Shown here in pieces: positions 1-64,000 of a stretch of 64,000 nt of DNA (the stretch's first letter is position 1; every line of letters starts with the position of its first letter). Both the position numbers and the translations under genes were made by a program. The notes under the pieces are model-generated. The model was given only the letters and a program-made list of their open reading frames with translations, made no database searches and had not been told where the DNA came from. The stretch is from an uncultured Gammaproteobacteria bacterium (lineage in GTDB: Bacteria > Patescibacteriota > Patescibacteriia > UBA1558 > S5-K13). The stretch is from contig CAYRHT010000001.1 of NCBI GenBank assembly GCA_964424195.1, forward strand, positions 6,102 through 70,101. Reading direction: 5' to 3'.

Positions 1-445
1 TTGCCACTCTCTGTTTTTCGCCTCCACTTAAATTATCAGCAGTTTCATCTATTTTATGTTTGAGCCCGACAAGCTCAACTATATTTTTAATCATCTCTTT
101 TTTATTTTCTTTTTTTATTTCGTTTCTGGGGTGAATTGCCAAATAAACATTATCAGAAACAGAAAGCGAAGGAATAATTTTAAAGTCTTGAAAAACAATA
201 CCGATATTCAAAAGGCGAAAACTGGCTAATTTTTCTTCATCAAAATCAGTAATATCTTGCCCCTCAAAAAAAATCTTTCCTTCGTCTGGTTTGACTAATC
301 CTGACAAAATAGAAAGCAGGGTAGTTTTTCCAGTTCCAGATTTTCCGATAATACTTACAAACTCTTTTTCTTTAATAAAAAAATCAAGATTTTTTAAAAT
401 TTGTTGCTTGCCGTATTTTTTAGATATTGATTGCAATTTAAGCAT
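1..445 (-). CDS. ABC transporter ATP-binding protein (N-terminal part; C-terminus cut by the window edge)
   Basis: The minus-strand translation starts MLKLQSISKKYGKQQILKNLDFFIKEKEFVSIIGKSGTGKTTLLSILSG..., which carries a Walker A motif (GKSGTGKTT). The reading frame stays open to position 1. The + strand ORF 291..479 is antisense to it. Confidence 0.75.
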   Translation of the reverse strand, partial: MLKLQSISKKYGKQQILKNLDFFIKEKEFVSIIGKSGTGKTTLLSILSGLVKPDEGKIFFEGQDITDFDEEKLASFRLLNIGIVFQDFKIIPSLSVSDNVYLAIHPRNEIKKENKKEMIKNIVELVGLKHKIDETADNLSGGEKQRVA

Positions 446-446
446 A

Positions 447-722
447 TTATTTTTTATAAAGATTAATAATTCTTTTTAGATTTTTTATTTTTTCATCAGA
501 CACTTTTTTGCCAGACAAAAATTCATTCAAAACAAATCCTTCTAAAGTTTTGGATCGCAAAGTATCAAAAGATTTAGCAATGGAAGTTGTAAGTTGGGCA
601 ATTTCTCCGCAACACTTACCTTGCTCAAGATATTTTTTAAGTGTTTCAATTTGTCCCTGAATTCGGTTTAAATGATGAATATTTTTTTGTCGCCTTACTT
701 TTATATCTTCAGTGATTTTCAT
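447..722 (-). CDS. CsoR/RcnR/FrmR-family metal-sensing transcriptional repressor (DUF156)
   Basis: 91 aa. It contains the KNIHHLNRIQGQIETLKKYLEQGKCCGEIAQL region typical of CsoR-like four-helix-bundle repressors, with His and Cys metal ligands. Its stop is 2 nt from the ABC ATPase start, so the two are likely co-transcribed. Confidence 0.65.
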   Translation of the reverse strand: MKITEDIKVRRQKNIHHLNRIQGQIETLKKYLEQGKCCGEIAQLTTSIAKSFDTLRSKTLEGFVLNEFLSGKKVSDEKIKNLKRIINLYKK

Positions 723-745
723 AGTACAATTTAATTTTATAAAAT

Positions 746-762
746 ATACCCCTACCCCTATA
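746..762. promoter_or_regulatory. Poly-C/G direct-repeat candidate operator (TA-CCCC-TA-CCCC-TA) just upstream of the CsoR-like gene
   Basis: ATACCCCTACCCCTAT lies 25 bp upstream of the repressor start on the minus strand. CsoR/RcnR-type operators are G/C tracts flanked by AT-rich arms. Confidence 0.35.
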
Positions 763-975
763 TATTATAGCAAAAAAAATACGAAGTCAAATTTTATAAA
801 ATCGTTTTCGTAGCGTAGAGAAGAAAATATCTTGTTTCCTCTAAAATTTAAAAAACATTTTTTGCGTAGGTACGGAGCAAAAAATATCCGCTTATCCCCT
901 TTATAAATAAAAGAAAAAGAAATTTGAAAATTTTTTAAAACAATTGGGCGATAGCCCTAAAAAGAAAAGGAATAT

Positions 976-1120
976 TTCAGCTAACGTTTCGGCATATCTG
1001 AAGTTGCGTAGCAATTTGGGTGGAGGCTTTTGCAAAAAGCCGTAACCAGATATGCCGTGTTAGATGATGTAATTAAAAGTTTTTGTTTTGCGATAGCAAA
1101 ACATTATTTGGGGCTATTTT
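976..1120 (+). repeat. Structured intergenic repeat, copy 1: CTAAC box, 10-bp stem GGCATATCTG/CAGATATGCC, inner hairpin GGCTTTTGCAAAAAGCC, GTTAGAT box, tail ...TTTTGCGATAGCAAAA...TATTTGGGGCTATTTTTT
   Basis: Direct inspection. It shares about 80% identity with copies at 2471-2622 and 5049-5135. The outer stem is perfectly self-complementary. Confidence 0.8.
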
Positions 1121-2404
1121 TTAAATATTCGTTTTCTTCCATGTTTCTTCTGGGTCAGGCATTGCATTAAATTGGTCTACAAAATTATTGTACTGTTCTT
1201 CGGTGATGGTAATTTGTTTTGAGCCATCAGCAGAATAATAACTATATGTATTATCTGGATTTTGTTGTGCGGTTTCAATGATACGTTTTAACGGTTCTCT
1301 TTTTTCTCTATATCCAGAAGCATAATTTGCAACCCCATCAATATTATATCCATGATAATCTAAATTTCTGTCTGATTTCATTTTTTTATATTCATCTCTT
1401 TGTTGCAATGCCTGATAAAATCTTTTTGCGTCTTCTGTAGAGGCAAAATTAGCAACAAAACGGGTTGTTTCGCTGTCTGGTTTTAAATCAACTTGGTGTG
1501 TTTTTTGAACATCGAGATGTTTGAATGCGATAGGAATTTTTTCGCTTTTTGCTAATTCAAATGCTAGATCACGCAATTCTTCCATGTTATCCAGGGGGAT
1601 GTCAAAGTAAATTCTTTCTTTTCCCCATTCCAATTGACCAGATTCTTTTAATTTTTTAGCCGCCGCATTTCCATATTCATACCAAAAAACACCAATATCC
1701 GTTTCTCCATTTTTAATTTTAAAGTCCTCAAAATCTTTATCCTCCAAACCCTCATAGTTTTGTCGCGAATTTTGCTCGGGTGTTGTTAGGCTATCACCCT
1801 GAATTTCTTGTTTAGGAATGCCGAGCTCTTCACGAATGGTGTTTGCTTTTTCCTGGTCGTCAATCTTGCTCTTACTTTCTAAAACGTTAAAAGACAATCT
1901 TTGCGCTAGATTATTATAAACGCTTTTGTCTATATTTTTGGCAATATCAAAAGAGAATGGTTTTTCTGGATTATCTTTTTTAAAATCTTCATAGCTCGAT
2001 TTTAATTTTTGAAGCACAAAAGATTCTTCGGGTGATAAATCATCAATTTCTCTTTTCCCTTGAATGCACTCTGTTAAAATTTTTGCTGCATCTTTTTGAG
2101 CATCGGGAAATTTTGTTTTTTGCTCATCAGATAGACCGGAGTATTGCTGTTTTAATTTCTCATCTTTTTGTGCTTCTCGGTCTTGCTCTGCTTTTCTGAT
2201 TTCTTCTAGCGCATTTTGTCTTCTTTCTGTTTCCGATTTATTTTTAGCTTCATCAATATAAATTGGATTTTGCCAAAGCTCGTCTACTATTTCGCTCGGC
2301 ATTCCTTTATACTGCGGAGGAATAGTACTTTGTTTTTCTTCCATATTTTCTGTTGGATCAGCCTCTTGATTTAAATTGTTGTATTGTTGTTCTGGTGATT
2401 TCAT
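1121..2404 (-). CDS. Hypothetical acidic, K/E/D-rich protein (427 aa), a cassette-like ORF
   Basis: Long ORF with no recognisable motif. It is bounded on both sides by the inverted repeat GGGGCTATTTTTTAAATATTC, which overlaps the stop codon on one side and abuts the start codon on the other. Confidence 0.55.
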   Translation of the reverse strand: MKSPEQQYNNLNQEADPTENMEEKQSTIPPQYKGMPSEIVDELWQNPIYIDEAKNKSETERRQNALEEIRKAEQDREAQKDEKLKQQYSGLSDEQKTKFPDAQKDAAKILTECIQGKREIDDLSPEESFVLQKLKSSYEDFKKDNPEKPFSFDIAKNIDKSVYNNLAQRLSFNVLESKSKIDDQEKANTIREELGIPKQEIQGDSLTTPEQNSRQNYEGLEDKDFEDFKIKNGETDIGVFWYEYGNAAAKKLKESGQLEWGKERIYFDIPLDNMEELRDLAFELAKSEKIPIAFKHLDVQKTHQVDLKPDSETTRFVANFASTEDAKRFYQALQQRDEYKKMKSDRNLDYHGYNIDGVANYASGYREKREPLKRIIETAQQNPDNTYSYYSADGSKQITITEEQYNNFVDQFNAMPDPEETWKKTNI

Positions 2405-2470
2405 AAAGAATATTTAAAAAATAGCCCCAAATAATAAATTTTCGAAGAAAATTTAAAAACTTTTAATTAT

Positions 2471-2622
2471 TTCAGCTAACATTCGCGTGTATGAGAAGTT
2501 TGCGAAGCAAATTTGGGCGAAGGCTTTTGTAAAAAGCCGTAGCCTCATACACGCTGTTGTACGATGTAATGAAAAGTTTTAATTTTGCGATAGCAAAATA
2601 TTTGGGGCTATATTTTTTAATT
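2471..2622 (+). repeat. Structured intergenic repeat, copy 2: stem CGTGTATGAG/CTCATACACG, hairpin GGCTTTTGTAAAAAGCC, GTTGTAC box, tail with GCGATAGCAAAA and ATTTGGGGCTATATTTTTT
   Basis: Direct inspection. An inverted copy of the tail lies at 2405-2470, upstream of ORF 1121-2404. Confidence 0.8.
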
Positions 2623-2632
2623 TTTCCAATTT

Positions 2633-3721
2633 TTATAAATATAAATCTTTGTCTAAAAAACAAACCTTTGGTTGATTTTTTTCAAAATCCCATGAATGAA
2701 AAGAGCCACCTAAGCATTCATTCCAATAATCGCATTTTTTGCATTTTTCACAAGCAGTACGATTTTTGTCTCTAAAAAAATCAAATTTATTATTCCAAAT
2801 ATCTGAAAAAGAATCTTTTTTAATGTTTCCTTGTATAAGATTACTTTGTCTTGGAACATTCGGGCAAACAAAAATATCGCCATTATGGAGGATGCTTCCA
2901 ATATTAATTCCTGTTCCGCAGTAGAAAAAATTATTTCTTACTTCATCTTCAAAGTTATCGCCTAAAAAATGAGCGCACCCAAAGGTAATTTTTACTTTTG
3001 ATTTTTTCGCTCGCTTATTTTTCATAAATTGTAAAAATTTCGTAAATTGCTCTTTGTTAAGAAGAATGTCGTTATTACAAATAGCTCTTCCAATTGGATC
3101 TACATTTAAAAGACGCCAATCACTAATTCCTAAAGCAGAAAATGTGTCATACATTTCATCTAAAATATTAATATTATTTTTATGAACAGTTGTTGTAATT
3201 CGAAGTGGGTTTAAAAAATCAGCTTTTGCAAAAAGCCCAATAGCATTTATTGCTTTTTCATAAGCACCTTTTGTGTTGCGAAATTCATCATGAACCTCTC
3301 TGATTCCATCAATACTTATATCAATCGTTATCATGCCAGCATCTTTGGCTTTTTCAACAATTTCTTGAGTAACAAGTGAACCATTAGAAACCATTCCCCA
3401 TTGAAAACCGAGGGAATTGGCATATTTCATAACTTCAAAAAGATCTTTCCGCAAAAGAGGCTCGCCTCCTGTTATTGCTATAGTAATTTTTTTTGCATCA
3501 AAATTTTGAGCAATATCTAATAAAGCTTTTTTAATTTCTTCAGTGCTAATAACTTCAGTAAAAATATTTTCACCAGCACGACTTCCGCAGTGTTTACATT
3601 TAAAATTACAATTCAAAGTACACTCCCAAAAAAGATATTTGAGTTCATGGTTTTCTCGAAGGTACTCACGATGTGCTTGCCACATCTTTTGTCTCCCTAG
3701 TTTAAGAATTTTTTTTAGCAT
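2633..3721 (-). CDS. Radical SAM enzyme with C-terminal SPASM-type auxiliary Fe-S domain
   Basis: The CNFKCKHCGSRAG motif (CxxxCxxC) sits near the N-terminus. A Cys-rich C-terminus (CEKCKKCDYWNEC...) matches SPASM/twitch domains of peptide-modifying or anSME-like rSAM maturases. Confidence 0.75.
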   Translation of the reverse strand: MLKKILKLGRQKMWQAHREYLRENHELKYLFWECTLNCNFKCKHCGSRAGENIFTEVISTEEIKKALLDIAQNFDAKKITIAITGGEPLLRKDLFEVMKYANSLGFQWGMVSNGSLVTQEIVEKAKDAGMITIDISIDGIREVHDEFRNTKGAYEKAINAIGLFAKADFLNPLRITTTVHKNNINILDEMYDTFSALGISDWRLLNVDPIGRAICNNDILLNKEQFTKFLQFMKNKRAKKSKVKITFGCAHFLGDNFEDEVRNNFFYCGTGINIGSILHNGDIFVCPNVPRQSNLIQGNIKKDSFSDIWNNKFDFFRDKNRTACEKCKKCDYWNECLGGSFHSWDFEKNQPKVCFLDKDLYL

Positions 3722-3980
3722 TTTTTCTACTTCGTTTGATAAAAATAACTGTCCCGATAATTATAGCCAAAACAATTATTATGACCATAACAATTGGTGA
3801 AAGAATTACAGAAAGTATTCTTTCCCATAAGGTTGGCTCAGATATAAAACCAATACCATACTCCGGCATTGGCTCGATACCATAAAGCGTTTGCATTTGT
3901 GCAGACATCCCAGTCTGATTGAAAGCAAATGCCATAAATGAACCAAAAATATACAAGAATGTTTTTTTGATTTTTTTCAT
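3702..3980 (-). CDS. Small membrane-anchored peptide (92 aa) encoded immediately upstream of the rSAM-SPASM gene and overlapping it by 20 nt
   Basis: N-terminal hydrophobic signal-like segment, a central MPEYGIGFISEPTLWE segment, a C-terminal TM helix and a basic tail. Translationally coupled to the rSAM gene. Confidence 0.45.
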   Translation of the reverse strand: MKKIKKTFLYIFGSFMAFAFNQTGMSAQMQTLYGIEPMPEYGIGFISEPTLWERILSVILSPIVMVIIIVLAIIIGTVIFIKRSRKNAKKNS

Positions 3981-4007
3981 AGTTTTTTAGTTATTAATAA
4001 TAAAAAT

Positions 4008-4275
4008 TTAAAAATATAGCCCCAAATTAATTTCTGAAAGAAATTATAAAACTTTTCATTATTTCGTACAACGTCTCGGGATATGAGAAGTCCCGATGTT
4101 TTTATTTACTTTAACTTTATATTATCAAATTCCCTTCTTAAGGGGTAATTGTATTTTTAAATTATATTAGTAAATCGGGATTTGAGTGAAAGAAATATAG
4201 CGACCTTAAAACAATCTAATAGATGCTGTATTTCTAGAACCTCATATTCGGTGTTGTACGATGTAAATTTTTTAT
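4008..4275 (+). repeat. Structured intergenic repeat, copy 3 (disrupted)
   Basis: 4008-4063 is an inverted tail fragment (AAAAATATAGCCCCAAAT...). The 5' stem half CGGGATATGAG is at 4076-4090 and the 3' half CTCATATTCGG plus a GTTGTAC box is at 4240-4263. They are separated by ~145 bp of unrelated sequence, which contains another degenerate 5' half at 4187-4198. Confidence 0.6.
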
Positions 4276-4324
4276 TTTAATTTTAATCAAGCTATACTTT
4301 GTTTATCAAAAAAAAATTGATTTT

Positions 4325-4957
4325 TTATTTTTTATCTTGTTCATTTACTTCATTTAAAATATGTTTTGTAAGTTCATTTGCTCTAATTATTTTTATGTCA
4401 GGAAACATTTTTCTTAGTTCATCCACTAAAGGATATAATCTCGTATTAACTACTATTACTCCAATGTTTGCTTCCCATGCCAATCTTTCTCCATTTTGAT
4501 TACTACCTATTATTGTACCCTTTCCAATTTTATTGCCTTTAATTTTATGAAAAATAGACTTATCTTTATTTAAAGATTGATTGTATGGAGAAAGAATTAA
4601 AAATGAACCCATAGTATAACTTCTACATTGACTTGTTTTTAGCTTTCCTTTCCACCCCATTATGGTTTTATTCTGAGCAATATTTATTGCTGCTGCTAGT
4701 TGTTCAATTTCACTATTTCTAGTTATGCCATGACCCTCATATTTTTTGAGTATATCTTCAGGAAGTAAGTTGACAAATTTTGCTATAGCTTCTTTTTCAC
4801 CAAAAACTTCATCCATTTCTTCATTATCACATTGTTCATTTTGAATTCTTTCTTTATATTTTTCAAGAAGCTTAGTAGCTAATTCAAATGACTCATTGTA
4901 TGGAGCGAATTTTTGTTGTTCATTTTTATTTTGTTTTTCAAAAGAGTATTTTTCCAT
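4325..4957 (-). CDS. Hypothetical protein (210 aa)
   Basis: Long ORF. A weak HKIKGNKIGKGTIIGSNQN segment resembles, but does not strictly match, the PLD-superfamily HxK(x)4D...GSxN motif. Confidence 0.45.
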   Translation of the reverse strand: MEKYSFEKQNKNEQQKFAPYNESFELATKLLEKYKERIQNEQCDNEEMDEVFGEKEAIAKFVNLLPEDILKKYEGHGITRNSEIEQLAAAINIAQNKTIMGWKGKLKTSQCRSYTMGSFLILSPYNQSLNKDKSIFHKIKGNKIGKGTIIGSNQNGERLAWEANIGVIVVNTRLYPLVDELRKMFPDIKIIRANELTKHILNEVNEQDKK

Positions 4958-5048
4958 AATTTTAAAATTTTCTTAAAAATTAATAAAAAATCAAATTTTT
5001 TCATGTTTAATTCTACAAATTAGAATTATTATAAATAAAATTTATTTT

Positions 5049-5190
5049 GTATAACGTTCGCGGATATGAGAAGTTGCGAAGCAATTTAGGTTGAGGCTCT
5101 GCAAGAGCCGAACCTCATATCCGCTGTTAGGCGAGGGTGAGCGACCAACGGGAGCGAAAGTGCAATGTCCCCTTGAGTTGCCACCTGAAA
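5049..5190 (+). repeat. Structured intergenic repeat, copy 4: stem GCGGATATGAG/CTCATATCCGC, hairpin GGCTCTGCAAGAGCC, core GTTAGGC, followed by a unique GC-rich tail
   Basis: Direct inspection. The GTTAGGC heptamer at 5126-5132 matches the integron core-site consensus GTTRRRY. Confidence 0.75.
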
Positions 5191-5243
5191 ATTTATTCCA
5201 TTTCTTTGAATTTTGAGAAAAACATTTGTAAAATTTTTCTTAA

Positions 5244-5738
5244 CTATTGAGTAATTTCTAAAATAAGCTTTTTAAAATGTGGGTAGTAAATCCTACCCCA
5301 AATAGGATTCTTTTCAAAATAACTCACTTCATTTGTAGAAGAATTGATAGTAACGGGAATAGTGAACCCCGCCCATTTCTTACCTGATTTTAACATTTTG
5401 CAATACTCTTTTGCGTCAGGAGTGATATTGTTTGAAATTAATACTGATATTACACCAACGCCTGATTGCAAGCCTCTTGGCCAACCATTATAATTACTGC
5501 TTGCGAAAGTAAATGCTTCAGACAAATGTTTTTCTATTAAATCAATAGTTATATTTTCGTTGCCAAAATCAGAAACAACAATAAATGTGTTCAACTGTGT
5601 AGCAAACCAGCTCCATTTAAACTTTTTTTCATAACCAATCACACTTGGTTTTCCAAGTATTTTTTCATCCTTTAGAAAAATTGATTTGGAATTAAGTTTT
5701 TCCTTAATCAAGTTTATGTTCATGTTTTTATTCTCCAT
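5244..5738 (-). CDS. Hypothetical protein (164 aa), recombinase-proximal cassette-like ORF
   Basis: ORF with no recognisable motif. Confidence 0.45.
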   Translation of the reverse strand: MENKNMNINLIKEKLNSKSIFLKDEKILGKPSVIGYEKKFKWSWFATQLNTFIVVSDFGNENITIDLIEKHLSEAFTFASSNYNGWPRGLQSGVGVISVLISNNITPDAKEYCKMLKSGKKWAGFTIPVTINSSTNEVSYFEKNPIWGRIYYPHFKKLILEITQ

Positions 5739-5832
5739 AATTATTTTAGTTAAATAATAATAATAAGTTTAATTGTATATAAATCTTTTCAAAATTCAAA
5801 GTGTTGTCTTCAAATTTTCAGATGGCAATTTC

Positions 5833-5839
5833 GCCTAAC
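5833..5839 (-). promoter_or_regulatory. GTTAGGC heptamer (minus strand) 78 bp upstream of the recombinase gene, a candidate attI-like crossover core
   Basis: It is identical to the R'-like box of repeat copy 4 at 5126-5132. It lies between the divergent recombinase gene and the first cassette-like ORF. Confidence 0.3.
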
Positions 5840-5916
5840 TCCTTATATACGAAGTTATTGACTTTTAGGTTTGAATGAACTAAGTTTTAGATGATAATTA
5901 ATAACCATAAATCATT

Positions 5917-6753
5917 ATGAAAAGCGATTTAAATGGTTCAGATCTTATTCTTAGGTTTGAGCAAGAAATGAAAATTAGAAATTTTAGTCCCAGAACAATT
6001 AAGTCCTATAGCTATTATATAACAGAAATCTTAAAATATACAAGGAAAAGTGCTCGAGATATTAATTCTCAAGATTTAAAAAACTATTTAGAATATTTAG
6101 TTGATCAAAATAAGTCTGGGTCAACTTTAAATATAGCTTATAGTGCTTTAAAACTATATTTTGGGAAGATTCTTCATCGGAGATTCTTTATTTTTTTACC
6201 TAGAGCCCAAACAGAGAAGAGATTGCCCGTGGTTTTAAGTAAAAAAGAAATAAAGAGAATTTTAGAAGGTATTGTGAATAGGAAACATAAATTAATTATT
6301 AGCTTGATTTATTCTTCCGGTTTAAGAGTTTCAGAAGTGGTGAAAATTAAAGTTCAAGATTTGAATTTTGAAAATAATACTCTTTTTATTAAACAATCAA
6401 AAGGTCAGAAAGATAGAATAACAATCTTTGCTAAAAAGTTAGGGATAGAGTTGAAAAAGTATATTAAAGATGGAAATGTGCAAGGAATTCTTTTTAAGAG
6501 TAATCAAAGTAGATTGTTAACAACAAGAACAGTCCAAAAAATATTTTCTCAGGCTTTAGAGAGTGCCGGAATAAGTAAAAAAGCTTCTTGTCATTCTTTA
6601 AGGCATTCTTTTGCTACTCATTTATTAGAAAATGGTACTAATCTTCGATATATTCAAAAATTATTAGGTCATCAAAAATTAGAAACTACTCAAATATATA
6701 CTCAAGTAGCTAGTAATAAATTAAAAGATATCAAAAATCCTTTAGATTTTTAA
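5917..6753 (+). CDS. Tyrosine site-specific recombinase (Xer/phage-integrase family, 278 aa)
   Basis: The C-terminal catalytic region HSLRHSFATHLLENGTNLRYIQKLLGHQKLETTQIYTQV contains the R..H..R..Y motif set. The protein is short, similar in size to XerC/D, and lacks the extra domain seen in classical IntI. Confidence 0.85.
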   Translation: MKSDLNGSDLILRFEQEMKIRNFSPRTIKSYSYYITEILKYTRKSARDINSQDLKNYLEYLVDQNKSGSTLNIAYSALKLYFGKILHRRFFIFLPRAQTEKRLPVVLSKKEIKRILEGIVNRKHKLIISLIYSSGLRVSEVVKIKVQDLNFENNTLFIKQSKGQKDRITIFAKKLGIELKKYIKDGNVQGILFKSNQSRLLTTRTVQKIFSQALESAGISKKASCHSLRHSFATHLLENGTNLRYIQKLLGHQKLETTQIYTQVASNKLKDIKNPLDF

Positions 6754-6819
6754 GACAAAACTCTTGACTTAAACTCTTTTTTCGGTTAGTATTCTATTAC
6801 TTATAAATATACATATATT

Positions 6820-7161
6820 ATGAAAAAAGAAGATAAGAAAACTGATGATATTCTAAATATTCAACCAGGTGATATTGTCAGAGTTCATGAAACAATTAAA
6901 GAAAAAAATACTAAGGGTGAAGAAAAACAAAGAGTTCAAGTTTTTGAAGGAATTGTTTTAGCTCATAAACATGGTAAAGAAATTGGTGCTACTATTACTG
7001 TTCGAAAAGAATCTGGTGGTATTGGTGTTGAAAAAATATTTCCCTTAAATTCTCCACTGATAGAGAAAATTGAAGTAAAAGGAAAAATTAAGTCTCGAAA
7101 GTCAAAACTTTATTACCTTAGAAACTACGAGAAAAGACTTAAGAAAGTTATTAAAAAATAG
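6820..7161 (+). CDS. rplS: 50S ribosomal protein L19
   Basis: IQPGDIVRVH...QVFEGIVLAHKHG...TVRKESGGIGVEKIFPLNSPLIEKIEVK matches the bL19 family. Confidence 0.85.
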   Translation: MKKEDKKTDDILNIQPGDIVRVHETIKEKNTKGEEKQRVQVFEGIVLAHKHGKEIGATITVRKESGGIGVEKIFPLNSPLIEKIEVKGKIKSRKSKLYYLRNYEKRLKKVIKK

Positions 7162-7186
7162 TTTTTTGAAGAGAGTTTTGTTATTC

Positions 7187-7275
7187 GCCAGAGTGGCGGA
7201 ACTGGTAGACGCGCAGGCTTGAGGGGCCTGTGAGAAATTTTTCTCGTGGAGGTTCAAGTCCTCTCTCTGGCACCA
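7187..7275 (+). tRNA. tRNA-Leu(GAG), long variable arm, CCA encoded
   Basis: Hand-folded cloverleaf. Anticodon loop CTTGAGGG gives GAG. Confidence 0.75.
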
Positions 7276-7284
7276 CATTGACAA

Positions 7285-7361
7285 GGGTCCTTGGCTCAGT
7301 TGGTTAGAGCGTCTCGTTTACACCGAGAAGGTCATAGGTTCGACTCCTATAGGACCCACCA
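7285..7361 (+). tRNA. tRNA-Val(TAC)
   Basis: GGGTCCT acceptor stem, anticodon loop TTTACAC, TTCGACT T-loop, CCA encoded. Confidence 0.8.
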
Positions 7362-7376
7362 TAAATTTCCCATTAA

Positions 7377-7453
7377 GGGCCTGTAGCTCAGTTGGCTAGA
7401 GCACCTGCTTTGCAAGCAGGGGGTCAAGGGTTCGAATCCCTTCAGGTCCACCA
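7377..7453 (+). tRNA. tRNA-Ala(TGC)
   Basis: GGGCCTG acceptor stem with a G3:T70-like pair, anticodon loop TTTGCAA, CCA encoded. Confidence 0.8.
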
Positions 7454-7506
7454 AAGAGGACTTTTCATTTTGAAAGGTCTTTTTTTGTTTTAAAAGATAA
7501 ATAAAA

Positions 7507-7532
7507 AACCTGTCTTAGTGAAAAGACAGGTT
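7507..7532. terminator. Perfect hairpin AACCTGTCTT-AGTGAA-AAGACAGGTT, a bidirectional terminator candidate
   Basis: 10-bp perfect stem located between the tRNA cluster and a convergent minus-strand gene. Confidence 0.5.
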
Positions 7533-7635
7533 AAGAGTATTAATAGATTATTTTTTTTCATCTTGACGACTAGCAAGGAATCCAATGACACCGACAGTTA
7601 TGAAAAATATAGTAATAATAAATATTATAGACATT

Positions 7636-8253
7636 TTATTTTTTAAATATTTTTAAGAGTAAAATTAAAGAGAGTTGAATAATAATATTAGTAATAATCA
7701 GAGCAATAATAACTATAGCGATGTTTATTAAAAATGACCATTTAATAAAGAAGAGAATTATAAACACCCACCAGATGTTCTTTAAGTCTTGAAATGAAGG
7801 ACCAAGCATTGCTCCAACATTAAAAGATAGTAAAAGAACAATCCATCCTTGCCAAGTAATGATATTAATTTGAGATAAAATATTTAGAACTATATTGAAT
7901 ATTTCTGACCAACTGGAAATTTCATTAATTGTTAAGTAGTTAAGTAATAAATATCTATTCACCAGATAAAGGAATAAAAATCCACCCGCTATTGGTGCTA
8001 AAGAAATTAAAGCTTGGCCAATAATTGGAATTCTAGATTTAGTGTGACTAACCTGGGGTTGTTTGTGAAATATTTGAAATTTAGTAATTTTAGCACCAGT
8101 AAAAATACATAATACAGCATGAGAACTTTCATGAATAATAACTCCTAGATAGTATAACCAATGTAATACAGAGTAATTTAAATAAGAATAATTTAGATAA
8201 TTACTAAAATATCCTAAGATGCTGATGACTATAATTAATATTCCTAAATTCAT
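7636..8253 (-). CDS. Polytopic membrane protein with an HExxH motif (HESSH), a putative membrane zinc metalloprotease
   Basis: Multiple TM helices. The HESSHAVL motif sits within a hydrophobic segment. Confidence 0.5.
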   Translation of the reverse strand: MNLGILIIVISILGYFSNYLNYSYLNYSVLHWLYYLGVIIHESSHAVLCIFTGAKITKFQIFHKQPQVSHTKSRIPIIGQALISLAPIAGGFLFLYLVNRYLLLNYLTINEISSWSEIFNIVLNILSQINIITWQGWIVLLLSFNVGAMLGPSFQDLKNIWWVFIILFFIKWSFLINIAIVIIALIITNIIIQLSLILLLKIFKK

Positions 8254-8308
8254 AACGTTTGCTTGTTTGCTAAAGAGATAATATAATGAAATAAGAAGAG
8301 TTATTCAC

Positions 8309-8911
8309 TTGACTAAACTCTTATTATTTTATAACTTAAGTATACAAAAATATATGTTTAAAAAACAGGCCGGCGGAAGCCAACTTCTAGATTCTAGGGA
8401 AATATTAGAAAGTAAAATCGGACTGGGTTATGGAAATGTAGTAGCTGATTTAGGATGTGGTCCTAAAGCTTACTTTACTTTTCAATCTGCTCGAATAGTT
8501 GGAGACCGAGGAATAGTTTATGCTGTTGATATCCAGAAGCAAGTATTGTCTTCAGTAGAGAGTCATGCTAAGAATCAGAACTTAAACAATATTAAGACTG
8601 TCTGGAGTAATTTAGAAATAAGTGGAGCTACTAAAATTCAAGAGAGTTCTTTAGACTTAGCAATATTAAATAATGTCTTGTTTCAATCAGCAGATATGCC
8701 AGAGATGATTAAGGAAGCTGTTAGATTAACTAAAGCTGGCGGTAGATTATTAGTTATAGATTGGAAGAGTACTGGAGCTCCTCTGGGACCTAAAGTGGAT
8801 TTAAAAGTAAATCCAGAAAAAGTTAAAGAACTTGCTGAAGTATTTGGATTAAAGCTAGAAGAAGAGTTTGAAGCTGGACAGTATCACTTTGGTTTAATTT
8901 TTAGAAAGTAA
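8309..8911 (+). CDS. Class I SAM-dependent methyltransferase
   Basis: The VADLGCGPKAY segment matches motif I (GxGxG-like), and an acidic residue follows the next beta strand (VYAVDIQ). Confidence 0.65.
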   Translation: MTKLLLFYNLSIQKYMFKKQAGGSQLLDSREILESKIGLGYGNVVADLGCGPKAYFTFQSARIVGDRGIVYAVDIQKQVLSSVESHAKNQNLNNIKTVWSNLEISGATKIQESSLDLAILNNVLFQSADMPEMIKEAVRLTKAGGRLLVIDWKSTGAPLGPKVDLKVNPEKVKELAEVFGLKLEEEFEAGQYHFGLIFRK

Positions 8912-8924
8912 TTATATAAATAAA

Positions 8925-9338
8925 ATGTTGTTATCACTCGTTAATTTTCAGTATCTTTTTGATGCTTATCCTCCTCGAATAAAACAGGGGACTTTTTTAA
9001 CTATTATAATCTTAGCTTTAGTTTTTTTGGCTATTGCTATTGTATTAAAGTATTTGCTATCTAGAAAAACTAAATTTAAAGAAGGGTTAGATAAATATCA
9101 AAAAGAATTCTATATTAAGTTAATTAATATATTATTCACTAGTGGTTTAATTAGTCTATTTTTAATTACTTTTAGAAAATTAAGAGTTCCTTACTTTCAA
9201 ATTAGATTTGTTTTAATACTCTGGGGAGGTATTATTGTTATTTGGTTTATTACTATTCTTCAATATCAACTAACTAAAGTTCCAGAATTAAGAGAACAGG
9301 GTAAGAAAAGAAGAGAATACGAGAAGTATCTGAAATAG
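8925..9338 (+). CDS. Hypothetical membrane protein
   Basis: Three or four predicted TM helices and a basic C-terminus. Confidence 0.4.
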   Translation: MLLSLVNFQYLFDAYPPRIKQGTFLTIIILALVFLAIAIVLKYLLSRKTKFKEGLDKYQKEFYIKLINILFTSGLISLFLITFRKLRVPYFQIRFVLILWGGIIVIWFITILQYQLTKVPELREQGKKRREYEKYLK

Positions 9339-9487
9339 TTTGTTTTAAATTAAATAGAGTAGTAGTTACTCTATTTTTTGTTTCTCTAAATATGGGGATA
9401 AACAGTGTATAATCTGTGATTTATTACTTTGACAAAAAATCTTAAAGTAATAAGCTAAAGGAATATTATTAATTAATTTTTACGCCT

Positions 9488-10774
9488 ATGGTCAGAAAAA
9501 TATTTTTCGGGATAGCTATTTTTATGCTGTCCATTTTGTTTACTAACTCTATTTCGGCAGCAAGTATAGATATTGACTACGATGCTGAGTTGAGCAAAGT
9601 TTGTAAACCAAGTCATTGTTTAATTCCAATTCCTACTTTACTTGATCCTCAGGAAAAGATTATTAAAATTAATGAAAACTTCTACTTAACAGGTCTTACT
9701 TGGAACAATACTAAGGTAGATATTTATGTTGATGACTTATACCAAGGACCAGCTACAGTTATTAAGGATGCTGATAGTGATACAGCTAATTTCTTCTATC
9801 TCATAGAAGATAATTCACTGTTAGAAGGTATTCATAATTGGAAAGTGATTGCTTGGGCAGAAACTATGCGAAAAAGGTCTTATGTTTCTGCTGAAAACAA
9901 CTTTGTTATTGAATCTTATTTCATTGCTCCTCGTTTAAGTAATATTACTGAGGATATAGATAATAATAATTGGATTATTGGTGAAACAGAAAATAATTCT
10001 CTAGTAAGCATCTATGTTGATAATGTGTATCAAGGACAAATTAGAAGTGATGGTAATTTTAATTACAATATTGGTCCTTTGTCTCCTGGTTTGCACACTT
10101 TCTATGCTTTAGCTCAAGAAGTAGGTACTGGTAAAACTAGTAAGAGATCTAATATTCTCTCAGAAGAGGTAATGATTAGAGATTTTGAGCAAAGCAGAGA
10201 AGAAATGATTGAAGAATCAGAGATTATTGATCAAGATAGTGAGATTGAAGCCTTAGAAGAGGTAGTAGAGCCGATTATAGAGCCAGAAGCAGATATTATT
10301 GAAGAGGTAGAGGTTCTGGAAGAGAATATTAGTTCAATTTCAGAAGAAAAGAGTTCGGATGACGAATTAAATATTCAATCTGAAGATACTACTACTAATG
10401 TTAGTGTAACTGAAACTAATAATTCTGATGTTGAGGTTGATGTTATTAATGAAGAAGAATCTCAAGATCAACTTGTCGTGGAAAGTCAGATAAATGAGTT
10501 AGAGGACAAAGAAGAGGCAGAAATTACAGAAACAGAAGAATTACAACCAGCAACTCCTAGCATTGAAGAGAAAGAGTTAATGATGGAAGAAATAGGGATA
10601 GTTGAAAAACAGGAAAGAAATCGAAAAGTTGGTTTATTCCTCTTAGTTATTCTAGTAGTAATAGTTCTAGCTTCTACTTTTATTTCAGGAAAGAAAGACA
10701 AGCGATCATCAAAAGATTCAAAAAAAGACGAGAATGATAATTCTCATCAAGGGAATCTGTTTAATGAAGAATAG
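9488..10774 (+). CDS. Secreted or cell-surface protein with signal peptide, acidic E/I/D-rich low-complexity region and C-terminal TM anchor
   Basis: N-terminal signal peptide (ISAASIDI...), a long acidic repeat region, and a C-terminal hydrophobic helix plus basic tail. Confidence 0.55.
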   Translation: MVRKIFFGIAIFMLSILFTNSISAASIDIDYDAELSKVCKPSHCLIPIPTLLDPQEKIIKINENFYLTGLTWNNTKVDIYVDDLYQGPATVIKDADSDTANFFYLIEDNSLLEGIHNWKVIAWAETMRKRSYVSAENNFVIESYFIAPRLSNITEDIDNNNWIIGETENNSLVSIYVDNVYQGQIRSDGNFNYNIGPLSPGLHTFYALAQEVGTGKTSKRSNILSEEVMIRDFEQSREEMIEESEIIDQDSEIEALEEVVEPIIEPEADIIEEVEVLEENISSISEEKSSDDELNIQSEDTTTNVSVTETNNSDVEVDVINEEESQDQLVVESQINELEDKEEAEITETEELQPATPSIEEKELMMEEIGIVEKQERNRKVGLFLLVILVVIVLASTFISGKKDKRSSKDSKKDENDNSHQGNLFNEE

Positions 10775-10798
10775 AATTCTTAGATAAATAAAAAGACT

Positions 10799-11260
10799 TT
10801 AAAGATTTCCTTTAGAGTCTTTTTTAATACTGATCATTAAAAACAAGAAGACTCCAATACTGATATAGGCATCAGCTAAGTTAAAATTGGGCCAAATACT
10901 GATTTGAATGAAGTCAACCACTCCTTGATATACTATTCTATCTAAAAGATTACTAGTAGCACCAATAATAACTAATCCTAAAAAGGAAGTTTCTAAATAT
11001 CTTTCTTTTTTAATACTTTTAAGAAAAAAAACAAAAAGAAATGTAATTAGAATGATGGTTAGAATAAAAATAACAACTTGAGGTAGTTTTAAGCCAAAAG
11101 CAATTCCATTATTGAGTTGTAATTGAAATTGAAAGTTTTTAAACAAATAAACTCCTTGATTAAGGAGTTTATGAAAAGCTAAATATTTACTTAGACGATC
11201 AATAATAAAGAGGAGTAATAAGATTAGGCTAATATATTTTATTTTTAAGCAGATTCTCAT
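10799..11260 (-). CDS. lspA: Lipoprotein signal peptidase II
   Basis: Conserved NNGIAFGL and FNLADAYISIGV motifs in a four-TM protein. Confidence 0.8.
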   Translation of the reverse strand: MRICLKIKYISLILLLLFIIDRLSKYLAFHKLLNQGVYLFKNFQFQLQLNNGIAFGLKLPQVVIFILTIILITFLFVFFLKSIKKERYLETSFLGLVIIGATSNLLDRIVYQGVVDFIQISIWPNFNLADAYISIGVFLFLMISIKKDSKGNL

Positions 11261-11261
11261 C

Positions 11262-11624
11262 TTACAAAGTTTTTCTTTTACAATCCATGCATTTAGTAGC
11301 AGTAGGAAAAGCTAATAATCTTTTTTCTGGAATATCTTTTTGGCATTCACGACATTTTCCATAACCACCCTTTTTAATCACTTCCAAAGCTTCATTAACC
11401 TTCTTAAGAGACTTCTCTAAAGTCTTTTCTAAATAAAGATCTCCTTCAAAATCAGCTACTTCAGCTGCATTTTCATCTTCATGATCTCCGTATTGAGGAA
11501 ATTTAGCATTATAATCACCCTCAGCATTTTTATTCTTATCAGCAAAGGCTTCTAATTCTTTAATTAGTTCTTCTTTTTGTTCTAATAATCTTTCTTCTGT
11601 CTCTTTGATCAATTTTTTATTCAT
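11262..11624 (-). CDS. DksA/TraR-family C4 zinc-finger protein
   Basis: C-terminal CRECQKDIPEKRLLAFPTATKCMDCK zinc finger preceded by a coiled-coil region. Confidence 0.7.
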   Translation of the reverse strand: MNKKLIKETEERLLEQKEELIKELEAFADKNKNAEGDYNAKFPQYGDHEDENAAEVADFEGDLYLEKTLEKSLKKVNEALEVIKKGGYGKCRECQKDIPEKRLLAFPTATKCMDCKRKTL

Positions 11625-11932
11625 AATATTTTAAATAATTATTAATAGTAATTATTAGTAATCATTATATTGTGAATCTATTTTTGTGTCAACTTCTATT
11701 AAGGAGTCTTAGATTTTTAAAAAAAGATTATTTTGAATTGAATATATACCCTTAATAAAGAATATTTGATTTAAAAATTAAAGGGGAGAGTATTAAAATG
11801 TTCTAAAATATTTTTAATTTTATTTAAAAAAATAAAAAGGAGAAGTTTCACAAGATAAGCTAAGAAGTCTGGTTATCCACAGCTTCGGCTTTGCGTAAAC
11901 CACAAAATATGGTATTATAGTTAGTACTTGAG

Positions 11933-11948
11933 ACACTATATGTAGTGT
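11933..11948. promoter_or_regulatory. NrdR-box-like palindrome ACACTATATGTAGTGT upstream of nrdD; a weaker second box lies at ~11900-11913
   Basis: It matches the NrdR operator consensus acaCwAtATaTwGtgt and lies ~90 bp upstream of the nrdD start. Confidence 0.5.
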
Positions 11949-12035
11949 TTCGAAAAACAGACTAAAATTAGAAGCGAGTAATGAATTATTATTCAAAACT
12001 AATAAAAACAATTAATAAAAATAAAAAATAAATCT

Positions 12036-14165
12036 ATGGTCGAAGGTAAAACATTTTCTAAGATAAAAAAGCGAGATGGACGAGTTGTTAAGTTTAAAGC
12101 TGAAAAGGTTACTCAGGCTATTCAAAAAGCTGGAGAAGCTAGTGGTGAATTTGATGAAAAAGTAGCAAAAAAATTGACTTTAAGAGTTTTAACGGTCGCT
12201 CACCACTCAGTTGAGAGTAAAACCCCAACTGTTGAAGAGATTCAGGATATAGTAGAAGAAGTTTTATTAAATTCATCATATGCTAAGACCGCAAAGTTAT
12301 ATATTATCTACCGAGATCAACATGATAAGATTAGACAAATAGCTGACACTAGTAATGTTACTTTAGTTGACGAATATTTATCTCAATTAGATTGGCAAGT
12401 GAATGAAAACTCTAATATGAGCTATTCCTTACAGGGAATGAATAACTATGTGGCTGAAGAAGTTACTAAAGTTTATTGGCTTAATAAAATATATCCAGAA
12501 AATATCAGAGATGCTTACTTGTCTGGTGATTTTCATATTCATGATCTAGGTTTTCTAGGAGCATATTGTGTGGGTTGGGATTTAGAAGATTTGTTGATGG
12601 TTGGTTTCAAGGGAATCGCTGGAAAAATTGAATCTTCTCCAGCTAAACATTTTAGAACTATTTTAGGACATATTGTTAATTTCTTTTATACTACTCAGGG
12701 TGAAACAGCTGGAGCTCAGGCTTTTTCTAGTTTTGATACTTTATTAGCTCCTTTTATTAAATATGATAAGTTAGATTACAAAAAGGTTAAACAAGCTATG
12801 CAAGAGTTTATTTTCAATATGAATGTGCCAACTAGAGTTGGTTTTCAAACTCCATTTACCAATTTGACCATGGATCTATCTGCGCCAAAGCATATGAAGA
12901 AAAAGAGTGTAATTATTGGTGGAAAACCTCAAAAAGAAAAATATGGCGATTTTCAAAAAGAAATGGATATGATTAATAAAGCTTTCTTGGAAGTTATGGA
13001 AGAAGGAGACGCTAAGGGAAGAGTGTTTACTTTCCCAATTCCAACTTACAATATTACTAAAGAATTCAATTGGAAAGATAAAAATTTAGATAAGCTATGG
13101 GAAATAACTGCTAAATATGGAATTCCTAATTTTTCAAACTATGTTAATTCAGATATGAGTCCTGATGATGCTCGTTCTATGTGCTGTCGATTAAGATTAG
13201 ATAATAGAGAACTTAGAAAAAGAGGTGGTGGTTTGTTTGGATCTAATCCAATGACTGGTTCTATTGGTGTAGTAACTATGAATTTACCGAGAATGGGCTA
13301 CCTTTCTAAAAATGAAAAGGAATTCTTTAAGAACCTAAAGGAAAATATGGATTTAGCTCAGGAGAGTCTAGAAATTAAGAGAAAGGTGATCGAAAAGTTT
13401 ACTAGTGGTGGTCTCTATCCATATTCTAGATTCTATTTAAGAAGTGTTCACGAGAGATTTAAAGAATATTGGAAAAATCATTTTTCTACCATTGGTCTTT
13501 TAGGAATGAATGAAGCCTGTTTGAATTTATTAGGCGAAGATATTACTACTCCAACTGGAAATGAATTTGCTAAAAAAGTTTTAGTATTTATGAGAGACAC
13601 AATTACTGAGTATCAAAAAGAAACTGGTAATATGTATAATTTAGAAGCTACTCCAGCAGAAGGAACTTCCTATCGATTAGCCCTTAAAGATCAGAAGAAA
13701 TTCCCAGACATTCTCTTCGCTAATCCAGATCGAGTAAAACAAAAGAATGCTGCTCCTTTCTATACCAATTCTAGTCAATTGCCAGTTAACTTTACTAATG
13801 ATGTTTTTGAAGAACTAGAACTGCAAGACGATATTCAGTCTCAATATACTGGTGGTACAAATTTACATTTCTTTGTTGGTGAAAAAATTAGAAGCCCTAA
13901 AATAGTTAAAGATTTGGTTAAGAAGATTTGTCATAATTACAAACTCTCTTACTTTACAATTACTCCTACTTTTAGTATTTGTCCAGAACATGGATATATT
14001 GCTGGAGAACATTTCAAATGTCCAAAATGTAAAGGTAATGCCGATGTTTATTCTAGAACCGTAGGATATATTAGACCAGTACAGTATTGGAATAAAGGTA
14101 AAGTAGAAGAATTTGGTATGAGAAAAACCTTTAAAGTTAATTCAGGTTGTTCAGATTGTAAATAA
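12036..14165 (+). CDS. nrdD: Anaerobic ribonucleoside-triphosphate reductase (class III RNR)
   Basis: N-terminal ATP-cone, a C-terminal zinc ribbon (CPEHG...CPKCKG) and the glycyl-radical motif RTVGYIRPV. Confidence 0.9.
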   Translation: MVEGKTFSKIKKRDGRVVKFKAEKVTQAIQKAGEASGEFDEKVAKKLTLRVLTVAHHSVESKTPTVEEIQDIVEEVLLNSSYAKTAKLYIIYRDQHDKIRQIADTSNVTLVDEYLSQLDWQVNENSNMSYSLQGMNNYVAEEVTKVYWLNKIYPENIRDAYLSGDFHIHDLGFLGAYCVGWDLEDLLMVGFKGIAGKIESSPAKHFRTILGHIVNFFYTTQGETAGAQAFSSFDTLLAPFIKYDKLDYKKVKQAMQEFIFNMNVPTRVGFQTPFTNLTMDLSAPKHMKKKSVIIGGKPQKEKYGDFQKEMDMINKAFLEVMEEGDAKGRVFTFPIPTYNITKEFNWKDKNLDKLWEITAKYGIPNFSNYVNSDMSPDDARSMCCRLRLDNRELRKRGGGLFGSNPMTGSIGVVTMNLPRMGYLSKNEKEFFKNLKENMDLAQESLEIKRKVIEKFTSGGLYPYSRFYLRSVHERFKEYWKNHFSTIGLLGMNEACLNLLGEDITTPTGNEFAKKVLVFMRDTITEYQKETGNMYNLEATPAEGTSYRLALKDQKKFPDILFANPDRVKQKNAAPFYTNSSQLPVNFTNDVFEELELQDDIQSQYTGGTNLHFFVGEKIRSPKIVKDLVKKICHNYKLSYFTITPTFSICPEHGYIAGEHFKCPKCKGNADVYSRTVGYIRPVQYWNKGKVEEFGMRKTFKVNSGCSDCK

Positions 14166-14236
14166 AAAACTTGTCGTGGATAACAAAGCGCATTCTGGTT
14201 TAGAGGATGCGCTTTGATAACCCTTAATATAAATAT

Positions 14237-14926
14237 ATGAATATTGGTGGATTACAAAAATTTTCAATGATAGACTATCCAAATAAATTGGCTGCTATTG
14301 TTTTTACTTTGGGCTGTAATTTTCGTTGTGGTTATTGTCATAATCCAGAATTAGTATTACCAGAGAAATTTAATCCTAGTTTAGATGAAGAAAAGATTTT
14401 GGAATTTTTTAAAACTAGAGTTGGAAAATTAGATGCAATTTCAATTACCGGAGGAGAACCAACAATGCAAAAAGATTTAACTCAGTTTATGAAAAAGATT
14501 AAGGACCTAGGTTTTTTAATTAAGCTCGATACTAATGGAACTGATCCTAAAACGTTAAAAGAGATAATTGATAATAAGTTAGTAGATTATATTGCCATGG
14601 ACATCAAAGCTCCCTTTGAAAAATATGAAGAAGTGATTAAGACCAAAGTTGATTTAGAAGATATTAAAAAAAGCATTAAGATGATAATGAGTTCAAAGAT
14701 AGAATATGAATTTAGAACTACGATTGTGAAGTCTCAACTTAGTGTTAAAGATTTAATGGGCATTGGGAAATTAATTAAAGGGGCTAATATTTATTATCTC
14801 CAAAAATTTGTTTCTTCTAAAGCTAATGATGATGAATTCTTAAAAAAGAAAACTTATTCTGACGAAGAATTTGAAGAGATTAGAAAAGATATTTTAAAGT
14901 ATGTGAAAAATTGTAAGATTAGATAA
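14237..14926 (+). CDS. nrdG: Anaerobic RNR-activating radical SAM protein
   Basis: CNFRCGYCHNPE radical SAM motif. The gene sits immediately downstream of nrdD. Confidence 0.85.
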   Translation: MNIGGLQKFSMIDYPNKLAAIVFTLGCNFRCGYCHNPELVLPEKFNPSLDEEKILEFFKTRVGKLDAISITGGEPTMQKDLTQFMKKIKDLGFLIKLDTNGTDPKTLKEIIDNKLVDYIAMDIKAPFEKYEEVIKTKVDLEDIKKSIKMIMSSKIEYEFRTTIVKSQLSVKDLMGIGKLIKGANIYYLQKFVSSKANDDEFLKKKTYSDEEFEEIRKDILKYVKNCKIR

Positions 14927-15216
14927 TGAAAAGAAAGAAAATCAAAAATAAATACTATTTAAATCCCGAGGCAGTTTTAGATTTACATGGGTTTACAAAG
15001 AAAGAAGCCGAGAGGGCTTTTTTTGAGTTTTTAGAAGAGTCTCAGGAAAAGGGCTTCAGAAAAATTAAGATTATCACTGGACAAGGATGGCACAATAAAG
15101 ATTTTCAAAGTATTTTAAAGCCGTTTATAGAAGATCTTTTAGATAAAGAAAATTATTCTTACACAGATGCCAAAATAAATGACGGTGGACGAGGAGCTTT
15201 AATTGTTAATTTGTAA
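14926..15216 (+). CDS. Smr-domain protein
   Basis: LDLHGFTKKEAERAF...KIKIITGQGWH matches the Smr (MutS2 C-terminal-like) domain. Its start overlaps the nrdG stop. Confidence 0.65.
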   Translation: MKRKKIKNKYYLNPEAVLDLHGFTKKEAERAFFEFLEESQEKGFRKIKIITGQGWHNKDFQSILKPFIEDLLDKENYSYTDAKINDGGRGALIVNL

Positions 15217-16377
15217 TTTCTCAAAGATTATTTCTTCACCCGTATTTTTGATATAAAAAGTATGGTCTAAATATTCTTGCTCCATTAGAGGAAGATTTAT
15301 TTTGTAGTAAAGAGGAATATTATGAAGCTTAGGAATCATTAATCCTAGTTCAGCAATATCTGAAAAAGCATAGTCATCATTAAATATATTATTAGAGTGG
15401 AATTCTAATCGATTAGGATGATCAGGGTCTTGAAAAAACTTATTACCATTAGCAAATGATAAATAATTCATGTAATTTTGATTATTGAAATAATATCCTA
15501 GTAGTCCAGTCATTAAATAGAATTGAGCACCCAGAGCAGAGGGTCGATGTCCAATTTCAGCAGAGATCTTTCCATTAGTAAGTGTTATTTTCTGGAGATT
15601 ATTATACATTTGCTGAGCAATGTTTAAATATTCTATTTGATTAGTTAACTCTCCATACATCATCAGCATAAAAGCAGAGACAGCATGATAATGCACTGAA
15701 AAATCATTTAGGTTGTTTTCTAGATACCAATAATCAGAGTTAATAGATTCTTGAATAGCGGAGTCTATTTTATTTTTTATTAAATTATCAAAGTATTCTT
15801 TTTTCAGTGAATTAATGATTCCTTTTTCAAAAAGATGATTATTAATATATTGCCAATGAGCTCCAGCAATAATTGCTCGGTTTTCAGTGTCCAAAGCTTT
15901 AATACCATTTTCCAAATATTCATTAATAACATTATAGATAGCTTGTTTGGTTTTGTTATTTAAAAGTTTGGGAAGTTTTTCTAGAATTTGAATTGTTAAA
16001 AAATGAGCTTCAGCTTCTTGGAAAGATTGACTTTTCGAACCTCTTTCTAAGAGTTCATTATATCCTTTTAATATTCCAAAACGGACAATATTTTTAGCAC
16101 TTAAATCTCCATCTAAAGCTCGATATTTATAATATGAAACTAAAGAGATCCATTCTCTGATTTTTTCTGGTTCAGTGAATTCACTTACTCCGTATTCAGG
16201 TGAAGAATATATTAAACCAACTTGATCAAAATGTTGACTATAGCGAGTATAAAAATACTCTACATAATTGTTGAGGTGAGAATTGTTTATTTGAGCAGTA
16301 ACAGGAGAAACTAAACAAAAGTTAGGTATTAGGATAATTAATATCAGAAGGATTGTTTTTGTAAATGTTTTAGACAT
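15199..16377 (-). CDS. Secreted hypothetical protein (392 aa, signal peptide)
   Basis: N-terminal hydrophobic signal sequence. No motif recognised. Confidence 0.45.
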   Translation of the reverse strand: MSKTFTKTILLILIILIPNFCLVSPVTAQINNSHLNNYVEYFYTRYSQHFDQVGLIYSSPEYGVSEFTEPEKIREWISLVSYYKYRALDGDLSAKNIVRFGILKGYNELLERGSKSQSFQEAEAHFLTIQILEKLPKLLNNKTKQAIYNVINEYLENGIKALDTENRAIIAGAHWQYINNHLFEKGIINSLKKEYFDNLIKNKIDSAIQESINSDYWYLENNLNDFSVHYHAVSAFMLMMYGELTNQIEYLNIAQQMYNNLQKITLTNGKISAEIGHRPSALGAQFYLMTGLLGYYFNNQNYMNYLSFANGNKFFQDPDHPNRLEFHSNNIFNDDYAFSDIAELGLMIPKLHNIPLYYKINLPLMEQEYLDHTFYIKNTGEEIIFEKLQINN

Positions 16378-16378
16378 T

Positions 16379-17113
16379 TTATTTTTTGGGATTAGTTTTA
16401 GCTGCCATCCAGGCTAACATAAAGAAGCTTTTAAAAGTTTTAGCTATATCTTCAGATTCAATTAACACTCCGAAAAGATTATCCAAGGAGACTATGAATA
16501 GTTTGTCTTTAATAATTACTGCATCTGCAAAAACCGGTAAATTTTTAGGCATAATTCGAATTTCTCTATTCTTACTACTTTTTTTTATATATTTAAGACC
16601 TTCTTTGTTATTAGAAATCAATTCTAATGATTCTTTGTAATGAGCAGAGTGATGTTTTTCTAGATATTCAATCATATTAGGAAAAGTTTTTAATAATTTT
16701 TCCATGTCTGTGCCAAAAAAATAGATTTTTTCTGTTGGAAACATAGTTTTTGTATAAACCTCCCATAGAGTTTCTTTTCCTTCATAATATCTAATTTTAG
16801 GTTTAGGTCCTTTATTAAACTTAGCATGGAAAAAGGGAAGTAAGTCTTGAAAGTTAGCTATTTTTTCTTTGTATTTGTTTAAAATAATATTGGGATCTTC
16901 GGCTGAGTAGAGGGTGGTATTTTTTTTCTCTATTTTACTTACTAAACCTTTTTCAAATAAATTATCTAAACTTAAATAACAAGTTGGTCTTTTGACTCCA
17001 GCTTTTTTAGCTATATGTAAAACACTATTAGTACCTAATTCTAAACAAGCTAAATATATTTTAGCTTCAATTTCTGTTAATCCTAAATCTTTTAATATTT
17101 TCTCTTCAATCAT
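16379..17113 (-). CDS. TrmB-family transcriptional regulator
   Basis: N-terminal winged-HTH LGLTEIEAKIYLACLELGTNSVLHIAKKAGVKRPTCYLSLDNLFEKGLV, characteristic of TrmB. Confidence 0.7.
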   Translation of the reverse strand: MIEEKILKDLGLTEIEAKIYLACLELGTNSVLHIAKKAGVKRPTCYLSLDNLFEKGLVSKIEKKNTTLYSAEDPNIILNKYKEKIANFQDLLPFFHAKFNKGPKPKIRYYEGKETLWEVYTKTMFPTEKIYFFGTDMEKLLKTFPNMIEYLEKHHSAHYKESLELISNNKEGLKYIKKSSKNREIRIMPKNLPVFADAVIIKDKLFIVSLDNLFGVLIESEDIAKTFKSFFMLAWMAAKTNPKK

Positions 17114-17289
17114 GTATTTATCATATTGTATTTGTATAATATTGTCAATATTTCTGACAACATACTATATAAAATCCTCTATTTTAGCTAATTTATTGTA
17201 CTATATATTAAAAATACTTGTTATAATCATTGACAGAATAGGTATTTAATATTATTATTTAATATTGAAAATAAAATAGAGGAGGAAAA

Positions 17290-17847
17290 ATGAAGAAGAA
17301 AATTGTTTTGAAATTTTGGAAGTACTTTTTTATATCTGTGGGTTCGCTTGCTATTCTAAGTACATTCTTTGCCTTGGCTTTCATTGTACCTAATTTAACT
17401 GCGCCAAAGGATCATGTCATAGATATTTCAGGTGTGCCAGGAGAATTGGTTCCAGATTCTTTAAGTAAATTCCAATATGTTAATGTTTCCTTTCAAGAAA
17501 TTTTTGATTGGAATGAAAAATCTTCTTTTACTTATGTGATTGAAAACGGAAGACTTAATTTTAAAGCACAAAGAATTGTACAAGAGGATGATCAGATTAG
17601 GATAGAAACAGCTAATGGATTTGTAAAATTATCACAAATGGGATTTAGTTCTTTTCGAATTGAGAAGGGGATTCCAGCTAGACATTTTATTAAAAGCATT
17701 AAGCTTGAAGGACAAGAGATGATTATTTCTGCAAGTACAAGCGTTGATGCTTCTGATGGCGTTGCAGTTTTTGGAATAGGGCTAGTATTATTACTTATAG
17801 GCTTAGGATTTCCACAGTTAAAGAAAGAAAAAAAGGAGGAAAAATGA
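17290..17847 (+). CDS. Hypothetical membrane-anchored protein
   Basis: AGGAGG SD site, N-terminal TM helix and C-terminal TM helix. Confidence 0.45.
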   Translation: MKKKIVLKFWKYFFISVGSLAILSTFFALAFIVPNLTAPKDHVIDISGVPGELVPDSLSKFQYVNVSFQEIFDWNEKSSFTYVIENGRLNFKAQRIVQEDDQIRIETANGFVKLSQMGFSSFRIEKGIPARHFIKSIKLEGQEMIISASTSVDASDGVAVFGIGLVLLLIGLGFPQLKKEKKEEK

Positions 17848-18590
17848 AAAAAACAGTCATTTTGATTGTGTCGGCAATATTAATTGCCATTAATGCGGGT
17901 GCTAGTTTAACTGGTGTATTAGATCTTGGTTACAAAAGTGTTTATGTAAGTAGTCCTGGAGGAACTCTCTACAACGATTCGGTGTTTCAACAGGATATTA
18001 TTTTGGAGGCTCCTTTAGGACTGTATGGAATTTTTTGGTCTTCATATAGCCCAGAAAAAGGAATTAATAGTGATTTTGGTGATGAGATTGATTTCATCTT
18101 AGGAATCTATCAGGAAAGATTTAAATTAGGTTTTAACTTTAGCTATATTTATCTCAACGCTTGGGATATTAATAGCACGGAAGTAGATTTTAATTTATTT
18201 GTTCTGAATGTTGACCTACCTAAGTTATTTTGGATTAGTCCTTATATTAATTTGGAATATGACGCATCTTTTGACGAAGATATCTTGCCAGGAGGATTCA
18301 TTTATCGAGTAGGTTGTGCTTATGAGGATAGTCTGTTAATCCAAAAGTTTAATCTGAAATATGGGTTTAATTTTTCAATGATTGGACACGATGGAGTTTT
18401 CGGTTTAGATAGTCAAGCACTTTCTTCTGCTAGAGTAAAATTAAATATTACTTATAATTTAGGTAATATGGAAATTATTCCAGAGATCACTTATCAAAAA
18501 ACATTTAAAGATGTTCAGGATGGTGGGTTATCAGAAGATAAATTATGGTGGGGAATTAATTTAGCAGTTCCTTTCATTATGATTGAATAG
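17844..18590 (+). CDS. Hypothetical secreted protein
   Basis: SD site and signal peptide. Overlaps the upstream gene by 4 nt. Confidence 0.45.
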   Translation: MKKTVILIVSAILIAINAGASLTGVLDLGYKSVYVSSPGGTLYNDSVFQQDIILEAPLGLYGIFWSSYSPEKGINSDFGDEIDFILGIYQERFKLGFNFSYIYLNAWDINSTEVDFNLFVLNVDLPKLFWISPYINLEYDASFDEDILPGGFIYRVGCAYEDSLLIQKFNLKYGFNFSMIGHDGVFGLDSQALSSARVKLNITYNLGNMEIIPEITYQKTFKDVQDGGLSEDKLWWGINLAVPFIMIE

Positions 18591-18611
18591 TTACTAATTG
18601 AATTTTACGTA

Positions 18612-18650
18612 TATGCTGACATTAAATTGTCAGCATATTTTTATTTGTTA
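18612..18650 (+). terminator. Rho-independent terminator (ATATGCTGACA...TGTCAGCATAT followed by a T-run)
   Basis: 11-bp perfect stem and T-tract after ORF 17844-18590. Confidence 0.6.
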
Positions 18651-18685
18651 AAAACAAAAAATCAAGCATAGCTTGATAATTTAAT

Positions 18686-18769
18686 GGTGCCGGAGGCGAG
18701 ACTCGAACTCGCACACCTTGCGGCACTTGCTCCTAAGGCAAGCGTGTATACCAATTTCACCACTCCGGC
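18686..18769 (-). tRNA. tRNA-Leu(TAG), long variable arm, CCA encoded
   Basis: Hand-folded. Acceptor GCCGGAG, anticodon loop CTTAGGA. Confidence 0.75.
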
Positions 18770-18799
18770 ATGTTTAACAGTATAATTGTTTAAATATCT

Positions 18800-19453
18800 T
18801 TAGTCAATTTTTTTAGAATTTTTTTCTCTCCACTCTTTAATCTTAGCATGATTTCCAGAAAGTAATACTTCAGGAACTTTATATTTTTTATTTTTTACTT
18901 TAATTTCTTCTGGTTTAGTGTATTGAGGATATTCTAAAGAGTTGTTTTCAAAACTTTCAGCTGTTAAAGATTCTTTGTTTCCTAAGGATCCTTTTAATAA
19001 TCTAGTAGTAGAATCAATTACTATTGCTGTAGCTAATTCACTATTACTTAAAACAAATTTTCCCATGGAAATCTTTTCATCAACAAACTTATCTACTCGA
19101 GCATCAATTCCTTCGTAATAGCCGTTTACAAAAATAATATTTTTTAATTTAGAAAGTCGAAGAGCAATTTTTTGATTATATATTTCTCCTTTAGGGTCTA
19201 ACATTATTACTTTAGCTTTTTTTCTTCCTTTGATAGACTTAATTGCTTTAATAATTGGTTCAGCATTTAAAACCATACCAGGTCCACCACCATAAGGAGT
19301 ATCATCTACACTCTTATGTTTGTCTTTAGTAAAATCTCTTAAGTTATGATATTTTATTTCAATAATTTTTTTATCCAAAGCCTTTCCAATTATACTTTCG
19401 TTATAATAGGATTTTAATATGTCTGGGAAAATTGTGATTATATTGAATTGCAT
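18800..19453 (-). CDS. trmD: tRNA (guanine37-N1)-methyltransferase
   Basis: MQFNIITIFPDIL start and GGGPGMVL motif. Confidence 0.85.
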   Translation of the reverse strand: MQFNIITIFPDILKSYYNESIIGKALDKKIIEIKYHNLRDFTKDKHKSVDDTPYGGGPGMVLNAEPIIKAIKSIKGRKKAKVIMLDPKGEIYNQKIALRLSKLKNIIFVNGYYEGIDARVDKFVDEKISMGKFVLSNSELATAIVIDSTTRLLKGSLGNKESLTAESFENNSLEYPQYTKPEEIKVKNKKYKVPEVLLSGNHAKIKEWREKNSKKID

Positions 19454-19534
19454 GTCTTTAATTCATTATACAATAATTTTTATAAAATAAAGACCGTCTC
19501 GGAAGACGGCCTTTATATATCTAGAAGATAAAAT

Positions 19535-19873
19535 TTATAATTTTAGATCTTCAACGCTTTCATCAGCTGGAGCTTCTACTTTAGGCTCTTCTTTTCGGTC
19601 TTCTCTAGGAGCTGGTCTTTCAGTTCCTTCTGGTTGGTTAATCTTTAGATTAACTCTAGCATTGTTCTTAGCACCTACTACACGTAGTAAAGTTCTAAGA
19701 GCTCTTGCTGTGTTACCACTTCGGCCGATAATTTGACCCATGTCAGATGGATCAACGTCTAGAGTCAATAAGACTCCCATCTCGTCAACTGTTCTTGTTG
19801 TTTTTACCTTGTCTGGAGTGTCCACAAGGAATTTAACAGTAGTTTCTAAAAAATCCTGATCTTTTTCTGCCAT
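19535..19873 (-). CDS. KH-domain RNA-binding protein (YlqC-like)
   Basis: GQIIGRSGNTARALRTL KH GXXG-type motif. The start is placed at MAEKDQ (19873) rather than the longer ORF-track start. Confidence 0.7.
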   Translation of the reverse strand: MAEKDQDFLETTVKFLVDTPDKVKTTRTVDEMGVLLTLDVDPSDMGQIIGRSGNTARALRTLLRVVGAKNNARVNLKINQPEGTERPAPREDRKEEPKVEAPADESVEDLKL

Positions 19874-20015
19874 TTTCTTTCGATTAATTGTTAAGGCACT
19901 ACTTTTTTGAGTTAAACTCAATAACCAGTAGTATATAATAGGATAGCATATTAAAAATGAAATGTCAATATGAAAATAGTTAAATACCAAATGCTTATGA
20001 TAGTCATAGAAACTC

Positions 20016-20043
20016 TTGACATATTTTTTTAAAAGTATATAAT
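20016..20043 (+). promoter_or_regulatory. Candidate sigma70-like rRNA promoter TTGACA-16-TATAAT
   Basis: TTGACA at 20016-20021 and TATAAT at 20038-20043, ~180 bp upstream of the 16S 5' end. Confidence 0.4.
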
Positions 20044-20221
20044 TATATCTACCTGTTGATAAATATAAAAAATCGCTTATGTTTTTATAGTTTATTTCTC
20101 AGGTTGAAAATATAAATTCGTTTTTTGACAATTAAATAGTGATAGAAACACATGCGTCTTATATTTATTTATAAGATTCAATTCTAATTTTTTGAATATT
20201 TTTTATAAAAAATATTCCATT

Positions 20222-21713
<1,492 letters not shown>

Positions 21714-21918
21714 TAAGGAGTTACATTAACCCCTCACGGGTTAATCAGATCGTTCGATAAATCTTCGGATTTATTGACTGTTTCTATCACTATTTAGTTG
21801 TTAAGTTTTAAGACTCCTTAATCAACTCCCTTGATTTTATGAAAGCTATAAAGTATTATAAAGGAGTTCATTCAGGAGTTTTTTGTTAGAAATTTTAAAT
21901 TTATTGTCTATTGTTGAT

Positions 21919-21995
21919 GGGCGCATAGCTCAGTTGGTTAGAGCGCTACACTGATAATGTAGAGGTCCCAAGTTCAACTCTTGGTGCGCCCACCA
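21919..21995 (+). tRNA. tRNA-Ile(GAT)
   Basis: Anticodon loop CTGATAA. In the ITS position downstream of 16S. Confidence 0.85.
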
Positions 21996-22020
21996 ATAGT
22001 AGATAAGTTTATTATATTAT

Positions 22021-22095
22021 GCCGCGGTAGCTCAGTGGTAGAGCAGAGGATTGAAAATCCTCGTGTCGGTGGTTCAATTCCGCCCCGCGGCACCA
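22021..22095 (+). tRNA. tRNA-Phe(GAA)
   Basis: GCCGCGG acceptor, anticodon loop TTGAAAA, CCA encoded. Confidence 0.85.
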
Positions 22096-22102
22096 AATAT
22101 TT

Positions 22103-22179
22103 CGGGGTGTGGCGCAGTTGGCTAGCGCGCGTCGTTTGGGACGATGAGGTCGGAGGTTCGAGTCCTCTCACCCCGACCA
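22103..22179 (+). tRNA. tRNA-Pro(TGG)
   Basis: CGGGGTG acceptor, anticodon loop TTTGGGA, CCA encoded. Confidence 0.8.
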
Positions 22180-22259
22180 TTTAAAATACTTTTTAGGAAG
22201 TATTTTTTTGTATTAAAAAAGAGTAGTTCTTTAAAAAACTACTCTTAATATTTAAAGAT

Positions 22260-22811
22260 TTATTGACTACACTCTTGATTCATTAATTTTTCATTAAAAC
22301 AAGTTCCTTGCTGACAGAGACAGCTATCATCTGCATAGGCAGCACAATTATCATACATTAGAGTACAAATTTCAGGTTCTTCGTAATTATCTTGATACTT
22401 TTTATTTATACATTCTCGAGGATGACAACCAGGTAAAGGGATGCAGTCATCATGCTTTGTGCATTTTAAATATTCATTAGTTATCAAGGAACTATCTTCA
22501 TCTATTAACTTAAAGTTTGTTATTTCAACAACTTCATTTTTAACTTTAAAGTTAGCTTGAGCTTTTAGAGCTACATGACCATCCTCATAATTTACTATTA
22601 AATTTTCTGTATTAGGGAAAGTGACTTCAGTGATATAGAATTTACCACCAAGTACTTCTTTTTCAGGAGAAAGTTCAGAAATATTTTCTTTTATGTATTC
22701 TTTTACTGTATTTTGAGTTTCAATTGGTATTTCAAGTGTTTTTTTAGTATTACTTAAGCATCCTGTTAGAATAACAGGAATGATTAAAAGTAATAGTTTT
22801 ATTTTTTTCAT
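22260..22811 (-). CDS. Cys-rich lipoprotein (hypothetical)
   Basis: Signal peptide with lipobox ILTGC. The C-terminal domain has 10 Cys. Confidence 0.55.
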   Translation of the reverse strand: MKKIKLLLLIIPVILTGCLSNTKKTLEIPIETQNTVKEYIKENISELSPEKEVLGGKFYITEVTFPNTENLIVNYEDGHVALKAQANFKVKNEVVEITNFKLIDEDSSLITNEYLKCTKHDDCIPLPGCHPRECINKKYQDNYEEPEICTLMYDNCAAYADDSCLCQQGTCFNEKLMNQECSQ

Positions 22812-22824
22812 AATATTATATTAG

Positions 22825-23457
22825 TTAATTATTTTTTAAAGTATTTTTTTGAGAGAAATTTATTAAATGATACAAAAAGTGAATAGTTATTAAGATATTT
22901 ATTATAACTATAACTTGGTTAAAAATAAATTCGTTCATATTAAAAATGATATGTAAGATAATAGCTATTTCAAAGGCAGATTTATAGTAATTTGCTCTAG
23001 CTACTGGTTTTATTAACCAATTACTTTCTTTACTCTCATTTTTATTAATAATTATGATCAGATAAAAAGCAGTGATGATTATAATATTATAGGAGAGAGT
23101 TAAGGGACTACCTATTTTTACAATCATTAATCCCCAAATGAATAAAGTATAGACTAAATGGTCAGAAAACATATCAATAAACTTACCTCTATCACTAGCT
23201 GTATTAGTATACCTTGCTAAAGGACCATCTAGAAAATCTAATAAAACACCACCAAAGATTAGTAGAAATACGGCTAAAGTAAAATTGCTTTCTATTAGCA
23301 ATAAATAAAGACAGACAAAGAATATCTTAGTAATGCTTAAATTATTAGCACTAATTCCGAGCCTATCTAGTATTTTTATTACTGGTAAAAGAAAAGCATC
23401 TCTTTTTTCTCTAAAGAACTTATTTAAATTATCTAATTTTTGATCAAGTCTTTTCAT
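22825..23457 (-). CDS. CDP-alcohol phosphatidyltransferase family protein
   Basis: DGPLARYTNTASDRGKFIDMFSDHL matches D-G-x2-A-R-x8-G-x3-D-x3-D. Confidence 0.75.
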   Translation of the reverse strand: MKRLDQKLDNLNKFFREKRDAFLLPVIKILDRLGISANNLSITKIFFVCLYLLLIESNFTLAVFLLIFGGVLLDFLDGPLARYTNTASDRGKFIDMFSDHLVYTLFIWGLMIVKIGSPLTLSYNIIIITAFYLIIIINKNESKESNWLIKPVARANYYKSAFEIAIILHIIFNMNEFIFNQVIVIINILITIHFLYHLINFSQKNTLKNN

Positions 23458-23612
23458 ATATTGTTTATTATAGCAAGAATTGTATTTTTTTTAAATTTTC
23501 TCTTATTGACAGATTTTAGGTTTTGGGTCTTGACAAGTTTTGATTTATATGTTAACATTATGCAAATGAAGAGGTCTACTGATATATAGTAGATTTTTTA
23601 AATTATAATAAT

Positions 23613-24200
23613 ATGTTGAAGAAATTCAGAAAAACAATTAAAAAATTATTGAAAACAGCAAAAATATTACATTATAAATCTAATGTATTATTGCTTATTG
23701 TTGTTTTTTCATGCTCTTTAACTTTTCCCCAACATAGTTTTGCGGATAGTCTTTCAGTGGAAGGTTCAAGCATTAGATTACAGGGGATTATTATAGAAGA
23801 TACATTATTATCAATATTGAACTCAGATATTAGTAAATTACCTCTAAGACCGGGTCGTTTACCAGAAATTAGTTATCGAAAGGTAGAACTTGATGAGTAT
23901 AGTTATATTACCGCATATAATTTGGTGGAATGGCAAACAGATGATACGCCTTGTATTGGTGCTAGTGGTGATGATTTATGTAAATTAGTAGATCAGGGAA
24001 TTAATATTTGTGCTGCTAATTTTGTTAAATTAGGAACATATTTAGAAATAGAAGATATTGGAAAATGTATCGTTTTAGATAGAATGAATAGTAGATATAC
24101 TTATGCTTATCCTCCTCGAATTGATATTGCTATGAGTGCAGATAAAGTAGATGCAGCTATAAAGTTTGGTTTACAATATAAAAAATTTGGTAGATATTAA
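23613..24200 (+). CDS. Secreted 3D-domain (MltA/YuiC-like) protein
   Basis: Signal peptide. The C-terminal TAYNL...DDTPCIGASG...CAANF...VLDRMN...RIDI pattern resembles the 3D (three conserved Asp) cell-wall-associated domain. Confidence 0.5.
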   Translation: MLKKFRKTIKKLLKTAKILHYKSNVLLLIVVFSCSLTFPQHSFADSLSVEGSSIRLQGIIIEDTLLSILNSDISKLPLRPGRLPEISYRKVELDEYSYITAYNLVEWQTDDTPCIGASGDDLCKLVDQGINICAANFVKLGTYLEIEDIGKCIVLDRMNSRYTYAYPPRIDIAMSADKVDAAIKFGLQYKKFGRY

Positions 24201-24230
24201 AATATAAAAATAATAAACTTAGGAGGATAA

Positions 24231-24836
24231 GTGTGTAAAAAAGGAATTTTAATTGAAGTGGTTGGTCCTGGTAAGACAGTGCTGATATTAGAAGATAAGC
24301 ATCATTTTCCAGGTTCTGATCGTTTTGAATATGTTCAAGGGCTGATTAGATTACTTGAATTTGACAGTGGTACTCAGATGGTATTAGCTCCAGATGGATC
24401 AATAACTATAGTTGAAGATGAAGAGCTTTTAAATTCTCAAGAAATTGGAGCACGTCCAATAATAGTTTGCTTAAAAGCTCCTAGTAGAGAACACGAACAT
24501 CTTATTGAAAAGAAAGAACCTCTTCGGGATAGTGATCGTTGTGTAGATTATTCAAAAAATAGCACTTTTTATAATGATGATTATCTCGATTTATTTAAGA
24601 CTATTTCTATTATACTCCTACTGGATTATGTGGATTGGTTCTTAAAGTTTAAAGTAATTCGTGGACCCCGTCCACCAAACAAATGCCTTACTAAATTAGT
24701 GAGGCGTTTTTTTATAACAAAAAAATCAACTCTCTGGAGGCCACGGTCGGGATCGAACCGACGAATAAAGGTTTTGCAAACCTCTGCCTTACCACTTGGC
24801 TACGTGGCCTCAAAAGAACTGATTTTGTATATTTGA
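24231..24836 (+). CDS. Hypothetical protein (GTG start with AGGAGG SD). The 3' third overlaps tRNA-Cys on the opposite strand, so the true extent is uncertain
   Basis: AGGAGG 6 nt upstream of GTG. The frame runs through 24736-24811. Confidence 0.35.
   Translation: MCKKGILIEVVGPGKTVLILEDKHHFPGSDRFEYVQGLIRLLEFDSGTQMVLAPDGSITIVEDEELLNSQEIGARPIIVCLKAPSREHEHLIEKKEPLRDSDRCVDYSKNSTFYNDDYLDLFKTISIILLLDYVDWFLKFKVIRGPRPPNKCLTKLVRRFFITKKSTLWRPRSGSNRRIKVLQTSALPLGYVASKELILYI
24736..24811 (-). tRNA. tRNA-Cys(GCA), CCA not encoded
   Basis: GAGGCCA acceptor, anticodon loop TTGCAAA, TTCGATC T-loop. Confidence 0.75.
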
Positions 24837-24884
24837 ATACTAGCAGAAAAGAGTATTAAATTCAATGTTTTTAATGGTAAAAAT

Positions 24885-25241
24885 GTGCTAAAATTAAAGC
24901 ATATGGATATTAAACCCAATTTTTTCTATTACCTTTTTAAACTAGTTATTAATCTAGTTGGCGTTATTTTTGGTACAATAGTAGGAGCTTTATTCTTATA
25001 TCCTTTGATGCTAGCTTTTCCTTCTAATATTCTAGTAGTTTTAATTGAATTTTATATAATTATAGTTTTAGCGATTGTTTTTTGTCGATTGTTTAATAAA
25101 CTGTTTTTAAATTATTTAAAATACAAACCTTTATTTCACGAAGTTAAATTAAAATTTTTATTTAACCAAAAAACAATACTATTGGCTTTCTATGTTTTTG
25201 GTTTAATATTTTTCTTCTTTTTTGTAGTAACCTTATTCTAA
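24885..25241 (+). CDS. Hypothetical membrane protein (3 TM helices)
   Basis: Hydrophobic ORF. Confidence 0.4.
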   Translation: MLKLKHMDIKPNFFYYLFKLVINLVGVIFGTIVGALFLYPLMLAFPSNILVVLIEFYIIIVLAIVFCRLFNKLFLNYLKYKPLFHEVKLKFLFNQKTILLAFYVFGLIFFFFFVVTLF

Positions 25242-25248
25242 TCTGCAT

Positions 25249-27927
25249 ATGGAAAAATTCATTATAATTGATGGAAACGCTTTGCTCCATCGAGCATGGC
25301 ACGCTATACCTCCCTTAACTAACAAGAAGGGAGTTATTGTTAATGCTGCTTTTGGTTTTACTTCAATATTACTAAACGTCATTAAAGAATTTAAGCCAGA
25401 TTACCTCTGTGCTAGTTTTGATTTACGAGCTCCTACTTTTAGGCATCAGAAATTTAAAGAATACAAAGCTAAAAGAGTAAAACAACCAGATGAATTATAT
25501 GCTCAGATTCCAATTATTAAAGAAGTCTTAAAAGCTTTTGATATTCCAGTCTATGAAAAAAAAGGATTTGAAGCTGATGATGTAATCGGAACAATTGTAA
25601 AGTCATTAAAAGATAGAAAAGATATTGAAAAATTAATTTTAACTGGTGATTTAGATGCTTTGCAATTAGTTGAAGATACAATCAAAGTTTTAACTTTTAA
25701 AAAAGGTATTAGAGAAACAAAAGTTTATGATATTCAGGCTGTAAACGAAAGATATACTTTTGGACCAGAACGAGTTGTAGATTACAAAGCTTTACGAGGT
25801 GATGCTTCTGATAATATTCCTGGCGTTCCGGGAGTTGGAGAAAAAACTGCTACGGAATTGATTACCAGATTTGGAGGTTTAGATGATATTTATCAAAAGT
25901 TTGAGGAATCAGATATTAAAGAACCTTGGAAGAATAAATTAAGAGACAACAAAGAAATTGCTTACCTCAGTCAAGAATTGGCAACCATTGTTTTAGATGT
26001 AGATATGGATTTTGATTTAGCAAAAACCAAGTGGGATTATAATAATGAAGAAGCTGTCTACGATATTTTTCAAGAGTATGAATTCAAGAGTTTGTTAAAT
26101 AAAATACCTTCAATTAAAAAAGATGAAGATTCAGAAGAAATAGTTGTAGAAAAAGAGATTAATTTAAATTATAAATTTGTTGATAATGAAAAAGACTTTG
26201 CTAGTTTCTTGGAAGAGCTAAAAAAACAGGATGAAGTTTGTTTAGATACTGAAACTAGCTCTTTAAATGTTTATGAAGCCAAGCTTCTAGGAATAAGTTT
26301 TTGTTTTAAGTCTGGCGAAGCTTATTATATCTCCGCCAAGAGTAAATTTTTAAAAGAACTTCAGCCAGTAATTGAAAATATAAAAGCTATTGGACATAAT
26401 ATTAAATATGACTACAAAATTTTAAAACTAGCAGGCATTGAATTAAAAAATATTTATTTTGATACTTTAGTTGCCGCTTATTTACTTTCTAAAACTAGTA
26501 GAGGATTAAAATTAGATGATTTAGCTTTTAGTGAATTAGGTTATAGAATGCAAGCTATTGAAGAGTTAATTGGTCCTAAGGGGAAAAATCAATTAACTAT
26601 GTTGGATGTTGAACCAGAGAAAATATCATATTATTCCTGCGAAGACGCAGATTGTACTTGGCAACTTTATCAGCAGTATAAAAAAGAATTAAAGAATGAA
26701 GATATTTATAATTTATTTGAAGAAATTGAAATGCCTTTAGTTAAGGTTCTAGCAGATATGGAAATAGAGGGTATTAAAATAGATACAAAATTTTTGAAAG
26801 ACTTAGAAAAGAAATTTGAAAAAAGATTAAACGAGCTTAGAGCAGAAATTCAAGAATTAGCTGGGGAAGAATTTAATATTAATTCTCCTAAACAATTAGG
26901 TGAGATACTTTTTTCGGGATTAGAAATTTCTACTCAAGGAATCAAAAAAACAAAGACTGGTTTTTCAACAGCAGCTTCGGAATTAGAAAAAATGAAGGAT
27001 CGACATCCAATTATTAATTTAATATTTGAATATCGAGAATTAAATAAACTACAATCAACTTATGTTGTTGGGCTTTTAAAAGAAGTTGATGATCAAGATA
27101 GAATTCATACTAGCTTCAATCAAGCCGTAACTGCCACAGGTCGACTTTCTTCTTCTAAACCAAATTTACAGAACATTCCAATTAGAACTGAGTTAGGTCG
27201 AGAAATTAGAAAAGCTTTTATACCTAAGAAAGGATTTTCTTTGCTAGCAGCAGATTATTCTCAAATTGAATTACGAGTAATAGCTTCTATGGCAGATGAT
27301 AATAAAATGATTGAGTCTTTTAATAAAGGAGAAGATATTCATGCTCGAACTGCAGCGGAAATTAATAGTAAGGATATTAAAGATGTAAATAAAAGTGAAA
27401 GAAGAGCAGCTAAGGAAGTTAATTTTGGAGTAATGTATGGTTTGGGAGCTAGAGGATTATCTCAGAGAACAGATTTAGATTTCAACGAAGCCCGAGATTT
27501 TATTGAAAGATACTTTCTCCTATATGAAAAGGTTAGAAAATTTTTAGATTTGACTAAAGAAAACGCTCATCAGAATAAATTTGTAGAAACTTTATTCGGT
27601 CGAAAGAGATATATTCCAGATATTGATGCTAGAATGCCAATGTTACGAGCAGCAGCAGAGAGAATGGCAATCAATATGCCTGTTCAAGGAACAGCTGCTG
27701 ATTTAATGAAGATGGCTATGATTAATTTAAACAAAGAGCTTAAAGAAACTTCCCCTGAATCTCGAATACTTTTGCAGGTTCATGATGAAGTTGTATTAGA
27801 AATTCCAGAGAAAGATATTGACAAAGTAAGCGAAAAAGTAAAAGATGTAATGGAGAGTATTTATAAATTAAAAGTTCCAATTAAAGTTGATTCTTCTGTG
27901 GGTAGTAATTGGGGCGAATGTAAATAA
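25249..27927 (+). CDS. polA: DNA polymerase I
   Basis: N-terminal 5'-3' exonuclease (FEN) domain and C-terminal family A polymerase motifs (RRAAKEVNFGVMYG, QVHDEVVLE). Confidence 0.9.
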   Translation: MEKFIIIDGNALLHRAWHAIPPLTNKKGVIVNAAFGFTSILLNVIKEFKPDYLCASFDLRAPTFRHQKFKEYKAKRVKQPDELYAQIPIIKEVLKAFDIPVYEKKGFEADDVIGTIVKSLKDRKDIEKLILTGDLDALQLVEDTIKVLTFKKGIRETKVYDIQAVNERYTFGPERVVDYKALRGDASDNIPGVPGVGEKTATELITRFGGLDDIYQKFEESDIKEPWKNKLRDNKEIAYLSQELATIVLDVDMDFDLAKTKWDYNNEEAVYDIFQEYEFKSLLNKIPSIKKDEDSEEIVVEKEINLNYKFVDNEKDFASFLEELKKQDEVCLDTETSSLNVYEAKLLGISFCFKSGEAYYISAKSKFLKELQPVIENIKAIGHNIKYDYKILKLAGIELKNIYFDTLVAAYLLSKTSRGLKLDDLAFSELGYRMQAIEELIGPKGKNQLTMLDVEPEKISYYSCEDADCTWQLYQQYKKELKNEDIYNLFEEIEMPLVKVLADMEIEGIKIDTKFLKDLEKKFEKRLNELRAEIQELAGEEFNINSPKQLGEILFSGLEISTQGIKKTKTGFSTAASELEKMKDRHPIINLIFEYRELNKLQSTYVVGLLKEVDDQDRIHTSFNQAVTATGRLSSSKPNLQNIPIRTELGREIRKAFIPKKGFSLLAADYSQIELRVIASMADDNKMIESFNKGEDIHARTAAEINSKDIKDVNKSERRAAKEVNFGVMYGLGARGLSQRTDLDFNEARDFIERYFLLYEKVRKFLDLTKENAHQNKFVETLFGRKRYIPDIDARMPMLRAAAERMAINMPVQGTAADLMKMAMINLNKELKETSPESRILLQVHDEVVLEIPEKDIDKVSEKVKDVMESIYKLKVPIKVDSSVGSNWGECK

Positions 27928-27928
27928 A

Positions 27929-28903
27929 ATGCTATTTTTTCTATACGGCGAGGACGATTATCGTTCTAGTCAAAAATTAAATCAAATTAAAGATAGATTC
28001 ATCGAAAAAGTAGATGAGTCTGGTTATAATATTGTAACTTTAGATGAAAAAATTACAGTTGAGAAATTTACTAAAGAATTTTCTCAAACTGGTTTTTTAG
28101 CTTCTAAGAAATTGATTATTATTAAGAATTTATTGAGACAAACGCTTACTAAAGATTTAGCAGAGGTAGTTTTAGAATATCTTAATAAATTCAAAGATGA
28201 TCAAGAAGAAAATATTATTGTTTTTTATGAAAATAATTTACCTCATTCTAGAAAGAGTGCTTTATCTGGTAATAAGCTGAAGATATTTCAAAAATTAAAT
28301 ACTTTTAAGTATAGCCAGGAGTTTAATAAGTTAGCAGACTATAAAGTTGTAGAATGGATTCAAGAGAAATTTAAAGAAAACGAAAAAAGTATTGATAAAA
28401 ATTTAGCTAATAAACTTTTTGCTTTAATTGGCAATCATTTAAGACTTTTAAATGGTGAGATTTCCAAAATAGCTAGTTATAACAAAGAAAAAGAAATTCA
28501 AGAGCAGAGTATAGATGATTTAGTGTCTGCCTCTTTAAACGATGATATATTCCTTTTTTCTGATAAGTTAGCTAATAAGAAAAAGACAGAAGCAACTCAA
28601 TTATTAAATGAACAATTACAATCAGGAGCTAATCCAGTTTATCTATTAACTATGATAATTAGACAGTTTAGAATATTATTACAAATTAAAGCAGCTTTGG
28701 AAGAAAATATTTCCCAAGCTAGTTTAGCTAAATATTTATCTTTGCATCCTTTTGTAATCAAAAAGAGTATGGCTTCTGCTAGGCTCTATTCATTAGAAGA
28801 GCTAAAGATAATCTATCGAAAACTATTAAGTTTAGAAAAAAAGATTAAGTCTTCGGGATTAAAATCTCAAACTCTATTAAACCTATTTGTATTAGATTTT
28901 TAA
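27929..28903 (+). CDS. holA: DNA polymerase III delta subunit
   Basis: MLFFLYGEDDY... N-terminus and overall delta-subunit architecture. The start is placed at the second Met, directly after the polA stop. Confidence 0.6.
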   Translation: MLFFLYGEDDYRSSQKLNQIKDRFIEKVDESGYNIVTLDEKITVEKFTKEFSQTGFLASKKLIIIKNLLRQTLTKDLAEVVLEYLNKFKDDQEENIIVFYENNLPHSRKSALSGNKLKIFQKLNTFKYSQEFNKLADYKVVEWIQEKFKENEKSIDKNLANKLFALIGNHLRLLNGEISKIASYNKEKEIQEQSIDDLVSASLNDDIFLFSDKLANKKKTEATQLLNEQLQSGANPVYLLTMIIRQFRILLQIKAALEENISQASLAKYLSLHPFVIKKSMASARLYSLEELKIIYRKLLSLEKKIKSSGLKSQTLLNLFVLDF

Positions 28904-28922
28904 ATTTATATTATCTAAAACA

Positions 28923-28949
28923 AAAAGATCGCGAAGGGCGATCTTTTTT
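28923..28949. terminator. Bidirectional terminator hairpin GATCGCGAAGGGCGATC between T/A runs
   Basis: Lies between convergent holA and rpsT. Confidence 0.55.
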
Positions 28950-28967
28950 ATCTAATTTCGAATAGAA

Positions 28968-29255
28968 CTATTTTTTCTTAGTTTCTGATTTACTAGATTT
29001 ATTAATCTTTTTAGCTATTCTTGATTTAATTCTCTTAGCTTTCCCTGGAGTAAATGGTCGATTTCTCTTTGAAGCTTTATCAACAAGTTTTTGAATCTTA
29101 TTGTATAATTTTGCAGCTTCAACTTTGTCTTCTGAACCAAGAACTACATCTAACTTTTTCATTAATTCTTTTAATCTTCGTTTAGTTAGATTATTTCTAG
29201 CTGTTCTTTTTTTAGTTTTACGCAATTCTTTCATTGCGGATTTCTTCTGTGGCAT
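28968..29255 (-). CDS. rpsT: 30S ribosomal protein S20
   Basis: MPQKKSAMKELRKTKKR...AAKLYNKIQKLVDKASKRN follows the bS20 pattern. Confidence 0.6.
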   Translation of the reverse strand: MPQKKSAMKELRKTKKRTARNNLTKRRLKELMKKLDVVLGSEDKVEAAKLYNKIQKLVDKASKRNRPFTPGKAKRIKSRIAKKINKSSKSETKKK

Positions 29256-29376
29256 AATTTTAATTAGTTTAAAGTTTAAAATATAAAGGTATATTTAGAG
29301 CGATAACCTTATGTTTTGCAAACGTGAAGATAATATAGCATAATAATTGATATATTTCAAGGGTTTATAGCATGTT

Positions 29377-30489
29377 TTAGGTGATAGAATCATTAATCTT
29401 TTGAACTATCTTTAAAATATTTAATTCATTTTTTTCTAAATTTTGAAGATTAATATCTTTTTGAGAGAGAGAATCTTCTAAACTAAATGGTCCAATATCA
29501 GTTCTAATTAATTTTACCAACATTCCGCCAGTTTTTAATTTTTTACCTAAGTCATTAGCAATAGAACGAATATATGTTCCTTTAGAACAATTTATTTTTA
29601 AATCTAAGTAAGGATAATTATATTTTAATATTTTAATTTTATTAATAGTAATCTTAACTGATTTTAGCTTTACCTCCTTATTATTTCTAGCTAGATTATA
29701 TGCTTTTTGGCCATTAATCTTTTTAGCACTGAAGATTGGAGGAGTTTGCATGATTTCGCCAGTAAACTTCTTTTCTAGAAGCTTAGTAATTTCTTTTTCA
29801 TTTGGTTCTTTTTTAATCTCTTTGGTTTTAATAATCCCTTCAGCATCAAAAGTATCAGAAGTTTTACCTAATTCAATCCGAGCTTCATAGACTTTATCTA
29901 AAGAGTGAAAAGCATCTAGAAATTTAGTAGCCTTACCAGAAGCTAGGATTAATAATCCAGAAGCCATGGGATCTAAAGTTCCAGCAAAACCAATCTTTTT
30001 CATATTTAAGACTTTTCTTAAAATACTGATATTTTTAAAAGAGGCACAACCTTTTTCCTTGTTGATTAAATAGAAATTAGCATTTTGATCAGCTAATATA
30101 TTTTTAATTTTACGGGCTTTGAATAATTCTTCGTGATATGATGAGGCTCTTTTAATTTTAATTTTTTTAAAGTTTTTTAGTAATTCTACGTTTTGGTATT
30201 GATCATAGCCTAAAACAATTAAATCGGGCTTGATTTGATTATAAAAAGCTAGAGGATTATCTTTATCTCCTAAAATAGCTTTATCTATTATCTTGTAATT
30301 AGAAATATTTTTTAATCTTTCTTCTTCATTAAATATTAATTGAGTATCTTTGCTAATATTTTGATTTCGAGCAATGACAACATAAAGTTCTTTAGCTAAA
30401 TTTTTAGCATATTTAAAAACAGAGATATGTCCAGGATGGATAATATCAAATGTTCCAAAAATTACTACTTTTTTATATTTCTTTTTCAT
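29377..30489 (-). CDS. truB: Fusion protein: N-terminal cytidylyl/adenylyltransferase-like domain (GTFDxxHxGH) plus C-terminal tRNA pseudouridine-55 synthase TruB
   Basis: N-terminal VVIFGTFDIIHPGHISV nucleotidyltransferase motif. The C-terminal half has the TruB catalytic Asp motif KIGFAGTLDPMASGLLIL. Confidence 0.75.
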   Translation of the reverse strand: MKKKYKKVVIFGTFDIIHPGHISVFKYAKNLAKELYVVIARNQNISKDTQLIFNEEERLKNISNYKIIDKAILGDKDNPLAFYNQIKPDLIVLGYDQYQNVELLKNFKKIKIKRASSYHEELFKARKIKNILADQNANFYLINKEKGCASFKNISILRKVLNMKKIGFAGTLDPMASGLLILASGKATKFLDAFHSLDKVYEARIELGKTSDTFDAEGIIKTKEIKKEPNEKEITKLLEKKFTGEIMQTPPIFSAKKINGQKAYNLARNNKEVKLKSVKITINKIKILKYNYPYLDLKINCSKGTYIRSIANDLGKKLKTGGMLVKLIRTDIGPFSLEDSLSQKDINLQNLEKNELNILKIVQKINDSIT

Positions 30490-30536
30490 GTTCTTAGATT
30501 AACAGATTGTAGGGAAATAAAAAAGGCTTAACAATA

Positions 30537-31157
30537 TTAAAACATTGTTAAGCCGAAGATTTGTATAAAGAATAATGTAGAAAAGACTCCTAAAATAATT
30601 CCAAAGATTGTTTCTTCTTCAAGATGAACATCGTTAACAGAATAAGCTTCAATTACTAGTAAGAGCGAAACTATATTAGCAACAATTAATATCCAATTTT
30701 CTCGCTGAATTAGTAAAAAGATGATGGTTATTAATTGGAAGACAAATCCCATTATTAAACCTTTAATAGCTAAATTAGGATTATTTTTAGTGGTTCGATT
30801 TTGAATCACAAATACAGCTGGTAAGAATGGGAAGAAAACAGCTAATGGTTTGTTTCCCAGAGTTGTGACAGTTAAGATTAAAACTGTTATTACATAAGCA
30901 CTATGTCCAGAAACTATTCCTCCTCTCCAAGAATTCCCCATATTAGTTAGAGCTTTAATAATCCAAATTGAAATAGGTGGAAAATACAAAGCTACTAAGT
31001 ACATTAGAAATTCTGAATTAGCAATATTTCTGTGAAAGAAATATAAACCAGCGGTTATGGACAAGAATAGAATAATAAAAATTGGATTTTTACAGACCGA
31101 TTTAATATAAGGATCTGTTTGATACAATAATTCTCCAATACTTTTTCTTTCTTTCAT
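30537..31157 (-). CDS. Hypothetical polytopic membrane protein, possibly PAP2-like (SGHS motif)
   Basis: Six TM helices. The GGIVSGHSAY segment is weak evidence only. Confidence 0.35.
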   Translation of the reverse strand: MKERKSIGELLYQTDPYIKSVCKNPIFIILFLSITAGLYFFHRNIANSEFLMYLVALYFPPISIWIIKALTNMGNSWRGGIVSGHSAYVITVLILTVTTLGNKPLAVFFPFLPAVFVIQNRTTKNNPNLAIKGLIMGFVFQLITIIFLLIQRENWILIVANIVSLLLVIEAYSVNDVHLEEETIFGIILGVFSTLFFIQIFGLTMF

Positions 31158-31281
31158 TTTTCCTCCTAATTTTTTTATTTTGATACTTAAAATTACCTTA
31201 GATTACTTTAATTGTCAATTGATACTTTTTAAAACTTAATATACTATATATAGTATAAGGATTATAAATTATAAGAAAATT

Positions 31282-31866
31282 ATGATTGCTTATTTAAAAG
31301 GAAAAGTCATTAATGAAACTGATAAATCAATAATTATATTAGTAGCTGATATTGGCTATGAAGTTTTTTTAGCTAATAAATTTTTGAGTAAGATAAAAAA
31401 AGAGCAAGACTTAGATTTATACATTTATCATAAACAAAGAGAAGATGCTCAAGAGCTTTATGGCTTTGAAAATTTAGAAGAAAGGGATCTTTTTGTTAAA
31501 TTGATTTCAGTTTCAGGAGTAGGCCCTAAATCAGCTTTAAATGTCATGTCTATTGCTAGTATTCAGGATTTAAAAGAAGCAATTGTGAGTGGTGATGCTG
31601 ATATATTTAAAAAAGTTTCTGGTATTGGTACTAAAACTGCAGAGAGAATTATAGTGGAATTGAAAACTAAATTTGCTTCTTTGTCTACTAGTGGTGTTGA
31701 TAACAAAGATTTAAAAAATGATTCAAATTTAGAAATATTTGAAGCTTTAAATGCTTTAGGATTTAATGACAATGAAGTCCGAGAGGTATATAATCAAATT
31801 CCTAAAGATTTAGAAACTACATCTGATAAGATTAAGTTCGCTTTGAAATTATTAAAGAAAATATGA
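31282..31866 (+). CDS. ruvA: Holliday junction DNA helicase subunit RuvA
   Basis: MIAYLKGKV start, HhH motifs (LISVSGVGPKSALNVMS, KVSGIGTKTAERII) and a domain III tail. Confidence 0.85.
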   Translation: MIAYLKGKVINETDKSIIILVADIGYEVFLANKFLSKIKKEQDLDLYIYHKQREDAQELYGFENLEERDLFVKLISVSGVGPKSALNVMSIASIQDLKEAIVSGDADIFKKVSGIGTKTAERIIVELKTKFASLSTSGVDNKDLKNDSNLEIFEALNALGFNDNEVREVYNQIPKDLETTSDKIKFALKLLKKI

Positions 31867-32837
31867 TTAAAGAATTAAACAATCAAGAATTAGATAATTT
31901 TGTGAGTCAGCAGAGTTACTCACAATTTTTACAAAACTCTTTGTGGAGTAATTTTCAAGAAGAGTTAGGGAATAAGGTTTGGAAAATTGCTTACCTGGAA
32001 GAAGAAAATATTTTAGGTAGTGCTTTGGTAATTGAAAAGAAATTACCTTTTAATTTAACTTACCTATATTTACCTCGGGGACCAATTATTTCTGATCAAG
32101 CTCAGGACAAAGACAGGGTTATGAAGTTATTATTAAAAGGAGTACGAGATATTAGTCTTCAGACTGCAAAGAGGCAAGAAGTATTTTTTAGATTTGAGAC
32201 TCTAGAAAAGTTTGATTTAGAAAATGTTCGCTCAGTTAAGAGTATTCAACCAGCTAATACCTTATTATTAGACTTAAATAAGTCCGAAGAGGAATTATTA
32301 ACTGAGATGCATCAAAAAACTCGTTATAACATCAGACTATCTAAGAAAAAAGGAGTGAAGATTGAAAAAATTGAAGATCAAGAAAAAGCTTTAGATATTT
32401 TTAGTAAATTAATAAAAGAAACATCTGGGCGTGATAAGTTTACTCCTCATTCAGACGGATATTATCAAAAAATGTTGAAAGCTTTGGATAAAGATGCTTG
32501 TTTATGGGTAGCAAAATATGAAGATCAGATTCTAGCTGCTAATATTATTGTTAGTTTTGGTGATACAGTCACTTATTTACACGGAGCATCTTCTAATGAA
32601 CATCGGAATTTAATGGCTCCTCACTTATTACAATGGGAACAAATCAAATGGGCTAAAGAAAATAACTATCAGATCTATGATTTTTGGGGAATTTCAGATT
32701 CTGATCCACGTTGGGCTGGATTTACTAGATTTAAAAAAGGTTTTGGTGGTCAAGAAAAGAAATTAGCTGGAACATTTGATTTAGTTTACAATCAACGAGC
32801 CTACAAAATATATAATTTTATTAAAAAATTCAGATGA
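31863..32837 (+). CDS. FemAB-family peptidoglycan peptidyltransferase (lipid II amino-acid transferase-like)
   Basis: FemAB-type C-terminus LHGASSNEHRNLMAPHLLQWEQIKWAKENNYQIYDFWGI. Confidence 0.65.
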   Translation: MIKELNNQELDNFVSQQSYSQFLQNSLWSNFQEELGNKVWKIAYLEEENILGSALVIEKKLPFNLTYLYLPRGPIISDQAQDKDRVMKLLLKGVRDISLQTAKRQEVFFRFETLEKFDLENVRSVKSIQPANTLLLDLNKSEEELLTEMHQKTRYNIRLSKKKGVKIEKIEDQEKALDIFSKLIKETSGRDKFTPHSDGYYQKMLKALDKDACLWVAKYEDQILAANIIVSFGDTVTYLHGASSNEHRNLMAPHLLQWEQIKWAKENNYQIYDFWGISDSDPRWAGFTRFKKGFGGQEKKLAGTFDLVYNQRAYKIYNFIKKFR

Positions 32838-34126
32838 TTAAAAAGATTATTAAAAAATTAACTCCTAAATTTATTCTCAACTCCTATTATCAAAGTTTGT
32901 CTTTGTTAGGAGCATTTTTCTATGGACATCCTTCAAATAAATTGAAAGTAATTGGGGTAACTGGAACAAACGGTAAATCTACAGCAGTAAATATGATTTC
33001 TTTTCTTTTAGAGAAGGAAGGATACAAAGTAGGGAGTACTTCTACTGTTGGATTTAAAATAGGTAGTGAAGAATGGTTGAATGACAAGAAGATGACTATG
33101 ATTGGTCGTTTTGCTTTACAGAAAATGCTTAGCAAAATGGTAAAAGAAAAATGTGATTATGCAGTGATTGAAACTTCTTCTGAAGGAATTAAACAATATC
33201 GACATTTAGGAATTAATTATGATGTAGTTGTCTTTACTAATTTAACCCCCGAACACTTAGAAGCTCATGGTGGTTTTGAGAATTACAAGAAAGCTAAATT
33301 AAGGTTATTTAAACATTTAATGAATAAGCCTAAGAAAACAGATATTTCTAAAGTAATTGTAGCTAACAAGGATGATAAATATTTTGAAGAATTTATTAAT
33401 TATCAAGCTGATCAGAAAATTAGTTTTTCAATTAATGAAGAAAGTGATTTTCAAGCTCATAGTATTAGATTTGAAGATTTTAATACCAGATTTGTTTTAA
33501 GGGGAGTAAAATTTGAAATGAATATTTTGGGAGAATTTAATGTCTATAATATTCTTACAGCTTTAGCTGTTTGTTCTTCTCAGGGAATAGATTTAAAAAC
33601 AATGGCTAGTTATTTAGAATCTTTTGAAGGTACTCCAGGTAGAATGGAATTCATTAAGAATGAAAGAGGCATTAAAATTCTAGTTGATTATGCTCCAGAG
33701 ATTGAATCTTTGAAACAATTATACAAAGCTTTAGATTTATTTACCTACAATAGATTAATTCATGTTCTAGGTTCTTGTGGAGGGGGGAGAGATAAGTCTC
33801 GTCAACCAGTTTTAGGAGAGATGGCTGGAGACAAAGCAGACATTGCTGTCATTACTAATGAAGACCCTTATGATGATAATCCTATGGAAATTATAGATAC
33901 TGTAGCTCAGGGAGCTATTGAAAAAGGTAAAGAACTGAATAAAGACCTATTTAAGATAGAAGATAGACGAGAAGCTATTCTAAAAGCTCTAAAATTAGCC
34001 CAGAAGGACGATTTAGTCTTACTAACAGGTAAAGGAGCAGAACAATATATTTGTCTTGCTAATGGTAAGAAAATAGCTTGGGATGAAAGGAAGGTAGTGA
34101 GAGAGTTATTAAAAGAATTAGAATGA
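32834..34126 (+). CDS. Mur ligase family protein (MurE/MurT-like)
   Basis: IGVTGTNGKSTAV P-loop of Mur ligases and a central domain with the TNLTPEHLEAHG motif. Confidence 0.7.
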   Translation: MIKKIIKKLTPKFILNSYYQSLSLLGAFFYGHPSNKLKVIGVTGTNGKSTAVNMISFLLEKEGYKVGSTSTVGFKIGSEEWLNDKKMTMIGRFALQKMLSKMVKEKCDYAVIETSSEGIKQYRHLGINYDVVVFTNLTPEHLEAHGGFENYKKAKLRLFKHLMNKPKKTDISKVIVANKDDKYFEEFINYQADQKISFSINEESDFQAHSIRFEDFNTRFVLRGVKFEMNILGEFNVYNILTALAVCSSQGIDLKTMASYLESFEGTPGRMEFIKNERGIKILVDYAPEIESLKQLYKALDLFTYNRLIHVLGSCGGGRDKSRQPVLGEMAGDKADIAVITNEDPYDDNPMEIIDTVAQGAIEKGKELNKDLFKIEDRREAILKALKLAQKDDLVLLTGKGAEQYICLANGKKIAWDERKVVRELLKELE

Positions 34127-34908
34127 TCAAGAGCATTAAAATCTTATTTTTACTCATAATCCTAATAATCTTAGGATTTATTTTTTTTAACAATCGAATA
34201 GTAATTAAAGAATATTTTTCTGAACCAGAGAAGATAGAGTTACCAGAAGAAATTAAATTTGAGGATGTTGTGAAAGAATCAGACGATGAAGAGATAATTG
34301 AACCTGAGGAAATTAAAGAACCTGAAGAAGTTATTGAAGCAGAAGTGTTAGAAATAAACTTAGCTGTACCATTTACTATTCAATCTCCGGATCAGAAATG
34401 GGAGGAACCATATAAAGAGGGTTGTGAAGAAGCTTCAATTTTAATGGTTCAAGCTTTTTTGAATGATGATAACATTACAGTTGATTCAGCTTTAGAAGAT
34501 ATTGGAGCTATGGTTGATTGGCAAATGGAAAATTATAAAGGACATTTTGATTTATCAGTTAGCATGACTGCTCAAATGGCTGAAGAATTTTTAAATATGA
34601 AAGTGGAAATTATTAATTTAGAATCCATTGAAGACATTAAAGATATTATTAGAACTGGTTATCCGTTAATTTTACCTACGGCTGGTCGGGAATTAGGAAA
34701 TCCTAATTTTACTGGCGAAGGTCCTTTGTATCATATGTTAGTTGTAAAAGGCTTTAAAGATAATTTAATCATTACTAATGACCCAGGAACTCGTAAAGGG
34801 GAAAATTATATTTATAATCAAGAAGTATTGTGGAATGCTATTGCAGATTGGGATGAAGAATTAAAAAATCCCGATCAAAATGTAAAGGTAGGGATTCTAT
34901 TAAAGTAA
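34123..34908 (+). CDS. Membrane-anchored papain-like cysteine peptidase (Peptidase_C39_2-like)
   Basis: VPFTIQSPDQKWEEPYKEGCEEASILMV resembles the C39-like Q...C active-site region. N-terminal TM helix. Confidence 0.5.
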   Translation: MIKSIKILFLLIILIILGFIFFNNRIVIKEYFSEPEKIELPEEIKFEDVVKESDDEEIIEPEEIKEPEEVIEAEVLEINLAVPFTIQSPDQKWEEPYKEGCEEASILMVQAFLNDDNITVDSALEDIGAMVDWQMENYKGHFDLSVSMTAQMAEEFLNMKVEIINLESIEDIKDIIRTGYPLILPTAGRELGNPNFTGEGPLYHMLVVKGFKDNLIITNDPGTRKGENYIYNQEVLWNAIADWDEELKNPDQNVKVGILLK

Positions 34909-34925
34909 GTTTATTTATTCTCAAA

Positions 34926-34955
34926 TAAAAAACCCCTCACTGAGTGAGGGGTTTT
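34926..34955. terminator. Bidirectional terminator AAAAAACCCCTCACTGAGTGAGGGGTTTT
   Basis: 9-bp GC-rich stem flanked by A and T runs between convergent genes. Confidence 0.7.
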
Positions 34956-34971
34956 AAAAGTATAAAGGAAC

Positions 34972-35247
34972 TTATCCTCTGATAGCATCTTTGAATGATT
35001 TACCAGCTTTGAACTTAGGTACAGTTCTAGCAGGGATTTGAATCTTAGCACCAGTTTGAGGATTAACACCATTTCTAGCTTTCATGTTTCTAGCTTCGAA
35101 TGTTCCGAATCCAGTTAGAGTAACTTTATCTCCACTTTTTAATGTTTCGATAACTACTGCTTCAAAAGCGTTAACTGCATTTTCAGCATCTTTCTTTGTT
35201 AGTTCGCCTTTGTTAGCGATTGCTTCTACTAATTCCATCTTATTCAT
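34972..35247 (-). CDS. hup: HU-family DNA-binding protein
   Basis: MNKMELVEAIA...GFGTFEARNMKARNGVNPQTG matches the HU/IHF fold signature. Confidence 0.85.
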   Translation of the reverse strand: MNKMELVEAIANKGELTKKDAENAVNAFEAVVIETLKSGDKVTLTGFGTFEARNMKARNGVNPQTGAKIQIPARTVPKFKAGKSFKDAIRG

Positions 35248-35278
35248 ATTTTTTTACCCTTTCTCCCGTAAACGGGAT

Positions 35279-35294
35279 TTCCCATATATGGGAA
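35279..35294. promoter_or_regulatory. 16-bp perfect palindrome TTCCCATATATGGGAA (plus the adjacent CCCG-TAAA-CGGG hairpin) in the hup upstream/5'-UTR region
   Basis: Direct inspection, 30-50 bp upstream of the hup start. Confidence 0.3.
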
Positions 35295-35314
35295 CTTAAT
35301 TAGTTTATTTTAAT

Positions 35315-36103
35315 TTAAATAACTGTCTTTTCTTTTATTACCTTTATTTTACTACCTTTTGAATTTAATTCAAGTAGAATAGCGTTAATGGTAACTTTTC
35401 CTTCTAAAGGAATATCAAATACAATCTTAGAATCATTAAGGAACTTATCAATGATAATATCCTTTTCAACTCCAATTACTGACTCCTGAGCACCAACCAT
35501 TCCAACATCACTGATGTATGAAGTTCCTTTAGGAAGTTGACGAGCATCATTAGTTTGAATATGAGTATGAGTTCCTAGAACAGCTTCTATTCGTCCATCA
35601 GCATAGTGTCCCATAGCAACTTTCTCACTAGTTGCTTCAGCATGAAAGTCGAGGATAGTGTAATCAGCTTTGTATTTTTTAGTCTCTTTCAATAATTTAT
35701 CTAGAGTTTTAAAAGGACATTCTATCTTTTGCTCATCAATAAAGGTTTTACCCAATAAGTTTAGCACAATTAAGCTATTTTTACCAAATGTAATTAATTT
35801 GTATCCAAAACCTTGGGGAGTACGAGGGTCATTGGCTGGAGCAATGATATCAAATTCTTTAGAACTGAAGATTGCTTTAGTATTGCCTTTGGAGTAAACA
35901 TGATTTCCAGATGTAAAAAAATCTACACCCGCTTCTTGCATCTGTTTCAATATTTTTTCACTTACTCCTTTACCATGAGCTAAATTCTCAGCATTGATAA
36001 TTACTAAGTCAGCTTGGTATTTCTTTTTTAGGGATGGTATTTCTTTTTGAAGAGCTTTTCTTCCAATACTACCCATTACGTCACCAAAGAATAGGATTTT
36101 CAT
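35315..36103 (-). CDS. ymdB: YmdB-like metallophosphoesterase (2',3'-cyclic nucleotide phosphodiesterase family)
   Basis: MKILFFGDVMGSIGRKAL and GNHVYSK motifs. The gene lies downstream of rny, as in Firmicutes. Confidence 0.75.
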   Translation of the reverse strand: MKILFFGDVMGSIGRKALQKEIPSLKKKYQADLVIINAENLAHGKGVSEKILKQMQEAGVDFFTSGNHVYSKGNTKAIFSSKEFDIIAPANDPRTPQGFGYKLITFGKNSLIVLNLLGKTFIDEQKIECPFKTLDKLLKETKKYKADYTILDFHAEATSEKVAMGHYADGRIEAVLGTHTHIQTNDARQLPKGTSYISDVGMVGAQESVIGVEKDIIIDKFLNDSKIVFDIPLEGKVTINAILLELNSKGSKIKVIKEKTVI

Positions 36104-36124
36104 ATATTTGATAAAGATTTAATT

Positions 36125-37651
36125 TTATCGAGCGTATTCAGTGATTCTAGTTTCTCGAATAACATTCACTTTAATTTCACCAGGATATTTTAACTCTTCT
36201 TCTATTTTGTTAGCAATATTTTTAGCTAACTTAATTGAAGCTAAATCATCAATCTTTTCTGGTTCAACAAAGATTCTAACTTCTCTACCAGCTTGAATAG
36301 CATAAGACTTGTCTACTCCTTCGAAAGAATTAGTAATCTTTTCTAATTCACCTAATCTTTGAAGGAAGTTTTCAAAAGTATCTTTACGAGCACCAGGACG
36401 AGCACCAGAGATAGCATCAGCTATTTTAACAATCAAAGATTCTAGAGTAGGTGGTTGATCATCATGATGACATTTAGCACAAAGAGCTATATCTTCACTC
36501 ATTTCAAATTTCTTTAAAACATCATACCCTATTTCTGGATGAGTTCCTTTGATTTCGTGATCAAGAGCTTTACCAATATCATGGAATAGTCCACCTTTCT
36601 TAGCTACGGCAACATCAGCACCTAGTTCTTCAGCTAGTAAGCCAGATAAATGGGCTACTTCTAAAGAATGTTGCAATTGATTTTGTCCGTAGGATGTTCG
36701 ATATTTTAATCTACCTAGTAATTGAACTAATTTAGTATCTACAGCTGGAATCCCAACTTCATACATAGCATTATCACCAGCTTTTTTAATATCCAAAGCT
36801 AATTCTTTCTTTTGTTCTTCAATAGTTTGTTCAATTCTACCAGGATGAATTCGACCATCTAAAACTAACTTATCAAGAACTCTCTTAGCTAATTGTCTTC
36901 GAATTGGATTGAATCCAGAAACTACAATTACATCAGGAGTATCATCAATGATAATTTCTACTCCAGTTAATTTTTCAATAGTTCGAATATTTCTTCCTTC
37001 TCGACCAATAATTCTACCTTTCATTTCATCAGAAGGAATAGGGACAGTAGTAGTGGTAGTTTCAGTAGCATGAGAAATAGCACATCTTTGAATAGTAATT
37101 GATAAGAGGTCCTTAGCTCTCTTTTCTAATTCTTCATTAGATTCTTGTTCTAATTTCTTAATTCTAGCTACTAATTCTTCTTTAATAGTATTCTCTGTCT
37201 TTTCTAAGAGTAATTCTTTAGCCTCTTCTTGATTCATTTTGGAAATATTTTCTAATCTTTCCATTTGCATCTTTTGAATACTTTTGATTTCTTGTTTGAT
37301 ATTTTCAATTCTCTTAGTCTTATCAAGAATATCTTGTTGTTTATTCTCAATATCAAGCAGTTTCTTATCAAACAAAGATTCTCTCTTTTCTAATCTTTTT
37401 TGAGCATGAGCAGTTTCTCTTCTTCGTTGTTGCTCTTCTTTCTTAGCTTCATCCATAATGGATACAGCTTTTTCTTTAGCATGTAATAATATATCCTGTT
37501 GTTTTTCTTTAGCCTTGTCTAGGATTTCTTCAGCTTTTTTTTCAGCACTGTTTACAGCATTGACGCTGATCTTTTTTCTAAAAACATATCCTAGAAAAAA
37601 GCCTAAAGCTAAAACAATCAGTGATACAAAATAGGTTACTGATTCTAACAT
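36125..37651 (-). CDS. rny: Ribonuclease Y
   Basis: N-terminal TM helix and coiled-coil, KH domain (GRIIGREGRNIR) and HD domain (HSLEVAHLSG...HDIGK). Confidence 0.9.
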   Translation of the reverse strand: MLESVTYFVSLIVLALGFFLGYVFRKKISVNAVNSAEKKAEEILDKAKEKQQDILLHAKEKAVSIMDEAKKEEQQRRRETAHAQKRLEKRESLFDKKLLDIENKQQDILDKTKRIENIKQEIKSIQKMQMERLENISKMNQEEAKELLLEKTENTIKEELVARIKKLEQESNEELEKRAKDLLSITIQRCAISHATETTTTTVPIPSDEMKGRIIGREGRNIRTIEKLTGVEIIIDDTPDVIVVSGFNPIRRQLAKRVLDKLVLDGRIHPGRIEQTIEEQKKELALDIKKAGDNAMYEVGIPAVDTKLVQLLGRLKYRTSYGQNQLQHSLEVAHLSGLLAEELGADVAVAKKGGLFHDIGKALDHEIKGTHPEIGYDVLKKFEMSEDIALCAKCHHDDQPPTLESLIVKIADAISGARPGARKDTFENFLQRLGELEKITNSFEGVDKSYAIQAGREVRIFVEPEKIDDLASIKLAKNIANKIEEELKYPGEIKVNVIRETRITEYAR

Positions 37652-38039
37652 TTGTTTAACTTTCTAATTTTTTGGCAGAGTTCTTAATATAGCAAAAACA
37701 ATAGCTTACTGTGTTTTCGGCTTATCCAAGTGTCTAATTGTTTTATTTGATGTAATTAAGTTTGATAGTTTTAACATAATATAGCTATTTTAGAGGGATT
37801 GCTACTATTTCTAGAATTTCTGTCCAAAAGTTATTTTTTAATTTTTACTAAATTTAGATTAGCATGTATTAATATTAATTTCAAGGGGGAGGATATAAAA
37901 AAGCTTGACAAGATATATAACATGTGATATAGTTATATATTCAGCAAAGCCTTATAAAAAAGTGTAGCTGAATCATAAAAAGGCGCGGACTAAGTCTGCT
38001 TAAATCTACAAAGCCATTTTATGTATCCTGGGAGGATAA

Positions 38040-38462
38040 ATGAAAAAGATAATCTTAATTTTAGTAGTATTTGTGTTGATGATGACCGGTTGTTCTGTTA
38101 AGCATTTTGATTATTCTCCTTTTCCAGAAAAAGGGGAATATAAAAAAATAATAGTCGCAGATTGTCACAAGATTTCTCCTAAATATGCCGATGACTTCCA
38201 TCGTTTTGGTTTAGATTCTTGTTCCATCTATGAAGCATACGGAGTGAGATTTCCTTTAAAGGGGTCTGATAAAGCTTTAATTCTGTATAGTTTTATTAAG
38301 CAAGAGTTTGATGTTCAACTTGTTGATTTAGATGAGGAAACTAAACTATTAATCGATGAAGATGATTACCTGTGGCTTATTTTTAAAGGAAATCGTTTTT
38401 CAAGAACGGAACTTAGAAAAATTCAAAAAATAGACATGTTAGTAGTCTATATTCTTGGATAG
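38040..38462 (+). CDS. Hypothetical lipoprotein
   Basis: Signal peptide with MMTGC lipobox. Confidence 0.5.
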   Translation: MKKIILILVVFVLMMTGCSVKHFDYSPFPEKGEYKKIIVADCHKISPKYADDFHRFGLDSCSIYEAYGVRFPLKGSDKALILYSFIKQEFDVQLVDLDEETKLLIDEDDYLWLIFKGNRFSRTELRKIQKIDMLVVYILG

Positions 38463-38561
38463 TTCTGTTGGCCATCATTCATTAAAACCAATGCTTAAAG
38501 GTCTTAATGATTTAAAAAATCGTAGAAAGCATAATAATCAGTTTAGTTAAAAGGAGGAATT

Positions 38562-38648
38562 ATGAATTATAATTTCTTTATTGAACTAAAAGCCTGCGTA
38601 TCTAAATATCGTAGGCTTTTTTTATTTAACAGAATAAGTAGGGTATAA
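38562..38648 (+). CDS. Small ORF (28 aa, MNYNFFIELKACVSKYRRLFLFNRISRV) with a perfect AAGGAGG SD site
   Basis: SD AAGGAGG sits 6 nt upstream of ATG. The ORF body contains a terminator-like hairpin GCCTGCG...CGTAGGC followed by a T-run. Confidence 0.3.
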   Translation: MNYNFFIELKACVSKYRRLFLFNRISRV

Positions 38649-38675
38649 TATAAGTATTATTTAAACTATATTAAA

Positions 38676-38951
38676 ATGAATTTAAAACAGATTATCATTA
38701 TCATTATCATTATTATTCTAATTAACATTATTGCTTTTGTTTTAATGATAATGGATAAGAGAAAATCAATTCTTAAAAATTATCGAATAAAAGAAGTCCA
38801 TTTATTTTTTCTAGCTATTTGTTTTGGTAGTGTAGGGATATTTCTAGGGATGCATTTAGTTAGGCATAAAAATAGAAGATGGTATTTTAATCTTGGAATT
38901 CCTTTGTTAATTATTCAACAAGTAATTATTGTTTGGGGAATTTATAGATAA
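38676..38951 (+). CDS. DUF1294-family small membrane protein
   Basis: LFFLAICFGSVGIFLGMHLVRHKNRRWYF is typical of DUF1294. Confidence 0.55.
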   Translation: MNLKQIIIIIIIIILINIIAFVLMIMDKRKSILKNYRIKEVHLFFLAICFGSVGIFLGMHLVRHKNRRWYFNLGIPLLIIQQVIIVWGIYR

Positions 38952-39018
38952 TTTCTTGACAAATAGTGGCAGAAGATATAAGTTGTAAAAAAGAAAATAA
39001 GTATATAAAAGGAGGAAA

Positions 39019-39184
39019 AATGAAGAATAATATGGTAAGAAAGAAGATTAACATCTTGGGATTGAACATTGAGATCGTAGATACGGAAGACAATATTAAA
39101 GGTAATAAAGCAATTGCAAAAGCATTTATTGAATTTACAGTAGTTACCTTTATAATGTTTGTTTTACCCTTTATTGTAGGATAA
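39019..39184 (+). CDS. Small membrane-anchored protein (54 aa) with a strong SD site
   Basis: AAAGGAGGAAAAATG. C-terminal TM helix. The ORF-track start at 38966 is probably too far upstream. Confidence 0.4.
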
Positions 39185-39240
39185 GTGTTTATTAAAAATA
39201 AAAGCTGAACTTAATTGTTCAGCTTTTTTGACTTTTAAAA

Positions 39241-39387
39241 TTAGGAATTTACATTTTCTTCAGCTGCTTTTTTTAAGAAAGTCTGTTCTAAAGTAGAATA
39301 TCCCTTAGAGGTACATTCATTACCTTTTCCAGGGCTTTCATTCTTTGGCTTTCTGATTGATTCTTCATAAAATTCTGTTATACACAT
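39241..39387 (-). CDS. Small ORF (48 aa) immediately downstream of clpP with an AGGAGGG SD site
   Basis: Minus-strand ATG at 39387 preceded by AGGAGGGAAG. Not in the ORF track because it is under 60 aa. Confidence 0.3.
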   Translation of the reverse strand: MCITEFYEESIRKPKNESPGKGNECTSKGYSTLEQTFLKKAAEENVNS

Positions 39388-39410
39388 CTTCCCTCCTAGG
39401 TATTTTCAAA

Positions 39411-39986
39411 TTATTTTATCACTTTATCAATCAAACCATACTTTACAGCTTCTTGAGCAGTGATGTAATAATCACGATCTGAGTCTACTTCAATTTTTTT
39501 AATGTCTTTACCAGTATGTTTAGCTAATAGCTTATTCAATCTTTCCTTAATCTTTAATATTTGTTCAGCCTTGATTTTAATATCAGTAGCTTGTCCTTCA
39601 GCGCCACCCATTACTTGATGTAAAAGCATTTCTGAGTTTGGTAAAGCAAATCTTTTACCCTTAGCACCAGCAGTTAATAATACGGCAGCCATAGAAGCAG
39701 CCATTCCTACTGCAATAGTAGAAACATCACATTTAATATATTGCATAGTGTCATAAATTGCTAAACCATCAGTGACACTCCCACCGGGAGAGTTAATGTA
39801 AAGTTTAATATCTTTTTTAGAGTTTTCTGATTCCAAGAATAATAGTTGAGCAATAATAGTGTTAGAAACAGCATCGTTAATTGGAGCTCCTAAAAAGATT
39901 ATTCTTTCTTTTAATAATCGAGAATAGATATCATAGGCTCTTTCGCCCATATTTGATTTTTCAATTACAGTTGGTATTAAAAACAT
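39411..39986 (-). CDS. clpP: ATP-dependent Clp protease proteolytic subunit
   Basis: [17 protein letters not shown] and [10 protein letters not shown] (Ser-His-Asp triad context). Confidence 0.9.
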
Positions 39987-39999
39987 ATTTTTATTTTAA

Positions 40000-40974
40000 T
40001 TATTTAGATTTAATGACTTGCCATTGGCCGTTATTCAAAACTAGTTTTCCTTCAATTTCAAATCCAGCTGCTTTTTGATGACCACCACCCCCAAATTTTT
40101 GAGCAATAGCAGAGACATCAACATCATCACGAGTAGTTCTTAAACTACCTTTAACTTTACCAATTTCATATTCTTTTAACAATAGACTAAATCTGTTTTT
40201 CTTGGATAAGTTATTTAAATAGTTAGAAATCCCTTCACTGGCCTCTTCATTTAGATTTAAATTTTCTAAATCTTTTTTAAAGAGAGCAGTGGTTACCATT
40301 CTTAATTCTTTATTAAAAGATATTCTTCGCATTACTATCCCCCAAAGTTTTAAGATATCAATAGTTTTGTTGTAAACATTAGCCTTAGAAATTCCTTCAA
40401 AGTCAGCTCCAATACTTAGGAGTCGAGAAGCAGTTTCAATAGACTGTTTAGTTGTAGAACGATAGGCAAAGTTTCCAGTATCAGTAACTATTCCAGTTAA
40501 GAGAGCAGTAGCCATAGCTGGAGTTATTTTAATATGAGATATTCGCATGATTTGATAAATTATTTCAGCAGTTGATGATGCTTTAGAAATCACTATATTA
40601 ATATCTCCATATTTAGGGTTGGTATAGTGATGATCAACATTAGCTATTCCAAACTTGAATTGAATTTGTTTTAACTTATCAGTAATTCTACTCATATTTA
40701 TATCTCCACAATCTAGCAGAATGCATAAATCATATTGATCGGCTAAATTTTCAGGATTAGTTACAATTTTTTCTATACTTTGTAGATAGTTAAAGTTCTC
40801 TGATGGTTTAGTTATACAAAAGGAAGTCACTTCTTTGTTTGTAGATAGTAAATAATTTTGCATAGCTAAAATACTACCAATAGCATCTCCATCGGGATTT
40901 CTATGAGTTACTAATAGTATCCTTTGAGATTTATTAATAACTGAAATTAATTTTTTTATTTCGTTTTCTAACAT
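40000..40974 (-). CDS. nrnA: DHH/DHHA1 phosphoesterase (NrnA-like oligoribonuclease/pAp phosphatase)
   Basis: HRNPDGDAIGS, DHH motif and DHHA1 GGGGH (FGGGGHQKAAGF). Confidence 0.8.
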   Translation of the reverse strand: MLENEIKKLISVINKSQRILLVTHRNPDGDAIGSILAMQNYLLSTNKEVTSFCITKPSENFNYLQSIEKIVTNPENLADQYDLCILLDCGDINMSRITDKLKQIQFKFGIANVDHHYTNPKYGDINIVISKASSTAEIIYQIMRISHIKITPAMATALLTGIVTDTGNFAYRSTTKQSIETASRLLSIGADFEGISKANVYNKTIDILKLWGIVMRRISFNKELRMVTTALFKKDLENLNLNEEASEGISNYLNNLSKKNRFSLLLKEYEIGKVKGSLRTTRDDVDVSAIAQKFGGGGHQKAAGFEIEGKLVLNNGQWQVIKSK

Positions 40975-41051
40975 TTGTTTATTTTAACTCTAAAACAAAT
41001 TACTAATTTTTAGTAATGATATTTTAAAGATTAGGAATCTTACTATGTTTT

Positions 41052-41381
41052 TTAGCCTTTGTCTAGAGCTTCGCTGACTTCTCTTCTTTTAAGCTCATTT
41101 TCATCTATGAAAAATCTTAGTTCGGGAAGAGTATAGAGATAAATTTTTGATTTTAATTCAGTTCTAATAAATTTAGTTGTTTTGTTTAAGTATTCTAATA
41201 TAGTGCCTCTTTTACTTTCTGGAAGAATACTGATAAATATTTTAGCTATTTTTAAATCAGGACTAACAGTAACTCGCATGATAGTTATCATAGACCCTGA
41301 AGGTATTTCCAAGTCTCTGTTTATTATTTCAGATAGTTGATGTTGAAGTTCACTAGAAACTTGTTCGCAACGTTTAGACAT
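41052..41381 (-). CDS. rbfA: Ribosome-binding factor A
   Basis: KH-like RbfA fold sequence. Located downstream of infB. Confidence 0.75.
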   Translation of the reverse strand: MSKRCEQVSSELQHQLSEIINRDLEIPSGSMITIMRVTVSPDLKIAKIFISILPESKRGTILEYLNKTTKFIRTELKSKIYLYTLPELRFFIDENELKRREVSEALDKG

Positions 41382-41383
41382 AA

Positions 41384-43363
41384 TTATTTATTAGTTTCTT
41401 TATATACTTCTACTAAATCTCCTTCTTTAATTACTGGATCACCATCAAATTCTAAACCACATTCTTGTCCTTCGACAACTTCAGTAACATTCTCTTTACC
41501 ACTTTGAAGATTTGAGATTTGTCCTAGAGCAATAGCTTCTTTATCACGGATAATTTTAGCGATAGCATCTTTAATCATTTTACCTTTCAAAACCTTACCA
41601 CCAAAAACTACTTTAGTTGTTGAGGTTTTAAAGACTGCTAATACTTTTAATTCACCTATTTGTTCTCTAACTATTTTAACGGTAGCAAGTTTATTAATTT
41701 TTTCTTCAATATCTTCTAATAACTTATAGATAATTTTATAATTTTTTATAGCAACTACTTTTTCTTTAGCTAAAAGCTCAGCATTAGAATCAGTATTAAC
41801 ATGAAATCCTAAAATAGTAGATTTGGTAGCTTCAGCATCAATAACATCTTTGTCATTAATACTTCCTAGACCCTTTTTAACTATTTTGATTTTAATTTCT
41901 TCATGTTTAATTTTATCTAAAGACTCTATAATTGCTTCTTGAGAACCAACAACATCAGTTTTTAATATGACATTGATTGATTTTGTATTTTCCTCTTCAT
42001 CATCAGATGTTTGAGCTTGATGAGTAGTTTTGTTAGCTACTGTTGTTTTGTTACCTTTTTTCTTTAAGGCTTTAATATCTTTATTATCAATATCAGCATT
42101 GAAAATATCACCAATTTCAGGAGTACTTTTAAAACCAAGAATTTTAACTGGAGTTGATGGTCCAGCTTCATCTAGATTTTTACCTAGATGATCAATCATA
42201 GCTTTTACTTTTCCATAGGCTTGGCCACTGATAAAATCATCACCTAATTTTAATGTTCCGGTTTGAATTAAAACACTAGCTACTGGTCCTTGATTCTTAT
42301 CAATATGAGATTCAATAATAGTACCAATTGCTTTTCGTTTAGCATCTGCTTTTAAATTTTCCATTTCAGCAACTAAGTTAACCATTTCTAATAGATTATC
42401 AATATTCTTTTCTTCCTTAGCTGAAATTTCAACACAAATAGTTTTTCCACCCCAATCTTCAGGTGTTAAATTTATTTCTGATAATTCTTTTTTAACTTTT
42501 TCTACATCAGCAGTATCTTTGTCTATTTTATTAATAGCAATGATAAAGGGTAATTTTTCTTTTTGAGCTAATTCTATTGATTCTAGAGTTTGAGGTTTTA
42601 ATCCTTCATCAGCAGCTACTACTACAATTCCAATATCAGCAATCTTAGTACCTCGAGATCTCATAGCTTTGAAAGCTTCATGACCAGGAGTATCTAAGAA
42701 AGTAACCTCTTTTTTACCAGCTTTAGCTTTGTAAGCACCAATATGTTGAGTAATATTTCCAGCTTCAGTATCAATAATATTTGCTTTTCTAATAGTATCT
42801 AATAATTTAGTTTTACCATGGTCAACATGACCCATAACTACCACTACGGGAGTCTTTACTTTAGAATTTTTATCAGTAGCAAGTAATTTTTCTAGTTTTT
42901 CAACCTTTTCTTTTTCAGTCTCTATTTCTTTTTCATCACTGCTTATTTTTTTAATACCAAATCCTAGATCTTCAGAGATAATAGCAGCTGTCTCATAATC
43001 AATATCTGAATTTAAAGAAACCATTACTCCATTATTCATTAATTCAGTCATTACTTTACTAAGGGGAAGCTCCATTTTCTCAGCTAATTCTTTAACTACA
43101 ATAGTATTTCCAATTTCTATAATTTTTTCAACTTTTTCTACCTCTTCATCTTGATCATTAATTTTAATTTCTTCTACTTTTGATTCTTCTTCTTCAAATT
43201 TAACTTTTTTCTGATATTTCTTGTAAGCAGCTTTAATTTTATCAACTAGAGAGTCGTCTACCTTAATAGCTTTTGCTCCAATATCAAAACCAAGCTCGGG
43301 TAAAATCTCCAAGAGTTCGGATGTTGGTACTTTTAATTGTCTGGCTAGTTCAGTAACATTCAT
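41384..43363 (-). CDS. infB: Translation initiation factor IF-2
   Basis: GTPase motifs GHVDHGKTKLLD, DTPGH and NKID, plus IF-2 C-terminal domains. Confidence 0.9.
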   Translation of the reverse strand: MNVTELARQLKVPTSELLEILPELGFDIGAKAIKVDDSLVDKIKAAYKKYQKKVKFEEEESKVEEIKINDQDEEVEKVEKIIEIGNTIVVKELAEKMELPLSKVMTELMNNGVMVSLNSDIDYETAAIISEDLGFGIKKISSDEKEIETEKEKVEKLEKLLATDKNSKVKTPVVVVMGHVDHGKTKLLDTIRKANIIDTEAGNITQHIGAYKAKAGKKEVTFLDTPGHEAFKAMRSRGTKIADIGIVVVAADEGLKPQTLESIELAQKEKLPFIIAINKIDKDTADVEKVKKELSEINLTPEDWGGKTICVEISAKEEKNIDNLLEMVNLVAEMENLKADAKRKAIGTIIESHIDKNQGPVASVLIQTGTLKLGDDFISGQAYGKVKAMIDHLGKNLDEAGPSTPVKILGFKSTPEIGDIFNADIDNKDIKALKKKGNKTTVANKTTHQAQTSDDEEENTKSINVILKTDVVGSQEAIIESLDKIKHEEIKIKIVKKGLGSINDKDVIDAEATKSTILGFHVNTDSNAELLAKEKVVAIKNYKIIYKLLEDIEEKINKLATVKIVREQIGELKVLAVFKTSTTKVVFGGKVLKGKMIKDAIAKIIRDKEAIALGQISNLQSGKENVTEVVEGQECGLEFDGDPVIKEGDLVEVYKETNK

Positions 43364-43483
43364 TATATTAAGTATTATTTATTAATTTAGTCTCTAATAG
43401 TAGTTTATTTAAGCCATAAAGTCAAGAATGGAAAAATTATACTATTGACATAGTTTTAAATATTATCTATATTGCTATAATGC

Positions 43484-44629
43484 TTGAATAACATTGAAGA
43501 TATGAGTTTGAATACAGATCAACAAATTTATCAGGCGATTAATAATAGTAAGAATATTTTGTTATTAGTCCCAGTTAATTACAACGGAGATTGTTTATCC
43601 GCTGTTTTAGCTTTCTATAATTATTTAATAAGTCAGACTAAGGGGGACAATATTGACTTTATTCTACCTCAAAAGGCGAAAAAAATATATAGTTTTCTAC
43701 CAAACATAGGAGAAGTAAAATCAAAGTTTGATCATATCCGGAGACTAGTACTATCTATTGATACTTCTAATACTAAAGTGAAGAAAATTGATTATACTCA
43801 ATCTGAGGATAATTTGAAAATCTTTATCAATTCAGTACCGACAGAAATTAACACTGAAGACGTTAAAACCTTCTATGATAACTATTATGATTTAATTATT
43901 ACTTTTAATTCTCCAGATCTAAAATCTTTGGGGGAAGTTTTTTCAGATCATCCAGACTTTTTTCATCAAACTCCAATTGTTAATATTAGCAATCAAGCAT
44001 CTAACGAACGTTATGGAAATATTAATTTTATAGATTTAAAATCTAACTCTTTAGCAGAGCAAGTTTTTAATTTCTTTATTCGTAACAACCTATCAATTAC
44101 TACTGAAATTGCTACCTGTCTTTTGGCAGGATTAATTTCTTCTACTAAAGGTTTTAGTAACAAGAAGGTTACTCCACGAGCTTTGGAGATTGCTAGTAAA
44201 TTAATTGAATTAGGAGCAGACCGAGAACAAGTTATTGAAAGTCTTTATCAAACTAAATCTATTTCTTTGTTAAGAGTTTGGGGACAGATTTTAGCAGAAT
44301 TAAACTATGATGAACAATCTAAGATTGCTTGGTCAGCCTTAAAGACTGATGATGAAGAATTGGAGGTTGATGATTTAATAGAGGAGTTAATTTCTAAAGC
44401 TTCTCAAGCGGAGATAATAGTCTTGTTTAAGATCAAAGCTTCTGATTTATTAAAAGTATATATTCATTCTAATCATAAGCATAACTCCTTTGATTTAATT
44501 AAAGGATTAGCTGAAAAACTAGATATTCTAGGTGATGAAGATTTATTAAGTTTTAATATTAGTGGTTTCCCAGAAGAGGCAAAATACAAGATTCTCAATT
44601 TGATTAAAGAAAATATATCTAAAAGTTAA
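43484..44629 (+). CDS. DHH-like phosphoesterase paralogue with degenerate catalytic motifs
   Basis: Same overall layout as NrnA, but the N-terminal motif reads NYNGDCLSAV instead of DGDAIGS, and no GGGH is present. It may start at the ATG at 43502. Confidence 0.45.
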   Translation: MNNIEDMSLNTDQQIYQAINNSKNILLLVPVNYNGDCLSAVLAFYNYLISQTKGDNIDFILPQKAKKIYSFLPNIGEVKSKFDHIRRLVLSIDTSNTKVKKIDYTQSEDNLKIFINSVPTEINTEDVKTFYDNYYDLIITFNSPDLKSLGEVFSDHPDFFHQTPIVNISNQASNERYGNINFIDLKSNSLAEQVFNFFIRNNLSITTEIATCLLAGLISSTKGFSNKKVTPRALEIASKLIELGADREQVIESLYQTKSISLLRVWGQILAELNYDEQSKIAWSALKTDDEELEVDDLIEELISKASQAEIIVLFKIKASDLLKVYIHSNHKHNSFDLIKGLAEKLDILGDEDLLSFNISGFPEEAKYKILNLIKENISKS

Positions 44630-44669
44630 CAAATAGTCATTTATCCGCTATAATTAGTAATACCTGTAA

Positions 44670-44746
44670 GGGTTCGTAGCTCAGTTGGTTAGAGCGCTAC
44701 GTTGACATCGTAGAGGTCAGAAGTTCGAATCTTCTCGGACCCACCA
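44670..44746 (+). tRNA. tRNA-Val(GAC)
   Basis: GGGTTCG acceptor, anticodon loop TTGACAT, CCA encoded. Confidence 0.8.
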
Positions 44747-44760
44747 TTAAGTTTTGTTTT

Positions 44761-44836
44761 GGGTGTGTAGCTCAGGGGTTAGAGCGCGACTCTTATAAAG
44801 TCGAGGTCGGTGGTTCAATTCCACCCACACCTACCA
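44761..44836 (+). tRNA. tRNA with UAU anticodon (tRNA-Ile(TAT)-like)
   Basis: GGGTGTG acceptor, perfect anticodon stem CGACT/AGTCG with loop CTTATAA, TTCAATT T-loop, CCA encoded. Confidence 0.65.
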
Positions 44837-44929
44837 TTAAATACTCTTGAGAGTATTTTTTTGTTTTCAAAACCATTGACTATAATTAAGTATTGTTTTA
44901 AGTTAAACATAGAATACAATAAAAATTAG

Positions 44930-45202
44930 GATGATTATAATTATAATAGTTCTGGTAGGACCGTAGTTTTTATTTATCCAGACTCCTTAGAAGTATCTCC
45001 CGAATATGTTATTTTTGAGGGAGTAAGTAACGATTTTGCTCCAACAGATCTATTTTCAGATGTTGATGAGTTATTCTACTTTCTGATAGGTTCTATTGAT
45101 GATATTAGAGCTATGCCTTTGTCATTAGGATATTTGATTCAAGATGACTACATTTTACATTCTTATGAGGTCTGGGAAATTTATTTTGTCAAAAAAGAAT
45201 AA
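44930..45202 (+). pseudogene. Protein-like 90-codon reading frame with no canonical in-frame start (possible gene remnant or frameshifted gene). An ATG at 44931 lies in the +1 frame
   Basis: The translation ...PDSLEVSPEYVIFEGVSNDFAPTDLFSDVDELFYFLIGSIDDIRAMPLSLGYLIQDDYILHSYEVWEIYFVKKE* has protein-like composition. The frame opens right after a TAG and has no ATG, GTG or TTG before AMPLSL. Confidence 0.25.
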
Positions 45203-45292
45203 GAGCATAGAAATATGCTCTTATATTTACTGAATTTGATTTGACTAAATTTACTTGGAAGAGTAAGTTAGAGTTAAAGATAAGGAGGAATA

Positions 45293-45487
45293 ATGAGGAA
45301 AATAAGAAGCTTTCTTCAAGAAAATTGGGGATTTGTATTATTGTTTGTAGTTTTTTTACTTTTCTTTATACTTATTATGGCTCCAGAAGAAAATAAAAAA
45401 CTCACTCAGGAACCCCATAGTTTTAGAAATAAAAGCACTGTTCATCTAATTTTGAAGAGTGCTTTTATTATTTTATTTTTCCTCTAA
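45293..45487 (+). CDS. Small membrane protein (64 aa) with a strong SD site
   Basis: AAGGAGGAATAATG. Two hydrophobic segments. Confidence 0.4.
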   Translation: MRKIRSFLQENWGFVLLFVVFLLFFILIMAPEENKKLTQEPHSFRNKSTVHLILKSAFIILFFL

Positions 45488-46694
45488 TTATAGATTGAGG
45501 AGGAAAATTATGAGAACAAGGTATTTTAATATAATAAGTATTATGAGCAGAATCAATCTGTTCTTTTTTATTTACATCAAACATGTCTTTAACTTTAAGT
45601 TTAGTAATAGTTTTATCTTTATAATTTAAAATTTCAATAAATTCTCCTTTTTTAATTTGATTTCGAGCTCTAATGTATAGTTCTTCCTTTTCAGCATCAT
45701 ATTTTTCAACTATTCCCACCATCCGATATTTTTTAATATATCCAGAAGATTCAGGATTCATTGTATTGTCATTATATCCATCCCAGAAGTTAATAGTATA
45801 GTCTCGATGAGAAATATTAGTTAATTCGTTTTGATATTTTTTTAAATTCTTTTTAAATAAAGTAGGAGACTTAGAATAATCATCAATAGCCTTTCTGTAG
45901 GTCATAGCAATGATTGAAACATAGTAAGCGCTTTTCATTCTTCCTTCAATTTTTAAAGAAGCTGGCTTTAATTTAAATATCTCTGGAAACTTCTCTATTA
46001 AACAAAGATCTTTAGAATTTAAAACATAATTAATATTATCTTCTTCTTCAAACTTTAACTTCCTTTCTGGTTTAATAGTTTCATTAGCTTCCCATTCCCA
46101 ACGACAAGGTTGAGTACATTCACCACGGTTAGCATCTTTGTTTACCAAGTATTTACTTAGATAGCATCTACCAGAATAGGAGATACAAAGAGCTCCATGA
46201 ATAAATATTTCAATTTCAGTATTTCCAATAGCTTTTCTTATTTTCTTTAATTGAGTATGAGATAGTTCTCGAGCTAAAACAATTCTTTTTACTCCATTCT
46301 TTTTCCAGAATTTAATACTTTCAGAGTTTAAAGTATTAGCTTGGGTAGAAAGATGAATCGGAATTTTATTCTTTAATCTGTTTGCTACATGAATTACTCC
46401 GGGATCAGCAATAATTAAAGCATCAGGTTTTAATTGATTAAGCTTTTTAATAACTTTCTCTAGTTTTTTAATTTCATCATCGTAAATAAATGAATTTAAA
46501 GCAAAATAGATTCTTTTTTTGTATCTTCGAGCTAATTTAATTGCCTTTTCAGTTTCTGTAAATTTAAGTTCTGATTTCTCAGCTCGTAAAGAAAATCCTT
46601 GCATGCCCATATAACAAGCATCAGCTCCATATAAGTAAGCTGTTTCTAGTTTCTCTAAATTCCCAGCTGGGATTAATAATTCAGGTTTTTTCAT
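45468..46694 (-). CDS. Peptidase U32 family protein
   Basis: PELLIPAGNLEKLETAYLYGADACYMG...FSLRA N-terminal signature of the U32/PrtC family. Confidence 0.75.
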   Translation of the reverse strand: MKKPELLIPAGNLEKLETAYLYGADACYMGMQGFSLRAEKSELKFTETEKAIKLARRYKKRIYFALNSFIYDDEIKKLEKVIKKLNQLKPDALIIADPGVIHVANRLKNKIPIHLSTQANTLNSESIKFWKKNGVKRIVLARELSHTQLKKIRKAIGNTEIEIFIHGALCISYSGRCYLSKYLVNKDANRGECTQPCRWEWEANETIKPERKLKFEEEDNINYVLNSKDLCLIEKFPEIFKLKPASLKIEGRMKSAYYVSIIAMTYRKAIDDYSKSPTLFKKNLKKYQNELTNISHRDYTINFWDGYNDNTMNPESSGYIKKYRMVGIVEKYDAEKEELYIRARNQIKKGEFIEILNYKDKTITKLKVKDMFDVNKKEQIDSAHNTYYIKIPCSHNFPPQSIIRGKIK

Positions 46695-46809
46695 ATATTT
46701 ATTTTAATTTCTAACTATATCATAACCTTTTTTGAAAAAATAAAAAAGTTTTTGTCTGTTGTAAAGCAAGAGATAGATGCTATGATGAGAATAATAATAA
46801 AATATACTT

Positions 46810-48429
46810 ATGGATAAAAAATTTATAGAAATTTCAGAGATATCTCTTTTTATAGAGCATCTAGAACTTAAAATAAAAAATGAAATCGCTAATATTCTAA
46901 ATATTAGCTCAGAAGAGGTGATTGAATACAAAATTATTAAACGAGCAGTTGATTCTCGTAATAAAAAGAAAATTAATTTTGTTTATTCTGTTCGAGTTGA
47001 GCTAAAAGACCCAGAGAGTGTTCTGGAAAAGATTGAAAACTCAGATATCTCTAAAATAACGAGACATCGAATTAAATTAGCTGAACCTTATAACTATAAA
47101 ATTAAAAAGGTTAAGAATAATAAGAATTCTCGACCAGTAATTGTGGGTTCCGGGCCAAGTGGTTTGTTTATGGCTTTGTTATTAGTCCGTTCTGGAATTA
47201 AACCTTTAATAATTGAGCGAGGAGCTGAGCTTAATGCTAGAGTTAAAGATGTCCAGAATTTTTTTGAAAATGCTAAATTAAATTTAGAATCAAATATTCA
47301 GTTTGGAGAAGGTGGAGCAGGGACTTTTTCTGATGGAAAATTATATACTTTAATTACTAATCCTAGAATAAATTTTATCTTTAATGAATTTATAAAAGCT
47401 GGAGCTCCTCCAGAAATAGCTTGGGATGCTAAACCACATATTGGAACTGATAAATTGAGAGGAGTAGTTAAAAATATTCGACAAGAAATTTTAGATTTAG
47501 GTGGGGAGATAATGTTTAATAGTAAATTAACAGATTTAAAGATAGAGAAGAAAAAAATTAAATCTATTATAGTTAATGATGAAAAAGAAATTAAAGCTGA
47601 GAGATTGATTTTAGGAATTGGACATTCTGCTCGCGATACATATGAAATGTTGTTTGCCAAAGATATTAAAATGGAAGCAAAAACATTTTCCATGGGATTA
47701 AGAATTGAACATTCTGCCGAAATGATTAATCGCTCTCAATATGGAAAATTTTATAATTATCCTTTATTACCAACTGCTCGCTATAAATTAGTAGCTCATT
47801 TTCCAGAAGGTCGTTCTGTTTATACTTTTTGTATGTGTCCCGGAGGACAGGTTGTCGGAGCTAGTTCTGAAAATGGAAGATTAGTCACTAATGGGATGAG
47901 TGAATATGCTCAAGACAAAATTAATTCTAATAGTGCACTTTTAGTTAATGTTAATCCAGGGGATTTTGCTTCAGATCATCCTTTGGCTGGAATTGAATTC
48001 CAAAGACATTGGGAGAATCAAGCTTTCATTTCTGGAGGAGGAGATTTTAATGCTCCAGTTCAACTTGTGGGAGATTTTTTAGAAAATACAGCTTCAAATT
48101 CTATAAAAAAAATAAAACCTAGTTATCAGCCAGGTTTTAAAGCTACTTCTTTAAATAGTTGTTTACCAGATTATATTATTAATAGCATTAGAAAGGCTTT
48201 ACCAATTTTAGATAATAAGATTAGAGGTTTTGCAGATCCAGAAGCTATTTTAACTGGCATAGAAACTAGAAGTTCAGCTCCTGTCAGAATCCTTAGAAAT
48301 GATAAGTTTCAAACTAATATAGAAGGAATTTATCCAATTGGTGAAGGAGCTGGTTATGCCGGAGGAATTGTTTCTTCAGCTTTAGATGGATTAATTGTTG
48401 GAGAGGCTGTTGTGGAAGAGTTGGAGTAG
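46810..48429 (+). CDS. FAD-dependent oxidoreductase (COG2509-like NAD(FAD)-utilizing dehydrogenase)
   Basis: Rossmann dinucleotide-binding motif VIVGSGPSGLFMALLL and a C-terminal GEGAGYAGGI motif. Confidence 0.65.
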   Translation: MDKKFIEISEISLFIEHLELKIKNEIANILNISSEEVIEYKIIKRAVDSRNKKKINFVYSVRVELKDPESVLEKIENSDISKITRHRIKLAEPYNYKIKKVKNNKNSRPVIVGSGPSGLFMALLLVRSGIKPLIIERGAELNARVKDVQNFFENAKLNLESNIQFGEGGAGTFSDGKLYTLITNPRINFIFNEFIKAGAPPEIAWDAKPHIGTDKLRGVVKNIRQEILDLGGEIMFNSKLTDLKIEKKKIKSIIVNDEKEIKAERLILGIGHSARDTYEMLFAKDIKMEAKTFSMGLRIEHSAEMINRSQYGKFYNYPLLPTARYKLVAHFPEGRSVYTFCMCPGGQVVGASSENGRLVTNGMSEYAQDKINSNSALLVNVNPGDFASDHPLAGIEFQRHWENQAFISGGGDFNAPVQLVGDFLENTASNSIKKIKPSYQPGFKATSLNSCLPDYIINSIRKALPILDNKIRGFADPEAILTGIETRSSAPVRILRNDKFQTNIEGIYPIGEGAGYAGGIVSSALDGLIVGEAVVEELE

Positions 48430-48523
48430 AGTTTATTTCCTAGACTTGACTTTTAGCAAATAGAGGAATAATATAAATATAGGTCGCAACTTTGCGATTT
48501 TTTGTTTATATTATTTTAAATTT

Positions 48524-48919
48524 ATGAGAGAACTTTTAATAAAATTTGTAGAATGGACCAAGTTAAAAATTAGACTGCATATTAGAGATGATCAAGATAT
48601 TTATTTTTATGAGCGAGAAATTTGGTGGGTTAGCCTGGGAATTAATATAGGATTTGAACAAGATGGAAAACATAATAATTTTGAAAGACCTGTCCTGGTT
48701 TTGAAAAAATTTGGAGCTAAAACGTTATGGATATTACCTATGACTAGTAAAGAGAAGGTAGGTATATTTTATTATCACATAGAATATCAAGGCAAAAATT
48801 ATTTTTTAATACTATCCCAGTTAAAATTAATTAGTAGTAAAAGATTATTACGAAAAATTAGAACTTTATCAGAAGATGAATTTGAAGATATTAAACTTAA
48901 GCTAAAAGCTCTTATATAA
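48524..48919 (+). CDS. PemK/MazF-like endoribonuclease toxin-fold protein with no evident cognate antitoxin
   Basis: REIWWVSLGINIGFEQDGKHNNFERPVLVL parallels the MazF/PemK core GEIWWVDLDP..GSEQ.G.RPVLVL. Confidence 0.5.
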   Translation: MRELLIKFVEWTKLKIRLHIRDDQDIYFYEREIWWVSLGINIGFEQDGKHNNFERPVLVLKKFGAKTLWILPMTSKEKVGIFYYHIEYQGKNYFLILSQLKLISSKRLLRKIRTLSEDEFEDIKLKLKALI

Positions 48920-49093
48920 AAAAACGATCCTCGCATCTAATAAAGAAGCGAGGTCTCGGAGGCCGAAGCCCATTCTATTTTTATTATATACTCTATAATA
49001 ATATTGTCAATACAATAGTTATTACTTAATTTTATTAGCTAAAACTCTTGCTTTTTTTCTAATTATATACTAATATATAGGAACTTGGATTGA

Positions 49094-49109
49094 CATTGAC
49101 CGGTCAATG
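49094..49109. promoter_or_regulatory. 16-bp perfect palindrome CATTGACCGGTCAATG overlapping a TTGACA -35-like hexamer upstream of rpsA
   Basis: Direct inspection. Located ~55-70 bp upstream of the rpsA start. Confidence 0.35.
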
Positions 49110-49162
49110 CAAGAAATTAATAATTAAAGGGTCTTTTTTTCATTTCTAATTAAAATTAGAAA

Positions 49163-50473
49163 ATGGAAATAAATATATATATGAGTACAGAAGATACAAA
49201 AGACAAAAAGAAAAGTGCATTTAGTAAAATTTTAGAAACTCACGATGAGATTAAATTGCCTAAAGTAGGGGATTTAATTGAAGGTGTAATTGTTTCATTA
49301 GGAAAAAATGAAGTTGTTTTAGATTACAAAGGAATTGCTGCCGGCTTGATTAGAGGTGGAGAAATTCATGATGAATCTGGTGTCAGCAGCGATTTTAAAG
49401 TTGGTGATGCAGCTAAAGCTACTGTTTTAGAAATGGATAATGAAAAAGGTTTCATGGAATTATCTTTTAGATATGCTGGACATCAACAAGCTTGGGAAAA
49501 TTTAGAGAAATTAATGAAAGATGAAGAGATTGTACAAGCTAAGGTAATGGATGCTAACAAAGGTGGTTTAATGGTTAAAGTTGGTAATGTTTTAGGATTT
49601 TTACCAGTTTCTCAATTAACAACTAAATATTATCCTCGAGTAGAAGGTGGAGACAAAGGTAAGATTTTAGGACATCTAAAATCTTTTATCGGTGAAGAAT
49701 TTAATGTCGCTATTATTGATGTTGATGAAAAAGAATCAAAATTAATTGTTTCTCAAAAAGCTGCTTTAGCAGAAGATCAAAAAGAAAACCTAGCTGAATA
49801 CAAAGTTGGTAAACATATTGAAGGTAAAATTACTGGAGTTGCTGGATTTGGTGCTTTTGTAGAATTTGGAGATAATTTAGAAGGCTTAGTTCATATTTCA
49901 GAAATTGCTTGGCAAAGAATTGATAATCCTAATGATGTTGTTAAAGTTGGTGACAAAGTTAAAGCTGAAGTCATTTCAGTAGAAGGTGGCCGAATTTCTT
50001 TAAGTATGAAGAGATTAATTAAAGATCCTTGGGCAGTAATTGCTGAGAAATATCAAGTTGGTGATAAGGTTAAAGGAGTTGTTCTAAAGATTAATCCTTT
50101 TGGTGCTTTTGTAGAATTGGATAGAGATATTCATGGTTTAGCTCATATTTCAGAATTGAGTAGCCATATTATTAATAGTCCAGAAGATGTAGTTAATGTT
50201 GGAGAAGAGTATGAATTTGTAATTATTAATTTAGATACAACTAAGCATAGGTTAGGACTTTCTTTAAAAGCTTTAAAAGAAAAGAAAGTAAAGACAGACG
50301 ACAAAAAGGTAGAAGAGAAGAAAGAAAAAACTGAAGAGGTTAAGGAAGAAAAAGCTCCTAAAGAAGAAGAAACTGAAACTCCAAAAGAAGACCCTAAATC
50401 AGAAGAAGTTAAAGAAGAAAAAGTAGAAGAAGCTAAGGACTCAAAGGATAAAAAAGTCAAAAAGAAAAAATAG
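49163..50473 (+). CDS. rpsA: 30S ribosomal protein S1 (four S1 domains plus a K/E-rich C-terminal tail)
   Basis: Repeated S1-domain signatures (GxV.G.V..i..fGaFV......GLvHiSE). Confidence 0.85.
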   Translation: MEINIYMSTEDTKDKKKSAFSKILETHDEIKLPKVGDLIEGVIVSLGKNEVVLDYKGIAAGLIRGGEIHDESGVSSDFKVGDAAKATVLEMDNEKGFMELSFRYAGHQQAWENLEKLMKDEEIVQAKVMDANKGGLMVKVGNVLGFLPVSQLTTKYYPRVEGGDKGKILGHLKSFIGEEFNVAIIDVDEKESKLIVSQKAALAEDQKENLAEYKVGKHIEGKITGVAGFGAFVEFGDNLEGLVHISEIAWQRIDNPNDVVKVGDKVKAEVISVEGGRISLSMKRLIKDPWAVIAEKYQVGDKVKGVVLKINPFGAFVELDRDIHGLAHISELSSHIINSPEDVVNVGEEYEFVIINLDTTKHRLGLSLKALKEKKVKTDDKKVEEKKEKTEEVKEEKAPKEEETETPKEDPKSEEVKEEKVEEAKDSKDKKVKKKK

Positions 50474-50554
50474 ACTTTTAACTTGATATTAATTATTTGT
50501 ATTCTCTAAGTATAATTAGTATCATTAGTATATTAACATTAATATATTAGCATT

Positions 50555-52372
50555 ATGAAAGGTAGCTTAAAAAGTTTTTTAATATTTGTTGTAATAATAC
50601 TAGCCATTGGAGCAGCATTTAGTTTTTATGATATTCAAAAAGACAAAGAAGAAAATATTTCTTTAATTCAATTAAGTAATAGTATTAAATCTGGTGAAGT
50701 AGAGACTATAGATATTTCTGGAGATAATTTAGATATTGAATTTAGAGATGGAAGTCTTAAAAAAAGTCAGAAGGAAAGAGAAGAGTCTCTTACTCAGACT
50801 TTAATTAATTTAGGTGTAGATAGTAAAGAATTATCTACAATTAATATGGAAATAGTTGATGAGTCAGGTTTCAGTTTTTGGGCATACAGTTTATTACCAT
50901 TTTTAATTCCTTTCCTTTTAATTGGATTCTTTGTATGGTTTATGTTCCGAAAGGTTCAAGGAGCTAATTCTAAAGCTATGAGCTTTGGAGAATCTGGAGC
51001 TAAAGAAGCAGACAAAAAAAAGAAGACTACTTTTAATGATGTCGCCGGAGCTAAAGAAGCTAAAGAAGAATTAGATGAAATAGTAGATTTCTTAAAAGAT
51101 GCTCAGAAATTTATAAAATTAGGAGCTGAAATTCCTAAAGGAGTATTGTTATTAGGTTCACCAGGAACAGGTAAAACTTTGTTAGCTAGAGCTATAGCTG
51201 GTGAAGCTGATGTTCCTTTTTTTCATATCTCAGGTTCTGAATTCGTAGAAATGTTTGTAGGAGTTGGTGCTTCTCGAGTCCGAGATCTATTCAAGAAAGC
51301 TAAAAAACAATCTCCTTGCATTGTCTTCATTGATGAAATTGATGCTGTCGGTAGACAAAGAGGAGCTGGTTTAGGTGGTTCACATGATGAACGAGAACAA
51401 ACATTAAATCAAATATTGGTAGAGATGGATGGTTTTGATAACAAAACTAATGTGATTGTTATTGCTGCTACTAATCGACCAGATGTTTTAGATCCAGCAT
51501 TATTAAGACCAGGTCGTTTTGATCGACAAGTTGTTATTGATTTACCAGATATTAAAGATCGGGAATCTATTTTGAAATTACATGCTCAGAACAAGCCCTT
51601 AGAAAAAGATGTTGCTTTAAAAGTTGTTGCTCAAAGAACTCCAGGATTTTCTGGAGCAGACTTAAGAAATGTTTTAAATGAAGCTGCTATTCTTTCTGCT
51701 CGTCAGGATAAAAGAAAAATTTCTCAACAAGATATTTTAGATAGTATTGAAAAAGTAATATTAGGACCAGAAAGAAAGAGTCATATTATGTCTGAAGAAG
51801 AAAAGAAGATTACAGCTTGTCATGAAGCTGGACATGCTCTAGTTGGTCATTTATTACCACATTGTGATCCTATTCACAAAGTTTCAATAATCTCTCGAGG
51901 AAGAGCAGCTGGTTATACCATGAATCTTCCAGAGAATGAAAAACATTTACATACTAAATCTAAATATGCCGATGATATTGCAATGATGTTAGGTGGTTTA
52001 GTGGCTGAACAGATTGTCTTTAAAGAAAATAGTAATGGTGCTAGTTCAGATTTAAAACAAGTTAGTAATTTAGCTAAACAAATTATTACTAAGTTTGGAA
52101 TGAATGAAGATTTAGGTTATCGATCATTTGGACAAGGTGAAGGTATGGTCTTTTTAGGAAAAGAAATCCATGAACGAAAAGATTATAGTGAAAAGACAGC
52201 AGAGAATATTGATATAGAGATTAAGAAGTTAGTAGATTCTTGTTATCAAAAAGCTAAAGATACAATTATTGAAAACAGAGATGTTTTAGATAAAATAACT
52301 AATACTTTATTAGAGAAAGAAACTATTGAAAGAGAAGAATTTGAAAAACTAGTTGGTAAGAAAAAAGTATAA
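50555..52372 (+). CDS. ftsH: ATP-dependent zinc metalloprotease FtsH
   Basis: AAA Walker [22 protein letters not shown] region, HEAGHAL zinc motif and N-terminal TM helices. Confidence 0.95.
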
Positions 52373-52389
52373 GATTTAAATATATTTTT

Positions 52390-52418
52390 AAACCCCTACT
52401 TTGAAGTAGGGGTTTTTT
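52390..52418 (+). terminator. Rho-independent terminator AAACCCCTACTTTGAAGTAGGGGTTTTTT
   Basis: 9-bp GC-rich stem followed by a T-run after ftsH. Confidence 0.75.
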
Positions 52419-52525
52419 ATTTACCTAATTTTTAGTATAATAAGTATAGATCATACTAAATGGTATGTGTTGTTTTAGTAAAACAAATTTTAAATAAAAA
52501 TAAATAAATAAATAAAAATAAAATT

Positions 52526-53602
52526 ATGGAATCTTTATATCGGTCTATTTTAAAAAGTTCTTGGAAAATCACTAAAAAATACAAATTTCTTTGGATCTTT
52601 GGTGTTTTTGCTTTATGGCTTGGTAATGGTGGTGAAATGCAAATATTTTTTAAGACATTAAACTTTGTAGAATCTTCTACAGCTACTAAATTAAGTACTA
52701 CATTTGGAAATAATTTTTTATTTCTGAATTTTTTTAATGGCACAGATTTTTCAGCTATTTTAATTGGAATAATATTTACATTAATATTCCTAAGTTTTTT
52801 ATTAATAGGTGTTTGGTTAGTAATTGTTTCTCAAACAGCAATTATTAATGCTGCTAATTCTATTGATGACAAAAAAGAGACTAGTTTTACTTCAGTTTTA
52901 AAATCATCAACTCCTCATTTCTTACCAGTTCTAGGAATGAATATTATTTCTAAGGTTTTAATATCCCTCTTGGTCTTTTTATTACTATTACCTTTGTTAT
53001 TGATTGTTGTTAATACTGGAAGTAAGTTTGCTTTACTATTTAGTATTATAATTTGGGTTCTATTCTTACCTTTAGCAGCTATTATTTCATTTGTGATGAA
53101 ATATGCTATTAATTTCTTAGTGATTAAGAAAACTAGATTTCTGGAATCTATTTCTAAGGCTTGGCTTTTGTTTAAAACTAATTGGTTAGTTAATATAGAG
53201 ATGGCTATCGCTTTATTAGTTATTAATTTTTTAGTTGGTTTGGTAATAGTATATGTAACCGTTGCCTTTGTTGGTCCTTATTACAAAATTGATATTTTAA
53301 CTGTTTATGCTTTTAAGAATCAAGCTTTTGGTTTAGTCTTCTTTAAGATTTTACCATTAGTAGTTATTTATTTACTCTTAGGTTCTTGTTTAGCAGTTTT
53401 TCAAACAGTTTCTTGGACTTTATTATTCAAGAAGTTAGTTAGTGGAAAAAGATATAGTAAATTAATTAGATTAATCTCCTCTCTATCAAATTATATGAAG
53501 GTAGATAATCAAGTTACTAAAGTTTCAGATATTAAAAAAACTAATTCGAATATTAAGAGAAGACCTGGTCGTCCTAAAGCAAAAAGAAAGATTAAGAAAT
53601 AA
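52526..53602 (+). CDS. Hypothetical polytopic membrane protein with a basic C-terminal tail
   Basis: About 8 TM helices. C-terminus RRPGRPKAKRKIKK. Confidence 0.45.
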   Translation: MESLYRSILKSSWKITKKYKFLWIFGVFALWLGNGGEMQIFFKTLNFVESSTATKLSTTFGNNFLFLNFFNGTDFSAILIGIIFTLIFLSFLLIGVWLVIVSQTAIINAANSIDDKKETSFTSVLKSSTPHFLPVLGMNIISKVLISLLVFLLLLPLLLIVVNTGSKFALLFSIIIWVLFLPLAAIISFVMKYAINFLVIKKTRFLESISKAWLLFKTNWLVNIEMAIALLVINFLVGLVIVYVTVAFVGPYYKIDILTVYAFKNQAFGLVFFKILPLVVIYLLLGSCLAVFQTVSWTLLFKKLVSGKRYSKLIRLISSLSNYMKVDNQVTKVSDIKKTNSNIKRRPGRPKAKRKIKK

Positions 53603-53612
53603 ATTAACTTAA

Positions 53613-55313
53613 ATGGCACAGACTATTAATGATCTTTTTACAGATGATAATCAGAAGGCTGATGCATCTTTAAAATTAGAAACAAAATTGGACGAAATCA
53701 AGACTGATGACTTAGAAGAAGAGACTGAAAAGAGAGCCTCTTCTTTAAATTTGAAATATATTAATTTAAAAGGCTTCCCTATTATTCCCGACGCTTTATC
53801 CCTTATAGAAGAGGATCATGCTAAAAGTCTTGGAGTAGTTTGTTTTTATTCATCAGATGAGATTATAAAAATAGCTACTACTGGTCCAGAAAATCCACAG
53901 TTAAAGAGATTAATGAAAGAATTGTCTTCTGAACAAGATAAAACTATAGATGTATTTTTAATTTCCGAGAAAAGTCTAGAATACGCTTTAGATCTTTATA
54001 GAACTATTCCTAAAGTTTTAGAAATGAAAGAAGGAGTTGACATTAGTGAAGAAGATTTAAAGAAATATGAACAAAAGGATTTAACTTTTGATAAGATAGC
54101 TGATCTTTTAAAAGAGGCAGATATTTCAGAAATAATGACTATTATCATAGCAACAGCTATTCAAGTTGGAGCTTCTGATGTTCACATAGAGGCTGAAGAA
54201 GAAGATATTAAAGTTAGATTAAGAGTAGACGGAGTTTTGCATATAGTATCTTCTTTAAAGAATGATTTATGGTCAAAAATTATTTCTCGAATTAAGTTAA
54301 TTTCTAAATTAAAAATTAATATTACAGATAAACCCCAAGATGGTAGATTTACTATTCATTTAAAGAAAGAGGATGTTGATGTTAGAGTTTCAACTATTCC
54401 TACTAAGTACGGAGAGAGTGTAGTAATGCGTTTGTTAAAAGCATCAACTACTAGTTTAGAATTCGATGATTTAGGTATTAAGAGTAAATCTTTTGTAGAA
54501 TTAAAGAATCAAATTAAAAGACCAAATGGAATGATTATTACTACTGGTCCTACCGGTTCTGGTAAAACCACAACTCTTTATGCAATTTTGCAGAAATTAA
54601 ATTCACCAGAGAATAAGATTATAACCCTAGAAGATCCAATTGAGTATCGTTTAGCCGGAGTTAATCAATCTCAAGTTAAAAAAGATCAGGACTATAGTTT
54701 TGCTTCTGGTTTAAAATCAATTTTACGACAAGATCCAGATATTGTTATGGTTGGTGAGATTAGAGATTTAGAAACAGCAGATATTGCTATTAATGCTTCT
54801 TTAACTGGTCATTTAGTTGTTTCGACTCTACATACCAACTCAGCTTCAGCAGCTATTCCTAGATTTTTGGCTATGGGTGTAAAATCATTTCTATTATCTC
54901 CTTCTTTGAATGCTGTAATTGGTCAAAGGTTAGTTCGTCGAATTTGTCCTCATTGTAAAGAAGAAATTACTTTAGATAATGAGATGTTAACAGAAGTAAT
55001 GAATATTTTGAATAAGATTCCAATGAATTCCGGAACTAGATTAGAAGAGGAAGAATTGAACAATTTAAAATTCTATAAAGGTAAGGGTTGTGAAAAATGT
55101 CATGGTCTAGGTTACAAAGGTCGGATTGGAATATATGAAGTTTTGGTAATGTCTAAGGAAATAGAACAAGCTATTCTAGAAGAGAAGGTTTCCGAAAACA
55201 TTATTCAAGACTTAGCTCAGAAAAGTGGTATGGTTACTATGCTTCAAGATGGATTATTAAAAGCTAAAGAAGGAATTACTACTGTCGATGAAGTTTTTAA
55301 TGTAGCTGATTAA
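53613..55313 (+). CDS. Type II/IV secretion system ATPase (GspE/PilB family)
   Basis: Walker A GPTGSGKTTTLYA, Asp box, His box and the tetracysteine motif CPHCK...CEKCHG. Confidence 0.85.
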   Translation: MAQTINDLFTDDNQKADASLKLETKLDEIKTDDLEEETEKRASSLNLKYINLKGFPIIPDALSLIEEDHAKSLGVVCFYSSDEIIKIATTGPENPQLKRLMKELSSEQDKTIDVFLISEKSLEYALDLYRTIPKVLEMKEGVDISEEDLKKYEQKDLTFDKIADLLKEADISEIMTIIIATAIQVGASDVHIEAEEEDIKVRLRVDGVLHIVSSLKNDLWSKIISRIKLISKLKINITDKPQDGRFTIHLKKEDVDVRVSTIPTKYGESVVMRLLKASTTSLEFDDLGIKSKSFVELKNQIKRPNGMIITTGPTGSGKTTTLYAILQKLNSPENKIITLEDPIEYRLAGVNQSQVKKDQDYSFASGLKSILRQDPDIVMVGEIRDLETADIAINASLTGHLVVSTLHTNSASAAIPRFLAMGVKSFLLSPSLNAVIGQRLVRRICPHCKEEITLDNEMLTEVMNILNKIPMNSGTRLEEEELNNLKFYKGKGCEKCHGLGYKGRIGIYEVLVMSKEIEQAILEEKVSENIIQDLAQKSGMVTMLQDGLLKAKEGITTVDEVFNVAD

Positions 55314-55342
55314 ATTTTTAGTAAAGAATATAAAATAAAAAT

Positions 55343-56671
55343 ATGGAAAGAAAATCTCCTAAGGCTTATGTAGTTGCTGTAGATATGGGTTATGGTCATC
55401 AAAGAGCGGCTTATCCTTTTTTAGATATTGCTGCTACTGGTCAGATTATTAACGCTAATAAATATCAAGGAATCACTAAAAGAGAAAGAAAAGTTTGGCA
55501 GGGTGGTCGAAAATGGTATGAAATTATTTCTCGTTACAAAAATGTGCCTGTTATCGGAACTACTGCTTTTAGAATTATGGATAATATGCAACGGATTGAA
55601 CCTTTTTATCCCCGAAGAGATTTATCCAAGAATTCAACTCAACAAAAATACTTTTACAAACAAGTGGAAAAAGGTTTAGGTAAAGATTTAATTAAAGAGT
55701 TAAACAAGAATCCTTTACCTTTAGTTACTAGTTTTTTTGTTCCGGCTTACTTTGCAGAATATTATGGTTACAAAGGAAAAATATATTGTATAATTTGTGA
55801 TGCTGATATTGCTCGAGCTTGGGCTCCTCTTAATCCAAAAACAAGTAAAATTAATTATTTAGCACCGAATAAGAGAGTTAAAGAAAGATTAGAGTTATAT
55901 GGTGTTCGATCAGATCGAATCCTTGTTTCTGGTTTTCCTTTACCAAAGGAAAACATTGGTGGTTTGGATAAAAAAATATTAAAACATGATTTAAAATCTC
56001 GTTTATACAATCTAGACCCTAAAAAAGTCTATACTCGTAAGTATTCTAAGCTAATTGAAAATTATCTTTGTCCAGTTAAAGAGATTAAACAAAATAAACA
56101 TCCTTTAACTATTACTTTCGCAGTTGGCGGAGCTGGTGCTCAACGAGACATTGGACTTACAATTGTAAAACGTTTGAAAAAACAAATTAGACAAAATAAG
56201 ATCAGAATTAATTTAGTTGCTGGAGCTCGTAATGATGTTTATTTATTCTTTAAGAAAGCTATTAAAGAATGTAATTTAGACAAATGTAATAATATTAGAA
56301 TTATTTATTCAGATAGTAAATTAAAGTATTTTGAAATTTTTAATAGAGTTTTAAGAACTACTGATGTTTTATGGACTAAACCATCAGAACTCACCTTTTA
56401 TAGTGGATTAGGTATTCCAATTATTATGGCTAAACCAATAGGTTCTCAAGAACACTATAATCGAGAATGGCTTTTAGCAATTGGAGCAGGTATTGATGCT
56501 CAAGATCCAGAATATGTTGATGAGTGGTTATTTGATTGGTTAAATTCTGGTTGGTTAGCAGAAGCTGCTATGCAAGGCTTTTTAGATGCTCCTAAAATGG
56601 GGACATATCATGTTGAAAACATTGTCTTAAGAGGTAAGACTAGTGAAATAGAAGATGTTCATTTATTATGA
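55343..56671 (+). CDS. Putative GT-B glycosyltransferase (MGDG-synthase/UgtP/MurG-like)
   Basis: N-terminal VDMGYGHQRAA and mid-protein FAVGGAGAQ resemble the GT28 N- and C-domain signatures. Assignment is tentative. Confidence 0.4.
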   Translation: MERKSPKAYVVAVDMGYGHQRAAYPFLDIAATGQIINANKYQGITKRERKVWQGGRKWYEIISRYKNVPVIGTTAFRIMDNMQRIEPFYPRRDLSKNSTQQKYFYKQVEKGLGKDLIKELNKNPLPLVTSFFVPAYFAEYYGYKGKIYCIICDADIARAWAPLNPKTSKINYLAPNKRVKERLELYGVRSDRILVSGFPLPKENIGGLDKKILKHDLKSRLYNLDPKKVYTRKYSKLIENYLCPVKEIKQNKHPLTITFAVGGAGAQRDIGLTIVKRLKKQIRQNKIRINLVAGARNDVYLFFKKAIKECNLDKCNNIRIIYSDSKLKYFEIFNRVLRTTDVLWTKPSELTFYSGLGIPIIMAKPIGSQEHYNREWLLAIGAGIDAQDPEYVDEWLFDWLNSGWLAEAAMQGFLDAPKMGTYHVENIVLRGKTSEIEDVHLL

Positions 56672-57948
56672 TTATCAAGAATCTAAAAATTAATAGGTAT
56701 AAAAGTATTAAGAAGCCTTTGGCTCTATCTTTTTCTAATCTAAATATTTTTATCGGTCAAAATAATTGTGGTAAATCTAATATTCTAGATGCTCTAGAAT
56801 TAGTTTTTGATAAAAAGAAAGATAAGACTAATTTATTCTACCCAGATTCAGATATTGAATTAGAATTAGAACTTGGTTCAGAAAAGAATGTAAATTTAAG
56901 TTTAAATAATAGAAAGAGAAAATTATCTAATGATAAATCTTTAGAATCTTTAAATCAGAAAGTAAAAAGGTTAGATGAAGATACTTTTACTAACTACAAG
57001 CAGATTAAAATAGATTATAATACTCTATTTAAATATCCTCAGGCTTTAAATAAGTTTAAGAAAAATTTAAAAAATCATTTCCCTAAGATTGTGATTGATG
57101 AGAATGCTATGGATCTTAAGTATGAAAATGATGGTTTATATGAAGGTCAGAGAAGAGTAACAATGGATTATTTAGGTTCTGGTTTTGGCAGAATATTTAC
57201 AATTTTACTTTATATCTTTCATCCAGAATATGAAGTAGTGATGATTAATGAGCCTGAAATTCATCTTCATCCAGCAATTATTAAGAAGCTCTTATGGGCA
57301 ATGAAAAGTAGTCAGTCCGGACAGATATTTTTTACAACTCATTCTCCTTTATTTATAACTCCTAGTACTTTAGCTAATGTTTTTAGAGTTAGTCAAGAAG
57401 GAAAAAATACTAATGTTTATTCTTTGAAAGAAGGTAGATATGCTCATGAAAGATTGGTTCAAGAACTAAATGCTGATAATTTAGAGATGTTCTTTGCTGA
57501 CAAAGTTATTTTAGTAGAAGGTTCTTCGGATTTACTGTTAATCAAAGGATTGATTAATATTTTTTACAAAGGGAATAAGGAAATAAAAATTATTCAAACC
57601 TATGGTAAATCAAATACTTCAATATATGCTGATTTATTAAAGATTTTTAAGATTCCTTTTCTAATAGTTTTAGATAAAGATGTTTTAAGAGGACACCAAT
57701 TAGAAGAGCTAATGAGACATTTAAATATAGATTTACCAGATATGAGTGGAGAGAAGTTTATTAAAGAACTGCATAAATTTAATATCTATATTTTCCCAAA
57801 TGGTGCTTTGGAAGCTAATTATCCGAAGAAATATCAGGGAGAAAATTCTAAGGCTCGAAATGCTTTATTAGCTGTTAATCAAATAACAGATGCAGATTTT
57901 TATTCTAAGGGAATGAAGAATCTTAGAGGAATTATAGAGTCAATTTAA
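56668..57948 (+). CDS. OLD-family ATP-dependent nuclease (ABC-type ATPase plus Toprim-like C-terminus)
   Basis: N-terminal IFIGQNNCGKSNILDAL P-loop, Walker B/D-loop VMINEPEIHLHP, H-loop FFTTHSP, and C-terminal KVILVEGSSDLLLIKG Toprim-like motif. Overlaps the upstream gene by 4 nt. Confidence 0.6.
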   Translation: MIIKNLKINRYKSIKKPLALSFSNLNIFIGQNNCGKSNILDALELVFDKKKDKTNLFYPDSDIELELELGSEKNVNLSLNNRKRKLSNDKSLESLNQKVKRLDEDTFTNYKQIKIDYNTLFKYPQALNKFKKNLKNHFPKIVIDENAMDLKYENDGLYEGQRRVTMDYLGSGFGRIFTILLYIFHPEYEVVMINEPEIHLHPAIIKKLLWAMKSSQSGQIFFTTHSPLFITPSTLANVFRVSQEGKNTNVYSLKEGRYAHERLVQELNADNLEMFFADKVILVEGSSDLLLIKGLINIFYKGNKEIKIIQTYGKSNTSIYADLLKIFKIPFLIVLDKDVLRGHQLEELMRHLNIDLPDMSGEKFIKELHKFNIYIFPNGALEANYPKKYQGENSKARNALLAVNQITDADFYSKGMKNLRGIIESI

Positions 57949-57963
57949 AAATAATATAAAAAC

Positions 57964-58902
57964 ATGTCTTGGATTTTAGTAGCTGTTCTAGCTTATTTAA
58001 TTTTAGCAGTTGTTAATTTAGCTGATAAGTTTATTTTAGAACAAATAGTTCCTAGAGCTAAAACATATACTTTTTTAGTTGGTTTAGCCGGATTATTAAT
58101 TTTTATAATAGCTCCTTGGACATTATCTTGGCCAGGTTGGAATTTATGGTTAATTACTATTTTAACAGGAGCAACTTTTTCAGTAGCTCTTTTATTTTTC
58201 TATTATGCTTTGAAAAATTCAGAAGCTTCACGTATTACAACTTTAGTAGGTGGTACAGTTCCAATCATGACTCTTTTTCTTTCTATTATCTTTTTCAAGG
58301 AAAGTTTTAGCTTAAGAGAATTAGTGGCTATTCTTTTCTTAGTTGCTGGTACAGTTATTATTTCTATTGTTGATACTAAAAGAACAATCTGGTTTAAAGT
58401 TAAAGAATGGTTTCATATTCCAGCTCCTAAACAAGGTAAAAGTATTTTATTATCTCTTCTAGCAGCTCTTTGTTTTGCTTTGTATTGGGTGGGTACTAAA
58501 TATACTTTTAATAATCAAGAATTTTTAAGTGCTTTAATATGGATTAGACTAGGTTCTTTCTTGGCAGTTTTGGTTTTAGTTCTTAGAAAAAAAGACAGAG
58601 AGAGTATTAAGAAAGATTTATTAAACTCTAATCAGAAAAAGCAAAATAAGTTTATATTTTTTGGAGCTCAAGGATTAGCAGCAATTGGTTCTCTTTTACA
58701 AAATTATGCTGTAGCTTTAGGATCAGTAGTTTTAGTTACTTCTCTACAGGGTTTACAATATGCTTTTATCCTAATTTTTACTTTCCTACTATCCTTATTC
58801 TATCCAAAGATTATTAAAGAGAATCAATCTAAGAAAATAATAATTAAAAAAATAATAGCTATCCTTTTAATTGGCTTAGGGCTATATTTTATAACAACAT
58901 GA
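57964..58902 (+). CDS. Polytopic membrane protein (EamA/DMT-like, 10 TM)
   Basis: Duplicated 5-TM architecture. No specific motif. Confidence 0.4.
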   Translation: MSWILVAVLAYLILAVVNLADKFILEQIVPRAKTYTFLVGLAGLLIFIIAPWTLSWPGWNLWLITILTGATFSVALLFFYYALKNSEASRITTLVGGTVPIMTLFLSIIFFKESFSLRELVAILFLVAGTVIISIVDTKRTIWFKVKEWFHIPAPKQGKSILLSLLAALCFALYWVGTKYTFNNQEFLSALIWIRLGSFLAVLVLVLRKKDRESIKKDLLNSNQKKQNKFIFFGAQGLAAIGSLLQNYAVALGSVVLVTSLQGLQYAFILIFTFLLSLFYPKIIKENQSKKIIIKKIIAILLIGLGLYFITT

Positions 58903-59912
58903 GAATTAATAAAAAAAATATGGGAATTGCATTAATTATACTACTAGTTATACTAGCTTTTTACTATTTAAAATTTGCTAAACATCATCCGCGAGAAATT
59001 AATTTAGATCAAGCTAAGGAAGATTATTGGGGAGTAACATTTTCTAGAAAATTTTGTGATGAAATTGGAGTTGATTGGAAAGAAACATATTTAGCTATGC
59101 TAGATGATTTAAAAGTAAAGAACATTAGAATTCCAATCTATTGGGATGAAGTAGAAATAGAAGATGATCGTTTTGATTTTTCTGATTATGATTTTATCTT
59201 TGATGAAGGAAAGAAACGAGGAGTTAAATTTACTGCTAATATTGGTTGGCGTTTACCAAGATGGCCAGAGTGCCATTCTCCTAAATGGGTCGCTAATTTA
59301 GAAGTTCCTGAAATTAAAGAAAAAACTATTGAAATGCTAAAGCCTGTAGTAAATCATTTTAAACATAGAGATGAAATAATCTATTGGCAAGTAGAGAATG
59401 AGCCTTTGTTAAATTCTTTTGGTATTTGTCCAGATGGGGATGAAAAATTCCTTAGAAAAGAAGTAAAAATGCTTAAGTCTTTAGATCAAAGACCAGTTTT
59501 AATAACAGCTTCTGGAGAATTAAGTTCTTGGAGGCAAGAGTGGGATATTGGAGATATGTTTGGAACTACTATGTATCGAGTTGTTTGGAATCCACTTACT
59601 GGGTATTTTAGATATCCTTTACCAGCTAGTTTTTACAAACTTAAAGCTAAGTTTTTAAAGTTAAAGCCAGGAAATATGATCATTTCTGAATTACAAGCAG
59701 AACCATGGGTTCCTAAAGGTACTTTAGCTAATCTATCACCTAGTGAGTCAAACAAGTCTTTTGATTTAGATCAATTTAAAGCTAATCTTCAATATGCTAT
59801 TAACGCTGATTTAAGTCATTGTTATCTTTGGGGAGTAGAGTGGTGGTATTTAAGAAAAATGAATGGAGCTTCAGAATATTGGGATTTAGCTCAGAGTTTA
59901 TTTAAGAAATAG
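58899..59912 (+). CDS. Membrane-anchored glycoside hydrolase, clan GH-A (GH5-like)
   Basis: YWQVENEPL contains the catalytic acid/base NEP motif of (beta/alpha)8 clan A hydrolases. N-terminal TM anchor. Confidence 0.45.
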   Translation: MRINKKNMGIALIILLVILAFYYLKFAKHHPREINLDQAKEDYWGVTFSRKFCDEIGVDWKETYLAMLDDLKVKNIRIPIYWDEVEIEDDRFDFSDYDFIFDEGKKRGVKFTANIGWRLPRWPECHSPKWVANLEVPEIKEKTIEMLKPVVNHFKHRDEIIYWQVENEPLLNSFGICPDGDEKFLRKEVKMLKSLDQRPVLITASGELSSWRQEWDIGDMFGTTMYRVVWNPLTGYFRYPLPASFYKLKAKFLKLKPGNMIISELQAEPWVPKGTLANLSPSESNKSFDLDQFKANLQYAINADLSHCYLWGVEWWYLRKMNGASEYWDLAQSLFKK

Positions 59913-59974
59913 ATATAATATAATTTAGATAAAACAAAAAACATCTAGCTTGGCTCGATGTTTTTTAAATACAT

Positions 59975-60631
59975 TTAATCCCAACTTAGAAGGCTATCAC
60001 CGGTAATAGGAATTGTTTCTCCTAAAAATTTTGGTTGAGCTTTGAGAATAATATTTAAATAAGCTTTGAAGCGAGCTGGAATTTCTCGCAATTCGCTTTT
60101 TTTAGCACTGATGTAAATATGTTTATCGGCCGCTACACCAACAGCGTCAATATTTAAACCCTGGGCAATATAGAGAGCACGGGGAAGATGAAATTTTTGA
60201 GTGACAATGATTAAAGAATCAACTTGAAAAACCTCCTTGGCTCGGTAAATACTATCATAAGTGTCAAAACCAGCATGATCTAAGAAAATGTCTTCTGCGA
60301 AGATGTTTTGTTCTAATAAATATTTTTTAACTGCATTTACTTCATCATAATTTTCTCGACCATGATCGCCGCTAACTAATATTTTTTCTACTTTTCCTTG
60401 TTGGTGTAATTCAATGGCAGTTTGGACTCGATCAAGGAGCATATCGCTCATTTGGCCATTCTCATAAACCTTAGCTCCTAAAATTAAAGCAGTTTGTTTA
60501 TTTGGTAAATACTTAGTAATATTTTGGTAAAGATATTTTTTACCAGTATTTTTTACATAAGCGTCAATTGAAAACAAGGATATTGTTCCAAGGATTAGTA
60601 TTATTAGGATTAATTTAATTATTTTTTTCAT
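59975..60631 (-). CDS. DUF218 (SanA/YdcF/ElyC-like) protein
   Basis: ALILGAKVYENGQMSDMLLDRVQTAIELHQQGKVEKILVSGDHG matches the DUF218 core. Confidence 0.6.
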   Translation of the reverse strand: MKKIIKLILIILILGTISLFSIDAYVKNTGKKYLYQNITKYLPNKQTALILGAKVYENGQMSDMLLDRVQTAIELHQQGKVEKILVSGDHGRENYDEVNAVKKYLLEQNIFAEDIFLDHAGFDTYDSIYRAKEVFQVDSLIIVTQKFHLPRALYIAQGLNIDAVGVAADKHIYISAKKSELREIPARFKAYLNIILKAQPKFLGETIPITGDSLLSWD

Positions 60632-60641
60632 ATTTTATGTT

Positions 60642-61385
60642 TTAGTCTTGAATTATTACTAAAGTATTTAAACCCTTATTATTACTTTCGGATAAAAAGC
60701 TAAATAATTCAACAACATCTTTATTAGACATAGCAATGCAACCCCAAGTCCATTCATTATACAAAGAAAATCCACCACCATGAATTCCAATTCCGCGGAG
60801 CAGTTTTTGATCGGGGTTTAGGGAGTTAAACTTTCTAATGGCTTTGTCAGTTTCTATCTTAGAGCTTTCTTTTTCAAAATTCATTATTCTTTCTGCCCCA
60901 TCTGAATAGTTGTTAATATAATTTGGTAGAGCAGTATTTAGAGTATTTAATCTCATCCAACGAGACCAACCATTAGTTACTTTATCCATTGTCTCAATTT
61001 TAAATATTCCTTCTGGAGTTTGATCATCTTCCCATATTTTTCGATCTGGTAATTCTCTCTTAATATTAACATTATATTCTTTAATAATTTGATTGTCTTG
61101 GTATAGTTTTAATTTATGCTCATCTTTGTAAATAGCTACTAAGTAACCTTGATGATCGGGAATTCCAATTACAGTTTTTGGGTACTCAGGATGATTATTC
61201 TTTTCATAGATTGTTAAACTTCTTAATTTTAAGGAGTTTAGAATTTTAAAACTTAAATTTTGAAGAAAGTATGTCTTTTTAAAAACAATAAATCCAGTAA
61301 AAAGCAGGATTAGAATTAAAAGGATGATAATTATTTTTTTCTTAGACATAAGTATAATTATTATAGCAATCTTTTGAGTAAACAA
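60642..61385 (-). CDS. L,D-transpeptidase (YkuD domain)
   Basis: GIGIHGGG...TWGCIAM matches the HG(x)n...(S/T)xGC catalytic motif. Confidence 0.7.
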   Translation of the reverse strand: MFTQKIAIIIILMSKKKIIIILLILILLFTGFIVFKKTYFLQNLSFKILNSLKLRSLTIYEKNNHPEYPKTVIGIPDHQGYLVAIYKDEHKLKLYQDNQIIKEYNVNIKRELPDRKIWEDDQTPEGIFKIETMDKVTNGWSRWMRLNTLNTALPNYINNYSDGAERIMNFEKESSKIETDKAIRKFNSLNPDQKLLRGIGIHGGGFSLYNEWTWGCIAMSNKDVVELFSFLSESNNKGLNTLVIIQD

Positions 61386-61416
61386 AAAACAATCGTTTAA
61401 ACGATTGTTTTTTGAT

Positions 61417-61491
61417 GGAGCGAGTAAGGGGAATCGGACCCCTCTCTCAGCCTTGGCAAGGCCGTGTAATAGCCACTATACGATACTCGCC
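61417..61491 (-). tRNA. tRNA-Gly(GCC), CCA encoded
   Basis: Hand-folded. Acceptor GCGAGTA/TACTCGC, anticodon loop TTGCCAA, T-arm AGGGG-TCCGATT-CCCCT. Confidence 0.7.
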
Positions 61492-61534
61492 TACCATACG
61501 ATACAAAATAGATATCGTAGGTAAATATTTAGAA

Positions 61535-62059
61535 CTATTTAGTTTCTTCTTTTTTATCTTCAGCTTTCTCTTCTTTAACTTCTGGTTTAACTTCTTCCTT
61601 AGGAGTTTCAGTCTTTTCTTCAGGAGTAGGTTTAGCTGGAGCTTCTTCTTTCTTTTCTTCCTTTGGAGTTTCTTTAGTCGGTTTATCCTCTTTAAGAGCA
61701 TCTTCAGTTTTTGATTCTTTTTTCTCTTCTTTTACCTCTTTAGATTTTTCTTCAGTAGCAGCTTTTTTCTCATCTATTTTAGCAGTTCTTTTTTTACTAA
61801 TCTTTACTGCTTTTTTCTTGTCAGCTTCAATGATACCATTTCTTACAAAAAGATTATGAACTGTGTCAGATGCTTGAGCACCTACTGATAACCAATATTT
61901 TATTCTGTCTTCTTTTAATTCTGTTTCTTTAGTTCGGGGATTATAAAAACCAAGCTTCTCTTTATAGTTAGCCCAAGGATCTTTATGTTTCTCCATGACA
62001 ACGATTCTGTAGATTGGCATTTTTTTTCTACCAATTCTTTTAAATCTAATACTTAACAT
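61535..62059 (-). CDS. rpsP: 30S ribosomal protein S16 with a long K/E-rich C-terminal extension
   Basis: MLSIRFKRIGRKKMPIYRIVV...YNP matches the bS16 N-terminus. Confidence 0.8.
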   Translation of the reverse strand: MLSIRFKRIGRKKMPIYRIVVMEKHKDPWANYKEKLGFYNPRTKETELKEDRIKYWLSVGAQASDTVHNLFVRNGIIEADKKKAVKISKKRTAKIDEKKAATEEKSKEVKEEKKESKTEDALKEDKPTKETPKEEKKEEAPAKPTPEEKTETPKEEVKPEVKEEKAEDKKEETK

Positions 62060-62143
62060 ATTTTGAATTTTTAATAATTAAAAAAGCGTTTTGTGACGTT
62101 CGCTGCTAGTATGATAATGTTTTTTTAGCCCAATGTCAAGCCT

Positions 62144-64000
62144 TTAATCACTATATTGTTCAGCTTGGTTGAAACTTATAGATAGTAGTTTAGAAATACT
62201 ATTATCATCCATTGTTACACCATAGAGTCTATCAGCCTTATGCATAGTAGCTCTATTATGGGTGATACAGATGAATTGAGTCTTATCCTTAAGATTATCA
62301 ACAATTTCAGCAAAACGCTCAGAATTAGCCTCATCTAGGGCTGCATCTACTTCGTCTAATACTACAAAAGGAGAAGGATTATTATAGATAATAGCGCAAA
62401 TTAAGGCAATGGAAGTTAAAGCCTTTTCACCACCTGATAGAAAGGTCATATTAGCTTGTTTTTTACCAGGAAGTTTTACTGAAATAAGAATATCAGAAAT
62501 AATCTCTGTTTTTCCTTCATAGGTTTTGTTTTTGATTTCTTCAACTACTTCTTGATCATCTTTTTCTTTAGAATCTTCTTCATTACTTTCTTCATCTTCT
62601 TTCTCTTCTTTTAGTTCCCGAGGAACTTCTTTCTTAATCGTTAAATTAGCATGTCCACCACTAAATAGTATTTGGAAATATTTATTGAAAGTTTCATTTA
62701 TCTTTTTAAAGTTTTGATGGAATCTTTCTTCTATCTTAATATTTAAGTCATCAATAATTTTCTTTAAGTTTTGAGAAGCTTTTTCTAAATCAACTATTTG
62801 TTTTTCTAAGAATTCATGTTTAGTTTTAACTTCATCAAATTCATTTTGAATGTCTTCTTCAATACCACCAATCTGACTAAGTTGTCTTTTGTATTTATTG
62901 ATTTCATTAAAGACTTCATTTTTATTAAGATCTTCAATATCATAATTTAGTTTCTCTTTATCTATTTCTTCATATTCTATTTCTCTATTTAAGTCTTCAT
63001 AATGAGCCTGATGTCTAGCTAGTTCAATATTTATATCTTGGATCTTTGAATTTTCTTTATTGAGTTCTTCTTGAATATTTCTAGCTTCTCTTTGCATCTC
63101 AAAGAGAGACTTTCTGTTTTCTTCATTTTTAGTATTTAAATTATCAAGTTCTTCCTTAGTTTCGGCTATGTCTTCCTCAAGTTTGTTAATTTTTTTATCA
63201 ATACTTTTAACCATTTCTTGAATTTCTTCATGAGCTTCAGTTTTGTCTTGAGAGTCAGCCATTTTTATCTCTAAAACAATTTTTTCTAATTTAGATTCTA
63301 TTTCAGATTGTCTACTTTCTAAGTTTTTTATTTTAATTTCAATAAGGCTCTTAGTGTTCTTTAATTCATAGATTTCATTAACATAAGAATCTTTATTTTT
63401 TAGATATTCTTGAAATTTATTCTGCAATTCTTTGTAATTTGTATTTTCTTCTCCAGAACCTTCTTGATTCATTCTTTTACTTAAGAATTCAATTTCCTTA
63501 CTAATGAAATATATTTCTTTCTTTAGTTCTTGATGAGCAATTTCTTCAATATTCTTAATAATTTCTTGAATTTTAGTATTTAAAGATTTAATCTTATTCT
63601 TAATTTCATTATCATCAGATTCGCTATTGTTTTCTAAGCTTTCTTCTAATTGAGATTGAATTTTATTTATTTTATTTACAAATTCATCTTGTTTTTCTGT
63701 TTTTTCTTCTAAGTCTTTTGTAATTTGAGTAAGATTGCTTTTATATTTCTCTAATTCTTTATCATTATTAGTTTTTTCTTCTTCTAATTCAGTTTTTTGA
63801 CTATTTAACCAATTTAAATTATCTTTCCCGCTATTAGAGAATTCTAAGTTAAGTTTTCCTTCATAAACAATTTTATCACGAACTAATTTATTCTTTTTAT
63901 TAGTTAATTCATTGTATTTTTCTTGAATTTCTTCAAATTGTTGGGAATAAGAGTTTTTAGATTCCTCTTTATTCAATTTATCTTGAATTTCATTAAGTTC
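62144..64000 (-). CDS. smc: SMC chromosome segregation ATPase (C-terminal portion; the N-terminus lies beyond the window)
   Basis: Long coiled-coil, ABC signature LSGGEKALTSIALICAI and Walker B VVLDEVDAALD at the C-terminus. The ORF is open at the window edge. Confidence 0.8.
   Translation of the reverse strand, partial: ELNEIQDKLNKEESKNSYSQQFEEIQEKYNELTNKKNKLVRDKIVYEGKLNLEFSNSGKDNLNWLNSQKTELEEEKTNNDKELEKYKSNLTQITKDLEEKTEKQDEFVNKINKIQSQLEESLENNSESDDNEIKNKIKSLNTKIQEIIKNIEEIAHQELKKEIYFISKEIEFLSKRMNQEGSGEENTNYKELQNKFQEYLKNKDSYVNEIYELKNTKSLIEIKIKNLESRQSEIESKLEKIVLEIKMADSQDKTEAHEEIQEMVKSIDKKINKLEEDIAETKEELDNLNTKNEENRKSLFEMQREARNIQEELNKENSKIQDINIELARHQAHYEDLNREIEYEEIDKEKLNYDIEDLNKNEVFNEINKYKRQLSQIGGIEEDIQNEFDEVKTKHEFLEKQIVDLEKASQNLKKIIDDLNIKIEERFHQNFKKINETFNKYFQILFSGGHANLTIKKEVPRELKEEKEDEESNEEDSKEKDDQEVVEEIKNKTYEGKTEIISDILISVKLPGKKQANMTFLSGGEKALTSIALICAIIYNNPSPFVVLDEVDAALDEANSERFAEIVDNLKDKTQFICITHNRATMHKADRLYGVTMDDNSISKLLSISFNQAEQYSD

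Follow-up and report, generated by a model that had tools for sequence, protein, structure and literature searches.

A putative integron-like gene-cassette array beside a dif-like site and a small tyrosine recombinase in CPR bacteria

Near one end of the window, the 64-kb stretch of DNA analysed here, minus-strand ORFs separated by palindromic repeats lie next to a gene for a small tyrosine recombinase. An earlier note had read this arrangement as an integron-like system run by a non-IntI recombinase, raising the question of whether cassettes are indeed captured here and by what kind of enzyme and site. We consider it probable that the window contains the recombinase-proximal part of a chromosomal array of gene cassettes with integron-like function. 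The recombinase gene is transcribed divergently from the cassettes, and the locus is composed as follows.

5917-6753, plus strand: tyrosine recombinase of 278 aa, Pfam PF00589 (Phage_integrase) and PF13495 (SAM-like)
5828-5855, minus strand: attI-like, dif-like 28-mer directly upstream of the recombinase gene, where the array begins
5055-5838, minus strand: cassette 1, 784 bp, ORF 5244-5738 (164 aa) with its own 3' recombination site
4072-5054, minus strand: cassette 2, 983 bp, ORF 4325-4957 (210 aa, no family)
2480-4071, minus strand: cassette 3, 1592 bp, two genes, 3702-3980 and 2633-3721
985-2479, minus strand: cassette 4, 1495 bp, ORF 1121-2404 (427 aa, no family)
1-984, minus strand: proximal part of cassette 5, about 4.2 kb as a whole, the remainder lying beyond the window

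The array cargo consists mostly of ORFans, plus defence and accessory genes. The ORF of cassette 1 has no match in Pfam, NCBIfam or PADLOC. The two products of cassette 3 are a protein of 92 aa containing a long hydrophobic segment (3702-3980) and an enzyme of the radical SAM/SPASM type (2633-3721; PF04055 and PF13186) that scores 301 bits against TIGR04133 'rSAM_w_lipo', under the cutoff of 425. Homologues of the cassette 4 ORF with 75-85% identity are found away from arrays (L146) or next to a decayed site (L147). Cassette 5 contains a conserved non-coding leader (about 780-984), a CsoR-like repressor (447-722, PF02583) and the start of an ABC-transporter operon. The earlier note gave the ORF and recombinase coordinates correctly but ended the array at 780; positions 1-984 belong instead to this fifth cassette, and in the source contig the full array runs past the window's 5' end, with nine sites over about 14.4 kb, of which the window holds 5.8 kb. 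A promoter scan returned 37 sites against 34 expected and is uninformative in DNA of 30% GC.

Each copy of the repeat comes after one ORF block. A covariance model trained on 20 repeat copies, 18 of them from other contigs, gave exactly four matches in the window, all on the plus strand, antisense to the ORFs.

974-1070, plus strand: attC-like site 1, 108.1 bits, E 9e-25
2469-2567, plus strand: attC-like site 2, 91.6 bits
4061-4264, plus strand: attC-like site 3, long form, 36.8 bits, E 1e-6
5044-5138, plus strand: attC-like site 4, 74.2 bits, E 4e-16, the plus strand being the folding (bottom) strand

These positions match the four repeats first described (976-1120, 2471-2622, 4008-4275 and 5049-5190), whose YTAAC and GTTR boxes are also present, and no further copy was found in the 64 kb by the model at E<=1 or by blastn-short. 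The core sites measure about 85-200 nt, and the palindromes reach 30-75 nt past the boxes, up to the ORFs, in cassette-specific outer extensions of up to 75 nt. Extended complementarity joins 1103-1133 with 2405-2435 at the ends of cassette 4 (I2, 97%), 2600-2625 with 4002-4027 (I4, 96%) and, over a longer range, the cassette 3 ends 4072-4002 and 2556-2625 (I1/I4); the ends of cassette 2 are inverted copies (I20, 4310-4329/4982-5001, 95%). In the 20 copies the inner (L) stem covaries, with compensatory changes at 7 of its 11 pairs and 96% of cells paired, compared with 20-51% in slid controls. The stem is variable in sequence and paired, as had been claimed, but not always perfectly: site 3 has one G-T pair and one mismatch, and its arms come from two different arm families. 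The loop of site 3 holds a conserved insert of about 92 nt (about 4095-4190) that recurs four times in loops of locus L005. The RYYYAAC/GTTRRRY palindrome geometry, the covariation and a bottom-strand bias are features of the attC type, but the sites are longer and contain conserved internal motifs (GAAGT, ATTTGGGTGRAG and GCGAAGC-type mini-hairpins).

The bottom-strand bias was examined by DNA folding. Wider intervals around site 1 (940-1125) and site 4 (4958-5243) fold at -35.9 (plus) versus -28.5 (minus) and at -44.9 versus -42.0 kcal/mol, respectively. Likewise, the entire intergenic region 2405-2632 around site 2 folds as a cruciform of about 200 nt, at -55.2 (plus) versus -51.2 (minus) kcal/mol. 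Among distinct hairpins, the antisense strand is the more stable in 75 of 81 (Wilcoxon p 6e-14), and G-T pairs number 211 in the bottom-strand fold versus 59, suggesting selection on single-stranded DNA. Loops of 500-1600 nt, some enclosing whole ORFs, occur in about 18% of hairpins; they are awkward for a folding model and resemble alternating double-stranded modules.

At the other end of the proposed reaction stands the 28-mer, which occurs once in the window.

5855-5845, minus strand: left arm ACTTCGTATAT, conserved among relatives
5844-5839, minus strand: spacer AAGGAG, conserved with the left arm
5838-5828, minus strand: right arm TTAGGCGAAAT, varying with the first cassette

Its 11-6-11 geometry, with arms inverted-identical at 7/11, fits the definition of dif as a 28-bp site in which a 6-bp spacer separates two semi-inverted 11-bp arms (PMC2958812). 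The left arm and spacer are kept and the right arm varies in the window, L005, L006 and L009, as also in 11 more distant and 3 unbiased loci. Over 18 loci the upstream sequence is constant up to G|TT and cassette-specific beyond it, which meets the attI criterion of integrons; the conserved stretch reads ...TTCGYATAT-NNNNAG|TT, and the right arms then continue with AGGC, ATGT, CAGC, GTGC and others. We infer that the G|TT crossover lies between 5839 and 5838. Homology between the window and L005 breaks off at 5828.

The sequence beyond the crossover follows an own-end rule. In five of six loci the right arm of the 28-mer matches the distal arm of the first cassette perfectly, and in the remaining locus a single base differs. 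The tetranucleotide following G|TT is the reverse complement of the distal arm of its own cassette in 44 of 72 cases and corresponds to the physically adjacent arm in 14 of 110, against a random expectation of 6%. All window cassettes obey the rule. In cassette 1 the start GTTAGGCGA (5839-5831, minus strand) complements the cassette's distal arm TCGCCTAAC (GTTAGGCGA on the plus strand at 5126-5134); in cassette 5 the start GTTAGCTGAAAT (985-974, minus strand) does so with that cassette's distal arm ACATCAGCTAAC at L142 13804, where the complementarity extends over about 75 nt. The match is 61%, not 100%, and the shortfall probably stems in part from arms that the regular expressions missed. 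In L005 the two boundaries of a duplicated cassette (812-1682 = 7336-8207, 98%) fall at the AAC/GTT triplet, and breakpoints occur only at the right-arm border. The spacer travels with the left arm and measures 6 nt in attI and 9 nt at array junctions; partners that differ in spacer length and sequence are hard to reconcile with a two-strand exchange. Site-specific insertion of cassettes is supported by three observations, namely the divergence at G|TT, the own-arm match and the antisense folding bias.

The recombinase had been described as Xer-like and devoid of the IntI insertion. The insertion is absent, but the sequence is IntI-like while also exceeding a Xer-family cutoff. In NCBIfam, archaeal XerA (NF040815, recomb_XerA_Arch) gives 240.6 bits, over its cutoff of 220, so that membership of the Xer family is met; the integron integrase model TIGR02249 gives 208 bits in two stretches, under its cutoff of 265; XerD (about 185 bits) and XerC (183 bits) fall far under their own cutoffs, so the enzyme does not cluster with bacterial XerC/D. 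The best PDB match is 2A3V, the Vibrio integron integrase IntI4. Residues 7-183 and 204-276 of the recombinase align to IntI4 2-181 and 245-317, and IntI4 182-244 face just 20 residues, leaving about 43 aa of IntI4 unmatched. By the TIGR02249 and 2A3V alignments the IntI-specific additional domain (the I2 helix around patch III) is absent, and an alignment of 19 array-linked homologues has no insertion at that position in the nine rows displayed. The core, as judged by these comparisons, appears IntI/XerA-like without the IntI-specific insertion of about 43 aa. The I2 insertion is described as essential to integron function and as an innovation that allowed single-strand recombination (PMC8138268, PMC7790495). 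Its absence counts against an integron-like reading, and how such a recombinase would recognize hairpins is without explanation.

The following mechanism would account for the locus. The 278-aa recombinase is inferred to bind the dif-like 28-mer, with its two 11-bp arms around a 6-bp spacer, directly upstream of the recombinase gene. Downstream of its ORF(s), each cassette carries a long imperfect palindrome which, in the single-stranded antisense strand, may fold into a hairpin mimicking the 28-bp site. The outer R box of this hairpin (TT-RRRY-GATGT paired with ATTTC-YYYR-AA) would be equivalent to the right arm and the inner L box (CNSATAY) to the left arm, and the spacer would have three extra bases on one side. 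A single strand would be swapped at the border of spacer and right arm (G|TT in the top and AA|C in the bottom strand), so that new cassettes would enter beside the recombinase, and replication would resolve the single-strand exchange intermediate. A cassette would then begin with its own right arm and finish with the remainder of its site. What can be read from the DNA alone is how the locus is built, where the breakpoint falls, the own-end rule, the asymmetry between strands and the linkage throughout the family. That the 278-aa enzyme catalyses the reaction, including attI x attC and attC x attC recombination, that its substrate is single-stranded, that one strand is exchanged and replication resolves the product, and that the system is active today are inferences. 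So is cassette movement, and neither a circular cassette nor an excision junction was observed.

In many CPR metagenome contigs a related recombinase gene adjoins the same kind of site and array. Both are present in all relatives, 37-90% identical, whose available upstream sequence was long enough, including three homologues picked regardless of repeats (P0104, P0034 and P0079), and in all pattern-derived contigs with a placeable recombinase homologue (41-58% identical) the gene is adjacent to the array and divergent. On this sampling the system is family-wide in CPR and not a single oddity. Cassette content is variable, as the earlier note had expected of a mobile array: the window and L005 have recombinases 90% identical, and their homology comprises the gene and attI alone (window 5828-6752), the arrays being wholly different. 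L005 and L006 have a common right flank and different arrays, and among close relatives the gene-plus-site module lies in differing chromosomal contexts. All contigs with 100% identical recombinases, which form one population, have the same array, and identical arrays are seen nowhere else, leaving recent activity unproven. We did not find a convincing example of the same cassette, ends included, in two genomes; L023 and L123 have a common ORF at 94% identity with differing end boxes, and an indel between L111 and L119 does not fall at G|TT.

Our best reading is that an integron analogue, widespread and apparently undescribed, is built on a Xer/dif-like framework; its recombination has no experimental demonstration. 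This supports the integron-like system with a non-IntI recombinase that had been proposed, in its architecture (an attI-like point beside a divergent tyrosine recombinase, one-directional cassettes, attC-like palindromes, a G|TT crossover), and refines it with a dif-like attI and more elaborate sites. We lean slightly towards a broader claim, that an I2-less, IntI-related recombinase, acting on folded single-stranded cassette hairpins and a dif-like site beside its own gene, constitutes an unrecognized, lineage-wide form of gene capture in CPR/Patescibacteria. If true, the system would stand between Xer/dif and integrons as a living intermediate, or as an independent parallel, and would be a main route for the flux of accessory and defence genes in these reduced genomes.

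It remains possible, though rather unlikely, that the recombinase is a housekeeping Xer resolving chromosome dimers and the 28-mer the chromosomal dif, at which cassettes hitch-hike in the manner of IMEX and not on a dedicated capture platform; the recombination chemistry would be unchanged and just the enzyme's primary role would differ. CTX phage exploits Xer at Vibrio dif. The right arm of L005, TTATGTGAAAT, agrees at 10/11 with the E. coli XerD arm TTATGTTAAAT, and in L005-L007 the recombinase gene lies about 1.5 kb from ftsK. The XerA score points the same way, as do the abundance and conservation of the family in CPR, with 6963 homologues found at E<=1e-30 and 55-60% identity from class to class. 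The dif geometry (PMC2958812) and the 'Cand' subgroup of simple tyrosine recombinases, regarded as Xer-related (PMC8138268), also count for it. Against this, the best solved relative is IntI4 and not XerD, the gene-plus-site module changes context between close relatives, and the terminus location expected of dif is not met: in the four genomes with informative skew (window source, L005, L009 and L140) GC skew is positive (0.15-0.25) and gene orientation the same on both flanks, indicating that the 28-mer is not at a terminus-type switch. With 10-20 kb visible per genome, the skew is indicative, not final.

Double-stranded dif modules, as on Acinetobacter plasmids (PMC7399989, PMC11705084, PMC12907356), offer an improbable reading in which full sites alternate in orientation, right-arm-flanked modules alternate with left-arm-flanked ones and ordinary double-strand Xer recombination moves them. 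The two kinds of interval do formally alternate in the array, ORFs are possible in both in L005, which also has three 'empty' R modules, and there are inverted junctions with 6-nt spacers, as in attI. Duplex DNA gives no explanation, however, for the strand asymmetry in folding and G-T pairs, and the conserved arm asymmetries (ACATC versus GAAAT; spacers of 6 versus 9 nt), the unlike spacers of partners and the confinement of breakpoints to the right-arm border stand against it. In all of the roughly 120 metagenome contigs with the motif, both arm types are confined to one strand, without any inversion.

That the repeats are REP/MITE-like palindromes, terminators or RNA elements beside the recombinase by chance is barely tenable and largely refuted: they are intergenic, palindromic and typical of AT-rich genomes, some carry terminator-like hairpins, and Rfam has no attC family, making a positive control impossible, but no copy lies in the window's other 58 kb, all model matches in other loci (55/55 and 35/35, 90/90 in total) fall on the same side of the recombinase as the array and in the antisense strand of the cassettes, so that in the window and these loci the scattering that would have undone the earlier note is not seen, linkage to the recombinase persists down to 37% pairwise identity, the preferred folding strand is antisense to mRNAs, and neither the breakpoint in the 28-mer nor the own-end rule is expected of REPs or terminators.

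Among known systems, archaeal XerA and the 'Cand' subgroup (PMC8138268) resemble the recombinase in size, domain layout and, for XerA, model score. XerA acts at a terminus dif site and not beside its own gene (PMC2958812), whereas the CPR site adjoins the gene; no cassette arrays were found described for either group in the literature searched. Acinetobacter pdif modules are similar in that Xer-type sites alternating in orientation lie between the gene modules and module-internal arms travel with the module, but the CPR evidence favours a folded single-stranded substrate, a polarity that does not change, spacers of unequal length and a dedicated site of entry next to the recombinase gene. With Xer/dif and IMEX or CTX phage the system shares a small recombinase of the Xer/IntI group without an arm-binding domain, a 28-bp, 11-6-11 site and tandem accumulation there. 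The hairpin mimicking a site with bulged spacer recalls the folded single-stranded attP of CTX phage, and the junctions are consistent with single-strand exchange and replicative resolution. Unlike IMEX and CTX phage, CPR units are single genes or small operons without phage functions, and their junctions stay foldable; unlike Xer/dif, the site adjoins the recombinase gene and not a skew switch, and one recombinase gene, with no second seen, is present at the locus.

The closest likeness in organization is to integrons, especially sedentary chromosomal ones such as the V. cholerae superintegron, from which the system differs in its CPR hosts, in arrays head-on to flanking genes, in a dif-like attI, in longer sites with internal motifs, outer extensions and ORFs sometimes in the loop, and in lacking the insertion that defines IntI, so that IntegronFinder-type criteria would miss the recombinase. 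Like integrons, it has a one-directional array with a divergent recombinase gene whose best solved relative is IntI4, an insertion point beside that gene with crossover at the G|TT of GTTRRRY, and variable cassettes of ORFans, defence and accessory genes at a fixed platform. As in integrons, each cassette terminates in an imperfect palindrome, RYYYAAC...GTTRRRY, its first bases (TTRRRY) pair with its own distal box, and the strand antisense to the ORFs folds better, with unpaired bases giving polarity.

The window, part of a 952-kb contig, has a GC content of 30%, and the nearest relatives of its proteins come from Patescibacteria/CPR metagenome bins. Between 723 and 5916 every substantial ORF lies on the minus strand, and four long imperfect palindromes separate these ORFs. 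A covariance model (CM) of the repeat, built from 20 copies of which other contigs supplied 18, matched all four with E values of 1e-24 to 1e-6:

974-1070, plus strand, repeat 1
2469-2567, plus strand, repeat 2
4061-4264, plus strand, repeat 3
5044-5138, plus strand, repeat 4

No further CM match at E<=1 was found in the whole 64-kb window. The model thus recognizes only these four places, and therefore the positions that the earlier note had assigned to the repeats and ORFs are correct. Rfam, also at permissive thresholds, contains no family matching the repeats. Promoter and terminator scans were uninformative at 30% GC.

Read in ORF direction, the site consensus is ...ACATC-RYYY-AAC-A-[L'' NNNN-RTAT-SNG]-loop-[L' CNS-ATAY-NNNN]-NNAC-G|TT-RRRY-GAAAT..., where G|TT marks the inferred crossover. 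The L stem varies in sequence among the 20 copies and keeps its pairing: 96% of cells are paired, as against 20-51% in controls in which the partner was slid by 1-3 columns, and 7 of 11 pairs have changed on both sides. Two asymmetries are conserved in all copies, namely ACATC opposite GAAAT, which gives two mismatches, and three extra spacer bases on one arm. The loop holds the conserved unpaired motifs GAAGT and ATTTGGGTGRAG along with one or two small hairpins, frequently GCGAAGC/GCGTAGC-type. The palindrome extends 30-75 nt past the boxes and reaches the ORFs (inverted-repeat pairs I1, I2, I4 and I20).

Some sites carry a conserved ~92-nt sequence within the first loop hairpin (CCCGAT...ATCGGG). 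It is present in the loop of site 3 (window ~4095-4190), in contig L005 (851-942, 4867-4958, 5841-5932 and 7375-7466) and in L142, the contig carrying the array beyond the 5' end of the window (~14250-14400). Within the insert lie a co-varying hairpin (CCCTT/AAGGG, TACCTT/AAGGTA) and, in the window, a promoter-like pair at 4190-4161 pointing at the downstream cassette. The outer arm of site 4 holds an inserted GC-rich hairpin of ~44 nt, GGGTGAGCGACCAACGGGAGCGAAAGTGCAATGTCCCCTTGA (window 5135-5180); the corresponding arm where cassette 1 begins (5828-5809) lacks it. Window 5044-5179 is 93% identical to 663-798 of contig L114.

The array adjoins a divergent tyrosine recombinase of 278 aa (5917-6753, plus strand) with Phage_integrase and SAM-like domains. 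The protein exceeds the NCBIfam cutoff for XerA (NF040815; 241 bits, cutoff 220) and does not reach those for integron integrase (TIGR02249; 208 bits in two stretches, cutoff 265), XerD (186 bits) and XerC (183 bits). Its best match among solved structures is Vibrio IntI4 (2A3V, 156 bits), followed by archaeal XerA (141 and 137) and XerD (95). The IntI4 alignment breaks exactly at the IntI additional domain, where 20 residues of the recombinase stand opposite 63 of IntI4. Likewise, the displayed rows of an alignment of 19 array-linked homologues keep the catalytic motifs and have no insertion at this position. These homologues are 37-90% identical and at most about 310 aa long as extracted; the extraction over-extended some ends, and gene calls, where available, give 277-280 aa. 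A scan of genome contigs with the single recombinase protein returned an unrelated Desulfobacterales integrase (L012) as its sole match.

Upstream of the recombinase start, the window and contigs L005, L006 and L009 (recombinases 90%, 78% and 73% identical to that of the window) have a common sequence running to ...AGTCAAYAASTTCGTATATAAGRAG|TT. Past |TT they diverge: AGGCGAAAT, ATGTGAAAT, CAGCGAAAT, GTGCGAAAT. The same pattern recurs in 11 of 14 contigs from the metagenome scan (recombinases 41-58% identical), the exceptions being L043, L068 and L123, whose left arm has diverged, and also in three homologues picked purely by protein similarity. Together the conserved and variable parts form a 28-mer with dif geometry, the entry site:

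5855-5828, minus strand, ACTTCGTATAT-AAGGAG-TTAGGCGAAAT

This 28-mer occurs once in the window, and its arms are inverted-identical at 7 of 11 positions. Megablast of the window's genome against L005 confines homology to window 5828-6752, which is the recombinase gene plus the 28-mer. In the region 5856-5916 lies the likely recombinase promoter, whose -35-like hexamer TTGACT (5858-5863) abuts the left arm of the 28-mer; L140 has an equivalent (TTGATT-17-TAAAAT, abutting the left arm), and so does L135. Because the hexamer abuts this arm, recombinase binding at the 28-mer could repress the enzyme's own transcription, which is an inference only.

The bases following G|TT complement the cassette's own distal arm rather than the arm that physically faces them. 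Cassette 1, next to the recombinase, begins GTTAGGCGA and its own site holds TCGCCTAAC. In cassettes 3 and 4 the start matches the far end over 26-70 nt, the best stretches being 96-97% complementary (I1, I4 and I2), and cassette 5, starting at window 984, matches its far end 4 kb away, outside the window. Over ~128 contigs, own pairs match at 4/4 bases in 44 of 72 cases vs 14 of 110 for adjacent pairs, the random expectation being 6%. The L005 array contains one cassette twice, at separate positions (98% over 872 nt). The duplicated unit is bounded on either side at the AAC/GTT triplet, with different flanking boxes. Judged from sequence alone, own-end matching is the signature of integron cassettes, with a putative crossover at G|TT and a unit of the form TT-RRRY...ORF...site-G.

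No whole cassette, ends included, was found in two different genomes, and contigs with an identical recombinase have identical arrays. Seemingly different cassettes behind an identical recombinase (L009/L010 vs L011) were rejected as the same DNA with different gene calls. A 780-nt indel between L111 and L119 was likewise rejected as cassette gain or loss, since it ends within a cassette at ATATTTTT microhomology and not at G|TT. Whole-cassette transfer between L023 and L123 is not clean: their common ORF is 94% identical but the end boxes read AGTT vs GTGC.

Roughly a fifth of the hairpins have loops of 500-1600 nt, some with ORFs (20 of 110 hairpins span >500 nt, all contigs), and the L005 array includes three 'empty' units. 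In L005, hairpin loops between the L'' and L' arms enclose entire small ORFs (66-195 aa) at 1644-2249, 2366-3056, 3584-4091, 6723-7232, 8168-8769 and 8890-9266. Three of them face opposite to the array, each followed by an 'empty' R-R unit with a terminator-like hairpin.

The strand antisense to the ORFs is the more stable one in 75 of 81 distinct hairpins folded with DNA parameters (p 6e-14). Its mean fold energy is -25.5 vs -22.8 kcal/mol for the other strand, and its folds contain 211 G-T pairs vs 59. Such an asymmetry is absent from duplex DNA, and the weaker strand is the one that mRNA would carry; selection therefore appears to act on the single-stranded bottom strand, as in integron attC sites. 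The R''-L''-side arm of the folded site is colinear with the 28-mer (CNSATAY + 6 nt + TT-RRRY-GATGT vs CGYATAT + 6 nt + TT-RRRY-GAAAT), so the hairpin would mimic the entry site, with three extra bases on its other arm. Tyrosine recombinases cut at the 5' ends of the spacer; given a junction at the border of spacer and right arm, this would imply that the bottom strand alone is exchanged. The spacers of the two partners are unequal in both sequence and length (6 vs 9 nt), which disfavours a second exchange, and replicative resolution of the intermediate is inferred, not shown.

On the source contig the array runs beyond the 5' end of the window, with nine CM matches over ~14.4 kb, and genes distal to it lie in opposite orientation. 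Cargo past the window 5' end comprises the remainder of a CsoR-ABC transporter operon (cassette 5, which begins inside the window), a Cys-rich 91-aa protein, a GmrSD-type enzyme (PADLOC Orf5/mREase_IV), two ORFans and a DUF4395 protein. Other loci carry NUDIX, DUF218, cupin, methyltransferases, M48 peptidase, DKNYY and a GIY-YIG/DUF4357 protein, and L006 has a 5.9-kb cassette with T5orf172, a methyltransferase, a ResIII helicase and an SLFN/AlbA_2 protein. The motif ATTTCNNNNAACRTNNNNNNRTATSNGAAG is found on at least 118 metagenome contigs, none of which has arms on both strands. CM matches in 33 further loci all share the side and strand of the array (55/55 and 35/35). Pattern matches on viral contigs (L131-L133) have no CM match and are taken as chance.

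Several large cassettes open with a conserved non-coding leader of ~190 nt, GGGCTATCGCCC ... AAAGGGGTATAAGG ... CGCTACGAAAACGAT ... AAGGGGAAAAC, located at window 780-984 (minus strand), L006 ~6430-6620, L123 ~1100-1340 and L142 14409-14620, and in L065, L082 and L140/L141. It heads the CsoR-ABC operon in the window, the GmrSD cassette and the T5orf172/MTase/helicase/SLFN cassette of L006. The window leader has a promoter-like pair, TTGACT...TATAAT, at 790-762, and Rfam gave zero match for the leader. It may serve as a promoter or regulatory leader carried by the cassette.

Homologues of the 427-aa cassette-4 protein were not found in another intact array. Those detected (75-85% identical) lie at L146 9700-11440, as an ordinary gene between tRNA and housekeeping genes without a repeat, and at L147 1-1355, adjoining a decayed site (ATCTAAT for ATCTAAC). 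These settings hint at cassette birth or decay.

GC skew changes at ~6 kb; it is +0.24 past the distal end of the array and +0.19 on the recombinase side, and L005, L009 and L140 behave as the window's genome does. A replication origin at this switch was rejected, since the skew is positive again past the distal end and the switch is due to the inverted array. The same positive skew on both sides indicates, from the 10-20 kb visible per genome, that the site does not lie at an origin- or terminus-type switch. Cassettes and neighbouring genes are oriented head-on. If skew is taken to mark the leading strand, the lagging-strand template is inferred to carry the folding strand.

Downstream of the recombinase lie tRNA-Leu/Val/Ala (window 7187-7453). 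A second assembly of the same population (ERZ27250245; L002/L143) is identical through the end of tRNA-Ala and diverges from window ~7450, where a 132-aa ORF, TrmB, a 1582-aa Peptidase_S74 protein and Fic replace the window genes; the difference resembles a strain-specific island at a tRNA cluster. At 44761-44836 lies a tRNA-Ile with anticodon TAT (UAU), adjoining a tRNA-Val. The UAU anticodon is unusual in bacteria, in which AUA is normally read by a modified CAU tRNA. A 16S rRNA gene (20220-21712) is followed by tRNA-Ile(GAT), tRNA-Phe and tRNA-Pro (21919-22179); no 23S or 5S gene was detected in the whole 64-kb window, which suggests unlinked rRNA genes.

A natural cassette system with integron logic, a dif-like insertion site and no I2 domain (the additional-domain helix of IntI) would offer a testable model for integrons arising from Xer/dif. 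It would reveal an entire class of cassette platforms overlooked by surveys that rely on the IntI domain, and would identify a mechanism by which CPR bacteria gain genes; in these bacteria accessory gene flow is poorly understood because of small genomes and an episymbiotic lifestyle. The cargo seen includes a GmrSD-type restriction enzyme, a four-gene restriction/helicase block, a radical SAM enzyme, an ABC transporter operon and many ORFans. Conserved compact sites and a small enzyme could interest builders of recombination tools.

In the current view, acquisition of the I2 helix let integron integrases recombine single-stranded attC hairpins (PMC4792948, PMC7790495). Detection pipelines use that domain to define integrons; integron surveys use it to define IntI and leave CPR unmentioned (PMC9668308, PMC9024848), and CPR enzymes are treated only as Xer-related in tyrosine-recombinase classification (PMC8138268). 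We found no prior description of this CPR cassette system in the literature; most subscription journals were not covered, and absence is no proof. Within the limit of the literature searched, the system is a new, widespread variant. It works like an integron, with no recombination event observed, and does not belong among integrons sensu stricto, since it fails the defining IntI-domain test. In its entry site and enzyme size it is like Xer/dif, its hairpin substrate recalls the integration of CTX phage, and the 500-1600-nt loops with ORFs and the 'empty' units of L005 give it a formal resemblance to the dif-module chains of Acinetobacter.

What the first reader, a model, noticed from the sequence alone, without database searches (positions are those of the whole stretch)
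976..5135. Compensatory base changes prove a conserved helix in the repeat family
The outer stems read GGCATATCTG/CAGATATGCC (copy 1), CGTGTATGAG/CTCATACACG (copy 2) and GCGGATATGAG/CTCATATCCGC (copy 4). Five of ten stem positions differ among copies, and every change is matched on the opposite arm. The inner hairpin also covaries: GGCTTTTGCAAAAAGCC, GGCTTTTGTAAAAAGCC and GGCTCTGCAAGAGCC. In the tail, the TTTTGCGATAGCAAAA hairpin is replaced by ATTTCTGAAAGAAAT in the inverted partial copy at 4030-4045. Covariation of this kind indicates selection on secondary structure, at the ssDNA or RNA level, rather than on primary sequence.
Basis: seen in the sequence. Interest (0 to 1): 0.7.

Follow-up and report, generated by a model that had tools for sequence, protein, structure and literature searches.

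The report
Integron-like gene cassette sites in CPR bacterium
The covarying repeats are hairpin-forming recombination sites that close each mobile gene cassette in an integron-like array, which sits beside a Xer-like recombinase lacking the domain thought necessary for integron recombination.

Summary
Four copies (window 974-1070, 2469-2567, 4061-4264, 5044-5137) share an 11-bp stem whose variable positions change in matched pairs. In 145 relatives from metagenomes, with partners chosen by invariant letters only, 85.5% of free stem positions are Watson-Crick, against 39% when re-paired.

The repeats are attC-like sites: RYYYAAC box, stem, three-way junction, stem, GTTRRRY box. Each ends a gene cassette in an array that runs divergently from a tyrosine recombinase (5917-6753). 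A conserved 28-bp dif-like attI (5828-5855) lies between them.

Cassettes behave as mobile units. The boxes and flanks at the two ends of one cassette are complementary, while those of one site are not. A duplicated cassette and a strain-to-strain array difference both break exactly at the AAC triplet. The + strand, antisense to the cargo genes, folds better in 97 of 102 sites, which points to single-stranded DNA rather than RNA.

It is not a canonical integron. The recombinase lacks the IntI-specific I2 insertion, fails the integron-integrase cut-off and passes the XerA cut-off. The sites carry a 3-nt bulge next to the cleavage point instead of L-box extrahelical bases.

I rate it a new variant of a known kind, relevant to how integrons originated. 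No recombination was observed directly.

The parts
974..1070 (+). attC-like site c1, the site furthest from the recombinase. Layout: ATTTC 974-978; left box AGCTAAC 979-985 (inferred crossover between 984 and 985); spacer GTTT 986-989; stem arm 990-1000; three-way junction with hairpins about 1001-1019 and 1025-1041; stem arm 1047-1057; T 1058; right box GTTAGAT 1059-1065; GATGT 1066-1070.
2469..2567 (+). attC-like site c2. Layout: left box 2474-2480; spacer ATTC; stem arms 2485-2495 and 2544-2554; right box GTTGTAC 2556-2562.
4061..4264 (+). attC-like site c3, with a 140-nt insertion in its first inner hairpin. Layout: left box GTACAAC 4066-4072; stem arms 4077-4087 and 4241-4251; right box GTTGTAC 4253-4259.
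5044..5137 (+). attC-like site c4, belonging to the cassette nearest attI. Layout: left box GTATAAC 5049-5055; stem arms 5060-5070 and 5114-5124; right box GTTAGGC 5126-5132.
5828..5855 (+). attI-like 28-bp core, dif-like in its 11-6-11 layout: ATTTCGCCTAA | CTCCTT | ATATACGAAGT. The left arm comes from the first cassette and varies between genomes. Everything from C5839 rightwards is conserved between genomes. The junction lies between 5838 and 5839.
   Evidence: 16 loci compared
5917..6753 (+). Tyrosine recombinase, 278 aa, Xer-like/IntI-like and without the IntI-specific I2 insertion. It is transcribed divergently from the cassette ORFs.
5055..5838 (-). Cassette 1 (784 bp): site c4 plus ORF 5244-5738 (164 aa, no family match). 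Its ends GTTAGGC (5126-5132) and GCCTAAC (5833-5839) are complementary.
4072..5054 (-). Cassette 2 (983 bp): site c3 plus ORF 4325-4957 (210 aa, no family match).
2480..4071 (-). Cassette 3 (1592 bp): site c2 plus a radical SAM/SPASM ORF at 2633-3721 and a 92-aa ORF at 3702-3980. Terminal inverted repeats 2600-2625 and 4002-4027 are 96% complementary. Boxes GTTGTAC and GTACAAC match 7 of 7.
   Evidence: (I4)
985..2479 (-). Cassette 4 (1495 bp): site c1 plus ORF 1121-2404 (427 aa, no family match). Terminal inverted repeats 1103-1133 and 2405-2435 are 97% complementary; 1058-1084 and 2455-2481 are 89% complementary.
   Evidence: (I2, I6)

Best explanation
The repeats are attC-like, structure-specific recombination sites of a chromosomal integron-like gene-cassette array in a Patescibacteria (CPR) genome.

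Shown: each cassette, read on the window's - strand, is a cargo ORF followed by its own site. In + strand coordinates a cassette runs from the C of one left box (RYYYAA|C) to the AA of the next.

Inferred from structure and strand asymmetry: the + strand, which is the 'bottom' strand antisense to the cargo, folds as single-stranded DNA into a hairpin. That hairpin imitates a 28-bp 11-6-11 Xer/dif-type core site.
- The R arm is ATTTC-RYYY-AA, paired with TT-RRRY-GATGT.
- The central region is 6 bp and its sequence is free to vary. This explains the covariation of stem positions 1-4. Stem positions 5, 9 and 10, which also covary, fall inside the proposed L arm.
- The central region carries a 3-nt bulge (T-Y-T) on the strand that is cleaved.
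- The L arm is N-TAT-NN-GAAGT. It is formed by the inner part of the stem stacked on the first inner hairpin.

Inferred from association in every locus examined: the adjacent tyrosine recombinase binds the two arms, cleaves between A and C of AAC, and exchanges one strand. The partner is either the double-stranded attI next to its own gene (insertion) or another attC (excision as a circle).

Inferred by analogy with integrons and CTX phage: the asymmetric bulged central region blocks second-strand exchange, and replication resolves the junction.

The recombinase is Xer-like and has no I2 domain. The system therefore works like an integron but is not a canonical member.
For: 1. Structure. Partners were picked by invariant letters only. 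The 7 free stem positions are 85.5% Watson-Crick (80 of 145 sites have 7 of 7), against 39% after re-pairing; the well-paired subset of 123 sites holds 68 distinct left-arm stem sequences. Pairing is 93.6% in register and 16-32% when slid. The tool count and RNAalifold agree, and also recover both inner hairpins and the conserved AAG/TTT closure.

2. The cassette is the unit of mobility.
- Right box(i) against left box(i+1) is 4 of 4 complementary in 28 of 39 consecutive pairs (mean 3.49). Within one site the mean is 2.0, and for random pairs 1.76.
- The 12 nt beyond ATTTC/GATGT pair at 9.3 of 12 between cassette ends, against 5.9 within a site and 5.7 at random.

3. Breakpoints fall at AAC.
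- An 822-bp cassette occurs twice in L001. Identity starts at AAC of one left box and ends within 5 nt (GTCTC, a spacer common in the family) after the AAC of the next.
- L207 and L208 have an identical recombinase and identical downstream genes but different arrays. They are identical from AAC of the first site onwards.
- L208 and L210 share a site starting at AAC, with different cargo.

4. Platform.
- In all 8 loci fetched through the recombinase protein alone, with identities of 56-100%, elements lie upstream.
- In 16 of the 17 loci with both elements and a recombinase match, excluding three with only spurious element calls, the orientation is the same.
- A conserved attI (RYYYAA|CTCCTTATATACGAA) lies between the array and the gene in 16 loci.
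- 29 of 31 cassette ORFs are on the strand divergent from the recombinase.
- None of the other 58 kb of the window holds a copy.

5. Strand. The + strand is more stable in 97 of 102 sites. G.T outnumbers A.C 20 to 6. Wobbles conserved on the + strand only are G13.T107 in 36 of 38 sites and the AAG/TTT closure in 37 of 38.

6. Recombinase.
- Pfam finds Phage_integrase plus the SAM-like N-terminal domain.
- The best PDB sequence hit is VchIntIA (2e-44), but query residues 184-203 span chain residues 182-244, so about 43 residues are missing.
- The structure model has no helix between 186 and 203.
- The fold matches XerA and IntI equally well.
Against: No recombination event, circular cassette or protein-DNA contact was observed. 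The link between recombinase and site rests on conserved adjacency.

The recombinase lacks the I2 insertion, which the literature holds to be necessary for attC recombination (PMC9668308 citing Messier and Roy 2001; PMC7790495).

About 20% of sites have 340-1335 nt, often a whole ORF, between the two stem arms. That makes hairpin formation from a linear array unlikely for those copies.

Most metagenomic copies were collected with a pattern that fixes ATTTC, AACGT, TAT and GAAG. Conservation of those letters in that set is therefore by construction, although the window, L001 and L207-L210 copies show them independently.

The set used for the strand-stability test allowed G.T only on the + strand, which biases that comparison slightly.
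Confidence: 0.8

Rival explanations
1. The array is an ordinary integron cassette array (a CALIN) whose real IntI, carrying the I2 domain, is encoded elsewhere in the genome. On this view the neighbouring Xer-like gene is a housekeeping gene next to which the array happens to sit.
For: The recombinase scores above the XerA equivalog cut-off and below the integron-integrase cut-off. It is widespread in CPR at 55-60% identity, like a core gene. Published classification treats CPR Xer-related recombinases ('Cand' subgroup) as Xer substitutes (PMC8138268). Most archaeal arrays were also found without an IntI (6 IntIs for 539 attCs, PMC9668308).
Against: Adjacency, orientation and an attI-like junction directly upstream of the gene are conserved in every locus examined, down to 41-48% protein identity and in different chromosomal neighbourhoods. 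The attI arms and the attC arms share the same motifs (AYTTC, TAT..GAAGT). No second tyrosine recombinase is present in the 64-kb window. The sites lack the L-box extrahelical bases that I2 recognises.
Confidence: 0.08
2. The sites act as double-stranded Xer-type sites in alternating orientation, like the pdif modules of Acinetobacter plasmids. On this view the matched arms are simply inverted repeats kept identical by recombination, and no hairpin is ever formed.
For: About 20% of left and right halves are separated by 340-1335 nt that include ORFs in either orientation. Cassettes are flanked by terminal inverted repeats of at least 24 nt. The attI is an ordinary duplex site.
Against: There is strand asymmetry: + strand-only G.T wobbles, and 97 of 102 sites are more stable on one strand. 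The two half-sites differ systematically by a 3-nt spacer (4 nt against 1 nt), so as duplexes they are not equivalent. The two inner hairpins and the junction nucleotides are conserved in structure with free sequence, which a duplex site does not need. Duplicated cassettes carry the core together with only one flank.
Confidence: 0.07
3. The structure is selected at the RNA level, for example as a terminator, a processing site or a stabiliser of cassette transcripts.
For: The - strand, which is the mRNA sense, also folds (z = -4.2 to -5.0). In three window copies the extended palindrome ends in GGGGCTATTTTTT, which would look like a terminator on either strand.
Against: The better-folding strand, with all the conserved wobbles, is antisense to 29 of 31 cassette ORFs. 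No Rfam family matches. The terminator scan gives no hit on the - strand at the sites. RNA function does not explain breakpoints at AAC or box complementarity across cassettes.
Confidence: 0.03
4. The repeats are a selfish dispersed palindromic repeat of the REP/BIME or MITE type, unrelated to the recombinase.
For: They are intergenic, palindromic and multi-copy.
Against: All four window copies lie within 4.2 kb next to the recombinase, and none is found in the other 58 kb. The same clustering and polarity hold in all related loci. There are no target-site duplications, and cassette ends are complementary.
Confidence: 0.02

Closest known systems
Integrons: IntI integrase, attI and attC gene cassettes, especially sedentary chromosomal integrons with species-specific attC families such as the Vibrio VCRs
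   Same: A divergent tyrosine recombinase gene is followed by attI and then an array of mostly single-ORF, co-oriented cassettes. Each cassette ends in an imperfect palindrome with RYYYAAC and GTTRRRY inverse core sites. Structure is conserved and sequence is free. The crossover is at the AAC/GTT triplet, so the array boxes are hybrids. One strand folds better than the other. Arrays differ between strains that share the same backbone.
   Different: The recombinase has no I2 insertion and fails TIGR02249 (208 bits against a cut-off of 265).

The site has no extrahelical bases near L'' and no roughly symmetric unpaired central spacer. Instead it has a 3-nt bulge on the cleaved strand between R' and L'.

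The terminal structure is a conserved three-way junction.

Conserved ATTTC/GATGT and a further cassette-specific helix of at least 12 bp extend the R arm.

About 20% of cassettes carry their cargo inside the loop.

The host is CPR, where I found no description of integrons in the searched library.
Xer/dif systems with one recombinase (archaeal XerA/dif; XerS/difSL, whose site lies next to the gene, from my own knowledge) and elements that exploit them, notably CTX phage, which integrates as a folded ssDNA hairpin (PMC7790495)
   Same: The recombinase passes the XerA NCBIfam cut-off and its fold matches XerA. The attI is a 28-bp 11-6-11 site with inverted arms, and the junction lies at the arm/central-region boundary. 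The folded single strand imitates that duplex site with an imperfect central region, as the CTX attP(+) hairpin imitates dif.
   Different: Here dozens of independent small cassettes accumulate in tandem and carry their own structured sites. Whether this attI also serves chromosome dimer resolution, and whether FtsK is involved, is unknown.
pdif modules of Acinetobacter plasmids (from my own knowledge, not tested)
   Same: Gene modules bounded by Xer-type sites in inverted orientation. This resembles the terminal inverted repeats of these cassettes and the copies with cargo between the half-sites.
   Different: pdif sites are plain duplex XerC/XerD sites without hairpins, strand asymmetry or a dedicated attI next to the recombinase.
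REP/BIME and MITE-like palindromic repeats
   Same: Short intergenic palindromes with compensatory changes.
   Different: Those are dispersed around the chromosome. These are confined to one polar array beside a recombinase and delimit mobile cassettes.

Membership tests
Integron (IntI + attI + attC cassettes) | The integrase carries the IntI-specific additional domain (I2 helix around patch III), stated to be necessary for integron recombination | tested here: not met
   In the alignment to VchIntIA, query residues 184-203 span chain residues 182-244, so about 43 residues are missing. The AlphaFold model has no helix between 186 and 203. The domain is defined in PMC9668308 and PMC7790495.
Integron (IntI + attI + attC cassettes) | The protein reaches the curated integron-integrase model cut-off (NCBIfam TIGR02249) | tested here: not met
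   208.3 bits against a cut-off of 265, matched in two stretches.
Integron (IntI + attI + attC cassettes) | attC has inverse core sites RYYYAAC and GTTRRRY flanking an imperfect palindrome whose structure, not sequence, is conserved | tested here: met
   AAC and GTT are invariant and the stems covary.
Integron (IntI + attI + attC cassettes) | The folded bottom strand has extrahelical bases near L'' and an unpaired central spacer | tested here: not met
   The 11-bp stem is continuous. The only unpaired bases are 3 of the 4 spacer nucleotides, on the R'-L' side of the better-folding strand. The canonical layout is taken from PMC5027507.
Integron (IntI + attI + attC cassettes) | Cassettes are discrete mobile units joined at the G|TT (AA|C) position | tested here: met
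   Breakpoints of the duplicated cassette and of the strain difference fall at AAC. Box and flank complementarity holds across cassettes, not within sites. This is inferred from comparisons, not observed as an event.
Integron (IntI + attI + attC cassettes) | The array is adjacent to the integrase gene with an attI between them, and cassette ORFs are co-oriented | tested here: met
Integron (IntI + attI + attC cassettes) | The sites are detected by the IntegronFinder attC covariance model, and the integrase by the intI_Cterm profile | not testable with these tools
   These models are not available here.
Xer/dif (XerA type) | The protein reaches the curated XerA model cut-off (NCBIfam NF040815) | tested here: met
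   240.6 bits against a cut-off of 220. The top Foldseek hit is XerA 5hxy.
Xer/dif (XerA type) | The recombination site is 28 bp, with two inverted 11-bp arms around a 6-bp centre | tested here: met
   The attI is ATTTCGCCTAA-CTCCTT-ATATACGAAGT, with arms ATTTC.../ACTTC... in inverted orientation. It is conserved in 16 loci. Binding was not tested.
Xer/dif (XerA type) | A single site at the replication terminus that resolves chromosome dimers under FtsK control | not testable with these tools
   Only 64 kb of the genome is available. FtsK lies near the gene in L001-L004, which is suggestive only.
REP/BIME/MITE dispersed palindromes | Copies are dispersed through the genome | tested here: not met
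   Copies occur only at 974-5137 of the 64 kb.
Any described RNA family (Rfam 15) | A match at the gathering score | tested here: not met
   Only rRNA and tRNAs were found in the window, and nothing in 1-6000.

The most novel reading that the evidence does not exclude
The Xer-like recombinase is the cell's only Xer (the 'Cand' subgroup), and the attI next to its gene is also the chromosome's dif site. On this reading these CPR arrays are single-stranded, IMEX-like gene cassettes that stockpile at dif and are handled by a recombinase without I2. That would make them a living counterpart of the Xer-like ancestor proposed for integrons. It would also show that hairpin-specific, single-strand-exchange cassette recombination does not require the I2 domain. 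In this system a bulge in the central region would do the job of the extrahelical bases.
Probability: 0.3. Interest if true: 0.9.

Novelty: new variant of a known kind. Interest (0 to 1): 0.75.

Why it matters
Integron integrases are thought to have become able to recombine folded single-stranded sites by acquiring the I2 helix. Their ancestor is proposed to have been a Xer-like enzyme hijacked by single-stranded elements (PMC7790495, PMC4792948).

This system has every hallmark of an integron, in a widespread natural lineage:
- mobile single-gene cassettes;
- structured sites with the same inverse core boxes;
- crossover at AAC;
- an attI beside a divergent recombinase.

Yet the recombinase is Xer-like and lacks I2, and the sites have a different asymmetry. 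If the recombinase is shown to act on these sites, the origin of integrons becomes directly testable. It would also extend cassette-based gene capture to the CPR, whose small genomes are otherwise thought to be poor in such systems. And it would explain why surveys that require an IntI with I2 find arrays without integrases. The cargo includes defence-like and peptide-maturation genes.

Tried and rejected
- Rfam scan of the whole window: only rRNA and tRNAs.
- Naive palindrome scans with 9-bp stems. These were too noisy in 30% GC DNA and were replaced by family-specific patterns.
It returned only relatives of 48% identity or less from many phyla, including true IntI-length proteins. Only one locus (L010, Peregrinibacteria) showed the same site geometry upstream, so this scan did not yield organism names for close relatives.
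- L005 against L007 first looked like different arrays, but they are the same sequence with different gene calls.
- The promoter and terminator scan gave no enrichment of promoters and no - strand terminator at the sites.
- PADLOC, Pfam and NCBIfam on the cassette proteins: only the radical SAM/SPASM protein matched anything.
- I considered the GC-skew sign change at about 6 kb as evidence for a terminus or origin. I rejected it because it coincides with the change of gene strand.
- Literature searches for integrons in CPR or Patescibacteria found no description. This covers only the held library.

Full report
**Observation**

The quoted stems, inner hairpins and tail hairpins are all at the stated coordinates. 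The window holds four full copies, not three: c1 974-1070, c2 2469-2567, c3 4061-4264 and c4 5044-5137. Copy c3 has a 140-nt insertion in its first inner hairpin. Each copy folds far better than shuffled sequence (z from -4.2 to -6.2). No further copy exists in the other 58 kb of the window, and no Rfam family matches.

**Anatomy**

On the + strand every copy reads as follows:
- ATTTC
- a 7-nt left box, RYYYAAC
- a 4-nt spacer (GTYT, once ATTC)
- an 11-nt stem arm, NNNNN-TAT-NN-G
- AAG
- hairpin 1
- TTTGGGYG
- hairpin 2
- A(A/G)C
- the complementary 11-nt arm
- T
- a 7-nt right box, GTTRRRY
- GATGT

These are the inverse core sites of integron attC sites (PMC5027507).

All ORFs between copies lie on the - strand: 1121-2404, 2633-3721, 3702-3980, 4325-4957 and 5244-5738. 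A tyrosine recombinase gene at 5917-6753 on the + strand diverges from them. This is the layout of an integron.

**A larger family**

I fetched loci through homologues of the recombinase protein alone (L001-L008, L207-L210). I also scanned metagenomes with the invariant letters of the left half, which gave 118 further loci. Together these yielded 128 paired elements. Most are 68-236 nt long.

To avoid circularity I picked each left half's partner as the nearest downstream match to invariant letters only.
- The 7 free stem positions are then 85.5% Watson-Crick, and 80 of 145 sites have 7 of 7. Re-pairing gives 39%.
- The well-paired subset of 123 sites holds 68 distinct left-arm stem sequences.
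- Pairing is 93.6% in register and 16-32% when the partner is slid.
- On a MAFFT alignment of 38 short sites, the 11-bp stem has 95.5% of cells paired and 7 of 11 pairs changed on both sides. The covariation score is 0.413 against 0.136 in shuffles (0 of 500 reach it) and at most 0.10 for slid partners.
- RNAalifold independently recovers the stem, both inner hairpins with compensatory changes, and a conserved AAG/TTT closure.

**The repeats delimit mobile cassettes**

Three independent lines show this.

1. The variable four letters of the two boxes of one site match no better than chance (2.0 of 4, against 1.76 for random pairs). The right box of one site and the left box of the next site match 4 of 4 in 28 of 39 cases (mean 3.49). 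The same holds for the 12 nt beyond ATTTC/GATGT: 9.3 of 12 across a cassette, against 5.9 within a site and 5.7 at random. In the window these are the 96-97% complementary repeats 1103-1133/2405-2435 and 2600-2625/4002-4027. The boxes are therefore split by recombination, and their halves belong to the two ends of one cassette. This is exactly as in integrons.

2. Breakpoints.
   - L001 carries an 822-bp cassette twice. The copies are identical from the AAC of one left box to within 5 nt (GTCTC, a spacer common in the family) after the AAC of the next, and unrelated outside that stretch.
   - L207 and L208 encode the same recombinase and the same downstream genes but completely different upstream genes. 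Their sequences are identical from the AAC of the first site to the gene.
   - L208 and L210 share a site from AAC onwards, with different cargo.

3. Polarity. 29 of 31 cassette ORFs lie on the strand divergent from the recombinase.

**The platform**

All 8 loci reached through the protein alone have elements upstream of the gene. In 16 of the 17 loci with both elements and a recombinase match, excluding three with only spurious element calls, position and orientation are the same. Identities range from 41 to 100%.

Between the array and the gene lies a conserved site. In the window it is ATTTCGCCTAA|CTCCTT|ATATACGAAGT (5828-5855). Its left arm varies with the first cassette. From the C rightwards it is conserved across 16 loci. 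It has the 11-6-11 layout of a dif-type site with inverted arms (ATTTC.../ACTTC...), and the junction lies at the arm/centre boundary.

The attC hairpin reproduces this layout.
- The R arm is the box plus ATTTC/GATGT.
- The 6-bp centre includes stem positions 1-4, which are free to vary. Stem positions 5, 9 and 10 also covary but belong to the proposed L arm.
- The centre has three extra nucleotides on the + strand.
- The L arm is N-TAT-NN-GAAGT, in which GAAGT continues into hairpin 1.

This structural reading is my inference from the sequences.

**Which molecule folds**

The + strand is antisense to the cargo.
- It is more stable than the - strand in 97 of 102 sites, by 2.9 kcal/mol on average.
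- Stem mismatches are G.T 20 times and A.C 6 times.
- The spacer G.T (36 of 38 sites), the AAG/TTT closure (37 of 38) and the T.G in ATTTC/GATGT exist only on that strand.

This fits a folded bottom strand of DNA, as in integrons. It argues against a function in the cassette mRNAs.

**The recombinase**

- The protein is 278 aa with the usual two domains.
- It passes the XerA NCBIfam cut-off (240.6 against 220) and fails the integron-integrase cut-off (208.3 against 265).
- Its best PDB sequence match is VchIntIA, but about 43 residues of the region holding the I2 insertion are absent.
- The structure model (pLDDT 82) has no helix there.
- It matches XerA and IntI folds equally well.
- Homologues at 55-60% identity are common in Parcubacteria, Moranbacteria and Falkowbacteria bins.
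- Published classification groups such CPR proteins as Xer-related 'Cand' recombinases, presumed to replace Xer (PMC8138268).

**Comparison with known systems**

The system works like an integron, but it fails two defining features of the family: the I2 domain and the extrahelical-base architecture. It shares features with Xer/dif and with CTX phage, which integrates as a folded single strand imitating dif (PMC7790495).

In the held library I found no description of integrons or such arrays in CPR. Archaeal integrons were reported with IntIs that do carry the additional domain, and with only 6 IntIs for 539 attCs (PMC9668308).

**Limits**

- Nothing here shows recombination directly.
- The enzyme-site link is associative.
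- Most metagenomic copies were collected with a pattern that fixes part of the left half.
- About 20% of sites have their cargo between the stem arms. The hairpin model does not explain this comfortably.

**Verdict**

The elements are attC-like sites of an integron-like array served by a Xer-like recombinase without I2. I rate this a new variant of a known kind. It is of high interest for the origin of integrons, provided the activity is demonstrated.

Noticed in passing
L001 1640-2267, 2362-3074, 3580-4109, 6719-7250, 8164-8787, 8886-9284; also 26 of 128 elements overall: The two stem arms are 340-1335 nt apart, and the cargo ORF sits inside the loop on either strand. The ORF at L001 1886-2137 has its own TTGACA/TATGAT promoter, an AGGAGG site and a terminator. 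The following cassette body is then only 90-99 nt. This is not known for canonical integron cassettes and remains unexplained.
   Followed up: partly
L207 1-8000 against L208 1-2884: The two loci have an identical recombinase protein and identical downstream genes (RF-1, PrmC) but entirely different upstream arrays. L207 carries MazG, peptide deformylase, HD and GrpB genes with about 15 or more sites. L208 carries hemerythrin, cupin and rubrerythrin genes.
   Followed up: yes
L002 980-6407: A 5.4-kb stretch between two sites carries T5orf172, an N6/N4 DNA methyltransferase, a DEAD/ResIII helicase and an SLFN/AlbA_2 protein. This looks like a defence system carried as one large cassette.
   Followed up: no
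window 2633-3980 (- strand): Cassette 3 encodes a radical SAM/SPASM enzyme. It scores 301 bits against TIGR04133, below the cut-off, and 94 bits against the PADLOC viperin model. It overlaps a 92-aa hydrophobic ORF, which may be a peptide-maturation pair.
   Followed up: partly
window 5133-5195; also the flanks in L202 and L005-L008: A GC-rich right flank, GAGGGTGAGCG..., replaces the usual GATGT flank in a subset of cassettes. It interrupts the outer helix of cassette 1.
   Followed up: no
attI regions of L109, L101, L113, L172, L134, L135 and L182: In the more distant loci the attI is followed by the palindrome TATACGAAGTGTTTTCGTATA and by further TATTATACGAA repeats. These resemble the accessory integrase-binding repeats of attI1, or an operator over the recombinase promoter.
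   Followed up: no
L001 12670-16915; L002 8357-12533: FtsK (with its gamma domain) and RecA lie 1-5 kb downstream of the recombinase in the closest relatives. In the window the neighbours are instead rplS and three tRNAs (6820-7453).
   Followed up: no
window 1-722: Beyond the last site lie a CsoR/RcnR-type metal-sensing repressor (447-722, - strand) and the end of an ABC-type ATPase gene (inferred from reading the translation; no family search was run). The sequence 940-978 still looks like a cassette left flank (hairpin GGGCGATAGCCC followed by ATTTC), so the array may continue past the window edge.
   Followed up: partly
L010 8188-8349: A Peregrinibacteria genome has a recombinase 45% identical to the window's. 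It carries a site with the same 4-nt/1-nt spacer geometry 1.6 kb upstream of the gene, so the system may extend beyond Parcubacteria.
   Followed up: partly

Follow-up and report, generated by a model that had tools for sequence, protein, structure and literature searches.

Genes between self-complementary ends: a probable integron-like cassette array in a Patescibacteria chromosome

Integrons are the textbook platform of gene capture, and the pdif modules of Acinetobacter plasmids are, like the units described here, discrete gene modules bounded by sites of Xer-type recombinases; pdif modules have inverted 28-bp XerC/D sites at their flanks and lie scattered on plasmids without an adjacent dedicated recombinase, whereas here co-oriented hairpin-forming sites stand in one array. 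Xer/dif systems (the single-recombinase types XerA, XerH and XerS, and the "Cand" subgroup) use one two-arm dif site of roughly 28–30 bp per chromosome to resolve dimers, unlike the present locus, where dozens of structured sites occur and an array of swappable gene units, headed by an 11-8-11 attI, lies beside the recombinase gene. It has been held that an insertion specific to the integron integrase IntI is necessary for attC recombination and defines integrons (PMC9668308, PMC4889954), small genomes have been reported to be without integrons (PMC4889954), and the "Cand" Xer-like subgroup, the family of the recombinase described here, has been treated as a housekeeping Xer enzyme of the candidate phyla (PMC8138268). 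In the literature we found no account of such a system for Patescibacteria (candidate phyla radiation, CPR).

The window, i.e., the whole stretch of 64 kb that was analysed, is part of a Patescibacteria chromosome, and the tiny CPR genome (~1 Mb) is a host that differs from those of integrons. As in integrons, especially sedentary chromosomal ones, a divergent recombinase gene adjoins a putative attI followed by co-oriented cassettes (Table 1). The array consists of 9–10 cassettes, all in one orientation, with the recombinase, attI and nine co-oriented sites, and it ends (~14.4 kb) at convergent genes. Its cargo is mostly genes of unknown function, accessory genes or defence genes. A promoter scan gave 31 matches against 27 expected, which says nothing on Pc or cassette promoters. 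Readings as a retron, a riboswitch, a group I/II intron or a CRISPR-like locus were dropped, since a site trails each cassette whatever its genes, the array shows neither a reverse transcriptase nor cas genes, and Rfam gives no match.

Table 1. Features of the array and its recombinase gene, in positions of the window.
Feature	Positions	Strand	Description
Proximal part of array	1–5856		belongs to the ~14 kb (about 14.4 kb) array
c5, start	1–984	(-)	whole cassette 4.1 kb, five genes in the source contig
c5 genes within the window	1–445; 447–722	(-)	ABC ATPase; CsoR-like repressor
c5 genes beyond the window			147-aa protein, MacB_PCD protein, FtsX protein
Site A	979–1065	(-)	87 nt, c4 3' end; CM R1 112.9 bits
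c4	985–2479	(-)	1495 bp; ORF 1121–2404, 427 aa, matches no known family
c4 tails	2405–2479; 1066–1120	(-)	5' tail; 3' tail, then site A
IR arm 1	1103–1133		c4 distal 3' tail, overlaps stop codon (repeat search)
IR arm 2	2405–2435		c4 distal 5' tail, abuts ATG (repeat search)
Site B	2474–2562	(-)	89 nt, c3 3' end; CM R1 106.9 bits; covarying L stem
c3	2480–4071	(-)	1592 bp; two ORFs and site B
c3 genes	3702–3980; 2633–3721	(-)	92-aa membrane protein; radical SAM/SPASM protein
c3 tails	3981–4071; 2563–2632	(-)	
Second IR arm 1	2600–2625		c3 3' tail (repeat search)
Second IR arm 2	4002–4027		c3 5' tail (repeat search)
Site C	4066–4259	(-)	194 nt, c2 3' end; CM R1 32.1 bits, E 5e-5
c2	4072–5054	(-)	983 bp; ORF 4325–4957, 210 aa, function unknown
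Site D	5049–5132	(-)	84 nt, c1 3' end; CM R1 96.7 bits
c1	5055–5838	(-)	784 bp; ORF 5244–5738, 164 aa, function unknown
c1 tails	5739–5838; 5133–5243	(-)	
Putative attI	5827–5856	(-)	AACTTCGTATA-TAAGGAGT-TAGGCGAAATT, 11-8-11 lox-like core
Tyrosine recombinase	5917–6753	(+)	278 aa; divergent from array; Pfam PF00589 and PF13495

The initial annotation of this DNA described a 21-bp perfect inverted repeat (IR) around the c4 ORF. The repeat is real, although its coordinates were one base off: the exact 21-mer GGGGCTATTTTTTAAATATTC lies at 1110–1130 (not 1111–1131) and covers the minus-strand stop codon (TTA, 1121–1123), and its reverse complement lies at 2408–2428 (not 2407–2427), 3 nt from the ATG (CAT, 2402–2404). 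In the repeat search the c4 arms extend to 31 nt that are 97% complementary, and c3 is bracketed likewise, as had been claimed, by arms of 26 nt (96%). The similarity that was said to reach ~65 bp does reach about 62–72 nt, if one accepts that an internal hairpin has been replaced; local alignment of the cassette ends scores 52 for the c4 pair and 74 for the c3 pair, with shuffle maxima of 27 and 29. GGGGCTATNTTTTT (with at most 1 mismatch) occurs four times in the 64 kb against 0.21 expected, a count reached in 0 of 100 shuffles. The c1 tails score 41 (shuffle maximum 33), and c5 ends in a 31-nt perfect IR spanning 4 kb, its own ends pairing at 9 of 9 positions. The IR of c2 is weak (20 nt, 95%, at 4310–4329 and 4982–5001), and the complementarity score of the c2 flanks as a whole is not significant against shuffles. 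Probably, each of the two IR pairs consists of the complementary ends of one gene cassette (c4 and c3, respectively) in an integron-like array. The IRs form the outer portion of a more extensive complementarity within the same cassette, which runs from AAC/GTT boxes to the start and stop codons. They do not mark the cassette borders, which lie 60–75 nt farther out, at the G/TT (the slash marks the junction) of attC-like sites. What stands of the earlier "tiny mobile cassette" is a discrete mobile unit holding the ORF, not transposon-type terminal repeats.

The sites between the cassettes are structured and imperfectly palindromic, 73–194 nt long, of the form NNNNAAC...GTTNNNN, and follow the layout ACATC-NNNNAAC-A-(11-bp stem)-...CCCAAAT...-ACTTC-(11-bp stem)-RAAC-GTT-NNNN-GAAAT, in which AAC and GTT alone are invariant in the boxes and a single 1 x 4–5 nt internal loop is present. 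Site C has a long insert in hairpin 2 and, by eye, otherwise the same architecture. Over 40 sites from 7 loci the stem positions pair at 92.6% (shuffled: 59%; slid controls: about 40%), and 244 double-sided changes were counted where 77 were expected; what is conserved in these imperfect-palindromic, attC-like sites is structure rather than sequence. As in integrons, cassettes end in an imperfect palindrome with AAC and GTT boxes and are joined at G/TT. However, the canonical attC geometry (RYYYAAC and GTTRRRY boxes, 5–6 nt unpaired central spacers, extrahelical bases, 57–141 nt) was not found in these sites, which have unconstrained NNNN in the boxes, the internal loop in place of the spacers and extrahelical bases, conserved single-stranded motifs (CCCAAAT, ACTTC, ACATC, GAAAT) and complementarity continuing past the boxes as far as the ORF. 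Among the matches listed, 53 of 53 CM matches (14 loci) stand on a single strand and to the array side of the recombinase, and there were zero CM matches in the rest of the 64-kb window or in downstream flanks. A search of Rfam at the sites gave no match at the gathering threshold or at E ≤ 1; a sub-threshold Rfam 23S-methyl match at 2666–2769, on the other strand of the radical SAM ORF, was taken as chance.

The first letter of each cassette follows the G of a site's GTT, and its last letter is that G in the following site. Because the borders fall at G/TT, the NNNN of the 5' end and the sequence distal to it pair with the cassette's own 3' end and not with that of its neighbour, and here too integrons are alike in that the cassette 5' end complements its own inverse box. 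The R'' box matches its own cassette's 5' end at 75 of 81 positions and its in-array partner at 55 of 81, and none of 20,000 random partner assignments was as good. At other loci the same rule holds (7.7 vs 6.0 of 9 positions, n = 26, p = 1.8e-4). For example, the c1 5' end GTTAGGCGA pairs at 9/9 with its own R'' box TCGCCTAAC, and the c3 ends GTTGTACGA and TCGTACAAC pair at 9/9 compared with 5/9 for the in-array partner. Past the 7-bp boxes the complementarity continues for 25–150+ nt, with local hairpins, to the ORF start and stop codons; these tails are cassette-specific, the tail score matrix peaking on the diagonal. A cassette joined end to end gives a hairpin of 200–490 nt, and such junctions fold better than the in-array ones in 7 of 9 cassettes (the exceptions being the weak-tailed c2 and c9), the end-joined c4 junction reaching -62.5 kcal/mol (z = -13.5). 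The position of the crossover is resolved no finer than (A)ACGTT, since GTT is invariant.

The recombinase is related by sequence to both IntI and XerA, with integron integrases as its nearest relatives but without their defining insertion. Its best PDB match is the Vibrio cholerae integron integrase VchIntIA (2a3v, E 2e-44), it passes NCBIfam XerA_Arch (240.6 bits, cutoff 220), and it shares architecture and length with Xer enzymes; the integron integrase model TIGR02249 scores 208 bits, under its cutoff of 265 and split over two stretches. In the 2a3v alignment residues 183–204 span IntI4 181–245, so about 43 aa are missing, and by this alignment and the split, sub-cutoff TIGR02249 match the enzyme is without the extra domain of IntI near patch III (intI_Cterm, the I2 helix), a region of roughly 40–60 aa that defines integrons. 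The sequence relatives at E ≤ 1e-5 do not include Cre. When genome contigs were searched with the recombinase protein, only an unrelated Desulfobacterales locus (30% identity) was returned, and a metagenome scan of at least 80 loci gave mostly distant recombinases (33–44% identity) without sites; among the metagenome matches listed, sites stand only beside the closest recombinases and beside one at 40% identity.

At the array head, adjoining the recombinase gene, lies what would be the attI insertion site, with the cassette junction between 5839 and 5838 (G/TT, minus strand). The consensus TCAAyaAsTTCGtATATAAgGAG/TT is kept in 6 loci whose recombinases are 57–100% identical, and their sequences diverge immediately past it, exactly at G/TT; one ORF-less cassette is inserted directly at attI. 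In the window the left arm, ATAACTTCGTATA, is identical to the 13-bp loxP arm, and with the 8-bp spacer the Cre-type bottom-strand cleavage position falls on the inferred G/TT junction. At other loci this loxP-like arm shows 1–4 differences, and the right arm is cassette-derived.

Related loci show that array content varies between close strains and that the same cassette occurs in different arrays, and ORF-less cassettes and strain-variable content are again features of integrons. An ORF-less cassette of 181 bp is present eight times in L019 and once in L020, two related genomes with identical recombinase and attI and different array content, and in every copy, of which one adjoins attI directly, its borders are G/TTCAGC...GCGCG/TT; homologous recombination between the identical 181-bp repeats could be an alternative to a site-specific origin of this difference. 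A copy of c4 (90% identical) sits in a different array (L022/L023) with different neighbours, the homology being confined to the predicted c4 junctions. The c4 copies have different NNNN letters in the 5' box (AGCT vs ATAT) and a swapped L stem, neither of which is predicted by a simple single-crossover model; local tail hairpins show compensatory changes between cassette copies. No cassette reordering was seen in the window's own population: all contigs recovered by searching with the recombinase, c4 and CsoR proteins of the window have one order. L006/L007 and L008, which seemed to be strain variants from their gene calls, turned out to be one sequence (99.96% identical) in which ORFs had been called differently.

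To hypothesize, the recombinase would recombine two successive sites and excise the cassette between them, and the resulting circle would bring both ends together in one hairpin or cruciform of 200–490 nt that has the attC core at one end and, at the opposite end, a loop holding the ORF. The folded site, probably of the antisense ("bottom") strand, would then recombine with attI, with cleavage at AA/C, and the long tails would ease folding or extrusion of the site from AT-rich DNA. Such tail-aided folding may matter because the enzyme is without the integron-integrase domain that reads extrahelical bases; the lack of the IntI insertion also weighs against the proposed recombination of a folded strand by this enzyme. 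The imperfections of the stems are mostly G·T on the bottom strand, i.e., C·A in the mRNA sense, with 42 G·T pairs on the bottom strand and 8 on the top (shuffles 28±4 and 16±3), an asymmetry that is partly explained by base composition yet exceeds the composition control. The bottom strand also folds more stably in 9 of 9 cassettes, and a folding bias to the strand antisense to the ORFs is likewise found in integrons. The wobble bias would lend indirect support to integrase-catalysed attI x attC and attC x attC recombination of a folded bottom strand.

The same cassettes could also be moved by conventional double-strand exchange of the Xer or Cre type, its core being for instance (L' arm)-AACGTT-(NNNNGAAAT arm), no single strand being folded and the long palindromes being by-products or a mere aid to cruciform extrusion. 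This seems rather unlikely. The XerA architecture of the enzyme, the missing I2 region, the likeness of attI to an ordinary two-arm 11-8-11 double-strand core, and AACGTT as a conserved palindromic hexamer at the junction all agree with it, and the NNNN difference between the c4 copies could reflect an overlap region. However, the would-be arms (L stems, NNNN) vary freely and yet covary with their hairpin partners, which points to recognition of shape and not of sequence, and the wobble-pair strand asymmetry argues for a single folded strand.

It is improbable that the IRs act primarily in RNA, joining the 5' and 3' UTRs into stems at which RNase III would cut a polycistronic transcript of the array, or into stems for stabilisation or circularisation, with the recombination sites incidental. 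The initial annotation had named UTR pairing as one reading, and there is something to be said for it: the IRs abut start codons and overlap stop codons, ordinary terminators are absent between the genes, and the compensatory changes of the tail hairpins would suit RNA, although DNA folding explains them equally. RNase III stems around rRNAs or phage genes also bracket a gene by long-range complementarity; in contrast to them, the wobble asymmetry here favours the non-transcribed strand. The excess of C·A in the mRNA sense, beyond the composition control, and the more stable antisense strand speak against RNA as the primary cause, as do the complementarity running on into the AAC/GTT boxes, the own-cassette partner rule (a recombination signature), the retention of the same stem in ORF-less cassettes and the zero matches to Rfam families.

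We regard it as very improbable that the recombinase is only a chromosome-dimer resolvase (Xer) beside a variable island that is coincidental or the relic of an extinct system, as the housekeeping role assumed for the "Cand" subgroup and the FtsK encoded nearby in two loci might suggest, since adjacency, divergent orientation and a conserved attI recur in at least 14 loci, which span five downstream housekeeping contexts with recombinases 40–100% identical to the query, and near-identical units at many positions indicate recent activity. Generic palindromic intergenic repeats (MITE, REP or Correia kind), of which the IRs would be adjacent copies, can practically be dismissed even though region B (2405–2632) by itself forms a near-palindrome of 228 bp and the tails of c3 are homologous to those of c4: the refutation foreseen earlier, a repeat standing beside unrelated genes, did not materialise, as the tails are cassette-specific and match the opposite end of their own cassette more closely than they match the second arm of their palindrome, the site family is missing from the window's remaining 58 kb and from all downstream flanks, being confined to the array, always co-oriented and always beside the recombinase (not dispersed genome-wide in either orientation as MITE/REP elements are), and the units have exact G/TT borders, one of them at attI.

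Returning to the integron-like array with self-complementary cassettes, it may, tentatively, represent an unrecognised, CPR-wide class of integrons whose IntI/XerA-type recombinase lost the I2 domain or was always without it, either as a surviving pre-I2 stage in the evolution of integrons or as an independently arisen gene capture by folded DNA; we would put this at somewhat short of an even chance. The cassettes may be small palindromic elements with the ORF in the hairpin loop, elements whose empty form would be the ORF-less unit of 181 bp, and this suggests a concrete route of cassette birth. The finding touches the open questions of the origin of integrons, the origin of cassettes and the step from double-strand Xer to folded single-strand recombination. 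If true, it would offer an experimentally tractable intermediate or parallel case, with the anatomy of an integron and an integrase relative that is without a domain thought indispensable, and in which the whole non-coding part of each cassette is one long palindrome. It would also mean that ultra-small CPR genomes, thought to be integron-free, keep a dedicated site for the exchange of accessory genes (defence and transport genes), and that thousands of "XerC/XerD/integron integrase" annotations in Patescibacteria would have to be reread.

Both pairs of inverted repeats reported in the initial annotation were recovered by a repeat search (31 nt, 97% and 26 nt, 96%), and the exact 21-mers described there also exist, although one base away from where they had been placed (true positions 1110-1130 and 2408-2428). 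As had been claimed, the TAA stop of ORF 1121-2404, on the minus strand, lies within the first arm, and the second arm, when extended, abuts its ATG. There are 4 copies of the motif GGGGCTATNTTTTT in the 64 kb (0.21 expected), and the longer complementarity proposed at these ends was found over 62-72 nt with a replaced internal hairpin allowed, the tails scoring 52 and 74, where shuffles reach at most 27 and 29.

The genes from 1 to 5738 all lie on the minus strand, with spacers of 230-400 bp between them. Public metagenomes contain the same genome in a contig of 952 kb, where the array starts at a putative insertion site (attI), continues through nine attC-like sites (D, C, B, A, E, F, G, H, I; A-D in the window) over ~14.4 kb, and ends at convergent genes. 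On the minus, ORF-sense strand each site reads ACATC-NNNNAAC-A-[11-12 bp stem]-GTTC-[hairpin]-CTCCACCCAAAT-[hairpin]-ACTTC-[stem]-RAAC-GTT-NNNN-GAAAT, and RNAalifold finds six stem pairs with compensatory changes from just four sites. A covariance model (CM) built from the four window sites matches these four only in the 64 kb. Stem pairing over 40 sites of seven loci reaches 92.6%, compared with 59% when shuffled and ~40% when slid, and double-sided changes number 244 against 77 expected. Sites C and F carry an extra AT-rich stretch of ~100 nt within hairpin 2, the remaining architecture being intact; gene callers set an 80-aa ORF across part of site F. Defence-type genes occur as cassettes in this genome (GmrSD) and in a relative.

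Features of the array and its surroundings, with positions in the window unless another locus is named
Feature	Locus	Position	Strand	Remark
Inverted repeat pair 1		1103-1133 / 2405-2435		
Inverted repeat pair 2		2600-2625 / 4002-4027		
Site A		975-1071	-	CM match
Site B		2470-2568	-	CM match
Site C		4062-4265	-	CM match; site itself 4066-4259, with hairpin-2 insert
Site D		5045-5138	-	CM match
Site F	L014 (own genome)	14247-14430		hairpin-2 insert
attI		5827-5856	-	putative
Tyrosine recombinase		5917-6753	+	278 aa; PF00589 + PF13495
Cassette cargo				four proteins of unknown function
Cassette cargo				small membrane protein + radical SAM/SPASM enzyme
Cassette cargo				five-gene operon: CsoR-like repressor + MacB-type ABC exporter
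Cassette cargo				Cys-rich 91-aa protein
Cassette cargo	L014	14622-16664		GmrSD restriction enzyme
Cassette cargo				DUF4395 protein
Defence-type cassettes	L017 (relative)	980-6407		SLFN/AlbA_2, DEAD/ResIII helicase, N6_N4 methyltransferase, T5orf172 protein
16S rRNA gene		20220-21712		
Three tRNA genes		21919-22176		
tRNA cluster		7187-7450		
23S-methyl match		2666-2769	+	below gathering score

When the junction is placed after the G of GTT, following the integron model, each cassette has at its 3' end a 9-nt stretch with AAC as its last bases. This stretch pairs with 9 nt of that cassette's 5' end at 75 of 81 positions (9/9 in five of the nine cassettes), while against the GTT box of its own site in the array it pairs at 55/81 only. 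None of 20,000 random partner assignments equalled the own-end pairing. The first cassette obeys the rule as well, since its 5' end GTTAGGCGA at the attI junction (5839/5838) pairs with TCGCCTAAC of site D, and in independent loci the rule holds with 7.7 vs 6.0 of 9 (n=26, p = 1.8e-4). By the classical argument, this pairing of the boxes means that the cassettes are circularisable units.

The complementarity between the ends of a cassette extends past the boxes as far as the start and stop codons. Outward from the boxes come a conserved 2-nt mismatch (GAAAT vs ACATC), the inner stem (AATKAAAAGTTTT), a pair of local hairpins facing each other and finally the outer stem (ATTTGGGGCTATWTTTTT...), which is the inverted repeat noticed earlier. 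These tails are cassette-specific: in a score matrix of 5' against 3' flanks, c1, c3 and c4 (cassettes counted outward from attI) peak on the diagonal. The tails of c3 and c4 belong to one family but differ from each other by covarying substitutions. In c5 a 31-nt perfect inverted repeat and 9/9 boxes span 4.1 kb, and the two ends of c7 (GmrSD) form more than 70 pairs. The first cassette carries in its 3' tail, immediately ahead of the R'' box, a conserved GC-rich module, CTCAAGGGG...GCTCACCC (5133-5175; ~250-340 in L008), which is common to two lineages whose cassettes are otherwise unrelated.

Joined in silico, the cassette ends give hairpins of 99-488 nt, which per nucleotide fold better than the in-array junctions in 7/9 cassettes; for c4 the joined junction reaches -62.5 kcal/mol (z = -13.5), compared with z = -4.3 for the in-array spacer. 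The fold is more stable on the bottom (antisense) than on the top strand in all nine cassettes, and minimum-energy folds contain 42 G·T pairs on the bottom and 8 on the top strand (composition-matched shuffles 28.3±4.4 and 16.2±3.3), with A·C making up 14 of the 29 single mismatches in the top-strand fold. In the tails of two c4 copies, the two substitutions confined to one side each leave a G·T pair on the bottom strand, and in a local hairpin T·A is replaced by C·G. Due to this strand stability, the G·T/A·C bias and the c4 substitutions, the data favour a folded, integron-like bottom strand of DNA as the role of the complementarity over the pairing in mRNA proposed initially, which the bottom-strand stability and the G·T counts disfavour.

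We take as observed the anatomy, borders, own-end complementarity, covariation, strand bias and the same unit at several places. The recombinase would then cut a cassette out as a circle. The circle's joined ends could fold into a single long hairpin or cruciform that holds the ORF in the loop at one end and the core of the site at the other, and the folded bottom strand would recombine with attI. That the enzyme instead performs a conventional double-strand exchange at AACGTT, which is indeed conserved, seems to us unlikely beside the folded-strand route.

The recombinase scores 240.6 bits on the NCBIfam XerA_Arch model ('site-specific tyrosine recombinase/integron integrase'), above the cutoff of 220, while the integron-integrase model TIGR02249 gives 208 bits in two pieces, under its cutoff of 265. 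Among solved structures, the Vibrio cholerae integron integrase 2a3v comes closest (E 2e-44), ahead of XerA (6.6e-40). Since residues 183-204 align opposite IntI4 residues 181-245, ~43 residues are missing where the IntI-specific additional domain lies, which is the defining feature of integron integrases (PMC4889954, PMC9668308); the system differs from integrons in this respect, and its sites do not have canonical attC geometry. Upstream of each related recombinase stands the attI consensus TCAAyaAsTTCGtATATAAgGAG|TT, directly after which the sequences part. The window's attI can be read as an 11-8-11 core, AACTTCGTATA-TAAGGAGT-TAGGCGAAATT, and a Cre-like cleavage of the bottom strand, one base inside the spacer, would land exactly at G|TT. 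The left arm ATAACTTCGTATA (5844-5856, minus strand) is identical to the 13-bp loxP arm, and in related loci it shows 1-4 differences (AyAAsTTCGTATA). A search of recombinase relatives revealed no detectable sequence relationship to Cre.

Recombinases 57-90% identical come from Patescibacteria, named by their sources Moranbacteria, Parcubacteria and Falkowbacteria, and keep the same layout across five different housekeeping contexts; all their CM matches share one strand and fall on the array side. A metagenome scan added at least 7 loci with sites and recombinases down to 40-58% identity (13/13 CM matches upstream and co-oriented); CM sites were absent from most other metagenome loci listed (recombinases ≤44% identical). 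A 181-bp ORF-less cassette, made of tail hairpin and site core, has 8 copies in L019 (388-9922) with different neighbours, always bounded as G|TTCAGC...GCGCG|TT and once directly at attI; it alternates with ORF-bearing cassettes over most of a ~10 kb array, recurs in L020 (2625-2805), and looks like an 'empty' form or a selfish mini-cassette. L019 and L020 have identical recombinase and attI, and 9.35 kb of the array is absent from L020.

The 427-aa product of c4 has a 92%-identical counterpart in L022 and L023, among other neighbours, and nucleotide homology (90%) runs from just after G|TTNNNN up to G|TT in the site that belongs to the cassette. Two features misfit the simple model: NNNN is AGCT vs ATAT, and in the copy both 11-bp L-stem arms are replaced by the window's site B version (L023 1470-1560 vs window 985-1065 and 2474-2562), a swap of 8 compensatory differences within 75 identical flanking nt. 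It seems that site cores are swapped between cassettes as modules.

Other explanations of the sites fare worse: the array is presumably not of the pdif-module type, a dispersed repeat was rejected on the one-sided, one-stranded CM matches, and a known RNA family because Rfam holds none matching the sites. A sub-threshold Rfam 23S-methyl match (34 bits vs gathering score 50, E 0.012) lies antisense within the radical SAM ORF and is probably due to chance.

Elsewhere, no 23S rRNA match was found within the 64 kb, so the 16S and 23S rRNA genes are apparently unlinked. In another assembly of the same organism (L002/L015), the genes past rplS (a 132-aa ORF, TrmB, a 1582-aa Peptidase_S74 protein, Fic) differ from the window from ~7500 onward; in the window a tRNA cluster lies between rplS and the point of divergence, and the difference might reflect an island or prophage next to these tRNA genes, or else a join made in assembly.

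A full-text search of a limited literature collection returned no description of such arrays in CPR/Patescibacteria. IntegronFinder-based surveys demand the IntI domain, very small genomes being reported without integrons (PMC4889954), and in a tyrosine-recombinase classification candidate-phyla enzymes were taken as Xer replacements (PMC8138268). As far as sequence can tell, the array works like an integron of putative activity, and its long tails may ease access to the folded form, replacing or aiding the IntI domain absent from the recombinase.
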